Shown here: piece by piece, positions 1-64,000 of the stretch
Layout of the letters: every line of letters begins with the position of its first letter
Numbering within the stretch: position 1 is the stretch's first letter
NCBI GenBank assembly: GCA_965112735.1
Contig: OZ218954.1
Coordinates: 806,001-870,000 of the forward strand
Direction: 5' to 3'
DNA from: Phaeosaccion multiseriatum
Lineage: Eukaryota; Protista; Ochrophyta, other classes
Length of the DNA stretch: 64,000 nucleotides
Notes under the pieces: generated by a model
Database searches by the model: none
Seen by the model: the letters and a program-made list of their open reading frames with translations, nothing else
What the model was told of the DNA's origin: nothing
Program-made: the position numbers and the translations under genes

Positions 1-236
1 ACTGAAACTGGAACTGAATCGATCGACAGACGATCAACTGGACTCGGTCGGGCTCAGACAGACGCAGAAGCTTGCACCACCACCAACGGGTACCCCAACA
101 TGGGGGACCCAACATGGGGGGCTTGGCGTGTGCTGCCTTGGACAAGGTCCATTGGAAAAGGTCCAGCACCCATAACGTGAACCCTGGGGACTCAGTCATG
201 GACTGCGAGGGACCGTAGGGCCGTTGGTGGTACGGC

Positions 237-3200
237 TTATTTGTGCACTGGAAGTCGCACTTCGTTTATTGCCCTCGCCAACGAGGTTCGCAGGCCCACG
301 CCCTCTTCGAACTTCACCCCGTTATGGAGCATTGGGCTCCACCATCTCGCTGCGATAGATGGATACACGGATAGACAGGCAGAGGAAGTAGTAAGACAAG
401 TATTATACATACCACACATATACATGTCTGTGGCGAATCGCTGCCATAAGCTGCCATCGACCCTTATGACCCACCTGGCACCTTGCGTCCGTGCTCGTGA
501 AGCATGTCCGTTCCTTTGTTGATGAGGCCCGCGTCTCTTTCAAGGCCCGCTGTGTACGCCACGGTCGTGAGCATCACCTGCAACGGTTGGTGGTACAACA
601 GCAGTAGCAGCAGCAGTTGGTGATACAGATAAGCCGCGGCAGCTGACGACGCAGCAGACGCAGTAGCAGCAACAGTTGGTTATACAGGCGTGACAGTCTC
701 ACTTCCTCCCTTCACTGACCTCAAGATTGTGGTAGTTGGCAGCAAACCCCATGTCCCCCCTCCAGGCGTCGGGATGCATGACCCAGGGGGTCCAGAACTT
801 GTACAGCAGATCTGTGTGGAGCACGTAGCCATCGCCTGCGCGGTCCTTGCCGGCCACCTGTTCAGTTTCAGTTTCAGTTTCAGTTTCAGTTCATTTGAGC
901 TTGTCTAGACCTTGCACCCGCCAGTGATCGATGATTGCCAATCAAGAGGTCGGGAGGGTCATACCCCCTCCCTCCCTCTCCTTCCTCTCTCCCTCTCCTC
1001 CCTCCCTCCCTCCCTCCCTCTCTCTCTCTCCCTCCCTCCCTCCCCTCCCTCTCTCCCTCCTCTCCCTCCCTCTCTTTCCCTCCCTCCCTTCCTGCCTCCC
1101 CTATTGAACGCACTCTTACCATCTTGCCGAGAGGGCCCAGGAAGGCGTTAAAAGGCCCCAGGAGGGACTTGACTGACATGGAGAAGCCTGGCCAGAACAC
1201 GGGAACGGGGTCGAGCCGGAACGCGTCGCCTATGTGCTTGTAGCTCTGGCACAAGAAGTGAATAGAAGGAGGGAGGAGGACAGGCCAGGGAGAAGCGGGG
1301 GTGGTGTTGGTGGTGGTTAGGGTTAAGTTACTGGGGAGGAAAAAACAGGAGGAAGAGGAGGAGGAGGAGAAGAAGAAGGAGAGCATGGAGAAGGAGAAGG
1401 AGCGAGGGGGGCGACGAGCAGGAGATGTAGCAGCAGAAGCAGCAGCTGTAGTAGTAGTAGTAGTAGTAGTAATAGCTTAGAAGTACTAAAAGTAGGAATA
1501 GGAGCAGGAGTAGTCCACCCCCACTTACCGTAGCAACGACGTTTAAAGGGGTAGGCACAATGTCCCCTCTCTGGTAGTAATGCCTGCATCGAGGAGAGAA
1601 GCAGGAGGAGGAGGAGGAGGAGGAGGAGGAGGAGGAGGAGGAGGAGGAGGGAGGAAGAGCAGGAGGAGGAGGGGGAGGAGGAGGAGGAGGAGGAGGAGGA
1701 GGAGGAGGAGGAGGAGGAGGAGGAGGAGGAGGAGGAGGAGGAGGAGGCGGCAGAAGGGGGGTCAAGAGAGACCAAGATGGGGCCACAGTAGTAGTGCTAG
1801 AAGAGCAGCAGTAGCAGCAGTTGGTGATACAGTAGAAGTCACAGACAATGACTGACTACTGCGTAATCTTCTAGCCTGGTGCCGAGCTACTACCCTAGCA
1901 CGGCACCATCACACACTTTACTCTACTCTGCCCTTATTACTCTACCCTTGACGTACTCTACCCTGCCCCATCACATACCCTATCCTACTCTACACACCTG
2001 AAGTCGACATTCAAGTCACTGTGGGGTGGTCACGTGATGATGACGAAGGTGCAGGTCAGTAAGGACCACCAGCCAGAGAGCACATGAGAGCGAAGAGTCA
2101 AGGACACATGGAGGGGCGAGTGAGTGAGTGGGTGCGTGAATGAGTATTGTGTGGTTGGATGGGTGCTTGAGTGAGTGAGTGTGTGGGTGGGTGAGGGAGA
2201 GAGGATCAGCGGCGGGAGCATGTCAGGTGCACGGTCCGCCTGGCCGTCCAAGAGCGAAGGCTGGGAGAAGAGAGACAGAGAGAAGAGCAGCAGCGTAGGG
2301 AGAGAATAGAGTTCCCCCCCTCACCTCAACCTCACTTTACTTCGCTCCACTCCACTCCACTCCACGCAACTCCACGCCCCCACCCTCCCCTCCCCACTCC
2401 ACCATTTTTACCTGAAAGCTGTCCCCAGGGCTTTGCTCCCTACCGTTGGGCTGCAAAATACCCTCGCGCGCACCTTCACCAGTCCTCCATCCGAGGCCTT
2501 GGCCCACTCCTTCACCTCCTTCTTCGATCCATCCTCCGACGCCGCTTGGTACTCCTTGTGCTTGTTGACCTGCAGCACCACGTCAAGGGCGGCGACGGTG
2601 GCCAGTGCGGATCCAAGACTGTGTCCACTCATAGTGATGGTGTCTACCTGACCCACACCCTTGCCCTTCCCCCTCCTGTTCCCCTTGCTACCATCAACCT
2701 CCAGATACTCCTTGACAACACCCCTAACGCAGGCCATCAGCGAAGTATCTAATTCAAAGTCCTCCACCACCTTTTTGTTCTGTGCGGGATGAACGACTTC
2801 CTTTAGGCCCGGGACGGCTTCGGATACCTGTGTGTGTAAGTCAATGAACCACGGAGTGTTTGCCATCCATTGGAAAGAGAACGATGGAAGGAAGGAAGGA
2901 GGGCAGTTAGAGAGGAGACAGGTCCGCAATCAATCAATGAATGTAGTGTGGTCACAGAAAGCAGGCTAAGTGACAGGATGTTGCCGACTACAAGGGCATC
3001 TGCCACTGCGTACCTCAGCCAGGAGGCTGCCGATATCGCCTGCCAGTGAGGACTCGGAGTCCTCGCCCATGCTGGAAAACTTATCGTCGTCCCCATCACG
3101 TGAGTAGAGCCCCAAGAACCCCCTGTGAGTGAGTGAGTGAGGGAGAGAGTTAGAGGAGGAGGAGGAGGAGGAGGAGGAGGAGGAGGAGGAGCAGCAGCAG

Positions 3201-5892
3201 CAGCCGAAGGAGGAGGGGATTCGGGGGGAGGTGAAGAGCAGGAGAAGGAGCAGGAGGAGGTTCAGGAGGAGGTTCAGGAGGAGGTTCAGGAGAAGAAGAA
3301 GAAGAAGAAGAAGAAGAAGAAGAAGAAGAAGAAGAAGAAGAAGAAGAAGAAGAAGAAGAAGAAGAAGAAGAAGAAGAAGAAGAAGAAAGAGAGGGGGAGG
3401 AGGAGGAGGAGGAGGAGGAGGAGGAGGAGGAGCCCTCACTCCCTCACAGCCTCCCTCCGTGCGTCTTGGTCTTCCCGTATGCTTCCCGTATGTACCTACC
3501 TGTGGATGCCAATGTTGTAACACTCCTTGCCCTTGTGCTCTGTCTTGGTCGGCAGGAGGGGCATGAGGAAGAGCCAGCGCATCCAGGACACCCACTTCTG
3601 CTCCCTCTCCTTGCGCTTGTGCCAGAGGACCTGTTTTGCGATCCACCCGGCACACATCAGACAGACAGACAGACAGATAGACAGACAGACAGAGCACAGC
3701 GTGCGTTAGTATGCATCAGCACACAGATACTACCGCCAAAAAAAAGGCGGCGTCCCAAGAGGCGGAGATAGAGGCATATGGGGGAGGGGGGGGGGGGGGA
3801 TTAGAGGCGTATGGGCTTACTCACCATGCCGGCCTTGGCGTCTTCTTGCCACTCCAGCGCGGTGAGCGTGCCTCTGAAGATGATGCTCAGGTCTCTTTTG
3901 CTCTCCGAGTAGCCCACAAAGCCGGCGAAGGTGGACTGTTCGTCGTCGGGATCGTCCGCATCGGCCAGCAGCGCAGTCGCGGTGGAGTAGAGCAGTTTGA
4001 CAACGACGAAGTCCTTAGGGAGGCTCTTGATATTTGCCTGGGGTTATGGATGGGGGGCGGAGGGGGAGGGGAGGGGCAGGGGGGGAGGGCGGGAAGAAGG
4101 GAGGGAGGGAGGGAAGAAGGGAGGGAGGGAGACACGGTGGGTGAGAGAGAGTCATGGGTGGAGGGAGAGAGAGGCAGACATGGAGGCCGGCCGGGAGAGA
4201 GAGAGGTGGGAGGAGTGTGTTCGGTTGCGCGAGAGGAAAGCAAGGCCAGGTAGTGCCATGTATGGGTGTTGGTCCTATTCATACACACACGCCTGTCGTC
4301 TTCCTTCTGTTCCTGTTTCCCCTTACTCCCCCCTCCGTACCTTGATGAACATCGTGAGCAGGTCCCTGATGCAAGGGCCCTCGTGCTCATGTTTCCCGTC
4401 ACCAAGGATACAGCACCCGTAGTTTCTGTTTGTCGCGAGCGGTGCAATGCACAAGGGGGAGGAGGAGGAGGGAGTGGAGGAGGAGGAGGAGGAGGAGGAG
4501 GAGGAGGAGGAGGAGGAGGAGGAGGAGGAGGAGGAGGGGGAGGAGGAGGAGGAGGAGGAGGAGGAGGAGGAGGAGGAGGAGGAGGAGGAGGAGGAGGAGG
4601 AGCAGGAGGAGGAGGACGGGGAGGACGGGGAGGGGGAAGAGAGAGAAGGACGACTCGTGAGAGAAGAAGCCGCCACACGAGGCATCACAGAGATGGAGCG
4701 AGAGGAGGTAGACAGGCATACGGGCAGGCAGGCAGGAACACAGACAAGCCTGTCTCTCCCTCTCGCTCTCTCTCGCCCCCCCTCCTCTCTTCCCTCCCTC
4801 TCTCTCTCCCTTCCCCTCTTGTCCTCCTACTCACTTGTTGGTCGGGTCAGTAACGAAGAGATCGTACACGGCTTGCACCATTTCTCCATACATGACGTCT
4901 TCCCTTATACCATCCGCACCCGTCTTTAGGCCTAGCAAGCGTGCCTTGACCTTCTTCGCCTGGTGTGGCCACGTCATTCGCATACGGAGGTACACTCTGA
5001 AGAGAGGGAGGGAGGGAGGGAGGGAGAAAGGGGAGGGTGAGAGAGGGAGAGCGTGAGAGGGAGGGAGAGACGCACAGAGCGAGAGAGAGGGCAAGCAAAG
5101 CCCCCCCCACCCCCACTGCTCCTTACCTACCACACTCTACCTCCTCCCACTCCTTCCTTCCTTCCTTCCCAGCGGTTACGGGCCACTATTCCTCCTCCTC
5201 CTGCTCCTCCTCCTCAGCTCAGCTCCTCTACAGGAGTCCGTCACTCTGGCAACCCCTCAACGCCCCTCAGAAGTGAATAAGCCCCCTCCCCGCCCGCACT
5301 CACTCGATATACTTGTAGCTGGCGAAGACGCCCAGCACCACCAAGGTACCCACAATGGCCTGCTTGGCTCGTCCCTCGGGGAGCTTGTCCACGACTCCAA
5401 AGAACGATTTCACCGCGCCGTACACTGGACCAAGGAGCGTGTCTTTCAAGCCATCTGCAAAGTCTCCCAGGCCCATGTCGCTGCGTAGGTAGGACGAGAG
5501 CAACGGACGAACAGAGGAAGAAGACGTACTCAGCAAGAGGGTGGAGAGAAGGGGAGGCAGGGGTAGGCGAAGGCCGGGGTGGATTCTTCCCTTGTCCCTT
5601 GTCTCCTTTCAGCGCATATCGCTACCACCTCTTTGCCCAGCCCCAGCAGATAGCATCCGAGGGGTTTGCTCCCTTTGTCGCCTGACCTCGGTTGGCTTAC
5701 TAGTAAATCCTTCCCTTAGAAAGGTCACGGAACATCGTCGTCGACAAAGCTTTTCATTTCATATCCGCACCTGAGGTCTTGTGTACCTGAATCGAAGAAG
5801 GCCGCAGTGCCAGCTGGGGCATTGGGCAGCAGCACACAGAGCAAGAGGACGGCTTTGCTCACGCGCCAACCACCACGCAGCCGCGCAAGCAT
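237..5892 (-). CDS. Class-3 lipase, plant phospholipase A1 (DAD1/PLA1)-like, paralog A; multi-exon
   Basis: The spliced protein has YGEMVQAVYDLF..D...NYGCC, IFRGTLTALEW, IHRGFLGLYS, the nucleophile elbow ITMSGHSLGSALAT (~2610-2640), GDIVP (Asp, ~1560), YKHIG, YHNLE (His, ~725) and RDAGLINK. This is the motif order of plant PLA1-I/II. ATG at 5892 with a signal peptide (VLLLCVLLPNAPAGTAAFF); stop at 237-239; GT-AG introns between exons. Confidence 0.88.
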
Positions 5893-6109
5893 CCTGAAAG
5901 AAGGGGACTGATATGTGTGTGCCCAGCACGCAAGGTTAAAACCAGGGGGGAGCGAAAATGAAAATTTTCTCCCCCCCGAAAGTCCGCCACTTGAATGTGT
6001 GTGTGCGACTCGTCGGAAGCGGATCGGGAAGTTCGATGTTCCGTGAGGTGATCCTGCAACTTCACGCCAGTTACATGTAGTGATAAGAGGCTCACGTGTG
6101 TGTGTGTGA

Positions 6110-6220
<111 letters not shown>

Positions 6221-6459
6221 GATGTGTGTGTGTGTGTGTGTGTTGATGTGTGTGTGTGTGTGGGTGTGAGGCTGCCGCAAGTTCTTGGCAATTGCGGACA
6301 AAAGGTGTTTATGTGAAGTGCATGATGAATAGGAAGAGTTGACCCCTGCTGTGACGTGCTACCGAAATCCGGGCAGCATACAACTGGCGAAGTGTGGTGT
6401 GTTGGCAGTTGGAGCTGCCAAGCCCCCATCCACTGCCGCCTCTCCCGCCACCTCTACCG

Positions 6460-7095
6460 CCTCCCTTCCTTCCCTCCCTCCCTCGCCCCCTCCCTCCCTC
6501 CCTCCCTCCCTCCCTCCCTCCTTCCCTCCCCTACCCCCCTCCCTCCATCCCTCCCTCCCTCGCCCCCTCCCTCCCTCCCGCCCTCCCTCCATCCCTCCCT
6601 ACCCTCCCTCCCTCCCTCCCTCCCTCCCTCCCTCCCTCCCTCCCTCCCTCCCTCCCTCCCTCCCTCCCTCCCTCCCCTCCCTCCCCTCCCTCCCTCCCTC
6701 TCTGCCTCCCTCCCAAGCCTCAAAATATCCTCCCCCGCATGATGAGGAAGGAAGGAGGGAGGGAGGGAGGGAGGGAGGGAGGAGGGAGGGAGGGAGGGAG
6801 GGAGGGAGGGAGGGAGGGAGGGAGGGAGGGAGGGAGGGAGGGAGGGAGGGAGGGAGGGAGGGAGGGAGGGAGGGAGGGAGGGAGGGAGGGAGGGAGGGAG
6901 GGAGGGAGGGAGGGAGGGAGGGAGGGAGGGAGGGAGGGAGGGAGGGAGGGAGGGAGGGAGGAAGGGAGGGAGGAAGGGAGGGAGGGAGGGTGGGAGGGAT
7001 GGAGGGAGGGATGGAGGGAGGGGGGTAGGGGAGGGAAGGAGGGAGGGAGGGAGGGAGGGAGGGAGGGAGGGAGGGAGGGAGAGGGGTAGGGGAAG
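6460..7095. repeat. (CCCT)n tract followed by its reverse complement (AGGG)n; fold-back inverted repeat
   Basis: A pyrimidine arm at ~6460-6715 and a purine arm at ~6745-7095. The irregularity ccttccctcccctacccccctccctccatccctcc (~6520) recurs reverse-complemented at ~7005-7040. Confidence 0.8.
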
Positions 7096-7271
7096 GAGGG
7101 ATGTGGCAGTGGAGTGATGGCACTGGATGGGGATCTCCGAAGGGTCCGCCCCGCCAAGCGCATGGATAGACGTACGGCACTCACGTCAGCCTCGCGAGCG
7201 GCGTGGTCCTAGTCCGCTACCTCGTCGTTCTCGCAGTAGGCGCTCTCCTCATTCCCACCATCATCTTCCGT

Positions 7272-7380
<109 letters not shown>

Positions 7381-7760
7381 CCCTCCTCCTCCTCCTCCTC
7401 CTCCTCCTCCTCCTCCTCCTCCTCCCTTCCGCCCCCCGCCCTTCTTTGCCCCCCCCGCAGACTTCTCGGGCTCCGGGCTTCTGGGCCATAGCCCCCTCCA
7501 GGCTTCGGGCTTCTGGCCGCAGGCCAGCGCGGGTTTCTGCGCCGCAGGTTAGCGGTCTGGGCTTCAGGCTTCTCAGGGGGGCTCAGGAGGGCGGGGGGGG
7601 GGAGAGATATCAGCCCTGGGCTTCTTGCTTTCGGCCGCAGGCCGCCTCAGGCTTCTGCTTATCGGGGGGCCAGAGAAGTCCTGCGGGGAGCCGACCTTCT
7701 CCTCTTTCCTCTCTTCCTCCACCACCTCTCTTCCCCTTCGCCCTGTTTCTCTCTCACGCA

Positions 7761-7812
<52 letters not shown>

Positions 7813-7837
7813 GGACACACACACACACACACACATC

Positions 7838-7891
<54 letters not shown>

Positions 7892-8851
7892 CACACATAC
7901 ACACACACCCCACAAAGCACACACACAAAGGACACACAGGCAGGCACGTCCGCACACAGCAAGCAAGCGCAAGAAGTTGCGCGTAACGCATGCCATGGAC
8001 GAGGCCGTCATCGGAGTGGAGGTGCTCATGTGTCGTGTCGGCGGGGCTGGTAGGGGCGGTGGCCAGGCCAAAGGGGCAACAGGCAGGGCATCCACAACAA
8101 TGACGCCAAGTAGGCCTACATCGCAGGAGAAGGGTGAGCGTCGGCAGGAGAAGCAGCTGTGGAGGCAGTAGTAGTAGCACTAGTAGTGGTAGAAGTATAG
8201 TAGTAGTAGCACACACACGCGCACGCATACACGCCCCTACGAACGCACGCACGCACACACGCACACACACCGGTACAAACACACGCGCACGCACACGCAC
8301 ACGCACACACACGCACACGCACACACACACGCACACACACAAACACAAACACGTACACACACACGAACACACTTACAATCATAACAGGATTGCTGGAACA
8401 GCCAACCCTGCTCCGCTCCGCTCTGCTGTGCTGCCCTTCCACCCCACACATCCACTGCCATTCAACCCGCAAGATGATGCTGCCCCAGGGGGAAACCCGA
8501 GACTCCCCCCATTGCAATTGTAGTACTCAAATTAATAAGAATAAACGAACGCACTGGTAGGACGCTCCGTGGTGTCTTGCTTCCAACACGACGGCTCAAT
8601 CTACTTTTCTCGTAGCCTACTGGTGTATGAATATGAAAGGGAGCGAAGCAAAGCAACACCCCACAACCCCATTAAAAGAAGAAAAACAACCCAACTCAGC
8701 CAGGAAAGAAGCAAGCAAGGGATGCCACCCCATTCCAGGCAACAACACTATCACACTACAGTACAGGCCCCGCCAGCCACTCGCCGCGGAGCAGAGGCAA
8801 CCAAGGAAAGAAAAGACCGGCTTCCCCCTTCTTCACCCTCGTCCATGCATG

Positions 8852-11575
8852 TTAAATGTTGATGCTCGCGGCCACCTTGCTGGGCAGCAGGACCTCGTAC
8901 GGAATGGTGACGCCCTCGTTCCGCTTGTTGATGATGAGCTCCACCGCGTCCAAGTTGCGTTTCAAGTTGTTGTACACCGTGGGGTACTGCGAACGGAACT
9001 CCACCCACTCAATCGGATTGTTCGAGTTGGGGATGCGCTCCCCAATCTGGTCCAAGGTGGGGTTCTCAGGCGAGGCCAAGAGCCAAGACACCAGTCCCTG
9101 GAAGATGGCGAGTCCAAAACCTCGCGGATCGGTGCCACCGGGCACAGCAGCGAGGATATCAGCCGTGGTGATGTCTTCCTCGCCGTCGGGAACGCCCCCG
9201 AAGATGGAAGCAGGGCGGTTGATTGGAGTCGACGTGTACGGGTATTGCACATAGTTGAGGGCCGAGTGCTGAGCAGAGGCTGTCCACACGATGGTGGTGA
9301 GCACCTTGACGAGCACTTCCTTCTCCACAATACTCTCCGGAAAGCCCGAAATGTCCGCCTTGGTACACGCCTCGGTGCACCACTCTTGAATAATCTTGTC
9401 TGCCTTCACGTCGGCGTCGGACTCGTAGAGCTCATCAACCATGTCCGAGCAGTAGCTCCACAAGGTATCCCAAATGAGGTATCCGTCATCACGATAGCGG
9501 TACCCGTTAAACTCGTCACTGCGCCCAAAGCCGCGCTTCGCCAGCTCGTCAGGCAGCCCCGATGTCATGAAATCGTAGTCGACAAAGGCCTCCTGGACCA
9601 TTTGCACCCCCTGAGCGGTGCCGGTGGCAAAGGTTTGATCCGTAATGGCGCCTTCATCCGCCACGAGAGTTTGACGCGCCAGGTAGTTGATGCCGATGTT
9701 GTCGCGAAAGTGAGGCTTGAGGAAGCCCCCGAGGGGGTGCTTGTTCTTCTCCAGCACGTTGTGGCACGCAACAGCCATCGGCTCGACGGCCAAGTGCGTA
9801 AAGCCCAGATGGTTGGTGAACTGATGGACTTGATTGTCGGCACAGTTGACATGTAGCTTGGCGAAGAGGTACTTGTTGGGTGGGCTCGAGTCCGGCGCGT
9901 ACACAGGCGCATCCTCCCTCTCCGGCTCCAAGAGAATCCCCAGGACGGAGAGCTCCTCGGCACCAGTGCGGTAGATCAACATGGTTGGAGCATAGAGTGT
10001 GACGCCGTTGATGCTCCGATCCAAATGGCGGAGAGCCTTGTAGTCCAAGACGTAGAGACGCTTCTCCTCCACGAGCTTGTCCACATCCGAGCCATCCTTC
10101 GCCTTGAGCGCGAGGAGCTTGGCGGGAAGACTGGCCTTGTCCTCGCTCTCTACCACTCGGACATGGATGGGATTGAGGCCAGCAAAGATTTGGCGGAGGA
10201 ACTCCTCGTCTTGGGCCCAAAGGTTGTCGTACAGAATGCTCGGTTTCGGAATGTATCCTCCTTTGCCTTTCTCTGAGAAGTAGGCGGCATAGCGCTCGTA
10301 GGTGTTGGCCACCGGGATGAGCCGACGTTGCAGATCGAACTGCGACTCAATGTACTCGAAGATAGCGTTGAAGATAAGCCCAACCTTGTGAGGAGGAAGC
10401 ACCTCCGAGCGGGGCAGACCCTTGACGTTGGCGGGCAGGCCTGCCTTGCGAGAGTACTCCCAAACGGGCAGCTCCGGTGCCGAGGCGAACTTGAGGATGT
10501 CAAACGCACGACCCTTAAGGAGATTGACGGCTCCCTCCAGCTTTTTGAGCGACTGCACCTCCTGCTGGGCCTTGGACAGTGGCAAGACGTCACCTGTTCG
10601 CAAGGTCATCTCCAGGTCCACAGTCACTGTAGCGCCCACCTTGCTGCCTTCGAGGTCCAGTGTCATGGTGACGGGCTCGCCGCTGGTGAGGCCCTCCTTC
10701 TGAAGGTCTACAAGGGCGTTGCCGAGCCACCTGTCGATGCCCATCTCACGCTCGAACACTGTGATGCGGACCTTGCTCTCCTCCTTCAGCAAGTCGAAGC
10801 AAGCGGGCGCGGCGCGAAAGGAAGGAGAGCTTCCAAACTCCTTGGACTTGACGGTTACCGGCGGCGCTCCGTCCACGGCAATGTTGGCGTAGGATGTAAC
10901 CAAGAGGTTGGACGAGAGATTCTCCCCACTGACCACCGTCACGTCCAGCGTGCCCAGGGAAGGATTGATCGCACTCTGTAAGTGATCAATCCCGTCCTGG
11001 TAGCCTTTCGCTTGGGAGCCAACAAGCATGTTGACGGCGGAGGATTGGGTCCAGGAGCGCCACAAAACGTTTGTTGAGTCACCGTTGGCAGTGAGAGAAA
11101 CCACAGTCTGGATAGCCTCAATGGGGAGAGGAAGGCCTTCCAGCGAGACGAGGTCGTAGCGCAGCACATGATTGCTGGGGTCACGGGCCACCAACACTTC
11201 CTTGGTGGTCACGCCGGCGCGGTCCTTGAAGCCGAAAGTGCGGGTGTCGCCAATGTCGTTGCCGGTAGACTCATAGTCGGTGTAGATGGGCCACCAGTCG
11301 TTTAGTCCCTCGAAGTTGGAGAGGAGTCCCCACACCTTGTCGATGGGTGCATCGACCGTCCCAGTAGCAATGGCGGTGGCGGTACCATCGGGAATGGTTT
11401 CTGCTGCTGGTGCTAGTGTTGGTGGTGCTGGTGGTGTTGAGCTTCGCGCGGATGCCAGCGAGGATGCCCGCGCAATCGACTGGCGACCGACAGGGGAGTG
11501 GGCGAAGGGCGCGATGGGCGCGAACCCATCAGCAGTCGCGGCCGCGATGGCCAAGACCACCAGCTGCAGCCTCAT
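8852..11575 (-). CDS. LOX: Lipoxygenase with N-terminal SRPBCC (START/Bet v1/polyketide-cyclase-like) and C2 domains; predicted plastid-targeted; single coding exon, 907 aa
   Basis: Iron-ligand motifs HQFTNHLGFTHLAVEP, HPLGGFLKPHF and SAQHSALNYVQY, plus C-terminal SINI. Also WAQDEEFLRQIFAGLNP and YRYRDDGYLIW. The N-terminus MRLQLVVLAIAAATADG-FAP fits an ASAFAP presequence. SRPBCC-like segment ~11385-10965 (VDAPIDKVWGLL..F..L..WWP...G.IGDTR); C2-like segment ~10958-10607 (GTLDVTVVSGENL...VRITVFE....DRWLG). Confidence 0.95.
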   Translation of the reverse strand: MRLQLVVLAIAAATADGFAPIAPFAHSPVGRQSIARASSLASARSSTPPAPPTLAPAAETIPDGTATAIATGTVDAPIDKVWGLLSNFEGLNDWWPIYTDYESTGNDIGDTRTFGFKDRAGVTTKEVLVARDPSNHVLRYDLVSLEGLPLPIEAIQTVVSLTANGDSTNVLWRSWTQSSAVNMLVGSQAKGYQDGIDHLQSAINPSLGTLDVTVVSGENLSSNLLVTSYANIAVDGAPPVTVKSKEFGSSPSFRAAPACFDLLKEESKVRITVFEREMGIDRWLGNALVDLQKEGLTSGEPVTMTLDLEGSKVGATVTVDLEMTLRTGDVLPLSKAQQEVQSLKKLEGAVNLLKGRAFDILKFASAPELPVWEYSRKAGLPANVKGLPRSEVLPPHKVGLIFNAIFEYIESQFDLQRRLIPVANTYERYAAYFSEKGKGGYIPKPSILYDNLWAQDEEFLRQIFAGLNPIHVRVVESEDKASLPAKLLALKAKDGSDVDKLVEEKRLYVLDYKALRHLDRSINGVTLYAPTMLIYRTGAEELSVLGILLEPEREDAPVYAPDSSPPNKYLFAKLHVNCADNQVHQFTNHLGFTHLAVEPMAVACHNVLEKNKHPLGGFLKPHFRDNIGINYLARQTLVADEGAITDQTFATGTAQGVQMVQEAFVDYDFMTSGLPDELAKRGFGRSDEFNGYRYRDDGYLIWDTLWSYCSDMVDELYESDADVKADKIIQEWCTEACTKADISGFPESIVEKEVLVKVLTTIVWTASAQHSALNYVQYPYTSTPINRPASIFGGVPDGEEDITTADILAAVPGGTDPRGFGLAIFQGLVSWLLASPENPTLDQIGERIPNSNNPIEWVEFRSQYPTVYNNLKRNLDAVELIINKRNEGVTIPYEVLLPSKVAASINI

Positions 11576-13304
11576 ATCGGACCTGTGACAGAAAACATGA
11601 AAACATTCCGTGGAAGCAAGAAGAACATGATGGGTGGGCGCGATGAGCGAGGCAGGAGCGCGATAGGGGCGGTGGACAAGCAATGCAGCACGCAGATGGC
11701 TGTGGGAAGCAAAAGGGCCACACCCAGTTGAAGCTGCCCATGTTAGTAGACAAGCCCAACCCTTGCACGGAACCCACTCCCAACCCAGCGACTCCAGGGC
11801 CGACGACTCCTCGTCCCTCACCTCTACTTGCTTGGCTGCTTTCAAGTTCTTGGGCTGTTGCTTGGCTGCTTCCTGTTCCCTCTGTCTGCTGCGATGGCCC
11901 GCCCCTCGGTCTCTCAGCAGCAACCCTTGCTTTCCTGTACGCCAGAAAGGGAGGAGTAGAGAAAATGATCAGGATTTGTTCCTTGTCGCTCTGCCCAATT
12001 CAACAGTGCTGACAAACGGCCAGCCGGACCTGCCGCACAATCCCGTGAGAGAAGGGCTCTGCTTCATGCCGTACCTGGTTGGTGTCTTCACTCTTCCAAT
12101 GGCCTGCTGCAAACACCACTTGCAAATGACTTCTGCACTTTGGCTTGTGTGTCTCCCAGCAGCACCTTGGCTTCAACCCAGGTGTACTAGCAGCGAGGGT
12201 CATGGGATCCTGGCTCCGAAAAGAAAATGGCGCCAAAAGTTGTTTTCCTAGGGTTATTCAAAAATGGGGGGGTACAATTGTATTCAAATTTTTGAAGGCT
12301 GACCTGAAGCTCGATGCCCCGCTGGTGCTGCTGCGGCCTTGCTCAATCCAGTTGTGACAGTTGCAGCAGCAGCAGCAGCAGCCAATGGTAAGACTCTCGA
12401 GGGGGGTCGAGGGTGCCGGAGGTAGACAGCGAAGACAGGAGTACACGAGAAGATGTGAGAGAGCCTGCTTGAGCATGTGCTTTGCATATGCTCTTCGTCT
12501 TATCAGATGGCACAGCAGGACCAGCCCTCCTCTCGCGGATTGGATGGCCATGCTGCTGTTGGGGCTGGGGGTGGGCGGAGGGGACGGAAGGAGGGAGGGA
12601 GGGGGGGAGGGAGGGGGGGTGGGAGGGAGGGAGGGAGGGAGGGAGGGAGGGAGGGAGGGAGGGAGGGAGGGAGGGAGGGAGGGAGGGAGGGAGGGAGGGA
12701 GGGAGGGAGGGAGGGAGGGAGGGAGGGAGGGAGGGAGTGCCGAGGGAGGGAGGGAGGGAGGGAGGGAGGGAGGGAGGGAGGGTGGGAGGGTGGGAGGGGG
12801 CGGAGGGAGGGAGGGAGGGAGGGAGGGAGGGAAGGAGGGAAGGAGGAGGGAGGGAGAGAGGGAGAGAGGGAGGGAGGGAGGGAGGGAAGGAGGGCGAGAG
12901 AGAGGGAGGGAAGGAGGGAGGGGGAGGGAGGGAGGGAAGGAGGGAGGGAAGGAGGGAGGGAGGGAGGGAGGGAGGGAACGTAGGCGGGAGAGGTGGTGGG
13001 AGAGGCGGCAGTGGACGGGGGCTTGGCATCCTCCAAGTGCCAACACATGATGGAAACGTGCGCAACCAAGCACCCTGTGAACCTCCTGTATGACCAACTG
13101 GCACCCACAAGGAACAACTTCGCATGAATTTTCTTTTTTTCTAACTTCCAGCATGCTGCCCGACGAGTCCGAGTCGTAAACATGAACAAGGGTGTTGCAA
13201 ATTTTCATGGCTTTCCTCGCTTTTCAAGTGCCGCTTTGTACCCTTCGGAAGGTCAGAGCATGCACGCAAAGGAACCACCCCCGCCCCCCCACTCCTGAGA
13301 AAGG

Positions 13305-16300
13305 ATGCTGTGTAGTGGTTGCCGCGTGGGCAAGGCCATCCTCGTGCTCTGTGTACTTCTGCTCGATGCCCCAGCTGCGGCCTTCCTCAATCCAGCTGCA
13401 CCTGCAGCAGCCGCAGCCAGCGGAGGCCGAGGATATGGCCAGAGAAGAGCACTGGCAGGAAGGAGGACGAATGGAGCAGCCCGAGGGCCGGGATCACGTG
13501 CACAGGCGGGAGTAACAGCACCAAGCGCTCTGCAACTCAACCTGCTTGACCCGTCGACGATTGGCGTGCCGCAGCTGGACCTCAGGTGCGTCTGCACAGA
13601 GATGAGCAGTGCTGTCGCTCGGTCGCGATAAATGTTCCTTGAAGTGAGGAGAGATTTAGGAAGCAAGCCGAAGCAGGCGGCAGCGAGCGATGGAGGCTAC
13701 TCATACCACAGGAGGAAACCTCCTCTCCGACGCTGTCTGCTGGGCTGCTGGATGAGGAGGAGCGAGGCAGCGAACGGTGCTGAATGAAAAGGAGAGAAGG
13801 AATGCTCACACATCCATACCTAACCCCCCTCCTCTCCACCCCCTCGCTGAACCCGCCTCATTTTCCTCTACTACTCCTGCCTCCGTCGCTTGTCCTACTA
13901 CTCAGCGATGCGGGAGGGGGGCTCGTCGGTGCCTTGAAAGACACCATGTTCCTTGAGCTTGGTCCGGTATTCGGCGCGGTGTCCAAGCTCTCCGGAGTCG
14001 TGGATATGCTCCCCGAGGGAAGCAACAAGAAGGCCATTGTGGGTGCTTTGGTAGTGATGGGGTCCTTATTCGCCTACAAGTATCTGGAGTAAGTGCTGCT
14101 TTTCAGGCTGTAGTAGGCAGGGAGGGGTGTTGGTGGGGTTGCTTGTTGCGGTGGTGTATAGCGGGGCCAAGGAGGACGAGGAGGAGGATGGGGGGAGGGG
14201 AGGGGGAGGAGGAAGGGCGAGGAGGAGCGAAGGGTGTGGCCCGCAGGCGCTAGGAACAAGGAAGGGATTGGGCGGAGGTGGAGGAGAGTAACTATTGACC
14301 TGCGTAGCGGTACGCACCCCAAGGATACAATAAATCCCCTGTCCTCTTAGCTACCTCTCCCACCCCTCCTCGCCCCATCTCGCCCCCTCCCGCCCTTGCT
14401 TGCACCACTCTCTCTCTCTCTCTCTCTTCAGAATCTACCTCGGTATGCGATGGACGTGGCCGAATGAGGCGGAGATGGTCAAGGAGAACATGCTCGAGGC
14501 GGGTGATGTGGGGGAGGACGTAATGTACGGAGAAATGGTGCAAGCCGTGTACGATCTCTTCGTTACTGACCCGACCAACAAGTGAGTAGGAGGAGAAGAG
14601 GGGAAGGGAGAGAGAAAGGGAGGGAGGGAGGGAGGGAGGGAGAGGAGGGGGGAAGAGAGAGAAGGAGCGGGGGAGGAGAGAGGCCAGTCTGTCTCTCTGT
14701 CCACTTGCTCATATGCATGTCTGCCTGCTCTTGCTTCATCTTCATGATGCATCCCGCCCATGGCGGCTGCTTCTCTGACATGCCGTCCTTCTCTCTCCTC
14801 CTCCTCCTTCTTCTTCTTCTTCTTCTTCTTCTTCTTCTTCTTCTTCTTCTTCTTCTTCTTCTTCTTCTTCTTCTTCTTCTTCTTCTTCTTCTTCTCTCCT
14901 CCCCCCTTCCCCCCTCCCCCGTTGATTGCCCCACTCGCAACAAACAGAAACTACGGGAGCTGTATCCTCGGGAACGGGAAACTGGATGACGATGACAAGG
15001 CCATCAGAGATCTGCTCAAGAAGTTCATACAGGTAGAACGAGGAGAAGGGAGAGGAGGAACAGGATCTGGAGCGAGGAGGAGCGAGGACGGGCGTGTCAG
15101 CTGCCTATCATGAGTAGACCCACCCGTGCATGGCACTACCCGGCCTTGCTTTCCTCTCGCGCAACCGAACAAACTCCTCGCTCCCACCACCTCTCTCCGC
15201 CCATGTCTGCCTCTCTCTCCCTCGCCCCGCCCCCCCCCTCCCTCCCTCCTTCCACCCGTGACTCTCTCTCACCCACTGTCTGTCCTTCTCCTCTGTGTCT
15301 CTCTCTCCCTCCCTTGGCTTCCTCCCTCCCCCCCCCTGCATCCATCACCCCAGTCCAACGTCAAGAGCCTCCCGGAGGACTTTGTCGTTGTCAAAGTGCT
15401 CTACTCCACCGCGAGTCAGTTCTTTGCCGGTGTGGACGATCCCGACCCCGCCAAGTCCACCTTCGCCGGCTTTGTGGGCTACTCAGAGAGCACTAAAGAC
15501 CTGAGCATCATCTTCAGAGGCACGCTCACCCCGGTGGAGTGGCAGGAGGACGCCAAAGTGGGCATGGTAAGTAAGCCCATACGCTTTAAAATCCCCCTTC
15601 CCCCCTATGCCTCTACTGTCCCCTACTCTCCCCCCTTCAACATCTCCCTCCACATGCGGTGCTCTCTCCCTGTCTGTCTGTCTGTCTGTCTGTCCGTCTT
15701 GTCTTGTCTGCTTCTATCTGTCTGTCTGATGTGTGCCGGGTGGATCGCAAAACAGGTCCTCTGGCACAAGCGCAAGGAGAGGGAGCAGAAGTGGGTGTCC
15801 TGGATGCGCTGGCTCTTCCTCATGCCCCTCCTGCCGACCAAGACAGAGCACAAGGGCAAGGAGTGTTACAACATTGGCATCCACAGGTAGGTACATACGG
15901 GAAGCATACGGGAAGACCAAGACGCACGGAGGGAGGGCTCCTCCTCCTCCTCCTCCTCCTCCTCCTCCTCCTCCTCCTCCTCCTCCTACTCCTACTCCTC
16001 CTCCTCCTCCTCCATCTCCTCCTCCTCCTCTAACTCTAACTCTAACTCTAACTCCCTCCCTCCCTCACTCACAGGGGGTTCTGGGGGCTGTACTCACGTG
16101 ATGGGGACGACGATGAGTTTTCAATCATGGGCGAGGACTCCGAGTCCTCATGGACAGGCGATATCGGCAGCCTCCTGGCTGAGGTACGCAGTGGCAGATG
16201 CCCTTGTAGTCGGCAACATCCTGTCACTTAGCCTGCTGTCTGTGATCACACTACATTCATTGATTGCGGACCTGTCTGCTCTCTAACTGCCTTCCTTCCT

Positions 16301-17427
16301 TCCATCGTTCTTTATCCAATGGATGGCACTCCGTGATTTATTGACTTACACACACAGGTATCCGAAGGCGTCCCGGGGCTCAAGAAAGTCGCTCAACCCG
16401 CACAGAACAAGAAGGTGGTGGAGAGCGTTGAGTTAGACACTTCGCTGATGGCCTCCGTTAGGGGTGTTCTCAAGGAGTATCTGGAGGTTGATGGTAGAAA
16501 GGATAACAAGGGTGTGGGTAAGGTAGACACCATCACTGTGAGTGGACACAGTCTAGGATCCGCACTGGCCACCGTCGCCGCCCTTGACGTGGTGCTGCAG
16601 GTCAACAAGCACAAGGAGTACCAAGCGGCGTCGGAGGATGGATCGAAGAAGGAGGTGAAGGAGTGGGCCAAGGCCTCGGATGGAGGACTGGTGAAGGTGC
16701 GCGGGAGGGTATTTTGCAGCCCAACAGCAGGGAGCAAGTCCCTGGGGACAGCTTTCAGGTAAAAATGGTGGAGTGGGGGTGGTGGAATGAAGTGACCCTT
16801 TTCTCTCTCTCTGCTCCTAGGCTTGGCTCTTGACCTGCTAGGCGGACCCGTGCCCTGGCATGCCCCCTGCCGCTGATCGTCTCCCGCCCTCACTCACTCA
16901 TCCAGTCACCCACTCACCCACTCACCCACCCACACACTCACTCACTCAAGCACCCATCCAACCACACAAGACTCATTCACGCACCCACTCACTCACTCGC
17001 CCCTCCATGTGTCCTTGACTCTTCGCTCTCATGTGCTCTCTGGCTGGTGGTCCTTGCTGACCTGCACCTTCGTCATCATCACGTGACCACCCCACAGTGA
17101 CTTGAATGTCGACTTCAGGTGTGTAGAGTAGGATATGTGTTAGCGTAGAGTAGTTATAGCAGAGTATGTGATGGTAACGCTCTCGGGTAGTAGCTCCCGC
17201 ACCAGCCCCCCCACAGTAGTCAGTCATTTCCTGTGACTTCTACTCTATCACCAACTGCTGCTCTTCTAGCCCCTACCACTGTGGCTCACCATTTTTCGCT
17301 TGACTGCCTTCTCCACCTTCTGCCCCACCTCCTCCGCCTCCTCTCCTCGACACAGACATTATTATGAGAGAGGGGATATCGTGCCTACCCCTTTAAACCT
17401 CGTGGCTCCGGTAAGTGGGGCAGACTT

Positions 17428-17479
<52 letters not shown>

Positions 17480-18570
17480 GTCTACTACGTCTTTTACTTC
17501 TACGATGTCTACTACGTCTACTACGTCTGCTCCTTTTCTACCACTACAGTACTACTACCACTGCATCTACTTTCACTCTTTTTCCTTCCTCTCCTGCTCC
17601 TCCTCCTCCTCCTCCTCCTCCTCCTCCTCCTCCTCCTCCTCCTCCTCCTCCCATACTAACGCTACCCCCACCGCCTCCACCCCTCCTCCTTCCCGTCCTG
17701 GCCGCTGCTTGCTTGCTTGTCCTGCGCATTGCTTTTGCCAGAGCTACCGCCACGTAGGCGACGCCTTCCGCCTCGACCCCGTTCCCGTGTTCTGGCCAGG
17801 ATTCTCCGTTTCAGTCAAGTCCCTCCTGGGGCCTTTCTGCGCCTTCCTGGGCCCCCTCGGCAAGAAGGTGAGAACCCGAGTGGTACCGTCCAATGTATTG
17901 TACTGGAACTGAAACTGAAACTGAAACTGAAACTGAACAGGTGGCCGGTAAGGACCGCGCAGACGATGGCTACGTGCTCCACACAGATCTGCTGTACAAG
18001 TTCTGGACCCCCTGGGTCATGCATCCCGACGCCTGGAAGGGGGACATGGAGTTCGCTGGCAACTACCACAATCTAGAAGTGAGTGATGGCTTGGGGGGGA
18101 GGGAGTGAGACTGTCACGCCTGTGTGACCAACTGCTGCTGCTGCTGCTGCTGCTGCTATGTCGCCAACTGCTGCCGCTAATCTGTATCACCAACCACTGC
18201 TACAACTGCTGTACCACCAACCGTTGCAGGTGATGCTCACGAACGTGGCGTATACAGCGGGCCTTGAGAGAGACGCGGGCCTCATCAACAAAGGAGCGGA
18301 CATGCTTCACGAGCACGAGCGCAAGGTGCCAGGTGGGTCATAAGGGTCGATGGCAGCTTATGGCAGCGATTCGTCGCAGACATGTGTATGTGTGGTATGT
18401 ATAATACTTGTCTTACTACTTCCTCTGCCTGTCTATCCGTGTGTCCATCTATTGCAGCGAAATGGTGGAGCCCAATGCTCCATAACGGGGTGAAGTTCGA
18501 CGAGGGCGAGGGCCTGCGAACCACGCTGGCCAGGTCGCTAGACGAAGTGCGACTTCCAGTGGACAAGTGA
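13305..18570 (+). CDS. Class-3 lipase, plant phospholipase A1 (DAD1/PLA1)-like, paralog B; multi-exon, predicted plastid-targeted
   Basis: Exons 13305-13585, 13906-14088, 14432-14581, 14948-15032, ~15354-15566, ~15756-15886, ~16075-16183, ~16358-16758, 17098-17118, ~17356-17410, ~17742-17867, ~17941-18078, ~18229-18331, ~18458-18570. Motifs YGEMVQAVYDLF, FRGTLTPVEW, IHRGFWGLYS, GHSLG, GDIVP, YRHVG, HNLE and RDAGLINK. The signal peptide ends in AAA-FLNP and is followed by an Arg/Ala/Gly-rich transit-like segment. Confidence 0.9.
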
Positions 18571-19189
18571 GCTGTGCCACCAACGGCCCTACCACCAACG
18601 GAGAGTCGAGATACGTGTAGTTAGCTTGCCTTTCTGCAGCTGCTATTGCTGCTCCTCTCCTCCTCCCCCCCCCTCCTTGCTTATTAGAGAGAGGGGAGTG
18701 TTTGTGCCTTTGCCCTAGCTTTTGTTTTTTCTTTTTCTTTTTTTTCTTTTTCATTCTTCTTCGTTTTTTTTGTGTAATTATTATTATCCATCAAAATTTC
18801 AGTGGTGGGCCCTGTGAGTGTGTATTCTGCAGTTCATTCGCAGCTTCTAAGCCATTGTAATCCACTAGCCAGTCGCCAGTTGTGGTGGGGGAATTTGAAT
18901 TTAATTGGTTGGCCCCACTTGAATCCCCACTTTGGATATCGGATTTGATTTTGAATAGAGAGAAAAGAGGTGTAAGGAGGGAGCAGAGTTCCAGGAGGGG
19001 AGCAAGCTTCATGGGGATTGAGGTTAGTAGGTGGACAGCCATGAAGGCTGTTTTGGAGCTCGGCTGTGGCAGGCTTTGGAGGGCAGCCAATGTGCTGGCC
19101 CCAACCGCCAAATTCGCCCCACTTCCACCGCTGCTGACGCGCCGTTCTCCCTCCCCTCCACTCCTCCTTCCAACGCCCTCCCGCTAGTC

Positions 19190-20021
19190 ATGCCACAGCA
19201 CCAAGCAGGGGGGATGATCAAGCCACCTTCGCTGAGACCCTACACTAAGGAGGTGAGCAGGACTGCCGCGCTTCTGCTGCCTCTCAGTCTTGAAGATTGA
19301 TTAGTTCCTCCCTGCTGTGGTGCTTTTTCCTGCTCGGTTGCCCCCCTCTGTACAGGGCGAGGCTCTTCTGGCCGCCATCACGGGGAATGCAGACGCAGAG
19401 CAGGTCCGAAAGTTGGCCAGAGCTTTCGTCGCAGCCGGAGGCTCGACGGGTGCGTTCGTCCCAGCGGAGAGAAGAGGTTTTCTCTGCCTTCAACGCCTCC
19501 GTCTCTGTCCTCCCTCGGATCTTATGGCAAGAAGATTTCGATGATTCGCCCTCCCCGCCCCCCGAAAGGGCGAGCGAGCGCAAGAGGTCCTTCCCCACGT
19601 ACTCACCGAACTCTTGGCTTCTCTTGTCTCTTGTCTCTTCCCCCGGCCCTACAGGAAGAGGACTAGCCGGCATCGAGGCTGGTGTGGGCGCCAACGCTGG
19701 AAGGTTGGGTCATCTGGACGACGTCCTGGTGGGAGCTCCTCCGGGGATGACCGCCCTCTGCGCGGCAGCCACGTCCAAGCGAGAGGGCATCGTCGACGTC
19801 CTCCTGGAGGAGGGCGCGTCCGTGAGCAGGTGGGTATGCATGGGCTCTCTCTCTCCATGTATCTCCCTCTCTCTTTCTCTCTCTCTCCTTCTCTCTTTCT
19901 CTCTCTCCGTCTTATCTCTGCCTGTGTGTGTGTATGTGTGTGATGGGGTGGGTGCGTAGGGCACATGGGAGAGGACGAGGCAGTGTGGTGTGGGGGCTAG
20001 AATCAATTACTGACTCCTGCC

Positions 20022-20052
<31 letters not shown>

Positions 20053-22682
20053 ACACACATACACATCCCCACACCTCCCTGTGTCACCATCAGGTCAGCG
20101 GCTATCGCTCGGCACGGTTACAGAAAGGGCTACTCGGAGTCCCCCCTCGTCTGCGCCGCGGCCATTGGGAGCGCCTCTGTTGTACGTGCTCTCCGCCTCG
20201 CCGGGGCTCCATCCAACGAGCCCTTGTACAGAGCAGACGAGCTGAGTGCCTTGATGATAGCTGCGCTGGCGGGGTATCACAACGTGGTGACTGAGCTGCT
20301 AGGAGGAGGAGGAGGAGGAGGAGGAAGAGGAGGCGCGATCGTCGACGAGACATCACGCATGACGGGCGAAACTCCATTAATGGTAGCCTCGGCGGGTGGG
20401 CACCTTCTCACCGTCAAGGTGTTGCTGAGGCACGGGGCGGATGTGAGCACGAGAGATAATATCAACCGAACGGCGCTGTACATCGCCGCACAAGGAGGGT
20501 ATAGTGAGGTGGTCAAGGCGATCGTGGCTGCAGGTGGGTCTGTGTGCTTGTGTGCGTGACAAGAGTAAGGATGGGGGGGAAGGGACTGTGTAACTGTCAC
20601 GCTGTCTTCGCCGTCTCTCCCTTCCTCGCGGCGGTGCGCATCTGCGTGCTGTCTGGGCGTCTGCTTGTTTTTGTTTTCGTTTCTTACTTACGCTTACTTG
20701 TGTGCGTACTGAGCAGACCCCTCCTCTGTAGAGGCCCTCTGCGAGGAAGACACCCCCCTCTACGCCGCCGCTGACAGGGGACACACCTCTACGGTAAGTT
20801 CCCTCCCTCCCCGCCTTTCTCCCTCCCTCCTCGCACCCGCTCACCCTCCCTCCCTCAACTCACTCTGTCCCTCCCTCCACCCCGCCGTCCCTCCCTCCTC
20901 CCCTCCCTGTCGGTGTAGGTGCGTGAGTTGCTAAAGGTCAGCGGCCCCCACATCGACTTGCCCTGCTTTGAAGGCGCCACGGTGAGTGAGAGCGTACCAG
21001 TCAGGAAAGAGCGAGCGAGAAAGAGAATGAGTACTTTCAGTCCCCTGAAACTGAAACTGGGAGTTGCCCACACCCTCCCCCCCCCCTCCCTCTCTGCTGC
21101 ACTATGCTGCAGGCCTTGTTCATGGCGGCTCAGAACGGACACTTTGAAATCGCGTCATTACTGCTCAAGAGCGGCAAGGTGGGACTGACACTCACTCACT
21201 CATTCACTCATTCACTCACCCACCCACTCCCTCACTCACTTACTGACTCACTCACTAATTCACCCACTCACCCTTCTCTCGCTGACTCCTCAATCAGTCA
21301 CTCACTCACTCATTCACTCACCCACCCAGTCACTCTGTCTCTCTTTGTCTCTCTCTTCCTAAGGTGGACTGTCACAAGACCAGAGGCTACGATGGATGCA
21401 CTTTGCTCTTCGCCGCAGCCATGAACGGCCACGCCGACATCGTACAGCTCCTCCTAAGAGCAGGTGGGTAGCAAGTCAATTCGTGGGTGTGTGCGGGTGG
21501 GTGGATACAGACAGTCGGTGGGTGTGTGTGTGTGTGGGTGGATAGTAGGTCAATGGGTGCGTGTGTGGTTGGGTGAGTAGTGCGGCAATGGGTGGGTGGG
21601 TGGGTGAGTGAGAGAGAATCTTGAATCTTCCGTCAAGTGTTGGCCTTTTGCCTTGTGTTTGCCTCCCCTGAAACACGTTGACTGACCTTCTTCCTTCCCC
21701 CCCCCCCCCCCCTTACCTACCTACCTACCTACCTTACGTACACCCCGCGCCGCAATCAAAATCCCCATTCACAGGCGCCGACATCAACCGCACCAACCCC
21801 GACACCGGTGCCTCTGTTTTAATGGCCGCAGTCCTCGGGGAGAGCAAGGAGGCAGTCACTTACGCACTCGCCGCCGGAGCAGATGTGCAGTGGAGGGACG
21901 ATGACGGTTACACCGCCCTGTTTATGGCTGCGACCATGCAGACAAGCGCGAGGAGGGGGGTCATCTCACAACTCCTCGCAGCGGGGGCAGATGTATCGGT
22001 GGCGGTGGCCGGCCTGAGGAGGGCCGGCATGTCAAGGTACTGAGTGACACGAGAGAGGGAGGGAGACAGGGGGAGGGGAGAGAGGCAGGGAGAGAGAGAG
22101 GGAAGAGAGAGAGAGAGAGAGAAGAGGGAGACACGGGTAGACAGAGAGAAAGGAGGTGGGTGGGTGGATGATGGAAAAGTACTCACTCTCATTATGAATC
22201 ACTGACTTGCTCCGACAGGTGGGCGGATTGGATGTTGCGCGTTGGAGACTCGCTGGAGGGGGATGTGGCCAAGTCCAAGGAGGAGCTCAAGGCAGCAAGA
22301 GGTGAGAAGGAAGGAGGGATGGCAGCTGGTACCAGAGCTGGGGGTAGGAGGAGGAGAAGACGAAGAAGAAGAAGGAGGAGGAGGAGAAGAACAAGAGCAA
22401 AGAACAACAACAACAAGAAGAAGAAGAAGAAGAAGAAGAAGAAGAAGACGAAGAAGAAGAGAAAAAGAAGGCGATGATAGGGAATACGAGCGACTCCTTT
22501 GGGGTTGTGTGTTGTGGTACGGCAGGCTTTCCCTATAACACTACTGATCCACTTTATTATCGATCCTCCTGTCCTCACCCGTTGGTTCTCTCTCTCTTGT
22601 ACATCCTCGCCTTTTGCCATTTGTATGCGCAGCGAGGCGGGAGCGTGAGGAAGAGGAGCCGGCGATGGCACCGGGCGCGTAA
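19190..22682 (+). CDS. Ankyrin repeat protein, multi-exon (start and last exon tentative)
   Basis: Repeated ankyrin consensus across exons: GMTALCAAA, SALMIAALAGYHNVVTELL, GETPLMVASAGGHLLTVKVLLRHGADV, RTALYIAAQGG, ALFMAAQNGHFEIASLLL, GCTLLFAAAMNGHADIVQLLLRAGADIN, GYTALFMAA. Confidence 0.85.
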
Positions 22683-23177
22683 GAGATGAGATTCTCTCCG
22701 TTTGTAAGTTTCAGTTTCAGCTTGAGCTCGAACCGAGCGATCGATCGATTATATCGACATCGACACGCTCCTGGGCGTACGTGATTGCACACGGGATGGA
22801 CCCGTGCCGCAGCAAGCAGGTGCTGCAGTTGGTAATACAGCGGTAAGCAGTTGGTGATATAGCGGACTGGAGAGCCAGCTCGTCGGGAGAGGCCCGCCCG
22901 CTCAAGCTTTTTGGTTGGTAAGAAACTACGTATTTTTATTACAGTAAAAAGCGATTTAAAATTAAGAACAAAGCATTACTTATGATTAACCCGATACACG
23001 ATGAAAGGTCCAGAAGGGACTCATATCTTCGCCGCTGCATGTGAATGCATTGTACACGAACAAGGGGCCGCACAAATGCCTCATCTCTTTCTTTCTCTCT
23101 CTCTCTCACACACACACCCTCCACACCCTCCACGCCCTACTTCCCTCCCTCCATGCCTGCCCATATGCCCGCAACCT

Positions 23178-26100
23178 CTAGTCCTCCTCCTCTCTCTCGG
23201 CGATGCCCTTTAGAGCCGCACAAAGGGCCGCCTCGTCCCCATCTTGTTTGAAGCGCAGCAGGCCGTCTAATTAGAGGCATATGGGGAGGGAGGGGAGGAG
23301 AGGGGCGTGCGGCGAGTGCGATTTGGAGCGGATCAGAACGTCCACCGGGGGGGGGGGGGCTTTAGAGGCATATGACAGGCATACTGAGAGGGAGGGAGAA
23401 TGGAGATAGAGGCATATGGTATGGCGAGTGCAAGGGGGGGGGCTGCACTCACTCATCAGCGCCGGGTCGGAGCTCTCCAGCGCCGCTCTCACTCTCCCTG
23501 TGCCCTTGGGGCCGAGAGGGATGGAGTTCACAAGGCGAAGGAACATGGGCTATGGCATGGGGTATTGGCATGGTAGAGCAGTTGGTGATTCGGAAGGAGG
23601 GAGGGGGGGAGGGAGAGGAGGGAGGGAAGCGTAAGAAGACAAGGGCAGAAGGGGGGTTCAGAGATGCACAAGACCGGTGTGAAGTGCCAAGACGTGGGAC
23701 ACGGGGAGACGAAGCCCCCGCTGCTTCCTCGGAGCAGGAAGTAGCAGGGGATGGCATTGGATGGGGGGCTTGGCAGCCTCCGACAGACCTGTGGCACACT
23801 CGCACATACCTCAGCTTTACGTGCAGCATCGTCGTCGTCGTCTTCGAAGGCGCTCTCCGAATCGTCCTCCTCATCATCATCATACCCTCCTTCTTCCTCC
23901 TCCTCTTCCTCCTCCTCCTCCTCCTCCTCCTCCTCCTCCTCCTCCTCCTCCTCCTCCTCGTCGTCGTCATCAACTTGCTCAAACCTCGACACTTCACACA
24001 ACTCCCTGAGGGTGGCGTATAAGCACCTCATATCTGCGCTCACCAGGAACTTGCGGTAGTGTACCCGTGCCGCCTGACAAACACACGCACACACACACAC
24101 AAGTACACACGCACAAGTACACACGCACACGCACACGCACACGCACAAATGCACGCACGGTCAGAAAAGGTACAGCAGGAGAGGGAAACCATAGCCAGAT
24201 GTAGGGAGAGGATTCATGGCATCCGGGAGTGAGTGAGTAGGTGGGTGGGTGGGTGCGTGGGTGCGTATGTGGACGAGGCATGCATCTGAAGTGAGGATAC
24301 TTCCTTGCACCAACTCGAACCAACCATCTCACACCCGTTAAACCCGATGCGCCTGACACCCTGTCCTGACTCCTCCCCTTCCCCTCCCCCCTTCTGTCCT
24401 GACACCAGTTACAAACGATACACCTGACACCCTGTACAGTACCTCGTGGATGGGCTTGGCAGTCTGAGCGAGGTAGAACATCCTATCTTCCGTTGACACT
24501 ACCCCCCTGCTCACGAGGGTGCCTATGAAGTCGTTGAGGTGTCGTCTCATGGACTGATCCTCGCTGCCGCCCCTCGCTGCTGTACCACCAACTGCTGCAC
24601 CACCAACTGCAGTGTTACCACCTAGCGCTGGTTCCGAGGGGCTTGCCTGGCGAGGCGGAGGGGGTGGGGGGGGGGGGCGAGACACAATAGAGAGGGCGTG
24701 GTAGGAAGGGAGGAAGAAGAATGAATACACACGCACCCACACGATACCGCATTGTCTCATGGACTGATCCTCCCCGCCGCCCATCCAGGCCCTGCTACTC
24801 GCACGCAAGCGCACACACGGACCTTTTCTGCAGCTTCCTTGTTCATATTGAGCCGCTGGGACAGGAGTGCATCCGCCCTCGCCGCACTGCTTGCCGCCGC
24901 CGCTCGACGGGACCTAAAGTTGGCGGAATCACCTTCGCCTTCGTCTTCGTCCTCCTCCTCCTCCTCCTCCTCCTCCTCCTCCTCCTCCTCCCCCTCCTCC
25001 TCTGCTTCCTCTTTCTCACCCTCCTCCTCCTCCCCCCCCTCCTCCCTTCTTCGCTGGTCCTCTCTCAGGTACTCCTCCCTCAGCTCCATATAAGAAGCGT
25101 GAAAGTCAAAGCCGAGCCCCCCAACCACCGGGGTTGCCCCCCCAGCCCCTCCCGAAATGGCCGTATTCGCCCCCGAAACCGCAACTTCAAGATCCGCCGC
25201 CCGCGTGAGTGTATCCAGGAGATCGTCCACGCAGTTGTTGGACCCATACGCCTCTATGCTGGCCATAATGACGGGGCTCTCTCTCTTGGCCATACGAAGG
25301 AGAGCCAATTCGCCCTCTTCACAGATGGCGCCTTTGAGCAGCAACAGCTTGGCGCAGCTTGACACCACTTTGAGCATCTCAGAGCTCAACGAGGCTCCCC
25401 CTTCTTCGTCCTCTCCCTGCTCCCCTGACTCACGCAGTGCGACTGCTACGGCTGTATCACCAACTGCTGCTCTTCGTGTAGGAACCTCCCCCTCGTCACC
25501 ATCATTATGATCGTCGTCACCCCTCTCTGGCCTCCTGCTGCTCCTGCTCGTCCTATCGCGGCCCCTCCCGGCCGCTGCTGTACCACTAACTGCTGTACCG
25601 CTAACTGTTGGACCACTAACAGATGTTGCTCTAACGTGTCCTTCCTCGTCGACGCTGGTGACGGTTTCCGCGTCGACGGCTTCGCTCATGTCCAACGCCC
25701 TTGCCTCCAGGGCCGTCATCTCTCGCGGAGGGCTGTGAGGGTAGGGGGGCATGATGAGGACGGCGGGGGAGGAGATGGAGGAGGGAGGGGAGGAGGGAGG
25801 GGAGGAGGAGGAGGAGGAAGAGGAAGAGGAGGAGGAGGAGGAGGAGGAGGAGGAGGAGGAGGAGGAGGAGGAAGAGGAAGCAGAGGAGGAGGAGGAGGAG
25901 GAGGAGGAGGAGGAGGAGGAGGAGGAGGAGGAGGAGGAGGAGGAGGAGGAGGGGGAGGAGGAGGAGGAGGAGGAGGAGGTGGTGGTGGTGGAGGAGGAGG
26001 GGGAGGAGGAGGACAACGAGGAGGAGGAGACAGGGGCAGTGGGGTCGCGTGGGTCAGTGCTTCTACACTTCTCTCTCCTCTCCTTTGCCTCTCTCTACGG

Positions 26101-26763
26101 AGCTTTACCTCGCAGCCCTGACCCGCTTGACAAGCCTGTCCTGCATGAGGCTTGGGATAAGGCGGAGTGTCTCCAAGAGATCGGCCAAGTCGCCCCCGCT
26201 GCGGTACACCTGTTGGGTGTACAGGGGGGAGGGACGGAGCAGAGGAGGGGAGGGAGGGAGCGAGAGAGGAAGGGAGGAAGCGAGGGAGGGAGGGACGGAC
26301 GGAGGGAGGGAGGGAGGGAGGAAGGGAGGAAGGAAGGAAGGAAGGAAGGAATGAAGGGAGGGAGGGAGGGAGGGAGGGAGGGAGGGAGGGAGGGAGGGAG
26401 GCAGGCAGGGAGGGAGGCAGGGAGGCAGACAGGGAATGAGTGAGTGAATCAGCCAAGCAGCTGGACGCACACCAAACCCTCCCTCTCTCCTTACTCGACT
26501 CCCCCCCCGCCCCCACCACCCACGGAAGCTGAGACTGTCAGCAGACCCTGAATACGTCAACAGGCACCTACCTGATAGGCTGCGGTAGTAACTTCGTGCT
26601 GTTGCTCTACAAGGCGCTCTAATGTGCGTCTGTCGTGCGTGCTGAGCTGTCCCTTCTCCCCCAGCAGGGCCAGGGCTTGTAGCAACACTTGGCGTCCGAG
26701 CTCCGTCTCGCTCGCAGGGGTGTGTGTGATACCTTATGTAGTCCAACAGCGGTCACGATGATG

Positions 26764-26813
<50 letters not shown>

Positions 26814-26874
26814 AAGGGTGAGGGTAAGGGTGGGGGTGAGGGTGAGGCTGAGGGCGAGAGAGAGAGAGGGGGAT

Positions 26875-26941
<67 letters not shown>

Positions 26942-28940
26942 CTTCAATTCGGGTCACTATTGGCACATCAAGAGACAGAAAGAGGCCTGACTAAAGCACT
27001 CACCAGAGCGAGGAGAGCTACCACCTTCTCCCGCTCTCTCTTGGCGCTCCTCTCCAACCCCCCTCCCCCGCTCCTCTGTATTGCCGCCCAAGGTCCCCTC
27101 GGTCGCAGCCTTGGCCATTTCTATCATGGAGCTGAGCAACGCTGGCACGGGCAACTGCCAACAGGGGACGGAGGAAAGGAGGGGAGGAAGGAAGGGAGGG
27201 GGTAGTGTGAGTGTGAGTGAGATGGGAGCGAGATGAGGTAAGAAGCCACCGCTCACCGGGCGATAGGAGGGGGGGGGAAAGCGATGGGATGGTGCTTGAT
27301 GGGGGTGGAGGAGCAGCAACATTGGATGGCTGGTATCCCTCTTTCCCTCCCTCTCTCGCTCCGTCCTTCCCTCCGTCCCTCCCTCCCTCCCTCCCTCCCT
27401 CCCTCCCTCCTTCCCACTCACCCCTTGCAAGTGCTGCTGGTAAGCGCTGAAGAGCGAGTCGCTAACGATGAGGGCCTGGTGAAGGAGGTACAGGTATTGC
27501 ACTTCGGATACACGCCCCAGAGCGAGCAGGAGATCAGAGAGATCGACGAGATGAGAAGTGGCTCTGGAGAGCGGTAGGGAGACAAGTAGCACACAGAGAG
27601 GAGGGTGGGGATGGAGAGGAGGGGAGACATGTGAGCAGAGAGAGAGAGGGGGGGGAGGAGCGGGGTGAGGGAAGGGGGAGAGGAAGAGGGGTGGGGGTGC
27701 GTGAGAAGATGGCGTCCTCCTTCTCCTTCTCCTCCTCCTCCTCCTCCTCCTTCTCCTCCTCCTCCTTCTCCTCCTCCTCGCACCTATAGAGTGTGCACTC
27801 GCTCTCGTCCATAACAACGCCTGCTGCGAGTAACTTGAGGACACTCATGAGGAATCTCTCCCCCCCCTCTTCCAAACTCTGCGCCACCCGACACGCAGTC
27901 AGCATCACCTGCATCCATATCCCCCGTGCGACGAGACGACAAAAGCAACAGCAGAGGGCACGTTGATGGCTAGTCCAAGGAAGGGAGCGAGTGAGGCGAG
28001 GACGAGGAGGAGGATGCCATCTACGGTAACGCGTCCCTCACAGTAGCAGAATGCTTTGTCAGACTGACTGACTTGACTGACTGACCGACTGACTGACTGA
28101 CTGACTGATGAACTGACTGAATGTCTGGTTGACTGGCAGACTGATGGAACAAAGCCGTCGTGACTGAACTGACCCTATCGTACCTTGTCCGCGCCTTCTC
28201 CGGCCGACAGGAGGTCCCCCAGGACCCGGGCCTCGGCCACAGAGAGGACCCCGTTCTTCGCCATCATCATCACCACCCCTCCGAGGCGGTGCTCCCACGC
28301 TTCCTTGGGCACCTCTACAGGCCGACCCTCGGAAGCCGAGGGGGACCGAAAGAGCACTCTCCGTGCCGCCGGGGCGAAGGAGGGCATGGCCGAGAGCGGG
28401 TAGACATACAGGGCGAGGCGCTCTCTTCGGTTGGTGGACGAAGGAGGATGGACCTTTGCAAGGCAAGAAACAAGTTTGAGACAACAGAGGCAGCGATTAA
28501 GGCGCGCCTCTCCCCCCTCCTCACGCATCTGCGTCAGCAGGCAACAGGCATCAGCTCATGAAAGACACCCACCCCTCGTAGACGAGGGGGAGGGGTTCCG
28601 TCCCACGCCTCCTAGCGCGCTCCCAGCTCCGTATCCATCCCCTCTTTGAAACAACTTGATGCTTCCTATTTTGGAATGAATTCGACTCACGCACCTTCTT
28701 CGTGACTAGCTCGTAACTCCCCGTGAGGTCCGTGGGCATGAGTACCTCGGGGTGGCGACAGACAGCGGCCATGGGAAAGACTGCTGGCTTTGCGCCAGGC
28801 AGGGTCAAGCCAACCACGTTGACGGACAAAGAGTCCAAGTGGAACAAGCTCGAGAGCATGCGGGCGGCGTCGCTCGGCTGCATCCCCCCGTAGAACGTAA
28901 CGGGCACATCCTGTACGAGCAACACCGCCGAGGAAGACAT
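23178..28940 (-). CDS. Uncharacterised multi-exon protein with ~6 copies of a ~60-aa helical module and acidic/Ser-rich linkers
   Basis: ATG at 28940 (MSSSAVLLVQDVPVTFYGG). Coding-like exons at ~28183-28390, 27785-27908, 27421-27564, 27003-27158, 26110-26211, 24823-26031, 24431-24646, 23810-24073, 23453-23497 and 23178-23267, ending ...IAEREEED*. Some internal junctions are uncertain. Confidence 0.65.
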
Positions 28941-29136
28941 GTACGCCCTGCTCGTGGGCCGTTAGCAATCATCAGATCAGGCGTATGGGCAAAGCGTCCT
29001 GGGGAAGCGCCTAGAAACGGAAACCCACTCCGTATCCCAGGGGGGTTTTGCTCCTTCCTACATCAGGATCCCCTCAAGTCTCATAGTAGTTGTTCCTCTT
29101 GCTTCGCCCCCTGTGTCCCCCGCTTCTTTCTTCATC

Positions 29137-32100
29137 ATGAAGAGCGCCATCGCCGTCGTTGTCGCCTCCTGCCTGGTGGGCGGGAGCGATGCGTTCCTTA
29201 CCCCCACCCCCGTGAGGCTCGCCCGGAGCCACACTTCGGCACGCACGACAATGCAGATGGCGGACGCCATGCCCGAGACTCCCTGGTTCGCGGAGGCCGT
29301 CGCCACCAACATGGTGGAGAAGTCAACCCTCGAGTAAGTATGTATGTCTCGTGCGTTGTAGCGAGAGCTGGGGTGGGGTGGAGCGTGGATGTGGTGAAAA
29401 CGTACGCACGCAGGGCACCGACACGCTTACGGTGGTAAGACAGAGAAAAGAGAGAAAGGGAGACGACGCGAGCGGGGGCTTGGAAGCAGAGGTGGAAGAC
29501 CAGCAGCAGAGAGGGCAAGAGGATATGGGTCCCGGCCACGGTTTTTACGTTCGATCGAAACCAGCAAGCGTGCACTCTTTTGTCCCGCAGCCAAAGGAGG
29601 GCGCCGAGGCGGCCATAGGGCTTGCAATGCGCCTCTGGCGCTATTGCTGGTGCCTCTACTTCGCCACCAAGGCGCCTCCCTGGTCGCGGAGAAATTGCAT
29701 GCGCAGCAGGGGCTCAAAATGCGTCGAGAAGGCAGAGAAGGGGGAAGGGACGAACAAGGCATCGTCGTCAGTCTACTCGGCCCGCAACTCGACGTTGGTT
29801 CGGCATTAGCTTAGAAAGTCTCTCCCATCGTGACTGAGGGAATGGTGTTCGGCCGCTATGCGCCAGACGGCCAAGCCCCTTCTTCTGCACACGAGATGGA
29901 GCATCGTGCAGGGGGAGGGCAACCAATCTTGGTGACTGAGTCGAGCAAGCGCGACTTGCGCATATGCGTGGACACGTGATTGGCTGCTACCGTGGGCTTT
30001 CTTCATCCCAGCGAAAGCAGCAGCCATACCATGTCGTGCATCGAAGACGTTTTGGTTGGAGCCGCGAGAAGACAGAAGTACATACACGCCGGCAGCAGCA
30101 GCAGCAACAGCAGCAACAGCAGCAACAGACAGCAGCAGCGGCCCACGCGGGCGTGTCTGAACGAGGCCAAAGGATACTTGTGACTTTCTCCCGCGGCCCT
30201 CTTTTGTTTTTTTCGTTGTGGATGACAAGACCGAGGAACACTTGAGCAGCAAAGCCCAAACGATGTCCTATCCAAAGCTGTTTGGAGTGGGAGCCCAGCC
30301 GTGTCTTTGGGCTCAATCCCCCCCTTCCCAACACCGACCGATTGTCGTCCTTTGGTTGCGATGACGCGTAGGTCGTGTGGGTCGTTGACTGAAGGACACA
30401 CGTGTCGGAACTAGGGAGGGAACAGAATCTACCCCCTTTTGAAGCAGAGCACCAACATCCCCAGCACCAGCACCAGCGAACCCAACGATGTGTAGCACCA
30501 TGCCCTTCACGCCACCTCTTGTATACTTACCGACCCATGTTGTCCTCTCTTCTGTCCCTCCCCCTGCGTCTTTCTCCACCCCAGCGCCTCCACCTCCCGC
30601 GCCACGTCCAAGACGCAGGACTTCCTTGAAGCTGACCCCTACTATGACATGAGCGGCATGCCTCTTAACACCTACAAGAACAAGGCCCCCCACATCGGAA
30701 AGGTGAGTACGTCAGTGGAGTTTGTGGTGCTGCCTGATGATGGTCGGCCGGTCTAGGGGTGATGGCTAGAGAAGGAGGAGGCGTTTTTGTTTTGTTTTGT
30801 TGTTGTTCCCGCTCTCATCTCCGCCTTCAATTGCGACTATGCACCAAAATATGTAGCCTCTGCGTAGAAGTAATGTTTGGTTTCATATCTTCTTGTTTGA
30901 TTGATTGTCTATTTCGCGTGTCATGGGTGCCTCATCATTTCAGGTGGTGAGCGTGAAGCGCATTGTAGGAGCCAAGGCCACGGGAGAGACGTGCCACATC
31001 ATCATCGACCACGGAGGACAGATGCCCTACTGGGAGGGTCAGTCCTACGGAGTCATCCCCCCGGGCATCAACCCCAAGAACGGAAAGCCCCAGGGAGTGC
31101 GCCTCTACTCCATCGCCTCCACCAGGTGCGTCACAGTCTCATGTCGTTCCACACAGTCCAGTGTTGTGATGTATCAATGTCGATATCGATATCGGATATC
31201 GGATATCGGATATCGATCCGGCATACCCTGTTTCTGACTCTCATTGACACCGTCTTGGACGCTGCTGCGTGCGCGCCACCCGCACGCCCTCGCTCCCTCG
31301 CGTAACCGTCCCCGCTTAGCCGTTACTCCTCTGTGGCTCTTCGCTCTAACCCCTTCCTCCTCTTCCTCCCATATCTTCCTGTCCTCTGTCCCCCTCCCCC
31401 ACCACCACTCACCACACGCCCGCGCACAGGTACGGTGACGACATGACAGGGCAGACTACCTCCCTGTGCGTGCGAAGGGCCACCTACTGGGACGAGGAGA
31501 TGGGCAAGGAGGACCCCGCTAAGAAGGGAGTGTGCTCCAACTACCTCTGCGACGCCATCCCCGGCCAGGAGATTAAGCTCACCGGCCCCGCCGGAAAGGT
31601 GATGCTCATGCCCGAGGACAAGCCCGAGACCGACCTTATCATGGTTGCCACCGGAACCGGCATTGCCCCCTACAGGTACGTAATGTTTCGTGTGGGTGGG
31701 GAGGACATGGGGTAGGGGCTTCGTATGTTGTCTTGCACACGCACACGTGGAGCGCAGATGGGATTTTCATGCTCTGCCATGAAAGGGCTCACCTACTTTG
31801 GTCTCCTTCCCGTGGCGATGGGATTGCCCTTACACCACGGACGTCTTGAGCGAAGTTCTCATCCCCCCCCCCCCTCTCTCCGCTCTCCACGCTTGCCACA
31901 CACGCACCTACCGAACCCTTTACCACACTTACATGGCTACACCCACCCACACACACACACACACAATATCACTCCGCATACACCACACCACAGGTCATTC
32001 ATCCGCCGTCTGTTTACGGAGAAGACCCCCGCCGCCGAAGCCTACAAGGGCCAGGCCTGGCTGTTCCTGGGAGTGGCCAACACCGACGCCCTCCTGTACG

Positions 32101-32585
32101 ATGACGAGTGGCAGACGGTGCTCAAGTCGCACCCCGACAACTTCCGCCTGGACTACGCCCTGTCACGAGAGTCCAAGAACGCGTCCGGAGGAAAGATGTA
32201 CATCCAGGACAAGGTGGAGGAGTACGGAGACGAGGTCTTCACAAAGCTTGGGGTACGTGTGTGCGTGTGTGTGGGTGGTGCATGTTGGGGTTTTTTTTGC
32301 ATTCACTTTTCGTGCCCCTCTTGTGTCTTCCTTGCCCCAGCAACTCCACTGCTCTGCTTGTATGTATGACTTCCTCTCATCTTGTACTACCTACTTGCTT
32401 GCCTGTTACTCACGTCAACAACAACTCAACAGGAGGGCGCACACATGTACTTCTGCGGCCTCAAGGGCATGATGCCCGGCATCCTCGGCATGCTCGAGAA
32501 GACCGCCGCCAAGAAGGGCCTCAAGTGGGAGGACTTCCTCAAGGACCTCAAGAAGAACGGACAGTGGCACGTCGAGGTCTACTAG
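29137..32585 (+). CDS. petH: Ferredoxin-NADP+ reductase, plastid; 6 exons
   Basis: Presequence [21 protein letters not shown]. Motifs [68 protein letters not shown] and C-terminal WHVEVY. Confidence 0.97.
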
Positions 32586-33114
32586 ATGGGCACTAACAAG
32601 CATTTGTTAGTCACTGTCTACTAGACCAAGCAGCAGCAGCGGTTGGTGATACAGCAGCGGCAGCAGCAAACAGCGGCAGCAGCAAGCAGAGACGAGACGA
32701 GCGGAACCACTCACTACTCACTACAATGGTAGCCCTATAGTTCAATTCCTTCCGTCGGTCTGTTCCCCTCCATTTGGGTGTTCCCGAATGGCAACGAATC
32801 GATGCACAAGGAAGGGCCGAGTCAAGCCCGTACCCAGAGGCCGGCATACCAATACGTTTACTTCGTAGTTATTAATTAAAATATTTACAAATGAACTGAA
32901 CACTTCTCCTTCTTTCGTCTCTCTTTGAGCGGCAGCACACACACACACACGCGCGCGCACATGATCGATCAAACTACGCTCTTTTTGTCTTTTGAACGAC
33001 AAAACAAAAAAGAGACAACGACGATGTACCTCCCAGAATTACCACCCAGACTTATCCCTTGTGTCCCGAAGGCTGAACTAACTGAAGTAGATGCCGTCCT
33101 CGGGCTCTGGCGGA

Positions 33115-33210
33115 GCCTCAACTAACTGATCGAAGTGCTCTCCTCGGCCTCAACTAACTGATCGAAGTGCTCTCCTCGGCCTCAACTAACTGATCGAACT
33201 GCTCTCCTCG
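33115..33210. repeat. 32-bp tandem repeat x3
   Basis: gcctcaactaactgatcgaagtgctctcctcg starts at 33115, 33147 and 33179 (one mismatch in the third copy), with no spacers. Confidence 0.9.
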
Positions 33211-33732
33211 GCCATCCGCGGGGGAGGCGTGTTCTCCCCTGGCCGCTGCGAGCTGGGCCCCTCTTCCCTGTGCCTCTTGCGCTGCTCTGCCTGAGAGGGG
33301 CTCTGCCGCGGCGCACGCGTGGGACCGGCGCGCGCATCAGCGTGCTGCTGCTGCTGCTGCTACTCTGCGGCTGCTGCTGCTGCTGCTGCTGTCTCTACGG
33401 TGCTCTTTTAGCTGTCACCACCCTTCCCCCAAGCCGCACAACGCTGATCTCCTCCCCCCCCCCTCGTCCTGCAGCAGCCTTGCCTCCAGCTGCCCCACCA
33501 TATGCCTCTCGCCACCTCCGCGCCCTGGAGCTTTGTCCTGCTGCTGCCTCAGAATGGCTCCCACCATCCCCGACTGCGCCTCCATACTCGCCACCTTCCT
33601 TGTCTGCACGGCCTAACTTGCCTCGCACCGCACGGAGCTCGGTCTCCAGCGCCGTACCTTGCTGCTGCGTTAGTCTGCTGCCGTCCTCAAGCCCCTGCCC
33701 CTACGTCTCACGCTCCCCTTGTCCTGGAGACT

Positions 33733-34859
33733 TTACGCATCAGCAGCTGCATCAACAGCCGCAGCAGCAGTAACAGCGGCATGCCCCATCTCCTCTCGAG
33801 CCTGGTAGAGCTCCGCCTGCGTCATTCGGAGCTCTGCCCGCAGCAGCTCCACCTCCTGGCCCCTTTGGATGCCAAGGGCCACGCTTTGGTCTCTCTGCTT
33901 CTCCGCCACCGCCTTGCCCTCCTCTGCCTGGTTAATGCGCCGTAGCAGGGAGCCCGCCCTCAGCTCAGCGGCTCCCGCCCCCACCGCCTCCTCCAGAGCT
34001 GTCCTGAGCCTATCCACCTCCTCGCTTTGCCTGAGTGACATGGTCATCAGCTCGCTCGCCGCCTTCTTCTCCAGCTGCGCTCGTCCCCCGCCATCCACTA
34101 CCATCTCGCGTTGTGATGCAAGCTCGTCTCTGAGGCAAGCCACCTCCTGCTCCACCTCCTTCATTCGGGCCTCTGTAGCCGCCCGTTCTCGGTCCATGTC
34201 CTTCAAGGCCCTCCGAAGCACTCGCTCATTGTCTGCCGGGCTCGCGGTCACTCCCTCCTCAATCCCACCCTGGACCCCGTTGCTACCTTGCTGCTGCTGC
34301 TCCTCCTCCTTCTTCTGTAGCTCTCGTCGAAGCAGCTCTTCGCAATTATTTTGGCTGTCGCTTCTGGCCCTCTTCCGCCCCACCACTCCTCCTCGGCACT
34401 CTGCTAGTGCTGCTACTGCATCCAGCGTCTCCTGCAGCTTCGTCCGGGTCTCCTCAAGCTCTGCCTCTCGCGCACTAGCCGCACGCCGCATCGCCACTCG
34501 CTCTTCTTGCCACGACGGGCCCTGTGCACTGGCCTGAGAACAAGAGCAACAAGACGGCACAGCAAGGCGGGAGTCGGAGGGATTGGGGGAGGGGGGCGAT
34601 GGAAGATTTCGAAGAGCAGCATCACAGGTTAGATCCCCACAAAACAATTGAAGAGCTTGCGCAGAGCTCAATTGCCAGTCCCTTCCTCCTCCCTTACCTT
34701 TTTTATGAGCGCTTTCGCTCTATCTGTGGCGAGGAGACCATGCGCCCACAGGTACTGGATCTTGTTGACAAGGGTGGTGTTCTCTCCAACCTTCGTGGTG
34801 AGTTGCGTAAGCAGCCCCGGCACATCTCCAGCGGTACCTCCCTTCCCTGCCTCCTCCAT
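33733..34859 (-). CDS. Coiled-coil protein of unknown function; possibly truncated or decaying at the 3' end
   Basis: Exon 1 34859-34698 (MEEAGKGG...LTTKVGENTTLVNKIQYL...KK|gtaagg). Exon 2 from 34533 is E/Q/R/L/A-rich with heptad character, with a stop at 33733. Coding-like but frame-broken sequence continues to ~33200. Confidence 0.6.
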
Positions 34860-35072
34860 CCTTGGTACGAGAGCCTCGGCCCGTGAAAGTTGGACTGGGG
34901 GCAGCAGCAGCAGCAATCTTCAACAGAAAGAGCGCCGAAATTGAAATTGAATTGAAACTGTAAGATCCGAAAGCCCGAAACTGAAACTGGATATAGGGTG
35001 GAAGGAAGGAAGATTATCGAAGGAGAGAGAAAAAATAGGGCTCCCTCCTTCTTCTGTACTGATACGAGATTA

Positions 35073-35599
35073 ATGGCGCATGTAGGGATGGTGAAGCTTC
35101 TGCTTCTGGTTGCCTTGAGCTTCCAAGCCTGCTGCGTGGCGTTCATCTCCGACGGACTGCTGCCTTCCTCCCTTGCTTCAACCCTGACTGGGATGAAGAG
35201 CAAGTCCCGTCAACAACGCAGCTCCATCTCGATGACATTGCCAGATGTAAGTAGGACAATAGCCCACCTCTTTGCTGCACCTTCTTTGATCGAATAAACC
35301 ACTTGCCTGCCTTACCCATTCACTGCTCCGACCGGTACATCCCAGGGCATTAGCGGAGCGGAGAAGCTGGAGCGCTTCTTCCGAGACTGCGAGCTGCTGG
35401 GAGCGTGTCGCTTCGTGTGCATGACCGAGGGAGCTATTCTTGAGAGCGTGGGGTCCTTCGAGAACTTGCGGTATAACGATCTGCCAAAGGTAATGTCGTT
35501 CATCGGAGACTGCTCTCCCTCTCTCTCGCGGGCGCTCTCTCTTTCATACTCTCGTTCTTTGTCTCTGCCACACCTTTAACTTTCTCTGTCTCTCTGTCC

Positions 35600-35664
<65 letters not shown>

Positions 35665-36175
35665 CCCCCCCCCCTTTTTCTTCCTTCCTCTTCCTCTCAT
35701 TCTTGCTCTCATTCTCTGTCTCTGCCCCCCTCCATCCCTCGCCCCGTTTTTGGGTGATGAGAAGGGCCGATACGCAACCTTTTCTGACGATAAAGGCCGA
35801 TTCGAGGCTCACATCAACACCGACAAGGTCAAGGTAAGAGTGTGTCACAGTGGGGAGGAGAAGGCGATGCTCACTCTCTCTCGGCTTCGCCCGGTTCCCA
35901 TCAAGGGTGCGTCCGTCCATAGGTCAACCCATTCACCCTGCCTCTTTTTGGTCCCCCTTCTCCATCTCCTCCTTTCGACCCAGTCGGTGGCCATGTTAGA
36001 AAAGCCCTCCAACGACGGCCAGCAAACTCTCTACATTACGCGGTGGATGGATGCCAACCAGGACACCTTGCTGAGCAGCATCCTGGCGTCGGGGGAGGAG
36101 GGGGAATATGAGGAGGGGGCTGTGGACTACTGGCACAAGCTCAAGCAGGTCTTCGGGGAAGAGTGGGTCATCTGA
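35073..36175 (+). CDS. ChuX/HutX-family (DUF1008) putative heme-binding protein, cyanobacterial type, with plastid presequence; 4 exons
   Basis: The spliced mature part LERFFRDCELLGACRFVCMTEGAILESVG...LRYNDLPKGRYATF....FEAHINTDKVKSV...LYITRWMD...GEEGEYEEGAVDYWHKLKQVFGEEW resembles the cyanobacterial ChuX/HutX pattern as I recall it. Signal peptide VKLLLLVALSFQACCVA-F. Confidence 0.8.
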
Positions 36176-37050
36176 GTACATGGACTTGGGATGAGGAATC
36201 TCCACCACACCGCACTCGAGGAGTGGTCGGTCTGGGCATCCATTTGAGGATAACTGTGGTGAGTGCACCTACTTGAGTACGTATCACACACCATACGAAG
36301 AGTGCATCGTCTGAGGATCTGAACATGTACTCTGTAGCTGGTAGTGCTCGGGTGCGTGAGAGGTCGACGGCTGCAGTAGTGGATTCTTTGGCAGAGGCTG
36401 GGCTAGTGAATTGGGCTGGGAATTGTATAGAGTGGGGGAGAGACAGGACATGAAATGAAGGGAGAGGCTCTTGTGTGTGTCCGTGCTACTCCTCTATTCG
36501 ACGGAAGGCCTACGGTGAATGCGTTGAATGAGAAGCAGGAGCAGCGGTGGGACTATACGGCCGGGCAAGGAGATGCACAAAAGGAGAGGTGCGCGTATCA
36601 AAACATCAAAAAGAGTCGAGTCATTCCGGAGGGAAAAAAAAAAATAATAAAAAGTTCTTTATAAATAGAAATTAAATCTATATACAACGCCCCAACACAC
36701 GAGCCCAAAGCCGCCCTCTCCGAAGGGACAAGGCTCGCGCGCCGTTCGTCACGTTGCTTGCTCTCTGTGGTGCGCTGGAAAATAAAGGTCCGACTCGCAA
36801 CACCCGGCCCCCTTCCCCTCAAGCGCTGGTATAAAGCCCCGGTGGGATGGGGTGAGGTCGAGCACAGGTTTCGAATGCTTCAAGGGGAAGGGGGTGGGCG
36901 TATTGCTTCGCCTCGGTCTACATAGGGCGACGCAGGCATGCTCCTGTCGGTTTCTCTTTGACTATACGTGGTCCAATGTCGCTGCCCTTGCTCCTGTTCG
37001 TCCTCAGCGACAGCAGCAGCAGCTCCCCCCCCCCCCCACTTTGGAAGAGC

Positions 37051-38200
37051 TTAGTTCCAGTTGTAGGAGAAGCCAAGCACATCGTTGATGATGTAGGGGT
37101 GTCCGTCAAGCTTCTCGTGCACCATGAGGGCGAGGATGCCCATCTGCGCGGCGCGGCCGTTGTTAAGCTCAATGGCGCGCTTGCGCAGCTGGGTCTCCTC
37201 GTCCCAGGACTCCCACGTCTTGTTGGGGGCGAATCGGTTCATGTCACCGGGGGTGGAGCCCTCCACCTGGAGCATGACGCCAGTCTCCAGCCATCCGATG
37301 AACACCGCCAGCTGGACCAGGCCCAGGAGAGGGATGTGGGACAGCGCAGCCAAGCCGTTGGGCACATCCGAGAACTTGATGTTCTCAGACACCGACAGGT
37401 AGCCGGGCAGGCGCACGTTCTGCTGGACCAGGTGGCCAAGGATGGCAAGCATCGAAATACGGCCGTGCTTGACCTCAACGTATCGGAGTCGGTCGAATCG
37501 CTCCTGGTCGGCGTCCACAACGAGCCCAAGGGGATCGTAGAACCTGGTGGTGAGGGTGAGGGAGTGACGAGAGTAGGACGGAGTGAGAAGGGGAGGAGGC
37601 AGTGTGAGGAGAGTGTGAGGCTCAAATGGCCGGAGGGGTGGTGGGGGGGGGGTGCCGCAGCAACTATAGAGGGTGGGGGGTGCCGCAAGCAACTACAGAG
37701 GTTCAGCAAGTGAAATCCTGAGACAGGTACGTAAGCAAAAAACATGGATGATGTCACTCAGTGGAGATGCAGCAAGTAATCGATGCAGGGAAGTGACAAG
37801 CGTGCAGCAAAGCCCCTTCAGTGCCGTTGCATGCGGTTGCAAAGCGAAATGCACGCAGCACTTGCGGCGCAACGTACGTCAGCCCCTTCCCTCGAAGAGG
37901 TGGGCAGCCTTCCGAAACAAGCATCCTTTCTTCCGCGTCTCCCCCGCTGCACCGTGCACCGACAGACACAGCCACGACAAGTCGTCCCCTTCTCTCCCCT
38001 TCCCTTCCCCCCCCCGTACCACCGGTCTCTCTCACTCACCCGATGGGGGCCTGAGCTCCGAGCTCCCCCTCGAAGCTCATCTTCATGCTGCTGCTACTCT
38101 TGGGGGCCTTGGCGATCGCGCCGCCGGTGAAGGCGGTGGGTGCCACGAAGGCGGAGGCGCACCCGAGGGTGGCCAGTGCGGCGAGGCAAGCAGTCTTCAT
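37051..38200 (-). CDS. Lhcf: Light-harvesting chlorophyll-binding antenna protein (Lhcf/FCP/VCP type); 2 exons
   Basis: Exon 1 38200-38040: MKTACLAALATLGCASA-FVAP...FEGELGAQAPIG. Exon 2 37543-37051: FYDPLG, RLRYVEVKHGRISMLA, ELNNGRAAQMG. Confidence 0.95.
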
Positions 38201-38506
38201 TCTAGGAGAGGGTAAAGAGATGGACAAAGCAAAAATGTTGAGTGTAAGGGAATGGAGGATACATCCTGAGCCCCGGGGGGTAGGATCATTGACTTGGTTG
38301 GCGTTACATTCGTGTGCATTTTTTAAATGGGAAGGAGAGATGGGAAAAAGAGAGAAACAACAAGAGAGATCCAGAGGATGGAGACAAAGAGAGAGAGAGA
38401 ACGGGGGGCGATGAACGATAGATAGATAGACAGAGACAGAGACACATATAGAGATTGGGAGACAGAGAAAGAGGTATCTGTTACAGCAGGGGGCTCTCTC
38501 TCCCTA

Positions 38507-40490
38507 TGGAGTCGGTGTGCAGCAATGCGGGATCCAGCCTGCGAGGAGGGGGCGGGGTGGCCTCCGTGGCGTATTCGGAGCGGCCCTTACCCATGTCCCA
38601 GCGGGCGGCCATGAATAAAGTCCTGAAGAAGAAACTCAGCACGTCGAGTCTGGTGTTTGGCGACATGAGTCTGGACTACAGCCGCAGCAGCACGCAGCAG
38701 CACCCGGAGTTGAAAGACCTATTTGACCCCGAGCAGGCAAAGAAGAACAAGGAGATGAAAAGAGGCAAGTGAACAGCTCGCTTTCTCTCCCCACAAACTC
38801 TATCCCTTTCTCCCCTTCCCTATCTGGCCCCTCTGTGACCCCTGACCCTGACTCCCTGCTCCGCACGGCTCTCTCAAACAGCGCTCACGGAAACTGGAGT
38901 CGTGTTGGGCACAGAGCCAAATGAGTGGGGCAAAACAAGCAGCGCTTTCGTGGACCCTGGAGACAAGCTGCACGAGTTTAGAGGTAGACTGAACGTCGGC
39001 GCGAAGAAGGGCTTGGTACGCTCCTCGATCAAGTTTGGGGATGTCAAGGCCACAGAGGATACGTATCACGTAAGTCTCAAGCCTCTGGTCCGCACATCCA
39101 CGTTACTGGTCTGTTCTCTCCGCACTTATGTGCGACTCTCTGCCTCGAACCACATCACCACCACCACCAGCCAGCCAACCAAGCGAGAACTGCTGCTGAC
39201 CAAATGGGATTATCTTTCCTGTTTGTCACACATCGCACGCTCATTGTCTTGTGCGCCTCTATTTGCCGCTTGTTCTTTTTCTTATCCTTCTCGCCCTCAC
39301 AGACATATAGGGGCCAGCCGCTGTCGGCCGATGTACAGCAGGCAGCGAGGGAGCAATACGACTGTAACCGGAAAAGTTACACGGCCTTACTAGAGAGGGC
39401 CCGAAATCCAACCGAAGTTCTTTCACTGAATGGCAGCAGTGGCAGGATCAACTACAGGGCGAGCGGCCCCTCCTCTTGCGTCAGGAGGGCTCGGGGATTG
39501 GGCGGTTGCTTCATCAAGACGCCCAACAACGCCCGTGACGAACAAGACGAGGGACTAAGGGGGGGGGGAGATGATGCGGCATTGTATTGTACTAGTGGAG
39601 AGTCTTGCTACGGAGATTGCACCTCAAGCCTTGCAGCAGGGCCGACAGCTCCAGCCCGGATAAGGAATAGAAAGCCCAAGAACAACATTGTCCTCGGGGA
39701 CAACAGAATGGTGGTAAGCAGTATACAGATGGAAAAAAAGGGGGGGAGAAGTAGACACTAGAGAGTATATCATCCATCCACACGCCACATAGGAGAAGGA
39801 GCCCGTTCTATGTCTTACTGAGCACAACCCAGGAACGCGCCCTCCTTGGGCCCTCCTCGCCGCTCACAGCCCCCCTGGAAAGGCGTGTGTCTCGCTCAAC
39901 AATACTCATGCCCTCCCACGCACTTGTCAATTTGCGATGGTACCCTATGCTGCGGCCCCCCACCCATTACACGTGTCATGCCCTTTTCCTTCCCGTTGCT
40001 CACAGGTGACAAAGACGGCGATGAGAGACAGTTTGGATCGCGTGGTGGAGGCCGCCCAGAGAGACTCAGCCAGCGGACAGCTGCACACAGGCATAGACCC
40101 CAAGGTGCTCAAGAAGGCGCTAACAGGTACATTCACATTGTCATTCTCTACTCTCTCTTGTCTCTTTTGTCTCTCTCTCTCTCGCTCTCTCCGTCACTAC
40201 CTCCCTCCCTCCCCCCCTCCCCCCCTCCCTCACTCACTTCCTCACGTACTCACCCATCCACCCACTCACTCACTTACTCACTCACTCGCTCACTCACTCA
40301 CTCACTCACTCACTCACACACTCACTCACACACTCACTCACTCACTCAACACTCAGGGTCGTCGATAATGCTCGGCGACGCCGCCAACGACTGGTCCACG
40401 AGCAGCACCATGGAGAACTGGTACAGTGACGACACTTACTACGATGTTGACGTAGAGGCTGAATCATCAATATGTCCATCGATTACTTAA
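38507..40490 (+). CDS. Uncharacterised multi-exon protein with repeated (S/T/N)-S-[IL]-x-[FL]-G-D motif
   Basis: Exons ~38507-38764, 38882-39069, ~39303-39714, 40006-40126 and 40357-40490 carry STSSLVFGD, TETGVVLGT, RSSIKFGD, KNNIVLGD and GSSIMLGD. The middle exon structure is uncertain. Confidence 0.6.
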
Positions 40491-40689
40491 TTAAATAAGT
40501 TAGTGGTTACCTTTAGTTAAGAGAAAAAAGAATAATCAAGCGACCAATCAACCAATCAATCAATCAATCAATCAGTCCACCAACCAGCCAGCCACAACCA
40601 AGCAAGCAAGCAACCAACCAGCCAATCCATCATTCAATGGATCAATCAATCGATCGATCAACCAACCAACCGACCACCTCACCACCCGG

Positions 40690-40938
40690 TCAATCAAGGA
40701 GCTCATCCAGCAGCAACCCGTCCCTCAACTGGAGGGGAATGGCTTCCTCATTGTCGGACAGCACCGCCTCCGCCACAACCTCTCCGATAAAGGCGTGATG
40801 GATCAGACCCCGGGGGCCCAAGGCAGCTACCACCCAGGGGGTTGGGCTGCTTATGCTTGGGCCAAGGTCCCGTTGCAGCTGGTCTCCCCCCCCCTCCTCC
40901 TCCTCCTCCTCCTCCTCCTCCTCCTCCTCCTCCTCCTC

Positions 40939-40972
<34 letters not shown>

Positions 40973-43900
40973 CCCCTCAGCCTCCCAGCAAGGGGGATAC
41001 GGCCGTAGCTGCTGCGCTCTCTGATCAGTAAAGAGCAGGCAAGGAAAAGGACGACGAAGTGGTGGTGGTGGTGGTGGAGGAGGAGGAGGAGGAGGAGGAG
41101 GAGGAGGAGGAGGAGGAGGAGGAGGAGGAGGAGGCGGAGGAGGAGGCGGAGGCGGAGGAGGAAGAGGAGGAGAGGGAGGACGGGCGGCTCAGCATCCAGG
41201 GTGGGCGGTAGCGCAGGTGAAGAGAGCATAACGGAGACGGGTGATCGAAGTCAATCAACTGAAACTGAAGCTTACCGCCCCACCCGCGTCCCGCAGGTCA
41301 CCCTTGTTGGCTTTCGTCCGCGAAGCCCCTGGGTGTGTATGTGCGTGCGTGCATGCGTGCGTTTCGCGAAAGGATAGGGGGGCGGAGACGTAAGAAAGAG
41401 GGGACAGGGCGAGCAAGACCATATCCGTGTATATCTCGGGGGGGACTACACGCACGCACACACACACACACGCACGCACGCACCCGATAAAAGACCTCGA
41501 TTTTGGGTGTGATATCCTGCTCCGCTTCGCTCATATCGAGCGGTCCACCCCTGCCGGTGAGGGGGATCCTGTCCTTGGTGGAGCCTGTTGACGGAGATAC
41601 GACCGGCAAGGAGGGAGGCAGGAGGAGGTGATGAGGAGGACGATGAGGCGTACGTGTAAAAATCACCGCTCTTGTTCCGTCTCTCCCTCTCAACCCCCCC
41701 CCCCCCCCCCTTCCTATCCCCTCCCCTCCTCTCTCTCCTCTCCCCTGCTGTCTCCTCTCCCTTCTCCCTCTCCATCTCTCTCTATCCTGTCTCTCTCTTC
41801 CCTCTCCCCTGCTGTCTCCTCTCCCTTCTCTCTCTCCATCTCTCTCTATCCTGTCTCTCTCTTCCCTCTCCCCTGCTGTCTCCTCTCCCTTCTCTCTCTC
41901 CATCTCTCTCTATCCTGTCTCTCTCTTCCCTCTCCCCTGCTGTCTCCTTTCCCTTCTCTCTCTCCATCTCTCTCTATCCTGTCTCTCTCTTCCCTCTCCC
42001 CTGCTGTCTCCTCTCCCTTCTCTCTCTCCATCTCTCTCTATCCTGTCTCTCTCTGTCTTGCTCTCTCTGTCTCTCTCCATCTCTCTCTATCCTGTCTCTC
42101 TCTGTCTTGCTCTCTCTGTCTCTCTCCATCTCTCTCTATCCTGTCTCTCTCTTCCCTCTCCCCTGCTGTCTCCTCTCCCTTCTCTCTCTCCATCTCTCTC
42201 TATCCTGTCTCTCTCTGTCTTGCTCTCTCTGTCTCTCTCCATCTCTCTCTATCCTGTCTCTCTCTGTCTTGCTCTCTCTGTCTCTCTCCATCTCTCTCTA
42301 TCCTGTCTCTCTCTTCCCTCTCCCCTGCTGTCTCCTCTCCCTTCTCTCTCTCCATCTCTCTCTATCCTGTCTCTCTCTGTCTTGCTCTCTCTGTCTCTCT
42401 CCATCTCTCTCTATCCTGTCTCTCTCTGTCTCTCCTCTCCCCTCCTCTCCTTCTCTTCTCTCCGTCTCGATCTCTCTCACTCTCTTTCTCTTCCCCCTTC
42501 TCACCGATGATAAGCTCATTCCGCCCCGGCCCATTGGGCACCACATACTGCCCATAGAGTACAGCGGTGTCAAGCCTGTCCTGCCTCCCAGAAGAAGACG
42601 AATGCCCCCCATTCTCCTTCTCCTCTACGCTAATGTCGTTGTCATAGACAAGGCTCTGCCCTCTTACAAGATGTAGGCCCTTGACCTCTTTCACCCCGGA
42701 CAGCTCCGCCACACCTGCCCCCATGGCCACCACCACTGCGTCAAACCCTAATTCGCCATCTGTGACTCTGTTGTTGATTTTCTCGCTGGTGTCAGGACTG
42801 TTGCTTCTCTCACTGGTGCTGCTCTCGCTTGCTCCCTCCCCCACAGTCACACCTACTACAGAATCCCCCGCTGCTTCCCAACCCCCTACACCCCCCGGGT
42901 CAGTGACGTCATCAACTCGCTTCTTGACCCAGGTGGCCCCCAGCTTCTCACAGGCCTTCCACAGCCCCTCCATGTATAGGGTGGATTCGATGATCACGCC
43001 TCCTTCGATCCGCACCCCGGCCCGAGAGGCGGTCTGCTTAGCTCCTCCTCCTCCTCCTGCTGCTGCTGCTGCTACTGCTCCTGCTCCTCCCCCTATTGTT
43101 GTGGTTGTTGTTGCTGCTGTTGCTGCTGCTGCTGTTGTCGTTGTTGTTGCTGCTGCTGGTGCTGTATCACCATCTGCTGCGCCGTTCCCTGACTCGCTGC
43201 TATCGACCGGCACCGCCGCAACATGTTCGCTACAAATAGTGTCGAGGTAGTCGAGGTTGATGCCTGGGGCTTGCTCACGCATCTCTTGGACGCTTAGCCA
43301 CGACAGTCGGTGTGGGTTGGCTTTCATCTGTTCCGTTCGGGAGTGAGTGTGTAGGTTAGAGTAGGGTAGGGCCCATGGGTTCATGACAAAAACAGAAAAG
43401 GCGCAGCGTGCCGGGCGTGGGAGAGGTAAAAGTTGGTAGTCTTGGGGGCGGCGAGGGAGAAGGGTAGAGAAAGAGAGAGAGAAGCAAGGGAGGGGGGGGG
43501 GGGCGAGAAGGGGAGAGTGGGAAAAACCCAACCCGACCACCCCTTTACGTCCCCAACGAAAGTAAGCTCTCTCCCGCCTTCGTGTCCATTGCTCTCTCCA
43601 CACAAATACGCACCCCTTTGGTGATGGTCTTGTACATATTGCTGTCGAGTATGGGTCGAACGATATTGGTGCATCGCACGCAGCTGTCACCCCCGTTCTC
43701 AGCGTCCGCCACCGCGATAAGTCGATGCGCCGCGGCCAGCCCCTCTTCTCCTTTCCATAGGATCTTTCCGCGAGCGCTCAGAGGGTGAAGTAAACCTTTA
43801 TGCACAGGAGGAGGGGAGGTGGGTGCAGATAATGACGTTGGTGAGAGGCACTCTGGACGGTGTAGGGGATGGATCCTCCTCCTCCTCCACCTTTGCCCTC

Positions 43901-44321
43901 CAGCTTTTCCTCTTCTTTCATCCCTCTTCAAGGCGCGCCACCTACTTGCCTGCGGACACTGCTGAAGCTCCACGCTTGTCAATGTCCTGGGGGTCGAAAA
44001 GGACTGCAGAGGACAGGAGGGAGAGAAGGACCCAGCAAAAGGTAAGATGAAGGAGAGAATGAGCCAAGAGAAACCTCACTCACCTACGGATGCTCCTCGC
44101 TTCGCCAAGTTGTATGTTACAGCCAAGCCCGAGAAGCCTCCACCGACAACAGCGACGCGGAAGCCCCGGGCTCCTGATATGGCAGCCATCACCAGCACCA
44201 CGATGGTGGTGACTCTACCGCTTCGGCTACCGCTGCTGCTGCTGCTGCTGCTGCTGGTGGTGGTGGTGGTGCTGGTCGTCGTGCTCCTTCTCCTACGGTG
44301 GTGTATCCTGAGACTTGCCAT
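40690..44321 (-). CDS. FAD-dependent oxidoreductase (DAO/glycine-oxidase-like family), multi-exon
   Basis: Rossmann motif RVAVVGGGFSGLAV, then GASAVSAGLLHP, FDAVVVAMGAG, LVRGQ, IIGST, and C-terminal PWVVAALGPRGLIHHA. Stop at 40690. Confidence 0.88.
41730..42440. repeat. Intronic compound minisatellite of 64-bp and 49-bp CT-rich units
   Basis: The anchor ccatctctctctatcctgtc recurs at 64-bp spacing, then at 42028, 42077, 42126, 42190, 42239, 42288, 42352 and 42401 (49,49,64,49,49,64,49). Confidence 0.9.
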
Positions 44322-44488
44322 GTGGCGGCTGACTGGAGGCTGGAGGATATAATGATGAGAGGAAGAGACAGCAAAAAGGACAAGACAAGCACACGTGTTG
44401 GTGGCTCAAGTTGAGATCACAGATGCCGGGCTGCCGCATAGGGGAGGAAGAAGGGTCCTCGAGGTGGTGAACGGCAAGTTTTGCAAAG

Positions 44489-45481
44489 ATGGCGGGCCGG
44501 GGGAGAGGGGGGAGAGGCGGAGGGCGGGGAGGAGGCTCTGAGGGCTTTAACCTCCTCCGGGAAACGGCCGACGACCTGGGGATAGACTCGCGGACCATCG
44601 GGTTTGAGGTGAGGGCCAGGAGGAATTGGGGTCAGAAAGGGGGACCAACCCTACCTTTTACCTCTACCCTTTCTCTCTCTCTCTCTGACAGTACACTCCC
44701 TCTGCTTGCCCCCTTCTCTGTCCGCTCATTTGCTCATGCGTAGAACGACCCTCCGCCTCTGTATCCTGAAATGGCCCTACCGAGCCCCGTGATGCTCACC
44801 GAGGAGGACCGATATCGCGTGCAGAAGCAACGAGAGCTGGTGTTCAGACTCCGAAACTCGCCATATCATATCGTTCAGGTGTGCAATGGGGGCGGAGAGA
44901 GAAGAGCGGCGAGTTTGGCGTCCCCGATTTCAGTTCTCTTGCTCGCCCCGTTCACCTGTTCAGGTCCTCTCTCGCCCCTCTCGCAGGCGAATAGCATCAA
45001 CGATATCGAGCGCTACACCGACCACAGGAGGAAAGGCGCCGGTCGCGGCCGCGGCCGCGGCAGCAGCAGCAGCAGTAGCCTCTACCAGTCGCTTACTTCG
45101 GCGCCAACGGAGGCAGGAGAGACGTATCTACCGGCGGAGCTAATTGGCAACAAGCTCGTAGCGGGAGGGAGGCAGGGAGGCACCGCAGCAGCGGCAGCAG
45201 CGGCGGCTGCAGCGATCCCACACCTTGCGCGGTCCGGCAAGGCTCTTAGCGCGCTGGAAGACAGAGAACAAAAGAGCCAAGCAGGCGGAGGGGCGGGAGG
45301 GACGCCCGGGAAGGCCGCAGGAGCAGCCGGAGATGAGCAGGGCAGCGATGTGGACCAGGAAGAGCAACCCGAGAACATCGTGGAGGATGAGGACGACTAC
45401 GGCATCAACCATTACGACAGTGCAGAAGAGAGGATGAGCGATGACGGAGGGGGGGGGGATGGAGGGGACGCAATCTTTTGA
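44489..45481 (+). CDS. RPC7: RNA polymerase III subunit RPC7 (C31/POLR3G-like); 3 exons
   Basis: N-terminus MAGRGRGGRGG, then PPPLYP, LRNSPYHI, DIERYTD, YLPAEL, and an acidic tail DDYGINHYD...DAIF*. This is the hallmark motif order of Rpc31. Confidence 0.88.
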
Positions 45482-45812
45482 TTGGATTTGTCAAGGCGGA
45501 CGGGCAAGACGACCGTCCATGGGGCCCTTCGGACGCAATCTTTTCGCATTCCTCACTGTTGGGCGAACTCTACAGAATGAAGAACCACGGACACAGCGGC
45601 GAGTGGACCAAACCGCAGAGCTCCTCCGATTGTCGCAGACTAAAATAGGTTTTGCAGCAGAAGGAAGGCGCCACAGGAGCCGCACACTATCTTAGGGGGG
45701 GCAGATTCATCGGGCCGTGAGTTGGGAGTGGTGGGGAGACAGAGAGACAGACGAAGAGAAAGGGAGGGAGAGAGAGAGAACAGAGAGAGACAGGGACACA
45801 GACAGGTAACTG

Positions 45813-45845
<33 letters not shown>

Positions 45846-46863
45846 GTCAGACAGACAGCCAGATAGTCAGGTGGGAGATGTAGCAGCTTTCGCCCCTCGG
45901 GGACAGTCACAGTCAGCAGCATATCCATCACCTTCCTCCTCCCTCTCCTCTTGTTGGTTGAGGCGGGTTATGTGTGTGTGTATCTCAGCGGCACCACAAT
46001 TTCTACGGCCAAGGCCAAGAGGAGAGAATCTTGTTGAGCGGAGTGTTCGATGTTCTGGTGGCGAGGAGGCTGGAGGCTACAATAACTGTTGGCGCTTTTG
46101 TACCACCGTGAGGAATGCCCCCCCCTCCCCGCCCGGCCGCCCTGGGCAGCACTTGGGAGGAGCGCCAAAGCAGCAGCGGCCCACGAGAACAGGCGAGCAA
46201 ACGCGAGAGAGAGAGTGTTGCAGTGCTACTTGCGGTCCTACGTTGCGGGCGTGAGTGAGTGAGGAAGACAGAAGGGGCAGCGGCCAAGTCTGCTCAACAA
46301 AGTCGGAGGGGGAAATCGTGAGCGGCCACTTGAGTGGAGCATCTGAGCCTCTCCCCACTGAGACGCTGATGGCTCTGATGGCTCTGATGGCTCTGATGGC
46401 TCTGATGGCTCTCTCCCCCACCCCACTTCACTCTACTTCACTCTTACGCACCGAGCTAGTGGTTGAATGGCAAAGTCTTTGCCTCTTAATTTTCTTTCTT
46501 CAATGCTCGTGCCGTGAGATAAGCTCACGACCCGCCAAGGCATCTAAGCTATACACATCAGCTGCCTTCTTCCTCCCATCCATCAACTGCCTTCCTCCTG
46601 CTCGCGCTCCGCCTCTTGTAGTGCGGCTAGAGCCTCTGGGCTATACCTTTGTTGGTTGAGAGAGCGGGGAGAAGAGAAGAGAAAGAGAGAGAGAGGCGAC
46701 AAGCGTTAAGTGGCAGCAGCATCATCAACAGCAGCAGCAGCAGCAGCAGCAGCAGAGGATTGGGGTGTTGCGGCCTCCCCCCCCCCCCCCTTCTTCTGCT
46801 TCTCCTTCCCCTCCCCCTGCTTCAAATCTCACACATTTGCTTCGTATACAACGACTTCAGTAC

Positions 46864-47034
46864 TCACTTGTCCGATGGTTTTACTGCAAAAAATTCCAAA
46901 AACTGCTTCTCCAAGTCGTGACACTCCCCACAGATGACGACGCTGTTTGTACAGCACGAGGGGGGGGAGGAGGAGAGTGTGGGTGTTACGACAGTGAGGG
47001 AGTGTCAGGACAAAAGAGAGACAGGGGGGCACAA

Positions 47035-47076
<42 letters not shown>

Positions 47077-48975
47077 CAGGACAAAAGGAGCGAGAGCCAG
47101 AACAGATAGGAGAGAGAGCCAGAACAGATATACAGGAGAGAGCCGGCACAGACAAGACAGACAATCAGATAGACAGAGAGTGTTAGAACAAAGAGATAGA
47201 GAGCCAGGACAGCAACACAGATAAAGAGAGTGTCAGGACAGATTTTTAAAACCTTGTTGCTTGACCGATACATATATAATATACATGTGTAACGGCGGAC
47301 CTGTGTAATGGACCTCCAAAGTCCACGTCCACGAGCTCCTTAATAGGCCCTGCCACAATCTTTTGCGAAGGCTGACCTAGGCGGGCCATGCCTACAGCCA
47401 TTGCGTCCGGACCACACACTCCCTCCTCTTTGCCAGCCTGTGAGTCAGTGGATGAGTGGGTGGGTGGGTGCATCGGGATCCGCAGGTAGATCCGATTCGG
47501 AGGAGAGGAGGAGAAGGGTACCAGGGTATGAAGGACTTGAGTTATGCGTTGTCACGTCTTGGAATGGATTAGTTCGTGTGAGGTGTGGGATGAACGCGCC
47601 AAAAATGATACCCCCCCCCTTCCTCCTCCTCCTCCTCCTCCTCCTCCTCCTCCTCCTCCTCCTCCTCCTCCTCCTCCTCCTCCTCCTCCTCCTCCTCCTC
47701 TTCCCTAACCTCGACATCGAGGAGCTGCAACAGCGCCCCTCGTACAGTCATGTACCGGGGCGGCAGGAACTTGATCTTGCCCGCCCCCATGGCGGCGAAG
47801 TCCGGCTCCTTGACCTTGATGTCCACGAGACACAGCGTGTGCATGCCGCCCTGCTTGTTGTACTTTATCCGAGGGTAGAAGCTGCGCTCCAAGACAGGAG
47901 AGAGAGAGAGAGAGAAGGGGGGGAGGGGGGAGGAATAAGAAGACACACACACACACACACACGTACACACACATGCCATACGCGTGCCTGCCTGCCTACC
48001 CACCTGTCGGGTTTCCAGTTTCCCTCCCACAGGGGAATGCTTACGGTATACCCAAACTGATATAATTGCAGGCCACAGCTCGCCACAGCCCCCATCACAG
48101 ACGCGTTGTGGATCACCTAAGTCAGGGGAAGTCAGTTCAGTTGATTGGTAACATGACTTCACTGAGCCGCAGGCCTCTGAGAGATTCAGACGGACGCCGC
48201 GGAGGAGCCTCAGCAGTCTTTGAGTTTCAGTCATCAGCAACGGGGTGCCAAGGTGCTCGTTTATGGACACACCTCCACTACGATGCCCAGCTCCTTGGCG
48301 CGGATCAGGAGGTCCGTGTGAGTGGTGGCGCTGCAACAAACACGACACGACACAACAGGACAGCAACCAACAACAAAACAGGAGCACGGGACGTTGGAAT
48401 GGATTGACGATGTGTGCGTGTGTTTGTGCGTGCTCTAAATAGGAGCCCCGACCGAGTCAAAAGCCCCCCCCTCCCACCACATGCGATCAGAAGAAGCGCA
48501 TGGGCTACGTCGGAAGTCTAAGAGCAGGTGCCGACCTCTGAGCGATTCAGACAAAGGCCGCAAGAGTGTAGTGATCCACAGCTGCGGCGTACACAAACCA
48601 CAGATCAGCCACGCCGCAAGCCCCCGGTTCACACTCACACTCTTCTCACTACAACTCACTCGCCCCCCCTCACTCACTCACTCACTCACCCATTCCTCAC
48701 TCAGTCACTCACCATAACGGATCTCCAACAACGAGGAAGGCCACGTTCCCCTCCTTGGCCTCTTGGTAAATCTCCTCCGCCTGTGTCTCTACCATGTCCC
48801 TATCCGCGATCGTCACCTTCTTCTTGTAGAACGCCTCCAGCTTCTCCGGATCCACCCCGAGGATAGAGGTGTAGCGCTCTAGTACGACTTTACTGCAGCT
48901 CTGTATGGCTTCCAGTCCTCGCACAGTGATATCCTTCTCGTTGCCCAGCCCCAGCCCGATCATGTACAGCACCAT
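46864..48975 (-). CDS. DPH5: Diphthine methyl ester synthase; 6 exons
   Basis: [87 protein letters not shown]. Confidence 0.97.
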
Positions 48976-49063
48976 GCCTCCCTGCTCCTGCTGTGCCGCC
49001 TCCTCTGCGGCTTCGGCGCGGGGCCCTTGCGGCTTTCATTGACTTGTTACATGTTGGAATCCA

Positions 49064-51304
49064 ATGGCGTTGAGGTACGGCCCTCCATCTGCATGTTCGA
49101 GAAGAAGCCTTCGGAGCTGGCTGAGACGTCCCCCTTTTGAGAGGCGTCCTAACACGGGAGAGAGGGGAGGGAGGAGGGAGGGAGCTACGGGCAGGAGGCC
49201 CACGCGAGGGATTGTTATGACCACGTACGCGTCCGTCAAAGGAGGGAGATTCGGCAGCAGGAGCATGAGGCACCGCTCCCCTGCACCGCGGTCCGTCGGC
49301 GTCTCCAAGCTGGGAATGATGACATGCTTGGCGACCATGACGCTCTCTCCCGCCCTGCCCCGAGCAGCAGCCTTCGCCCCTCCGAGTCAAGTGGATGGGC
49401 TGTCCACCTTGGGGCGGAGCCATGTTACGCCCTCGATGATGGGCCGCGGGAGTGACTGCGATAGTCGGCCGGCAGGAGGAGGAGTGAGAAGATGGAGAAG
49501 AGCAGAAGGGGAATCGGGGGCGGTGGAGGGAGAGGGCGTGATGGTTATGACGATGGTCGCAGCGAGAAGTAGTAGTAGTGTTACACAGGCGAGCGACGGA
49601 GGCAGTGGACTGTGCGCCTTGCCCCGAGCAGGAGACGACGCCGTCCAGCAGCTGTCTGCATGGCCGTCAAGCTTTGTAGGCGCGGGTCATAGTAGCAGCA
49701 GTAGTAGTGGTGGTGGGGTTATGAGGATGAATAGTAGTGGCAATAGTAGGAGTCGTAGTAGAAGTAGTAGTAGTAGTAGTGGAAGAGGGGGCAGGGGCAG
49801 CATTGGCAATAGTTGGCAGGCTGTCGTGGAGCGAGTGTCCTCGGTGTGTAGCGCAGTGGTGTCCGGTGCCGTGCGGTCAGTTGTGACTGTGCCCGCGGGG
49901 CCCTACCTACTGCAACTAGCAGGGGTGGCTTCCTACCTGCCGACAGGGGGCTTGGAGAAGCTCCCATCGCTCCATACGAAGCACCACGCTCAGCCGACAG
50001 AACCCCCAAAGAAGGTACGTGGCGGAGTGGCAAGAGGCAGGACGGGGCGGGGGTCGGGGCGGTGTTGGATGGGGTGGGGTGGAAGGTTGGCAGGGGGGGG
50101 GAGGGGAGAAGTGGGGTACTGAAGGGCTCGGTATGAAGACACGGCAAGGAGCAATCGATGGCCGTAAGGAGTGATTAGGCAGACGGACTGGCGGACGGAC
50201 TAAGTGTTGCTCACCCCCACTTGATGAATTGGGAGACTCTCCCTGCCAGCGCTTGGTGTCGCCCCACCCCCCCCCCAACCACCACCACCACCAGCACTTG
50301 ACACCCTCCACACAACGAGCCCCAAAACGGACAATTAGTTTAATCACGCGCACGCTTACACATATCCCACTTTCCCTCCATCCCTCCTTATGGCGCCACC
50401 TCATGACTTGTACTGCCTGCTGCTGTGGAACAACCCCATGTGATATGATTTGATACGTACGTACGTACGTGACCTGTGATGTCATCCTCAGATCCTCATT
50501 CTTATGAGCGACACCGGCGGTGGCCACCGCGCGAGCGCCCTGTCCCTCAAGGCGGCCTTGGATGACCTCTTCCCCGGCAAGATGGATGTGGAGATCATTG
50601 ACCTGCTCACAGATCACGCGCCGTGGCCCTTCAACAAGTAAGTGCAGTGTGCGTACCCATGTGTGTGTGTGTGTGTGTGTGTGTGCTTGTGTGTGTGTGG
50701 GTGGGTGTGGGCGCGGACATGGGGCATGTGTGTGTTCGTTGATGTAATCGCATTGTGCCTGCCTCCACGCCGCTGCTGCTGCTGCTGCTGTATCACCAAC
50801 TGCTGCTGCTGCTCTGTTCGGCTGTGCTTCTCTGGGTGACCCCCCTGAGTCCTCAACTACTCTCTCTTATCTCCACTGTATACCGTATCACCAACTGCTG
50901 CACCCAACAGGGCCGTACCCTCTTACCAGGTCATGGCCAAGAAACCCTTCCTTTGGCGAGTCTTTTTCCAGCTTGGTCGCTTCCCCGTGACCCGCCTCCT
51001 CTCTGTGTGGCACTCCACCATCGCCTGCCACGACCCCTTTACGCGATGCTTTGAGGAGAAGAAGCCGGACCTGGTCATCAGTGTTCATCCTCTCTGTCAG
51101 GAAGTGCCCATCAAGGCCCTGAACAACATGGCGGCGCAGCAAAGAGCAGCAGTTGGTGATACAGCAGCGGGGGCCAAGAAGGTGCCATTTGTGACTGTAG
51201 TGACGGACTTGGGGGGGGCGCACCCAACCTGGTTCCACAAGGGCGTGGACCAGTGCTTCGTGCCCTCGGCGAAGCTCTACAAGATGGCGAGAAAGGCGGG
51301 GTGA

Positions 51305-51347
<43 letters not shown>

Positions 51348-51700
51348 CGTGGTGGATGAGTGCGTGCGTGCGTGCGTGAAAGTCTGACCCTGGCCCTCCC
51401 ATGAACTCTGACCTGTGCCCTGACGCTGACCCAGCCCCTTTCCTCCATTCCCATCTGACCTTGTCTGCTCTTCTTCTCTCATGTTTCACATTCCCATCTG
51501 ACCTTGTCTGCTCTTCTTCTCTCATGTTTCACTTCCTTCCTCCATTCCCATCTGACCTTGTCTGCTCTTCTTCTCTCATGTTTCACTTCCTTTCTAGCTT
51601 GGGCCACGACCAGCTCCGGTTTCACGGCCTCCCTATCCGCTCAGGCTTTTGGGAGAAGCAGTCGGAGGTACAGCAGCAGCAGCAGCAACAACAACAACAA

Positions 51701-51746
<46 letters not shown>

Positions 51747-52283
51747 CGGAGGAGGGAAGACAACGAGAAGCGGGGGGGGGAGGTAAAGGAGGTCAGGATG
51801 ATGAGATATCCAAGGAGGATACGCAGGCGATGCTGGGCCTGCGTCCCGGAGTCAAGACGTGCCTCGTGATTGGGGGTGGAGACGGGGTGGGTGGGCTTGC
51901 CAAGATCGCGGCCTCAGTGGGCGATAGCATGGCCGCCGGCCTGGACACATCCCAAGTGGTGGTGGTGTGTGGCAAGAATGAGGACGTGCAGAGCTCCCTC
52001 AAGTCTCGCTACTGGAGGGACAATGTCGATGTGCACATACATGGGTTTGTCAACAACATGGATGAGTGGATGAGTGCCGTGGACTGCATCGTCACCAAGG
52101 CGGGGCCGGGGACTATTGCAGAGGCCACCGTCAGAGGTCTGCCGATCGTATTGAGCAACTATCTCCCCGGGCAGGAGGCAGGAAACGTGCCTTACGTTGT
52201 GGAGGGCGGGTTTGGGCAATTCAGCAGTGAGCCGGGCAAGATCGGCGACATTGTGCGGTCATGGCTGCAAGACCATGACCCTC

Positions 52284-52325
<42 letters not shown>

Positions 52326-53164
52326 AGCAGCAGAATGGCCTCTATCAATCTGGTGAAGCAGGGGTCGGTGGTGGTGGTGGTGGTGGTGGGACTGCTGTAC
52401 GTGTTGGTGGTACAGGTCAAGGTCCAGGGGCGGGGGCAGAGGCAGGGGCTCGCTTAGGGGAGATGAAGGAAGCATCCAAGGAGGCCTCTAAGCCCCACGC
52501 CACATACGCCATTGCCTGGGACATTGAGAGGCTTCTGGAGGGAAAGGAGCTGACGCCTCAGAGCCTGGACATGGAGGAGCCCGAGCCGCAGCTGGAGGGG
52601 TTGGTGCTACGGAAGGACAAGGAGCTCTGTCATGAGCAGCAGATATATAGGGTGGAGGAGGAGGAGGGCTACGAGGAGGAGGAGGAGGAAGAGCAGCAGC
52701 AGCAGCAGCAGCTGCTGCAGGAGGAGGAGGAGGCGGAGGAGGATGAGTCCGAGGCGCCGGGACGAGGCAGGCGTAGGCGTATGGTGAGGCTGTCACAGAT
52801 GGCGAAGGGGTCGAAGGGGAGGAGGTCAGGGTCTGAGGTGGAGGAGTTGGGGCAAGGATTGGGGCTGACAAACAACTCCCTCTCACTCTTATATGGTGAT
52901 TACTGTGCTACAAGTGGTAGCAATAAAAGCAGTAGTAGCAATAGTAGTAGTGGTGGTGCTAGCAGTTTCGGTTTGGGCGCGAGAGATTCGAGGCCAGCAC
53001 TTACGAGAGAGAAGAGACTAGCCCTGGCCGGCAACCGAGGAGGGGGCGGGGAGGGGAAGAAAGGATCATCATCATCATCATCAGCAGGAGCAGCAGCAGC
53101 ATCAGGTAGTGATACAGTAGCAGAGGCCGGGGAGGAGGTCGAGGCGGAGAAGTGGCGGGCGTGA
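49064..53164 (+). CDS. MGD: Monogalactosyldiacylglycerol synthase (GT28); 4 exons; true start may be a downstream ATG (49218/49265/49317)
   Basis: [98 protein letters not shown]. An AAAFAP presequence motif lies at ~49365-49382. Confidence 0.95.
51436..51592. repeat. Intronic tandem repeat, ~43-55 bp x3
   Basis: attcccatctgaccttgtctgctcttcttctctcatgtttcac occurs three times just upstream of the MGD exon 4 acceptor. Confidence 0.85.
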
Positions 53165-53247
53165 GGAGAACGGGAACGACGTGGTGCAGTTGCGTGGCGT
53201 CTTTCCTTCTCTTGCCCTTCTCTACGCAAGGGATAGACAGGCGTATG

Positions 53248-53291
<44 letters not shown>

Positions 53292-54306
53292 GGCAGACAA
53301 GCAGGTTATCAACTGACTTGAGTGGGAAGTGCTGCCGCTCTCTGGCTGGACGTCAGGCTGGAAGGTGAGGGGCGAAGAAAAGGCTTGGAAGCTTGAAGGA
53401 GGAGCTGCCGTGGAATAGATGCATCAGAGTAGAGGATTAGTAAGAGAGTTGAACAAGAGGGTGAGATAGATCAGAGGTCAGGGGAAGCAGTATACAAGAG
53501 GGTGAGATAGATCAGAGGTCACGGGAAGCAGTATACAAGAGTAAGAGAGAGAGAGCGCGAAATGATTGAAAAGTGGGTGAAGGAGAGGAGAGGAGGAGTC
53601 AGAGGATTGAAAACTCCTCACCTTGCGGCTGTGGGCAGGCTGACTGCCGACTGCCGGGGAGGGCGGCTTTGAGAGTGACTTGTTGAGACGGGGGACTGCA
53701 TGTGAAATTCAAGTCGTTCCAATACATTTAATGTATGAATTTATTTCAAGTGCCCCAGAAATGTAAGGGTGTCGATGTTGTCGACAGCTTATATACTTAT
53801 GGAGCTCCTCAAACTGTCTCACCACACCTTTCACCTTGTCAGTGCTCCCGCCCCTGCCCACAGCCAGGGGGAGGGGAAAAAAAAACTGATGTCACTATCG
53901 ATGTCAATATCGATGTCACTATCGATTTCAATATCGATGCAGATGTCGAGCCGCCGTTGTCAAGCCTCCGGGTCTCGTTCCTAAGATGTACTTACAATAG
54001 GCGACCGATCGCACCAACTGAGTCTGACGTAGAGTGGCCTGGCGGCTGATGCTGCTGATGCTGCTGATGCTGCTGATGCTGCTGGTGCTGCTACTCTGCT
54101 GTCCACCCACAGTCGGTCTCCGCGGGGAAAGAGCGTAAGCAAGTGATCGACCTTCGCGCCCGCTCTGCTTTGTCCACATGCTTCTGCTCTGCCATGAGTC
54201 TCTGCTCTGCTGTGGTGTACAAGAAGAAATTCAATCAGTATGGCCCCGCCCCCCGCTTCTCCTCCCCTCCACTCCCCTCCCCTCGCCTGCTCTGCTCCGC
54301 TATCTG

Positions 54307-54904
54307 TTAAGGGTTGTTCCGTTGCTGCTCCGGTGGTGGTGGTGGCGTTGCTGCTGCTGCTACTGCTGCCGCTGCTGCTGTATCACCAACTGCTGCCACT
54401 GCTCCTACCCCCACTACACCCCTCGGCTCCCCCTCCCCCCCCCTCTCCCGTGCCACAACAGCCTGAAAGCCCCTCCGCATCCCTCGGACAAAGGTCGATA
54501 AGTCATTAGAGGAGTTGAGGTCTTTCAGCAAGCTCTCGAGCTCCCCCGGAGCGCCGAGGGGCGGCTCACAGCTGACAACTGTGTATGACTCTGTCTGAAT
54601 ACCCATGATGAAACTGAACCTACGCTCGGGCAGAGAGGGGTCGATCTGGGTGAAGACCATGCGGATGTTGGTAGCGTCCTGTTGTTGTTGCGACAAGGGG
54701 TTATGGATGGGTGAGGTGAGAGGTTGAGAGGAGAGGAGTGGGGTGGGCAGGGGACAGAAAAGAGTTTCTGGCGAGAAAGGAGGGCGCGAGAGGGAGAGAG
54801 GTAGACAGAGAGAGAGACGCAAAGAGAGAGAGAGAGAGAGAGAGGGAGGGAGAGGGAGAGGGAGAGGGAGAGGGAGAGAGGTAGACAGAGAGAGAGACGC
54901 AAAG

Positions 54905-54938
<34 letters not shown>

Positions 54939-56478
54939 AGAGAGAGACGAAGAGAGCGAGAAAGAGAGAGACAAGAGAGAGACAGAGACAAGAAAGAAGA
55001 AAAGGGGAAGAGAGAGACAGAGAAGAGCAGAGAAACAGCCCCCCCCCCCCTTCCCCCTCCAAGTCCGAACCTTGTCTTCACTGGGCTCCGTATTTTCAAA
55101 CTCCAGTCCCAGGAATTTGAAGAAGTTCACCCCACGGGTCAGTTCGTTGACTTGCTCCTCGCGCAGCCCCTGCCGTTGGGCCGCCTCAGTCCGCTTCTCC
55201 GCCAGCAGCTTCGAGAGCTTCGCTTGGGTACCTAAGGATGCCCAATCAAGTGACGCACCGAACCAACCAATCAATCGATTGAGTGGTTCAGATCCACACA
55301 TTGTTGGGGCATGGTATCGGTGTGGGGACGGGGAGATGAGAGTTGCGTCACAACGTTACACCACACACCACACGCACGCACAACCAAGTGTATACATACA
55401 CACACTGATCGGCATTGCTTGGATGTAATGTGTCTTAAACTGAAGAGGTAACGCCCCGCCCCTTACACGTCCCTTCCCCTCTCACCTTCCAGCTGCTGCA
55501 TTTTGACAGGCAGCTGCTGAGAAGCGAGGCTTCTGAGCTCCTGCACGGCCTCTCTCTTTTTGGCAAGCACGTCGTCCTGAGACCTGTGTGCGTGCGTGTG
55601 TGCGTGCGTGCGTGCGTGCGTGAGAGAGGGGTGGGGCACGGGCAGGGGGGGAGGAGGGAATATTCGGGGAATGAAAAGACAAGATGGCGGTTGGCTACTG
55701 AAGCACCGCCGAATGCCGTAACCTACTCCTCCTTCCGGCTCACTCACTCACTGACTCACTGACTATTAACTTACCCTTGTTGTTGGTCGAACTCCCTTGC
55801 TTTCTCGTCAAGTTCCTTCTCTGCGTTGTGCAGCGCTTCGATGGTTTCTGCGCACTCCTGCATGCCCCGCATGTGGGTATCCTGGAGGCGGGTCATACAG
55901 ATGCACACATGCGTAGAGAGAGAGGGAAAAAGACAGACAACACACACAACCACGCAGAGAGAGAGAGAAGAGAGACGAAACAGACAGACAGAGAGAGAGT
56001 GTGTGTGTGTGAGAGAAGGGAGGGAGGGGATTCTTGGGTGGAAGGAGTAGAGAGGGGGAGAAAATGAAAAGGAGAGAAACTAAGGAGGACAAGGAAGTTG
56101 GGCAATCGTATGTGAGGGGAAGTAAAAAGAATGGAGAGGGCCAAGTAAACAACGAGAAGAGGAACTATGTCATGCTCTCGCTCGCTCGCTATCCCTCTCC
56201 CACAGCCAGAACACACCCTCTCCTCTTCTCCGCCTCCGCCTCCTCACCCTCGTGCGGTCCAATTGTCCATTCGTGTCCCCTGCCCACTTCTCCAGCTCTT
56301 CCCGCGTGAGCTTGAGCTGTTCTCGCAACCGCGCCGTCAGGTGCGACGCCGAGATGGCACCTATTGACAGTGCACGCCCCCGTTCTTCCTCTCCGCCTGC
56401 TCGACCTTCCTGCTGGTAGTATCCCTCCTCCTCCGCCTCCGAGCCGACTCGCTCATCGTCTCCAACGAAGGATGCCAT
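54307..56478 (-). CDS. SPC25: Kinetochore NDC80-complex subunit SPC25, multi-exon
   Basis: An N-terminal coiled coil is followed by FLGLEFE...IRMVFTQIDPSLPERRFSF...YTVVSCEPPL...LLKDLNSSNDLSTFVRGMRRGF, the Spc25 RWD-domain signature. Confidence 0.9.
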
Positions 56479-56885
56479 GGGTCAGCTTACTCTCTTGCTT
56501 GCTTAGGTTTTATTTCTTGAAGCGACCTTTCACAAGGGAGGGAACGAACACATGGAATGCCAAAATCGATATATCTAATTTTAAAATCGATAACCGGGCG
56601 CTGAGAGAGCAAACGTGCAGAAAGTAGAAAGTATTCTTTTTCTCCCTCCTTCATATATATAGAGGAGGCTCTGGTCATTGCGGACTCTCCCTGGTGTTGT
56701 AGTGTGCACCACGGCCTTTTGCTGCGGAGAGAGGGGCAAGACAAGACAGGAGAAGGCCCGAACGCACCAACAAAAATACTCTCTCCTCTTTTATGGGTAG
56801 CTTTACCACGCTGTATCCCACGCCTCTGCTTCCCCCTTTTGCCCCCGCATGACGTCCTCCGCGTGAGGTCGACGGAACCGCCGAT

Positions 56886-59800
56886 ATGAGCGGGTTGCAG
56901 CCGAGGCAGCCGCACGACATCGACGCTCAAGAGGATTTGTCGGGCAGTGGAGGAAAGGGGGAAGCAGAGATTGAGATGTGGAGGTTCGGCAAAGCAAAAG
57001 GCCAGGCCTCTCACCAGGGCTACCACAAAGTTGATCCAGGACAAGGAGACATCAACGGCACCGAGGGGGGGGAGGATGAAGGAGGGCAGGAAGAGATGTT
57101 CTTGAACGGCATTAACCACGTACTTCTGCCTGGGGCTAGGCGACATGACGACGACCCTACTGATGGTAATGATGACTACAGTGGGAGCGACGCTAGCGAT
57201 TTCTACGATTCGGAATTCTACTCCGACTACGATGATGATGAGGACGAGGAGAAGGAGGAGCATGAGGGAAGGAGAAGAAGGAGAAGAGGACGAGGAGGGA
57301 CCGTGGAGGGCAGCAGGAAGAGGAGGTCGACAGTGCTGTCGCCCAACTCCTGTATTGTGGGCAGGCCGCTCGTGTACGTGTGCGCGGTGTGCTCTTCCCT
57401 CACCTCTGTGCTGCTGGGCTACGACGTGGGCTCTATGGCCGGGGCAAGTGAGTCAATACCCTCTCCCCCGCCCTTCTTTCTTTCGCAATTTTCCAGCTCG
57501 TTTCACTCCCTCTTTTCCCCCTTCAACTCGTCAAGTCTTGTGTCCCCACACACACACCCATCCACCCCCTCATCCACCTACCCATTCACTCACTCACCCA
57601 CCCACCAACCCGTTGTCCGTCTTGACACCAGAGATCTACATGCAGCCCACCCTGAAACTGTCCCAGGTGGAGGTGGAGATGGTGGTGGGGTCTCTGAACA
57701 TCATCGCCGCCTTCGGAGCGTTACTGGCGGGCCGTTTCGCGGACCTTATCGGTCGAAAACTCACCATTGCCCTCGCCTGCGCCATCTTTCTGCTCGGGGG
57801 CATCATTTGTACCTTTGCGGGCAGTTTCACCATCATGCTGGTAGGAAGGACCATAACAGGTAGGAAGGGGAGGAAGAGGATGAGGGGGAGGGGGAGAGGG
57901 AGAGGGGAGGGTGAGGGGAGGGGGAGGGGGAAGCCGAGAGGGAGAGGGGAGCGGCGGTGTGAGGGGGAGGGGGAGAGGGGAGAGGGGAGAGGGGAGAGGG
58001 GAGAGGGGAGAGCGGAGAGGGAAGTGGGGGAGGAGAAGGAGGTCCGTCCATCCGCTTCATGTCACCCGCACCGCCCTACCGCACGCACGCACGCTCGCAC
58101 GTACCACCGCAATTCTCTTCAGCTCCCCCCAATAGAGCGACACCCAATGCCTCCCTCCCTCCCTCCCTCCCTCCCTCCCTCCTTCCCTCCTTCCCTCCCT
58201 CCCTCCCTCCCTCCCTCCCTCCCTCCCTCCCTCCCTCCCTCCCTCCCTCCCTCCCTCCCTTCCCGCCGTACACACACACACACAACAACAACAACCAAAG
58301 GCGTGGGGGTGGGCTGTGCCATGGTCATCGCCCCCGTGTACATCACAGAGCTTGCCCCGCCCTCCATCCGAGGCATGCTCGTCAGTCTCACTGACATATC
58401 CATCAACTTGGGCATCCTCCTGGGCTACGCCTCCTCCCTCGCGTGCGACGAGCTCTTCGTCAGCGAGTCTCTCAAGGTTAGACAGAGTCCGCTTGCCTGT
58501 CCGTATGCCTACCTGCCTGTATGTCTGCCTGCCCATATGCCTGCCCATGTACCTGCCTGTCAGCCTGTGTGTAAACGTGAGTGCGTGCGTGCATTTACCC
58601 TTCGTAGACTTACGTAGAGTTTTTGCGAGCCACTCCTCCCTTTTATTCTTCATCTTCTTTCCCTGACCCATGCAATTCTCGTACCTGTCTTTCTGCTGCT
58701 GCTGCTGCTGCTGCTGTTGCTACTGTATCACCAACTTGCCCCCCCTCAGTGGCGCGCCATGCTGGCCATCGGCATGATCCCCCCAACCTTGATCCTCTGT
58801 TGCCTGACGATCATGCCCTCGAGCCCTCGGTGGTTGCTCTCTCAGGGGAGGCGGAAAGAGGTGCGCACGTACGGCCGCGCAAGGCAACAAGACTCGAGAG
58901 CGAGACACGCACGCACCCACGCATGCACTCACGCACTCACTCACTCCCTCCCTACCTCCCTCCCTGCCCTCCCTCTCTGTGGTGGGCTCTTTCTCGACCA
59001 ACCAAACCGCGCATGTTATGTGACTTTGCCAACTGTGACACCCCCTGTTCTGTTGTGTGTACTGTCAGGGCTTCGTGGCCCTTTGGCGTATCTTGGGTGA
59101 CGAGAGGGGCGCTCGGAAAGAAGTTGCCGCCATTTCCAAGTCAATTCGAGACCACGAAAACAGCAGTGGAGGAGGAGGAGGAGGAGGAGGAGGAGGGGTG
59201 TCATGGCTTGATGTGTTGGCCTCGAAAGAGGCCTCCGTCAGAGCGGCGGTGTTGATTGGGGTGGGGCTTGGCTTCTGGCAGCAGGCGTCGGGCAGCGAAG
59301 CAGCGGTCTACTACAGCCCTGAGGTGCTGGAGGATGCGGGGTGGCAGGGGAAGGAGCTGCTGCTGGGGAATATCGCCATCGGGGGCTTCAAGCTTGGGGG
59401 AGAGGTGCGTGAAGCTTCACCTCCCTGCCTGACTGCCTGCCTGCCTGACTGCCTGACTGCCTGACTGACTGTCTGACTGACTGTCTGACTGCCTGCCTGA
59501 CTGCCTGCCTGACTGCCTGCCTGACTGTCTGCCTGACTGCCTGCCTGACTGCCTGCCTGCCTGCCTGACTGCCTGCCTGACTGCCTGCCTGACTGCCTGC
59601 CTGACTGCCTGCCTGACTGCCTGCCTGACTGCCTGCCTGACTGCCTGCCTGACTGCCTGCCTGACTGCTTGCCTGCTCTCCTCTCACCCTGCCCCTGACT
59701 TTCCACCACCGCTCGACGCACTCACTGCGGCACACACGTCACCCTACCCCCATCCACTGCCGTCCCACCCCACCCCATCCGCTGCCATCCCCATAGCTGG

Positions 59801-60022
59801 TGGCCTTCTTTCTTCTGGACCGAATCGGTCGGCGGCCGCTGTTCCTCGCCTCCTCCATGAGCCAAACCGTTGCCCTTGTTGGCATAGGGATGGCCTTCAC
59901 CTTCGAGTGGAGTGCAATGACCACTCTGGTGTGGCTGTGTACCTTCATGCTGTGCTTCTCCGTCGGTTTGGGCCCCGTCAGCTTCGTTGTGGCCTCCGAG
60001 GTAGGAGGAGGATGTGTGCGTC

Positions 60023-60082
<60 letters not shown>

Positions 60083-60950
60083 TTTCTTTGGGGCGTTTCA
60101 GTTTCACTGTTTTGTTGTCCCACGCTCAAGTTTCAGTCTCAATCAAAAAAGTCGAAAAGCAATGTCGAGAAGCGATTTCGATGCTCTTGTCCTTACCCGT
60201 GTGCTTACGGCCCCTCCCTCCCTCCCTCCCTCCCTCCCTCCCTCCCTTCCTTCCTCCCTCCCTCCCTCCCTCCCTCCCTCCCTCCCTCCCTCCCTCCCTC
60301 CCTCCCTCCCTCCCTCCCTCCCTCCCTCCCTCCCTCCCTCTCTCCCTCCCTCCCTCCCTCCCTCCCTCCCTCCCTCCCTCCCTCCCTCCCTCCCTCCCTC
60401 CTTCCCTCCCTCCCTCCCGCCCCCCGTCCCCTCCCACTTCAGATCTTCCCTCTCGCTGTGCGTGGCAAGGCCATGTCTCTGGTCATCTTTGTGAACCGCC
60501 TAATGTCGGGATGCATCGCTCTGAGCTATGAAAGCATCGCCTCCTTCCTCACCCCAGCGGGCTCTTTCTACGTGTTCGCCATTCTATCTCTCTGTAGTGT
60601 GGCATTTTACTACACACAGGTACGAAATGCGTAGCGAAAACGCAAACGTTACATCCCTCAAAGCTAGCGGTGACGTACTGTCGTCTTATTTTTTGTATGT
60701 CAGAAGTGTATCTCTGACTCCCATCCACTGACATCCCCCCCCCCTCCCCTTTTTTCTCCTTCCTTCCATGCAGGTGCCGGAGACGAGGGGCAAGACACTA
60801 GAGCAGATCACACTCGAGTTCGACGCAAGAAGCGGTGCAGCAGTTGGTCATACAGGAGACGGAGGCAAGAGAGGAGGAGGAGGAGGAGAAGAAGAAGAGG
60901 ATGAGATGGCACCCACCTCGTCAGACCCTCCAGGGGTAGCAGTGTTGTGA
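56886..60950 (+). CDS. MFS sugar porter (polyol/monosaccharide transporter-like), multi-exon
   Basis: SVLLGYDVGSMAGA, ADLIGRK, PVYITELAPPSIRG, WRAML, MPSSPRWL, WQQASGSEAAVYYSP, LDRIGRRPL, SEIFPLAVRGKA, VPETRGKTLEQI. Confidence 0.95.
59425..59675. repeat. Intronic 12-bp minisatellite (ctgcctgactgc)n
   Basis: About 20 imperfect copies in the sugar-porter intron. Confidence 0.9.
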
Positions 60951-62435
60951 GACAGCTGCAGCAGTAGCAGCAGGGGCGGCAGTGGGAGGGAAAGGCCTTG
61001 AGGACGCTCGGCAGCAGCAGTTGGTGATACTGAGCAGCCCGGACAGCCACGGGACGAAAGACGCCTTCTTGCGGTGATGTGAAACTGAAACTGTCCGTCG
61101 AAGTGCTCGACTTGCTTCTCACCGCACCGTGTGCCATTCTGCTCCTCTGCCGAGCTTGTCATATGCTTTCTCATCTGCTTTCTCATCGAGCTTCTATAGC
61201 GAGCTTCTGTTGTCGTCTGGCCGTTTGCTGCCCTCCATTGTCGCTGCTGCTCTGCCTGAGCACAAGATGAGGCACAATGCGGCCCACCGGACATATCCGA
61301 GGCCATTTGGAGGTATATGGGCGGCATTTGGGAGGCATATGGCTGAGAAGTCATTACGGGAGCCCGGCACAGCGCATCTCGCCCTCACTTCGGCGGCGGA
61401 GGGGGGCGGAGGGGGGGGTGGAGTTTAGAAGGCCTAGTACGTCTCTCTTCTCTCTCTGTGGAAGGAAGAGGGAGGAGAAGGGACGTTCTGTCTCTGTTGG
61501 AAGAGGGAGTAGATGGTCCCCCATGGTAGGGAGGAGGAGAAGGGCCATCTTGCATTCTTTTGGACGGCAAAGGGCTTACTTTGTGTAGGTGGGTCGTTGC
61601 TGGCATGGAACGAGACTTACTGATGTAAAAGCATCAAACAGCCAAACACACACCCACCCCACCCCACCCCACCCCACCCCGACACAAGACGAACGTCGGG
61701 TGGAGGAAGGGCAAGGAGCATGGGAAGGAGCAGGCGGGTGCGGGTGCTGTTTATTGATCTGTCTGGCTGCTCGGGGGGGGGGGGCCTTCTTGCTAGGGCC
61801 TTGGGGGGGGATGCGCTACTTCGAGACTGTCGGGGCCTTCTATTGGCTTAGGATACGCTTGACGTGGGCCTTCCCTTGGCCCGTGGTGTTTTTCGATGTG
61901 GTTGGGGGGTCTTCGTTGGGTCTTCGGTGGGAGAGTTGGGGTGGTCTACACTCACTTCCAGAGGCGTTGAGACGCGTGTGACTCGGCAGGGCTCACAGGG
62001 CTGCAGCAGGGGGCTGTATGACCAACTGGCTTGGCAAACCAGGCGGAGCTTTTGAGAAGGTAGTTGATGATGAAGCGCATCGATATCGTTTCTCGATATC
62101 ATTGGTCTGGGCCAATGAGACTGAAACTGAAATCGGGTCCGGTCCGGCGGCCCCGTTTTACCCTCCACCGCTAGCTTGTTGGTGTGGTAACGGGCACACA
62201 GGGACTGGTTGTATGTACGGACATTGTATTGAAATTGATCGAGTGTATTTACATTGGAACAGGAACGTACCGTTCCACACGACGTAACTGTCACCCAAAC
62301 ATCCTACATCTCCTACAGAAGGTCTCTCTCTCTGTGTGCGTGTGTGTGAGCGTCCCAAAGCCCCTCTGCTGGCTCCTCCTTCTCCTCTTCCTGCCCCCCC
62401 CCCCCCGCCCCCCCTCCTCCTCGTTCTCATTCGGG

Positions 62436-63748
62436 CTAAGCCATCTCCTCCGTCTCCTCCTCCTCTTCCTCCTCGTCGTCCTCCTCCTCGTCCTCCTCGT
62501 CCTCCCCTTCCTCCTCCTCCTCCTCCTGCCCCTCTCCCTCCGAGGGTGGGTGAGAATGCGACGCAAGCGGGCCCATATCCGCCGGCACCCCAGCCATGAG
62601 GAAATCGTACGCAGTGTCGATGTCCTGCCTACAGTAAGTCAGTAGAGCATCATGCAGGCAGGTACCACACGCAAATAGACACACGAAGCCCCAGACAGCA
62701 CGCACGCACACGCACACACACACGCACACACGCGCCCACGCACGCGCACCATCACGTAGGGTTGGCAACCAAAAGGGCGAGGGACAGGGACCAAGTGTGG
62801 GGAGAAGCGTGTAGTGCTAGTTTCAGTTTTAGTTATGGACCTCGATGGGGAGGCGGGCAGAGCAGAGTAGTTAGGTGGGCGGGTAGCCCCCCGCCAACCG
62901 GCGTTTGCAGCTAGGGAGGAGCCAAAAGTTGGACTGCTAAATGGCAGTGGACGTACTCCCTACCCCAAACACCGTAATGGGATGCTGCCTTCCCCACACA
63001 TGCCCCCACGCACACACCCACTCACGCACCCACGCACCTGCTCATGCTGCGCAGCGTGATGGTTTCCGTATCGAGGTGGTCGAGGTCGTGGTTGGAGTAG
63101 AGAGACCTCACTGGTCCCATTGCAGCCTCCTTCAGCAGCGACTCAATGTCACTCCCAGACCTGAGGGGTGAGAGTGCGGAGGGAGGGAGGGAGGGATGGA
63201 GGGGGGGAGGGAGAAGGGAGGGGGGCAGAGAGGGAGAGGTGGAGGGAGAGAGTCAGAGAGAGAGAGAGGGATAGATAGAAAGAGAGGGAGAGAGTGAAAC
63301 AGTCCAGCAGTGGGCATAGGGCAGTGGGCAGTGTGGGGGGATGAGGACCGCCATCGCGAGTCAGAGCGGCATGTTGTGGTTGCGGCCACGTGCCTGTTGT
63401 GATGTTGCGGTATTTTGGTGGCCCGGCTGGGATGGACCATATTCTCGAACAGTAGCTTCACTCACCATCCTTCCGTTCGATCGGCGATGTCGAAGAAGTC
63501 CTTGGCACACAGTGAGTGCTCCACCTGCCTGCAGAAGTGTCTGGCAAGGAGGCGCCTCTCCGCTCCGTCCGGAGCCTTGACGTAGATGCGAGCGTGAAAC
63601 CGACGCAACAGAGCGCCGTCTACGTCCTCCATTCTATTGGTGGCCGCTACCACAGACACTTGCTCCGGCCAGGAGGAGAGGTCCGTGAGGAGGAGAAGTA
63701 GCTCGGCCAGCAGGCGGCGGCTCTGTGTGTCTTCGCTTGAGTCTCCTC
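62436..63748 (-). CDS. 3' exons of an AAA+ ATPase (spastin/katanin/fidgetin/Vps4 clade-like); 5' part lies beyond the window
   Basis: SRRLLAELL, second region of homology VVAATNRMEDVDGALLRRFHARIYV, TEGWSGSDIESLLKEAAMGPVR, and an acidic C-terminal tail with stop at 62436. Confidence 0.85.
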
Positions 63749-64000
63749 TGGGCGAGGGAGGGAGGGAGAGGGGGGGAGCGGGGCGGGGTGAAGGGAGCGA
63801 AGTGTGAGGCAGGGCGGGAGGGAAGGCGAAAGGGAGAGCGCGAGGGAGGGCCAGGGTCACTAGTGGAGTGGATTGGTGGCGTGAATGCGTGAGTGAGCAA
63901 GGAAAGCAACAGAAGAGCAACGGAAAGATCTGTCACACACTCACGCATGCACGCACGCACCCACGCACACACACACAGACGCGCACACACACAGACGCAC

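Follow-up and report, generated by a model that had tools for sequence, protein, structure and literature searches.

On the minus strand of the window, the 64,000-nucleotide stretch of DNA analysed here, lies a lipoxygenase (LOX) gene. With a probability of about 0.65, its product is nuclear-encoded, probably directed to the plastid and a member of the SRPBCC-C2-lipoxygenases of bacterial type (a family that includes SvLOX, PhLOX and PhLOX2), and acts by the mechanism proposed below. Because the SRPBCC-C2-LOX layout is known from marine bacteria, red algae and amphioxus, the gene adds an algal member to an established family; the fusion is an inherited, widespread architecture and no new kind of enzyme architecture. 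The novelty implied for it in a preliminary description of this DNA was consequently overstated, as 36 of the 44 sequences that we scanned (43 relatives plus the window protein) carry the SRPBCC profile PF10604 and 21 carry the C2 profile PF00168. The same description had mentioned SRPBCC-bearing LOX from red algae, and these are indeed published (PMC4319731, PMC11507377). It had also named C2-bearing LOX from fungi; the C2-bearing forms found in this analysis, which have SRPBCC as well, come from amphioxus, lamprey and bacteria.

Gene structure and genomic setting

The coding sequence (8852..11575, minus strand) is complete and intronless, comprising 907 codons plus the stop; it runs from an ATG at 11575 to a stop codon at 8852-8854, and no in-frame stop occurs over the 907 aa. 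Upstream of it, a contig of run X4 joins 11820/11822 to 11580/11582 and thereby delimits a first 5′UTR exon (11822..11905, minus strand), whose upstream end is undefined, and a spliceosomal intron of 239 nt (11583..11821, minus strand) with the ends GTGAGG...CACAG. The joint itself (11580->11820, cut +2) has CT..AC ends on the plus strand, that is, GT..AG on the minus strand. X4 depth is zero at 11650-11775, inside the intron, present at 11776-11901 and zero past 11902. The sequence of exon 1 holds no ATG, and the one at 11575 is the first past the splice junction. At the other end of the gene, an X4 contig that starts at 8597 continues through the stop codon, which gives the 3′UTR a minimum extent of 8597..8851 (minus strand). 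Because the tool's guessed label for run X4 is “DNA?”, the expression and splicing of the gene are probable, not proven. Another joint, 11436->11774 in run X1 (side 21, TT..AC ends), was set aside as unreliable.

Genomic contigs from three runs of one sample bridge the gene and its flank (for instance, 11330-12250), and the G+C of the gene equals that of its surroundings. The gene lies between two inverted class-3 lipase paralogs, an arrangement that is new here: Lipase_3 exons are found at 2411-2929 (minus strand) and 16415-16759 (plus strand), within an inverted duplication, and the lipase genes to which they belong are split into many short exons. Given the spliced 5′UTR intron and the eukaryotic flanks, the locus is probably a genuine eukaryotic gene, and the pairing of such an intron with a coding region free of introns is probably another new trait.

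Domain organisation of the predicted protein

The preliminary description had divided the protein into a presequence, an SRPBCC domain, a C2-like sandwich in place of PLAT and a compact LOX domain with five iron ligands and Ala in the INYLARQ motif, and each of these points is upheld by the profiles, folds and alignments that follow, although the C2 domain is marginal in Pfam and clear only by fold. All of these segments are read from the minus strand.

The presequence (aa 1-65; 11381..11575) begins with a hydrophobic, signal-peptide-like helix (aa 2-17), followed by an “FAP” motif (aa 18-20) and a stretch rich in Ala, Ser, Pro and Arg. In the AF2 model it is disordered (pLDDT <50 over aa 1-57), and its identity to the closest relatives is 22-24%, compared with about 50-71% in the folded domains. 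Similar motifs occur in the relatives P0001 (..AHA|FSL) and P0037 (..SQA|FVP); if cleavage in the window protein follows A-T-A, its Phe would stand at +3, not +1. Besides the window protein, two eukaryote-like sequences, 59-62% identical to it, have this presequence-bearing form. On inspection of the motifs, the combination of a signal peptide and “FAP”, also new here, suggests targeting to a complex plastid.

The SRPBCC (helix-grip, Polyketide_cyc2) domain (aa 66-203; 10967..11380) matches PF10604 at aa 70-202 with E 1.6e-14 (54.8 bits against a Pfam cutoff of 27.4), and its predicted secondary structure at aa 68-203 is beta-alpha-alpha-beta6-long helix, with a pLDDT of about 90. The identities of the SRPBCC, C2 and LOX domains are 62, 50 and 71% to P0001 (22% in the presequence) and 35, 32 and 43% to Shewanella P0031; judging from these values, the SRPBCC domain appears to be under constraint and to have been inherited along with the LOX domain. 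When it alone was compared with PDB sequences, the search returned no closely related solved structure, the nearest entries being uncharacterised ligand-binding SRPBCC proteins and PYL receptors (E 0.13 or weaker). Additionally, no solved SRPBCC-LOX structure was found in the PDB.

The following segment (aa 204-330; 10586..10966) is an eight-strand beta sandwich of C2 fold with degenerate Ca2+ loops. For PF00168, no match with an E value of 1 or less was reported in the full-length protein; the profile reached 22.7 bits on the isolated domain (cutoff 22) and 21.0 bits on a longer piece, and its best E value among the matching orthologous segments was 2e-19. The isolated domain was modelled with a pLDDT of 91.5, and the top 50 Foldseek matches in the PDB were C2 domains without exception (E 7.5e-8 and weaker, TM 0.54-0.71, or 0.61-0.71 among single-domain C2 entries), including those of Itch, CEP120, E-Syt, cPLA2 and dysferlin. 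PLAT was absent from these 50 matches, and PF01477 (PLAT) did not match the N-terminal pieces at E up to 10. On the strength of the model, the sandwich is a genuine C2 fold, albeit marginal in Pfam. In C2 domains of the synaptotagmin type, Ca2+ is bound by five acidic residues of loops 1 and 3. In the window protein, Thr replaces the Asp of the D-P-Y-V motif in loop 1, and loop 3 reads E-x-E...D, compared with D-x-N...D in relatives, so that only one Asp is kept there; as the canonical loop aspartates are mostly lost, Ca2+ dependence is not predicted. A linker (10475..10585) dominated by one long helix (aa 335-365) leads to the catalytic domain; together, the strands at aa 208-325 and this helix match the description of PhLOX as having two perpendicular beta barrels and three alpha helices.

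The LOX catalytic domain (aa 368-907; 8855..10474) matches PF00305 with 198 bits (Pfam cutoff 23.6) and E 3.8e-58. In a VIA comparison, whose alignment of the whole model took in aa 368-907 only, this part superposed on Cyanothece LOX2 (5meg) with Z 41.8 and an rmsd of 2.0 over 502 residues, and more than 30 LOX entries scored Z >39. The predicted iron ligands are H589 (9809-9811), H594 (9794-9796), H770 (9266-9268), N774 (9254-9256) and I907 (8855-8857). In a residue-by-residue alignment with human 5-LOX, the first two pair with the ligand His of H-x4-H, H770 and N774 fall on the SAQH-x3-N motif, and I907 corresponds to the C-terminal Ile. They also align exactly with the published ligands of PhLOX2, H585, H590, H774, N778 and I899 (PMC4319731), and each of the His positions is either invariant or conserved in 43 of the 44 family members. 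With all five ligands in place, the non-haem-iron site is predicted to be complete.

At the Coffa position, A633 (9677-9679) of I-N-Y-L-A-R-Q aligns with the Ala of I-N-T-K-A-R in human 5-LOX, and Ala is found there in 42 of the 44 family members. We take this position to be Ala542 of soybean LOX-1 and Ala410 of 5-LOX. Under the Coffa-Brash Ala/Gly rule, Ala would place the enzyme with those of S specificity. In the pocket, N581, F649 and Q777 align with N577, F644 and Q781 of PhLOX2 and, through PhLOX2, would be equivalent to Asn575, Phe642 and Gln777 of PhLOX, which they match by constant spacing from the iron ligands; the equivalent of PhLOX Phe826 is possibly F825.

Family placement, proposed mechanism and alternatives

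A word search with the full-length protein gave only two relatives, because its words come from the first 500 residues; the large family was seen when the word search was repeated with aa 430-907 and an exhaustive search of representatives was added. A feature search of the ESM Atlas gave no usable match. The family includes Shewanella violacea SvLOX, Pyropia haitanensis PhLOX2 (E 1.4e-73 for its cluster, P0063/P0197), marine myxobacteria, cyanobacteria, amphioxus and lamprey, and one Shewanella psychrophila record even bears the name “Lipoxygenase/Polyketide cyclase/C2 domain”. SRPBCC-LOX forms that lack a C2 domain also occur (e.g., P0030, P0032 and P0006). The match to the solved Enhygromyxa LOX (8x8f) is confined to the LOX part (aa 451-780); as its E value is 1.9e-39 compared with 6.9e-145 for the SRPBCC-bearing Enhygromyxa P0032, the solved enzyme is apparently a different paralog. 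In a quick tree (SH-aLRT supports, no bootstraps), the window protein groups with P0001 and P0016 (99) and with Anisonema (100), within a wider clade (99) that adds Enhygromyxa, Sandaracinaceae/Polyangiales and Shewanella. Its placement next to marine myxobacteria and Shewanella, and apart from the red-algal enzymes, is a further new trait.

In the mechanism that we propose, the presequence would be removed after import, and the C2 sandwich would then replace PLAT as the element that docks to membranes or lipid surfaces, probably in a Ca2+-independent way, since most of the loop aspartates are missing. The LOX domain would convert free C18-C22 polyunsaturated fatty acids, plausibly provided by the flanking class-3 lipase paralogs, to S-hydroperoxides, and its pocket may convert these further through hydroperoxidase or lyase-type side reactions, as in SvLOX and PhLOX. 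The SRPBCC domain would be a non-catalytic module that binds hydrophobic ligands and that, with the linker helices, shapes how substrate and oxygen reach the pocket, so that rate and product spectrum would be tuned, which would agree with the change observed on N-terminal truncation of PhLOX. The product chemistry given here (substrate, position, stereochemistry and lyase or AOS activity) is an extrapolation from relatives that are 33-41% identical.

On the model of the SRPBCC polyketide cyclases and the coral AOS-LOX, the SRPBCC domain might instead be a second catalytic site (cyclase, dehydratase or lyase) that converts the LOX hydroperoxide. The domain matches a Pfam family named for polyketide cyclases/dehydrases and is conserved almost as well as the LOX domain, and deletion of the whole N-terminus of PhLOX abolished its volatile (HPL-type) products and depressed its LOX activity (PMC11507377). 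The loss of activity in that deletion could, however, come from misfolding. Deletion of the first barrel of PhLOX raised the volatile products instead of abolishing them, and its AOS and HPL activities were altered by mutations of the LOX pocket (Asn575, Phe642, Gln777 and Phe826) and were not mapped to SRPBCC (PMC11507377). Moreover, PhLOX2 has the same N-terminus but no HPL activity (PMC11507377), so the SRPBCC domain alone does not predict the product type. Since T168 is the sole SRPBCC position conserved in at least 90% of the 44-sequence alignment, no obvious catalytic dyad or triad is recognised, and the nearest solved relatives, distant as they are, are the ligand-binding proteins and receptors mentioned above. 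Consequently, we hold a second catalytic site to be highly improbable. Distinctly improbable is also the broader proposal that the SRPBCC domain takes an active part in a self-contained plastid oxylipin module, either by passing fatty acid from the two flanking lipases on to the LOX channel or by acting on the hydroperoxide, and that the inverted lipase-LOX-lipase unit is a co-regulated and co-inherited metabolic gene cluster around a bacterial-derived enzyme.

An unlikely, although less remote, alternative is that the SRPBCC-C2 module serves localisation only (to thylakoid or envelope lipid or to lipid droplets), as a replacement for PLAT that has no further influence on catalysis. Both C2 and PLAT are beta sandwiches that target membranes, and the sandwich of the window protein has a true C2 fold; SRPBCC/START domains bind lipids (PMC4319731), and the SRPBCC-LOX forms without C2 suggest that either domain can dock. 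The canonical Ca2+-binding aspartates are, however, mostly missing, and the truncations of PhLOX (PhLOX-C0 and PhLOX-C1) altered volatile output and LOX kinetics (PMC11507377) in solution with free fatty acids, so in that enzyme the module affects catalysis without membranes. These deletions also lend support, by analogy with a homolog, to the general idea of the preliminary description that the N-terminal module may affect catalysis; the more specific roles that it offered for SRPBCC, namely channelling of fatty acid from the lipases, sensing of product or conversion of the hydroperoxide, are putative. They do not separate the effects of SRPBCC from those of C2, as both barrels were taken as “SRPBCC”. 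It is extremely improbable that the reading frame is no working gene of this genome but a bacterial contaminant, an assembly chimera or a recent unexpressed transfer. The intronless coding sequence, set against the many short exons of the flanking lipase genes, and the closest named relatives, which are marine myxobacteria and Shewanella, would fit such an origin. Against it stand the GT..AG 5′UTR intron, which X4 contigs skip while covering only the exons, the presequence of eukaryotic signal-peptide type, which bacterial homologs lack and the two eukaryote-like sequences share, and a frame that is intact with all of its catalytic residues; contamination is rejected on the intron, the presequence, the matching G+C and the spanning contigs.

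Our preferred reading, a probably plastid-directed member of the family, extends the multifunctional SvLOX/PhLOX type to an apparent complex-plastid alga. Algal oxylipins (volatile aldehydes, ketols and hydroxy acids) mediate responses to wounding, grazers and stress, and few of the enzymes that produce them are known. In practical terms, the gene offers a version with a plastid-type presequence and a neighbourhood with candidate substrate-releasing lipases. Its clean intronless coding sequence should lend itself to direct expression, and the gene would be a good second system in which to separate the roles of SRPBCC and C2, which were lumped in the published PhLOX truncations.

Comparison with known lipoxygenases

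The prokaryote-like LOX of brown algae (Ectocarpus and Saccharina) are also stramenopile algal enzymes with bacterial affinity, and some are predicted to be plastid-targeted (PMC5712309). They are, however, single-domain proteins of about 650-750 aa encoded with 15-20 introns (PMC5712309), and the window gene cannot be identified with them because it encodes three domains in an intronless coding sequence. With PLAT-LOX enzymes such as soybean LOX-1 and human 5-LOX, it shares the catalytic fold (Z 33-40), the iron ligand set and, with those that are S-specific, the Ala at the Coffa position. By contrast, it has no PLAT domain, carries an additional SRPBCC domain and a C2-fold sandwich ahead of the catalytic domain, and has a catalytic domain of the compact bacterial type, with the Cyanothece mini-LOX as the best match of that domain. 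The coral allene oxide synthase-8R-LOX fusion (3dy5) also has an extra N-terminal domain, and the LOX domains of the two proteins superpose with Z 38. Only the LOX part aligns, however: the coral partner is a haem catalase-like domain that acts on the hydroperoxide, while the N-terminus of the window protein is SRPBCC plus C2, with no catalase-related domain, and its small, haem-free helix-grip domain bears no apparent sign of catalysis in its sequence.

Closer likeness is found in the LOX of amphioxus and lamprey, which are described as combining a C2-like domain with one to five SRPBCC domains (PYR/PYL/RCAR-like) and as being of bacterial-like origin (bioRxiv 10.1101/2022.05.18.492404). They (P0042, P0052, P0053 and P0044) align with the window protein over its whole length with 30-38% identity, but they are animal genes with introns, often have several SRPBCC repeats (1100-1180 aa) and belong to another subclade. 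The red-algal enzymes PhLOX (AFQ59981) and PhLOX2 (AGN54275, P0197) consist of an SRPBCC domain, a second beta barrel, three linker helices and a C-terminal LOX domain of about 480-540 aa, in a total of about 900 aa, as in the window protein. In the papers describing them, the whole N-terminus is called “SRPBCC” and the C2 fold is not named (PMC4319731, PMC11507377). They are only 29-33% identical to the window protein, lack a targeting presequence and fall in a different subclade.

The common order SRPBCC-C2-linker-LOX is also that of SvLOX (Shewanella violacea DSS12, BAJ02412; cluster P0031/P0181), which stands in the same strongly supported subclade as the window protein and has the same iron ligands, Coffa Ala and N/F/Q pocket residues. 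Its cluster representative, P0031, aligns in one stretch (aa 67-844 of the window protein with 15-785) at 41% identity and E 9.6e-158. SvLOX, a LOX that also has hydroperoxidase and HPL-type activity, has been shown to form 12-HpETE/12-HETE, 9,12-diHpETE and 2,4-decadienal from arachidonate (PMC11507377). In the Shewanella C2 domain, fewer of the canonical acidic loop residues are lost than in that of the window protein, and SvLOX is bacterial and has no presequence, whereas the window gene is eukaryotic, with a predicted targeting presequence of 65 aa and a 5′UTR intron.

Domain architecture and active site

The longest open reading frame by far in the first 20 kb of the window occupies 8852–11575 of the minus strand (ATG at 11575, stop codon at 8852–8854) and codes for a lipoxygenase (LOX) of 907 residues. 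The Pfam profiles Polyketide_cyc2 (PF10604, of the SRPBCC family) and Lipoxygenase (PF00305) match this protein at aa 70–202 (E 1.6e-14) and aa 443–799 (E 3.8e-58), respectively, while the intervening region exceeds the C2 cutoff of 22 bits only narrowly, at 22.7 bits, and only if it is scanned alone. A confident AlphaFold2 model (mean pLDDT 86.3, pTM 0.68), for which the 44-sequence family alignment was the input, is composed of a disordered stretch with a hydrophobic N-terminal helix (aa 1–57), a helix-grip domain (aa 68–203), an eight-strand sandwich (aa 208–325), a single long helix (aa 335–365) and a helical catalytic domain (aa 368–907). This last part superposes at Z 40–42 on five known LOXs (Cyanothece LOX2, coral 8R-LOX, human 12-LOX, Pseudomonas LOX and 5-LOX). 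The sandwich, modelled in isolation, has a pLDDT of 91.5, and its best 50 PDB matches are C2 domains only (E ~1e-7, TM 0.6–0.7), including those of Itch, CEP120, extended synaptotagmin, cPLA2 and dysferlin. As all of the top 50 matches are of this kind, the sandwich as modelled is a genuine C2 fold and not a PLAT domain. The Pfam, AlphaFold2 and PDB results thus bear out the order of presequence, SRPBCC domain, C2 sandwich and compact LOX domain that was proposed in the preliminary description.

Residue alignment to 5-LOX and to PhLOX2, a Pyropia haitanensis LOX whose iron ligands are published (PMC4319731), places the Fe ligands at H589, H594, H770, N774 and the C-terminal I907, and the stereo-determining Coffa position at A633, within I-N-Y-L-A-R-Q; both the five ligands and this Ala had been read from the sequence beforehand. 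Ala occupies the Coffa position in 42 of the 44 family members. Additionally, N581, F649 and Q777 are kept in the window protein, where they align with the PhLOX2 equivalents of residues that determine the products of another P. haitanensis enzyme, PhLOX. In the window protein, then, the iron LOX is intact and its Coffa residue is of the S type, the SRPBCC domain is conserved, and the sandwich has a C2 fold; given these domain, fold and active-site results, the preliminary observation is confirmed in every element.

Gene structure, presequence and neighbourhood

Contigs of four public sequencing runs were placed on 8500–12250. Three runs of one sample give genomic-DNA-like cover, upstream of the ATG included. 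The cover of the remaining run (X4), which comes from a different study, is limited to 8597–11580, with zero depth at 11650–11775 and one contig that joins 11580/11582 to 11820/11822. The skipped 239 nt start with GTGAGG and end with CACAG on the minus strand and, by this contig jump and these GT..AG-type ends, probably constitute a spliceosomal intron that ends 7 nt upstream of the LOX ATG. No ATG was found in the exon 5′ of this intron and, consequently, 11575 is taken as the start codon. The label of X4, “DNA?”, is the guess of the tool; its exon-only cover and its origin in a small multi-species study make it more likely to be a transcriptome than DNA. The LOX coding region is intronless, and the adjoining lipase genes are made of many short exons.

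The presequence (aa 1–65) is disordered in the model and shares 22–24% identity with the closest relatives, compared with 60–71% for the folded domains. It consists of a hydrophobic signal-peptide core, the residues A-D-G-F-A-P and a stretch rich in Ala, Ser, Arg and Pro. The layout of a signal peptide followed by Phe is common to two of the relatives, P0001 (A-H-A, then F-S-L) and P0037 (S-Q-A, then F-V-P), and a comparable N-terminal extension is absent from the bacterial and red-algal members whose N-termini were compared. A signal peptide followed by Phe (the “ASAFAP” motif) is a hallmark of bipartite targeting to complex red-derived plastids. From this motif and from the lack of an extension in bacterial and red-algal members, we infer that the window LOX is directed to the plastid.

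The contigs of all four runs diverge from the window at 11400–11430 and at 8848 (X2 at 8848 only). Past 11430, the alternative sequence reads CTG CTG ATG GTG (ATG)n; taken on the coding strand, this run would add a His-rich insert to the presequence. The break at 8848 lies just beyond the stop codon, and the alternative 3′ flank there bears no relation to that of the window. Numerous single-base variants at about half depth are also observed across the coding region. These contig breaks and half-depth variants indicate a second allele, or else a paralog of very recent origin, in which the presequence and the 3′ flank are different.

The two arms of an inverted segmental duplication enclose the LOX gene at their centre; ~180–5960 mirrors 18590–13260 in exon-sized blocks of mirrored order that are 75–100% identical at the protein level. 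A class-3 lipase exon lies in each arm (2411–2929, minus strand, in the left arm; 16415–16759, plus strand, in the right arm; Lipase_3 E ~1e-6), and transcription of both lipase genes leads away from LOX. To either side of the LOX gene, the intergenic DNA (7100–8500 and 12260–13200) is filled with simple repeats, which stand between this intronless gene and the duplicated lipase arms. They consist of microsatellites, (CAC)n/(CAT)n and (CA)n/(TG)n, and of one long, imperfect CCTCCCTCC-type repeat whose translation is a series of PPSL repeats. The left arm has at its inner end an ORF (5728–6429, minus strand) whose match to ZIP zinc transporters is weak and sub-threshold (21.9 bits; the cutoff is 35.1).

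Relatives and inheritance of the fusion

With the window LOX, a known, bacterial-type family of SRPBCC-C2-LOX proteins gains a new algal member. An exhaustive search with the window protein yielded 2408 relatives, and many of the best ones align in one continuous stretch that starts near aa 67 and runs to the C-terminus. In a set of 44 scanned sequences (43 relatives and the window protein), PF10604 was found in 36 and PF00168 in 21 (best E 2e-19). Named members include the lipoxygenase of Shewanella violacea DSS12 (SvLOX) and its Shewanella relatives, one of which already carries the annotation “Lipoxygenase/Polyketide cyclase/C2 domain”, as well as proteins from myxobacteria (Enhygromyxa salina, Sandaracinaceae/Polyangiales) and cyanobacteria (Coleofasciculus, Trichocoleus, Prochloraceae). 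Among eukaryotes, there are P. haitanensis lipoxygenase 2, Branchiostoma and lamprey proteins, and transcriptome proteins from Chromulina nebulosa and Anisonema acinus. Only some lineages in the family alignment possess a C2 domain, and the others lack it cleanly; in P0030 (Anisonema), P0032 (Enhygromyxa), P0006 and P0047, the SRPBCC domain leads directly to the linker and LOX. Cyanobacterial and amphioxus members have ~300 additional N-terminal residues, which correspond to additional SRPBCC copies according to the literature.

The two closest sequences, from metagenome and JGI data, have the same three domains and align over the full length with 59–62% identity. Of the full-length relatives, P0001 is the closest (61% identity by BLASTP, 62% in the family alignment); it is coded by one uninterrupted frame (263–2971) of a 3538-nt metagenome contig with 53% G+C and AT-richer non-coding flanks. 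At the N-terminus, P0001 has a signal peptide of textbook form, after which comes Phe. The source of this contig is presumably another complex-plastid alga.

In a quick maximum-likelihood tree, with SH-aLRT support only, the window protein groups with its two closest sequences (99) and next with Anisonema (100), within a clade (99) that also holds marine myxobacteria and Shewanella; other subclades hold red-algal, chordate and chrysophyte proteins. Since SRPBCC identity drops in parallel with LOX identity in all relatives, the fusion was inherited as a unit and is under purifying selection. The pattern fits a transfer, in whichever direction, between eukaryotes and marine bacteria, of the sort that others proposed for the Pyropia and amphioxus LOXs.

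Proposed function and comparison with known lipoxygenases

We propose that the window LOX, probably a plastid-targeted algal member of the family to judge from its sequence, would be imported into the plastid, where the C2 sandwich would dock the enzyme to lipid surfaces in place of PLAT. This docking would probably be Ca2+-independent, because Thr replaces the loop-1 Asp and only Glu-x-Glu and one Asp are left in loop 3. The catalytic domain would convert free PUFA to S-hydroperoxides and might carry out secondary conversions in the same LOX pocket; N581, F649 and Q777 are retained. The SRPBCC domain and the linker helices would modulate access to this pocket and, with it, the rate and the product mix. 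A more exciting alternative to such tuning of access is that the SRPBCC domain is itself catalytic, but conserved polar residues are wanting in this domain across the 44-sequence alignment, and the mutagenesis of PhLOX also counts against it: the AOS/HPL behaviour of that enzyme has been mapped to the pocket residues Asn575, Phe642, Gln777 and Phe826 (PMC11507377). Its N-terminus has been modelled as two perpendicular beta barrels with three helices linking to LOX; deletion of the first barrel increased C8 volatiles, while deletion of the whole N-terminus abolished volatiles and depressed or delayed hydroperoxide formation (PMC11507377). With these truncations, the comparison of full-length and SRPBCC-deleted enzyme has already been made on a homolog.

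The replacement of PLAT by SRPBCC was described in 2015 for the Pyropia/Porphyra and S. violacea LOXs (PMC4319731), and it has been shown that SvLOX converts arachidonate to 12-HpETE/12-HETE, a double hydroperoxide and 2,4-decadienal (PMC11507377, 2024). Architectures of C2, SRPBCC and LOX are drawn explicitly in an amphioxus preprint, in which SRPBCC domains are proposed as receptor modules (10.1101/2022.05.18.492404). Our literature search found no paper on the SRPBCC-C2-LOX architecture in haptophytes, diatoms or other complex-plastid algae. The interpretation given in the preliminary description is reasonable, yet largely anticipated by published work on homologs, and the main interest of the window LOX is as a tractable second system and in its lipase neighbourhood. 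The brown-algal LOX family, which is single-domain and intron-rich, is of a different type from the window LOX (PMC5712309).
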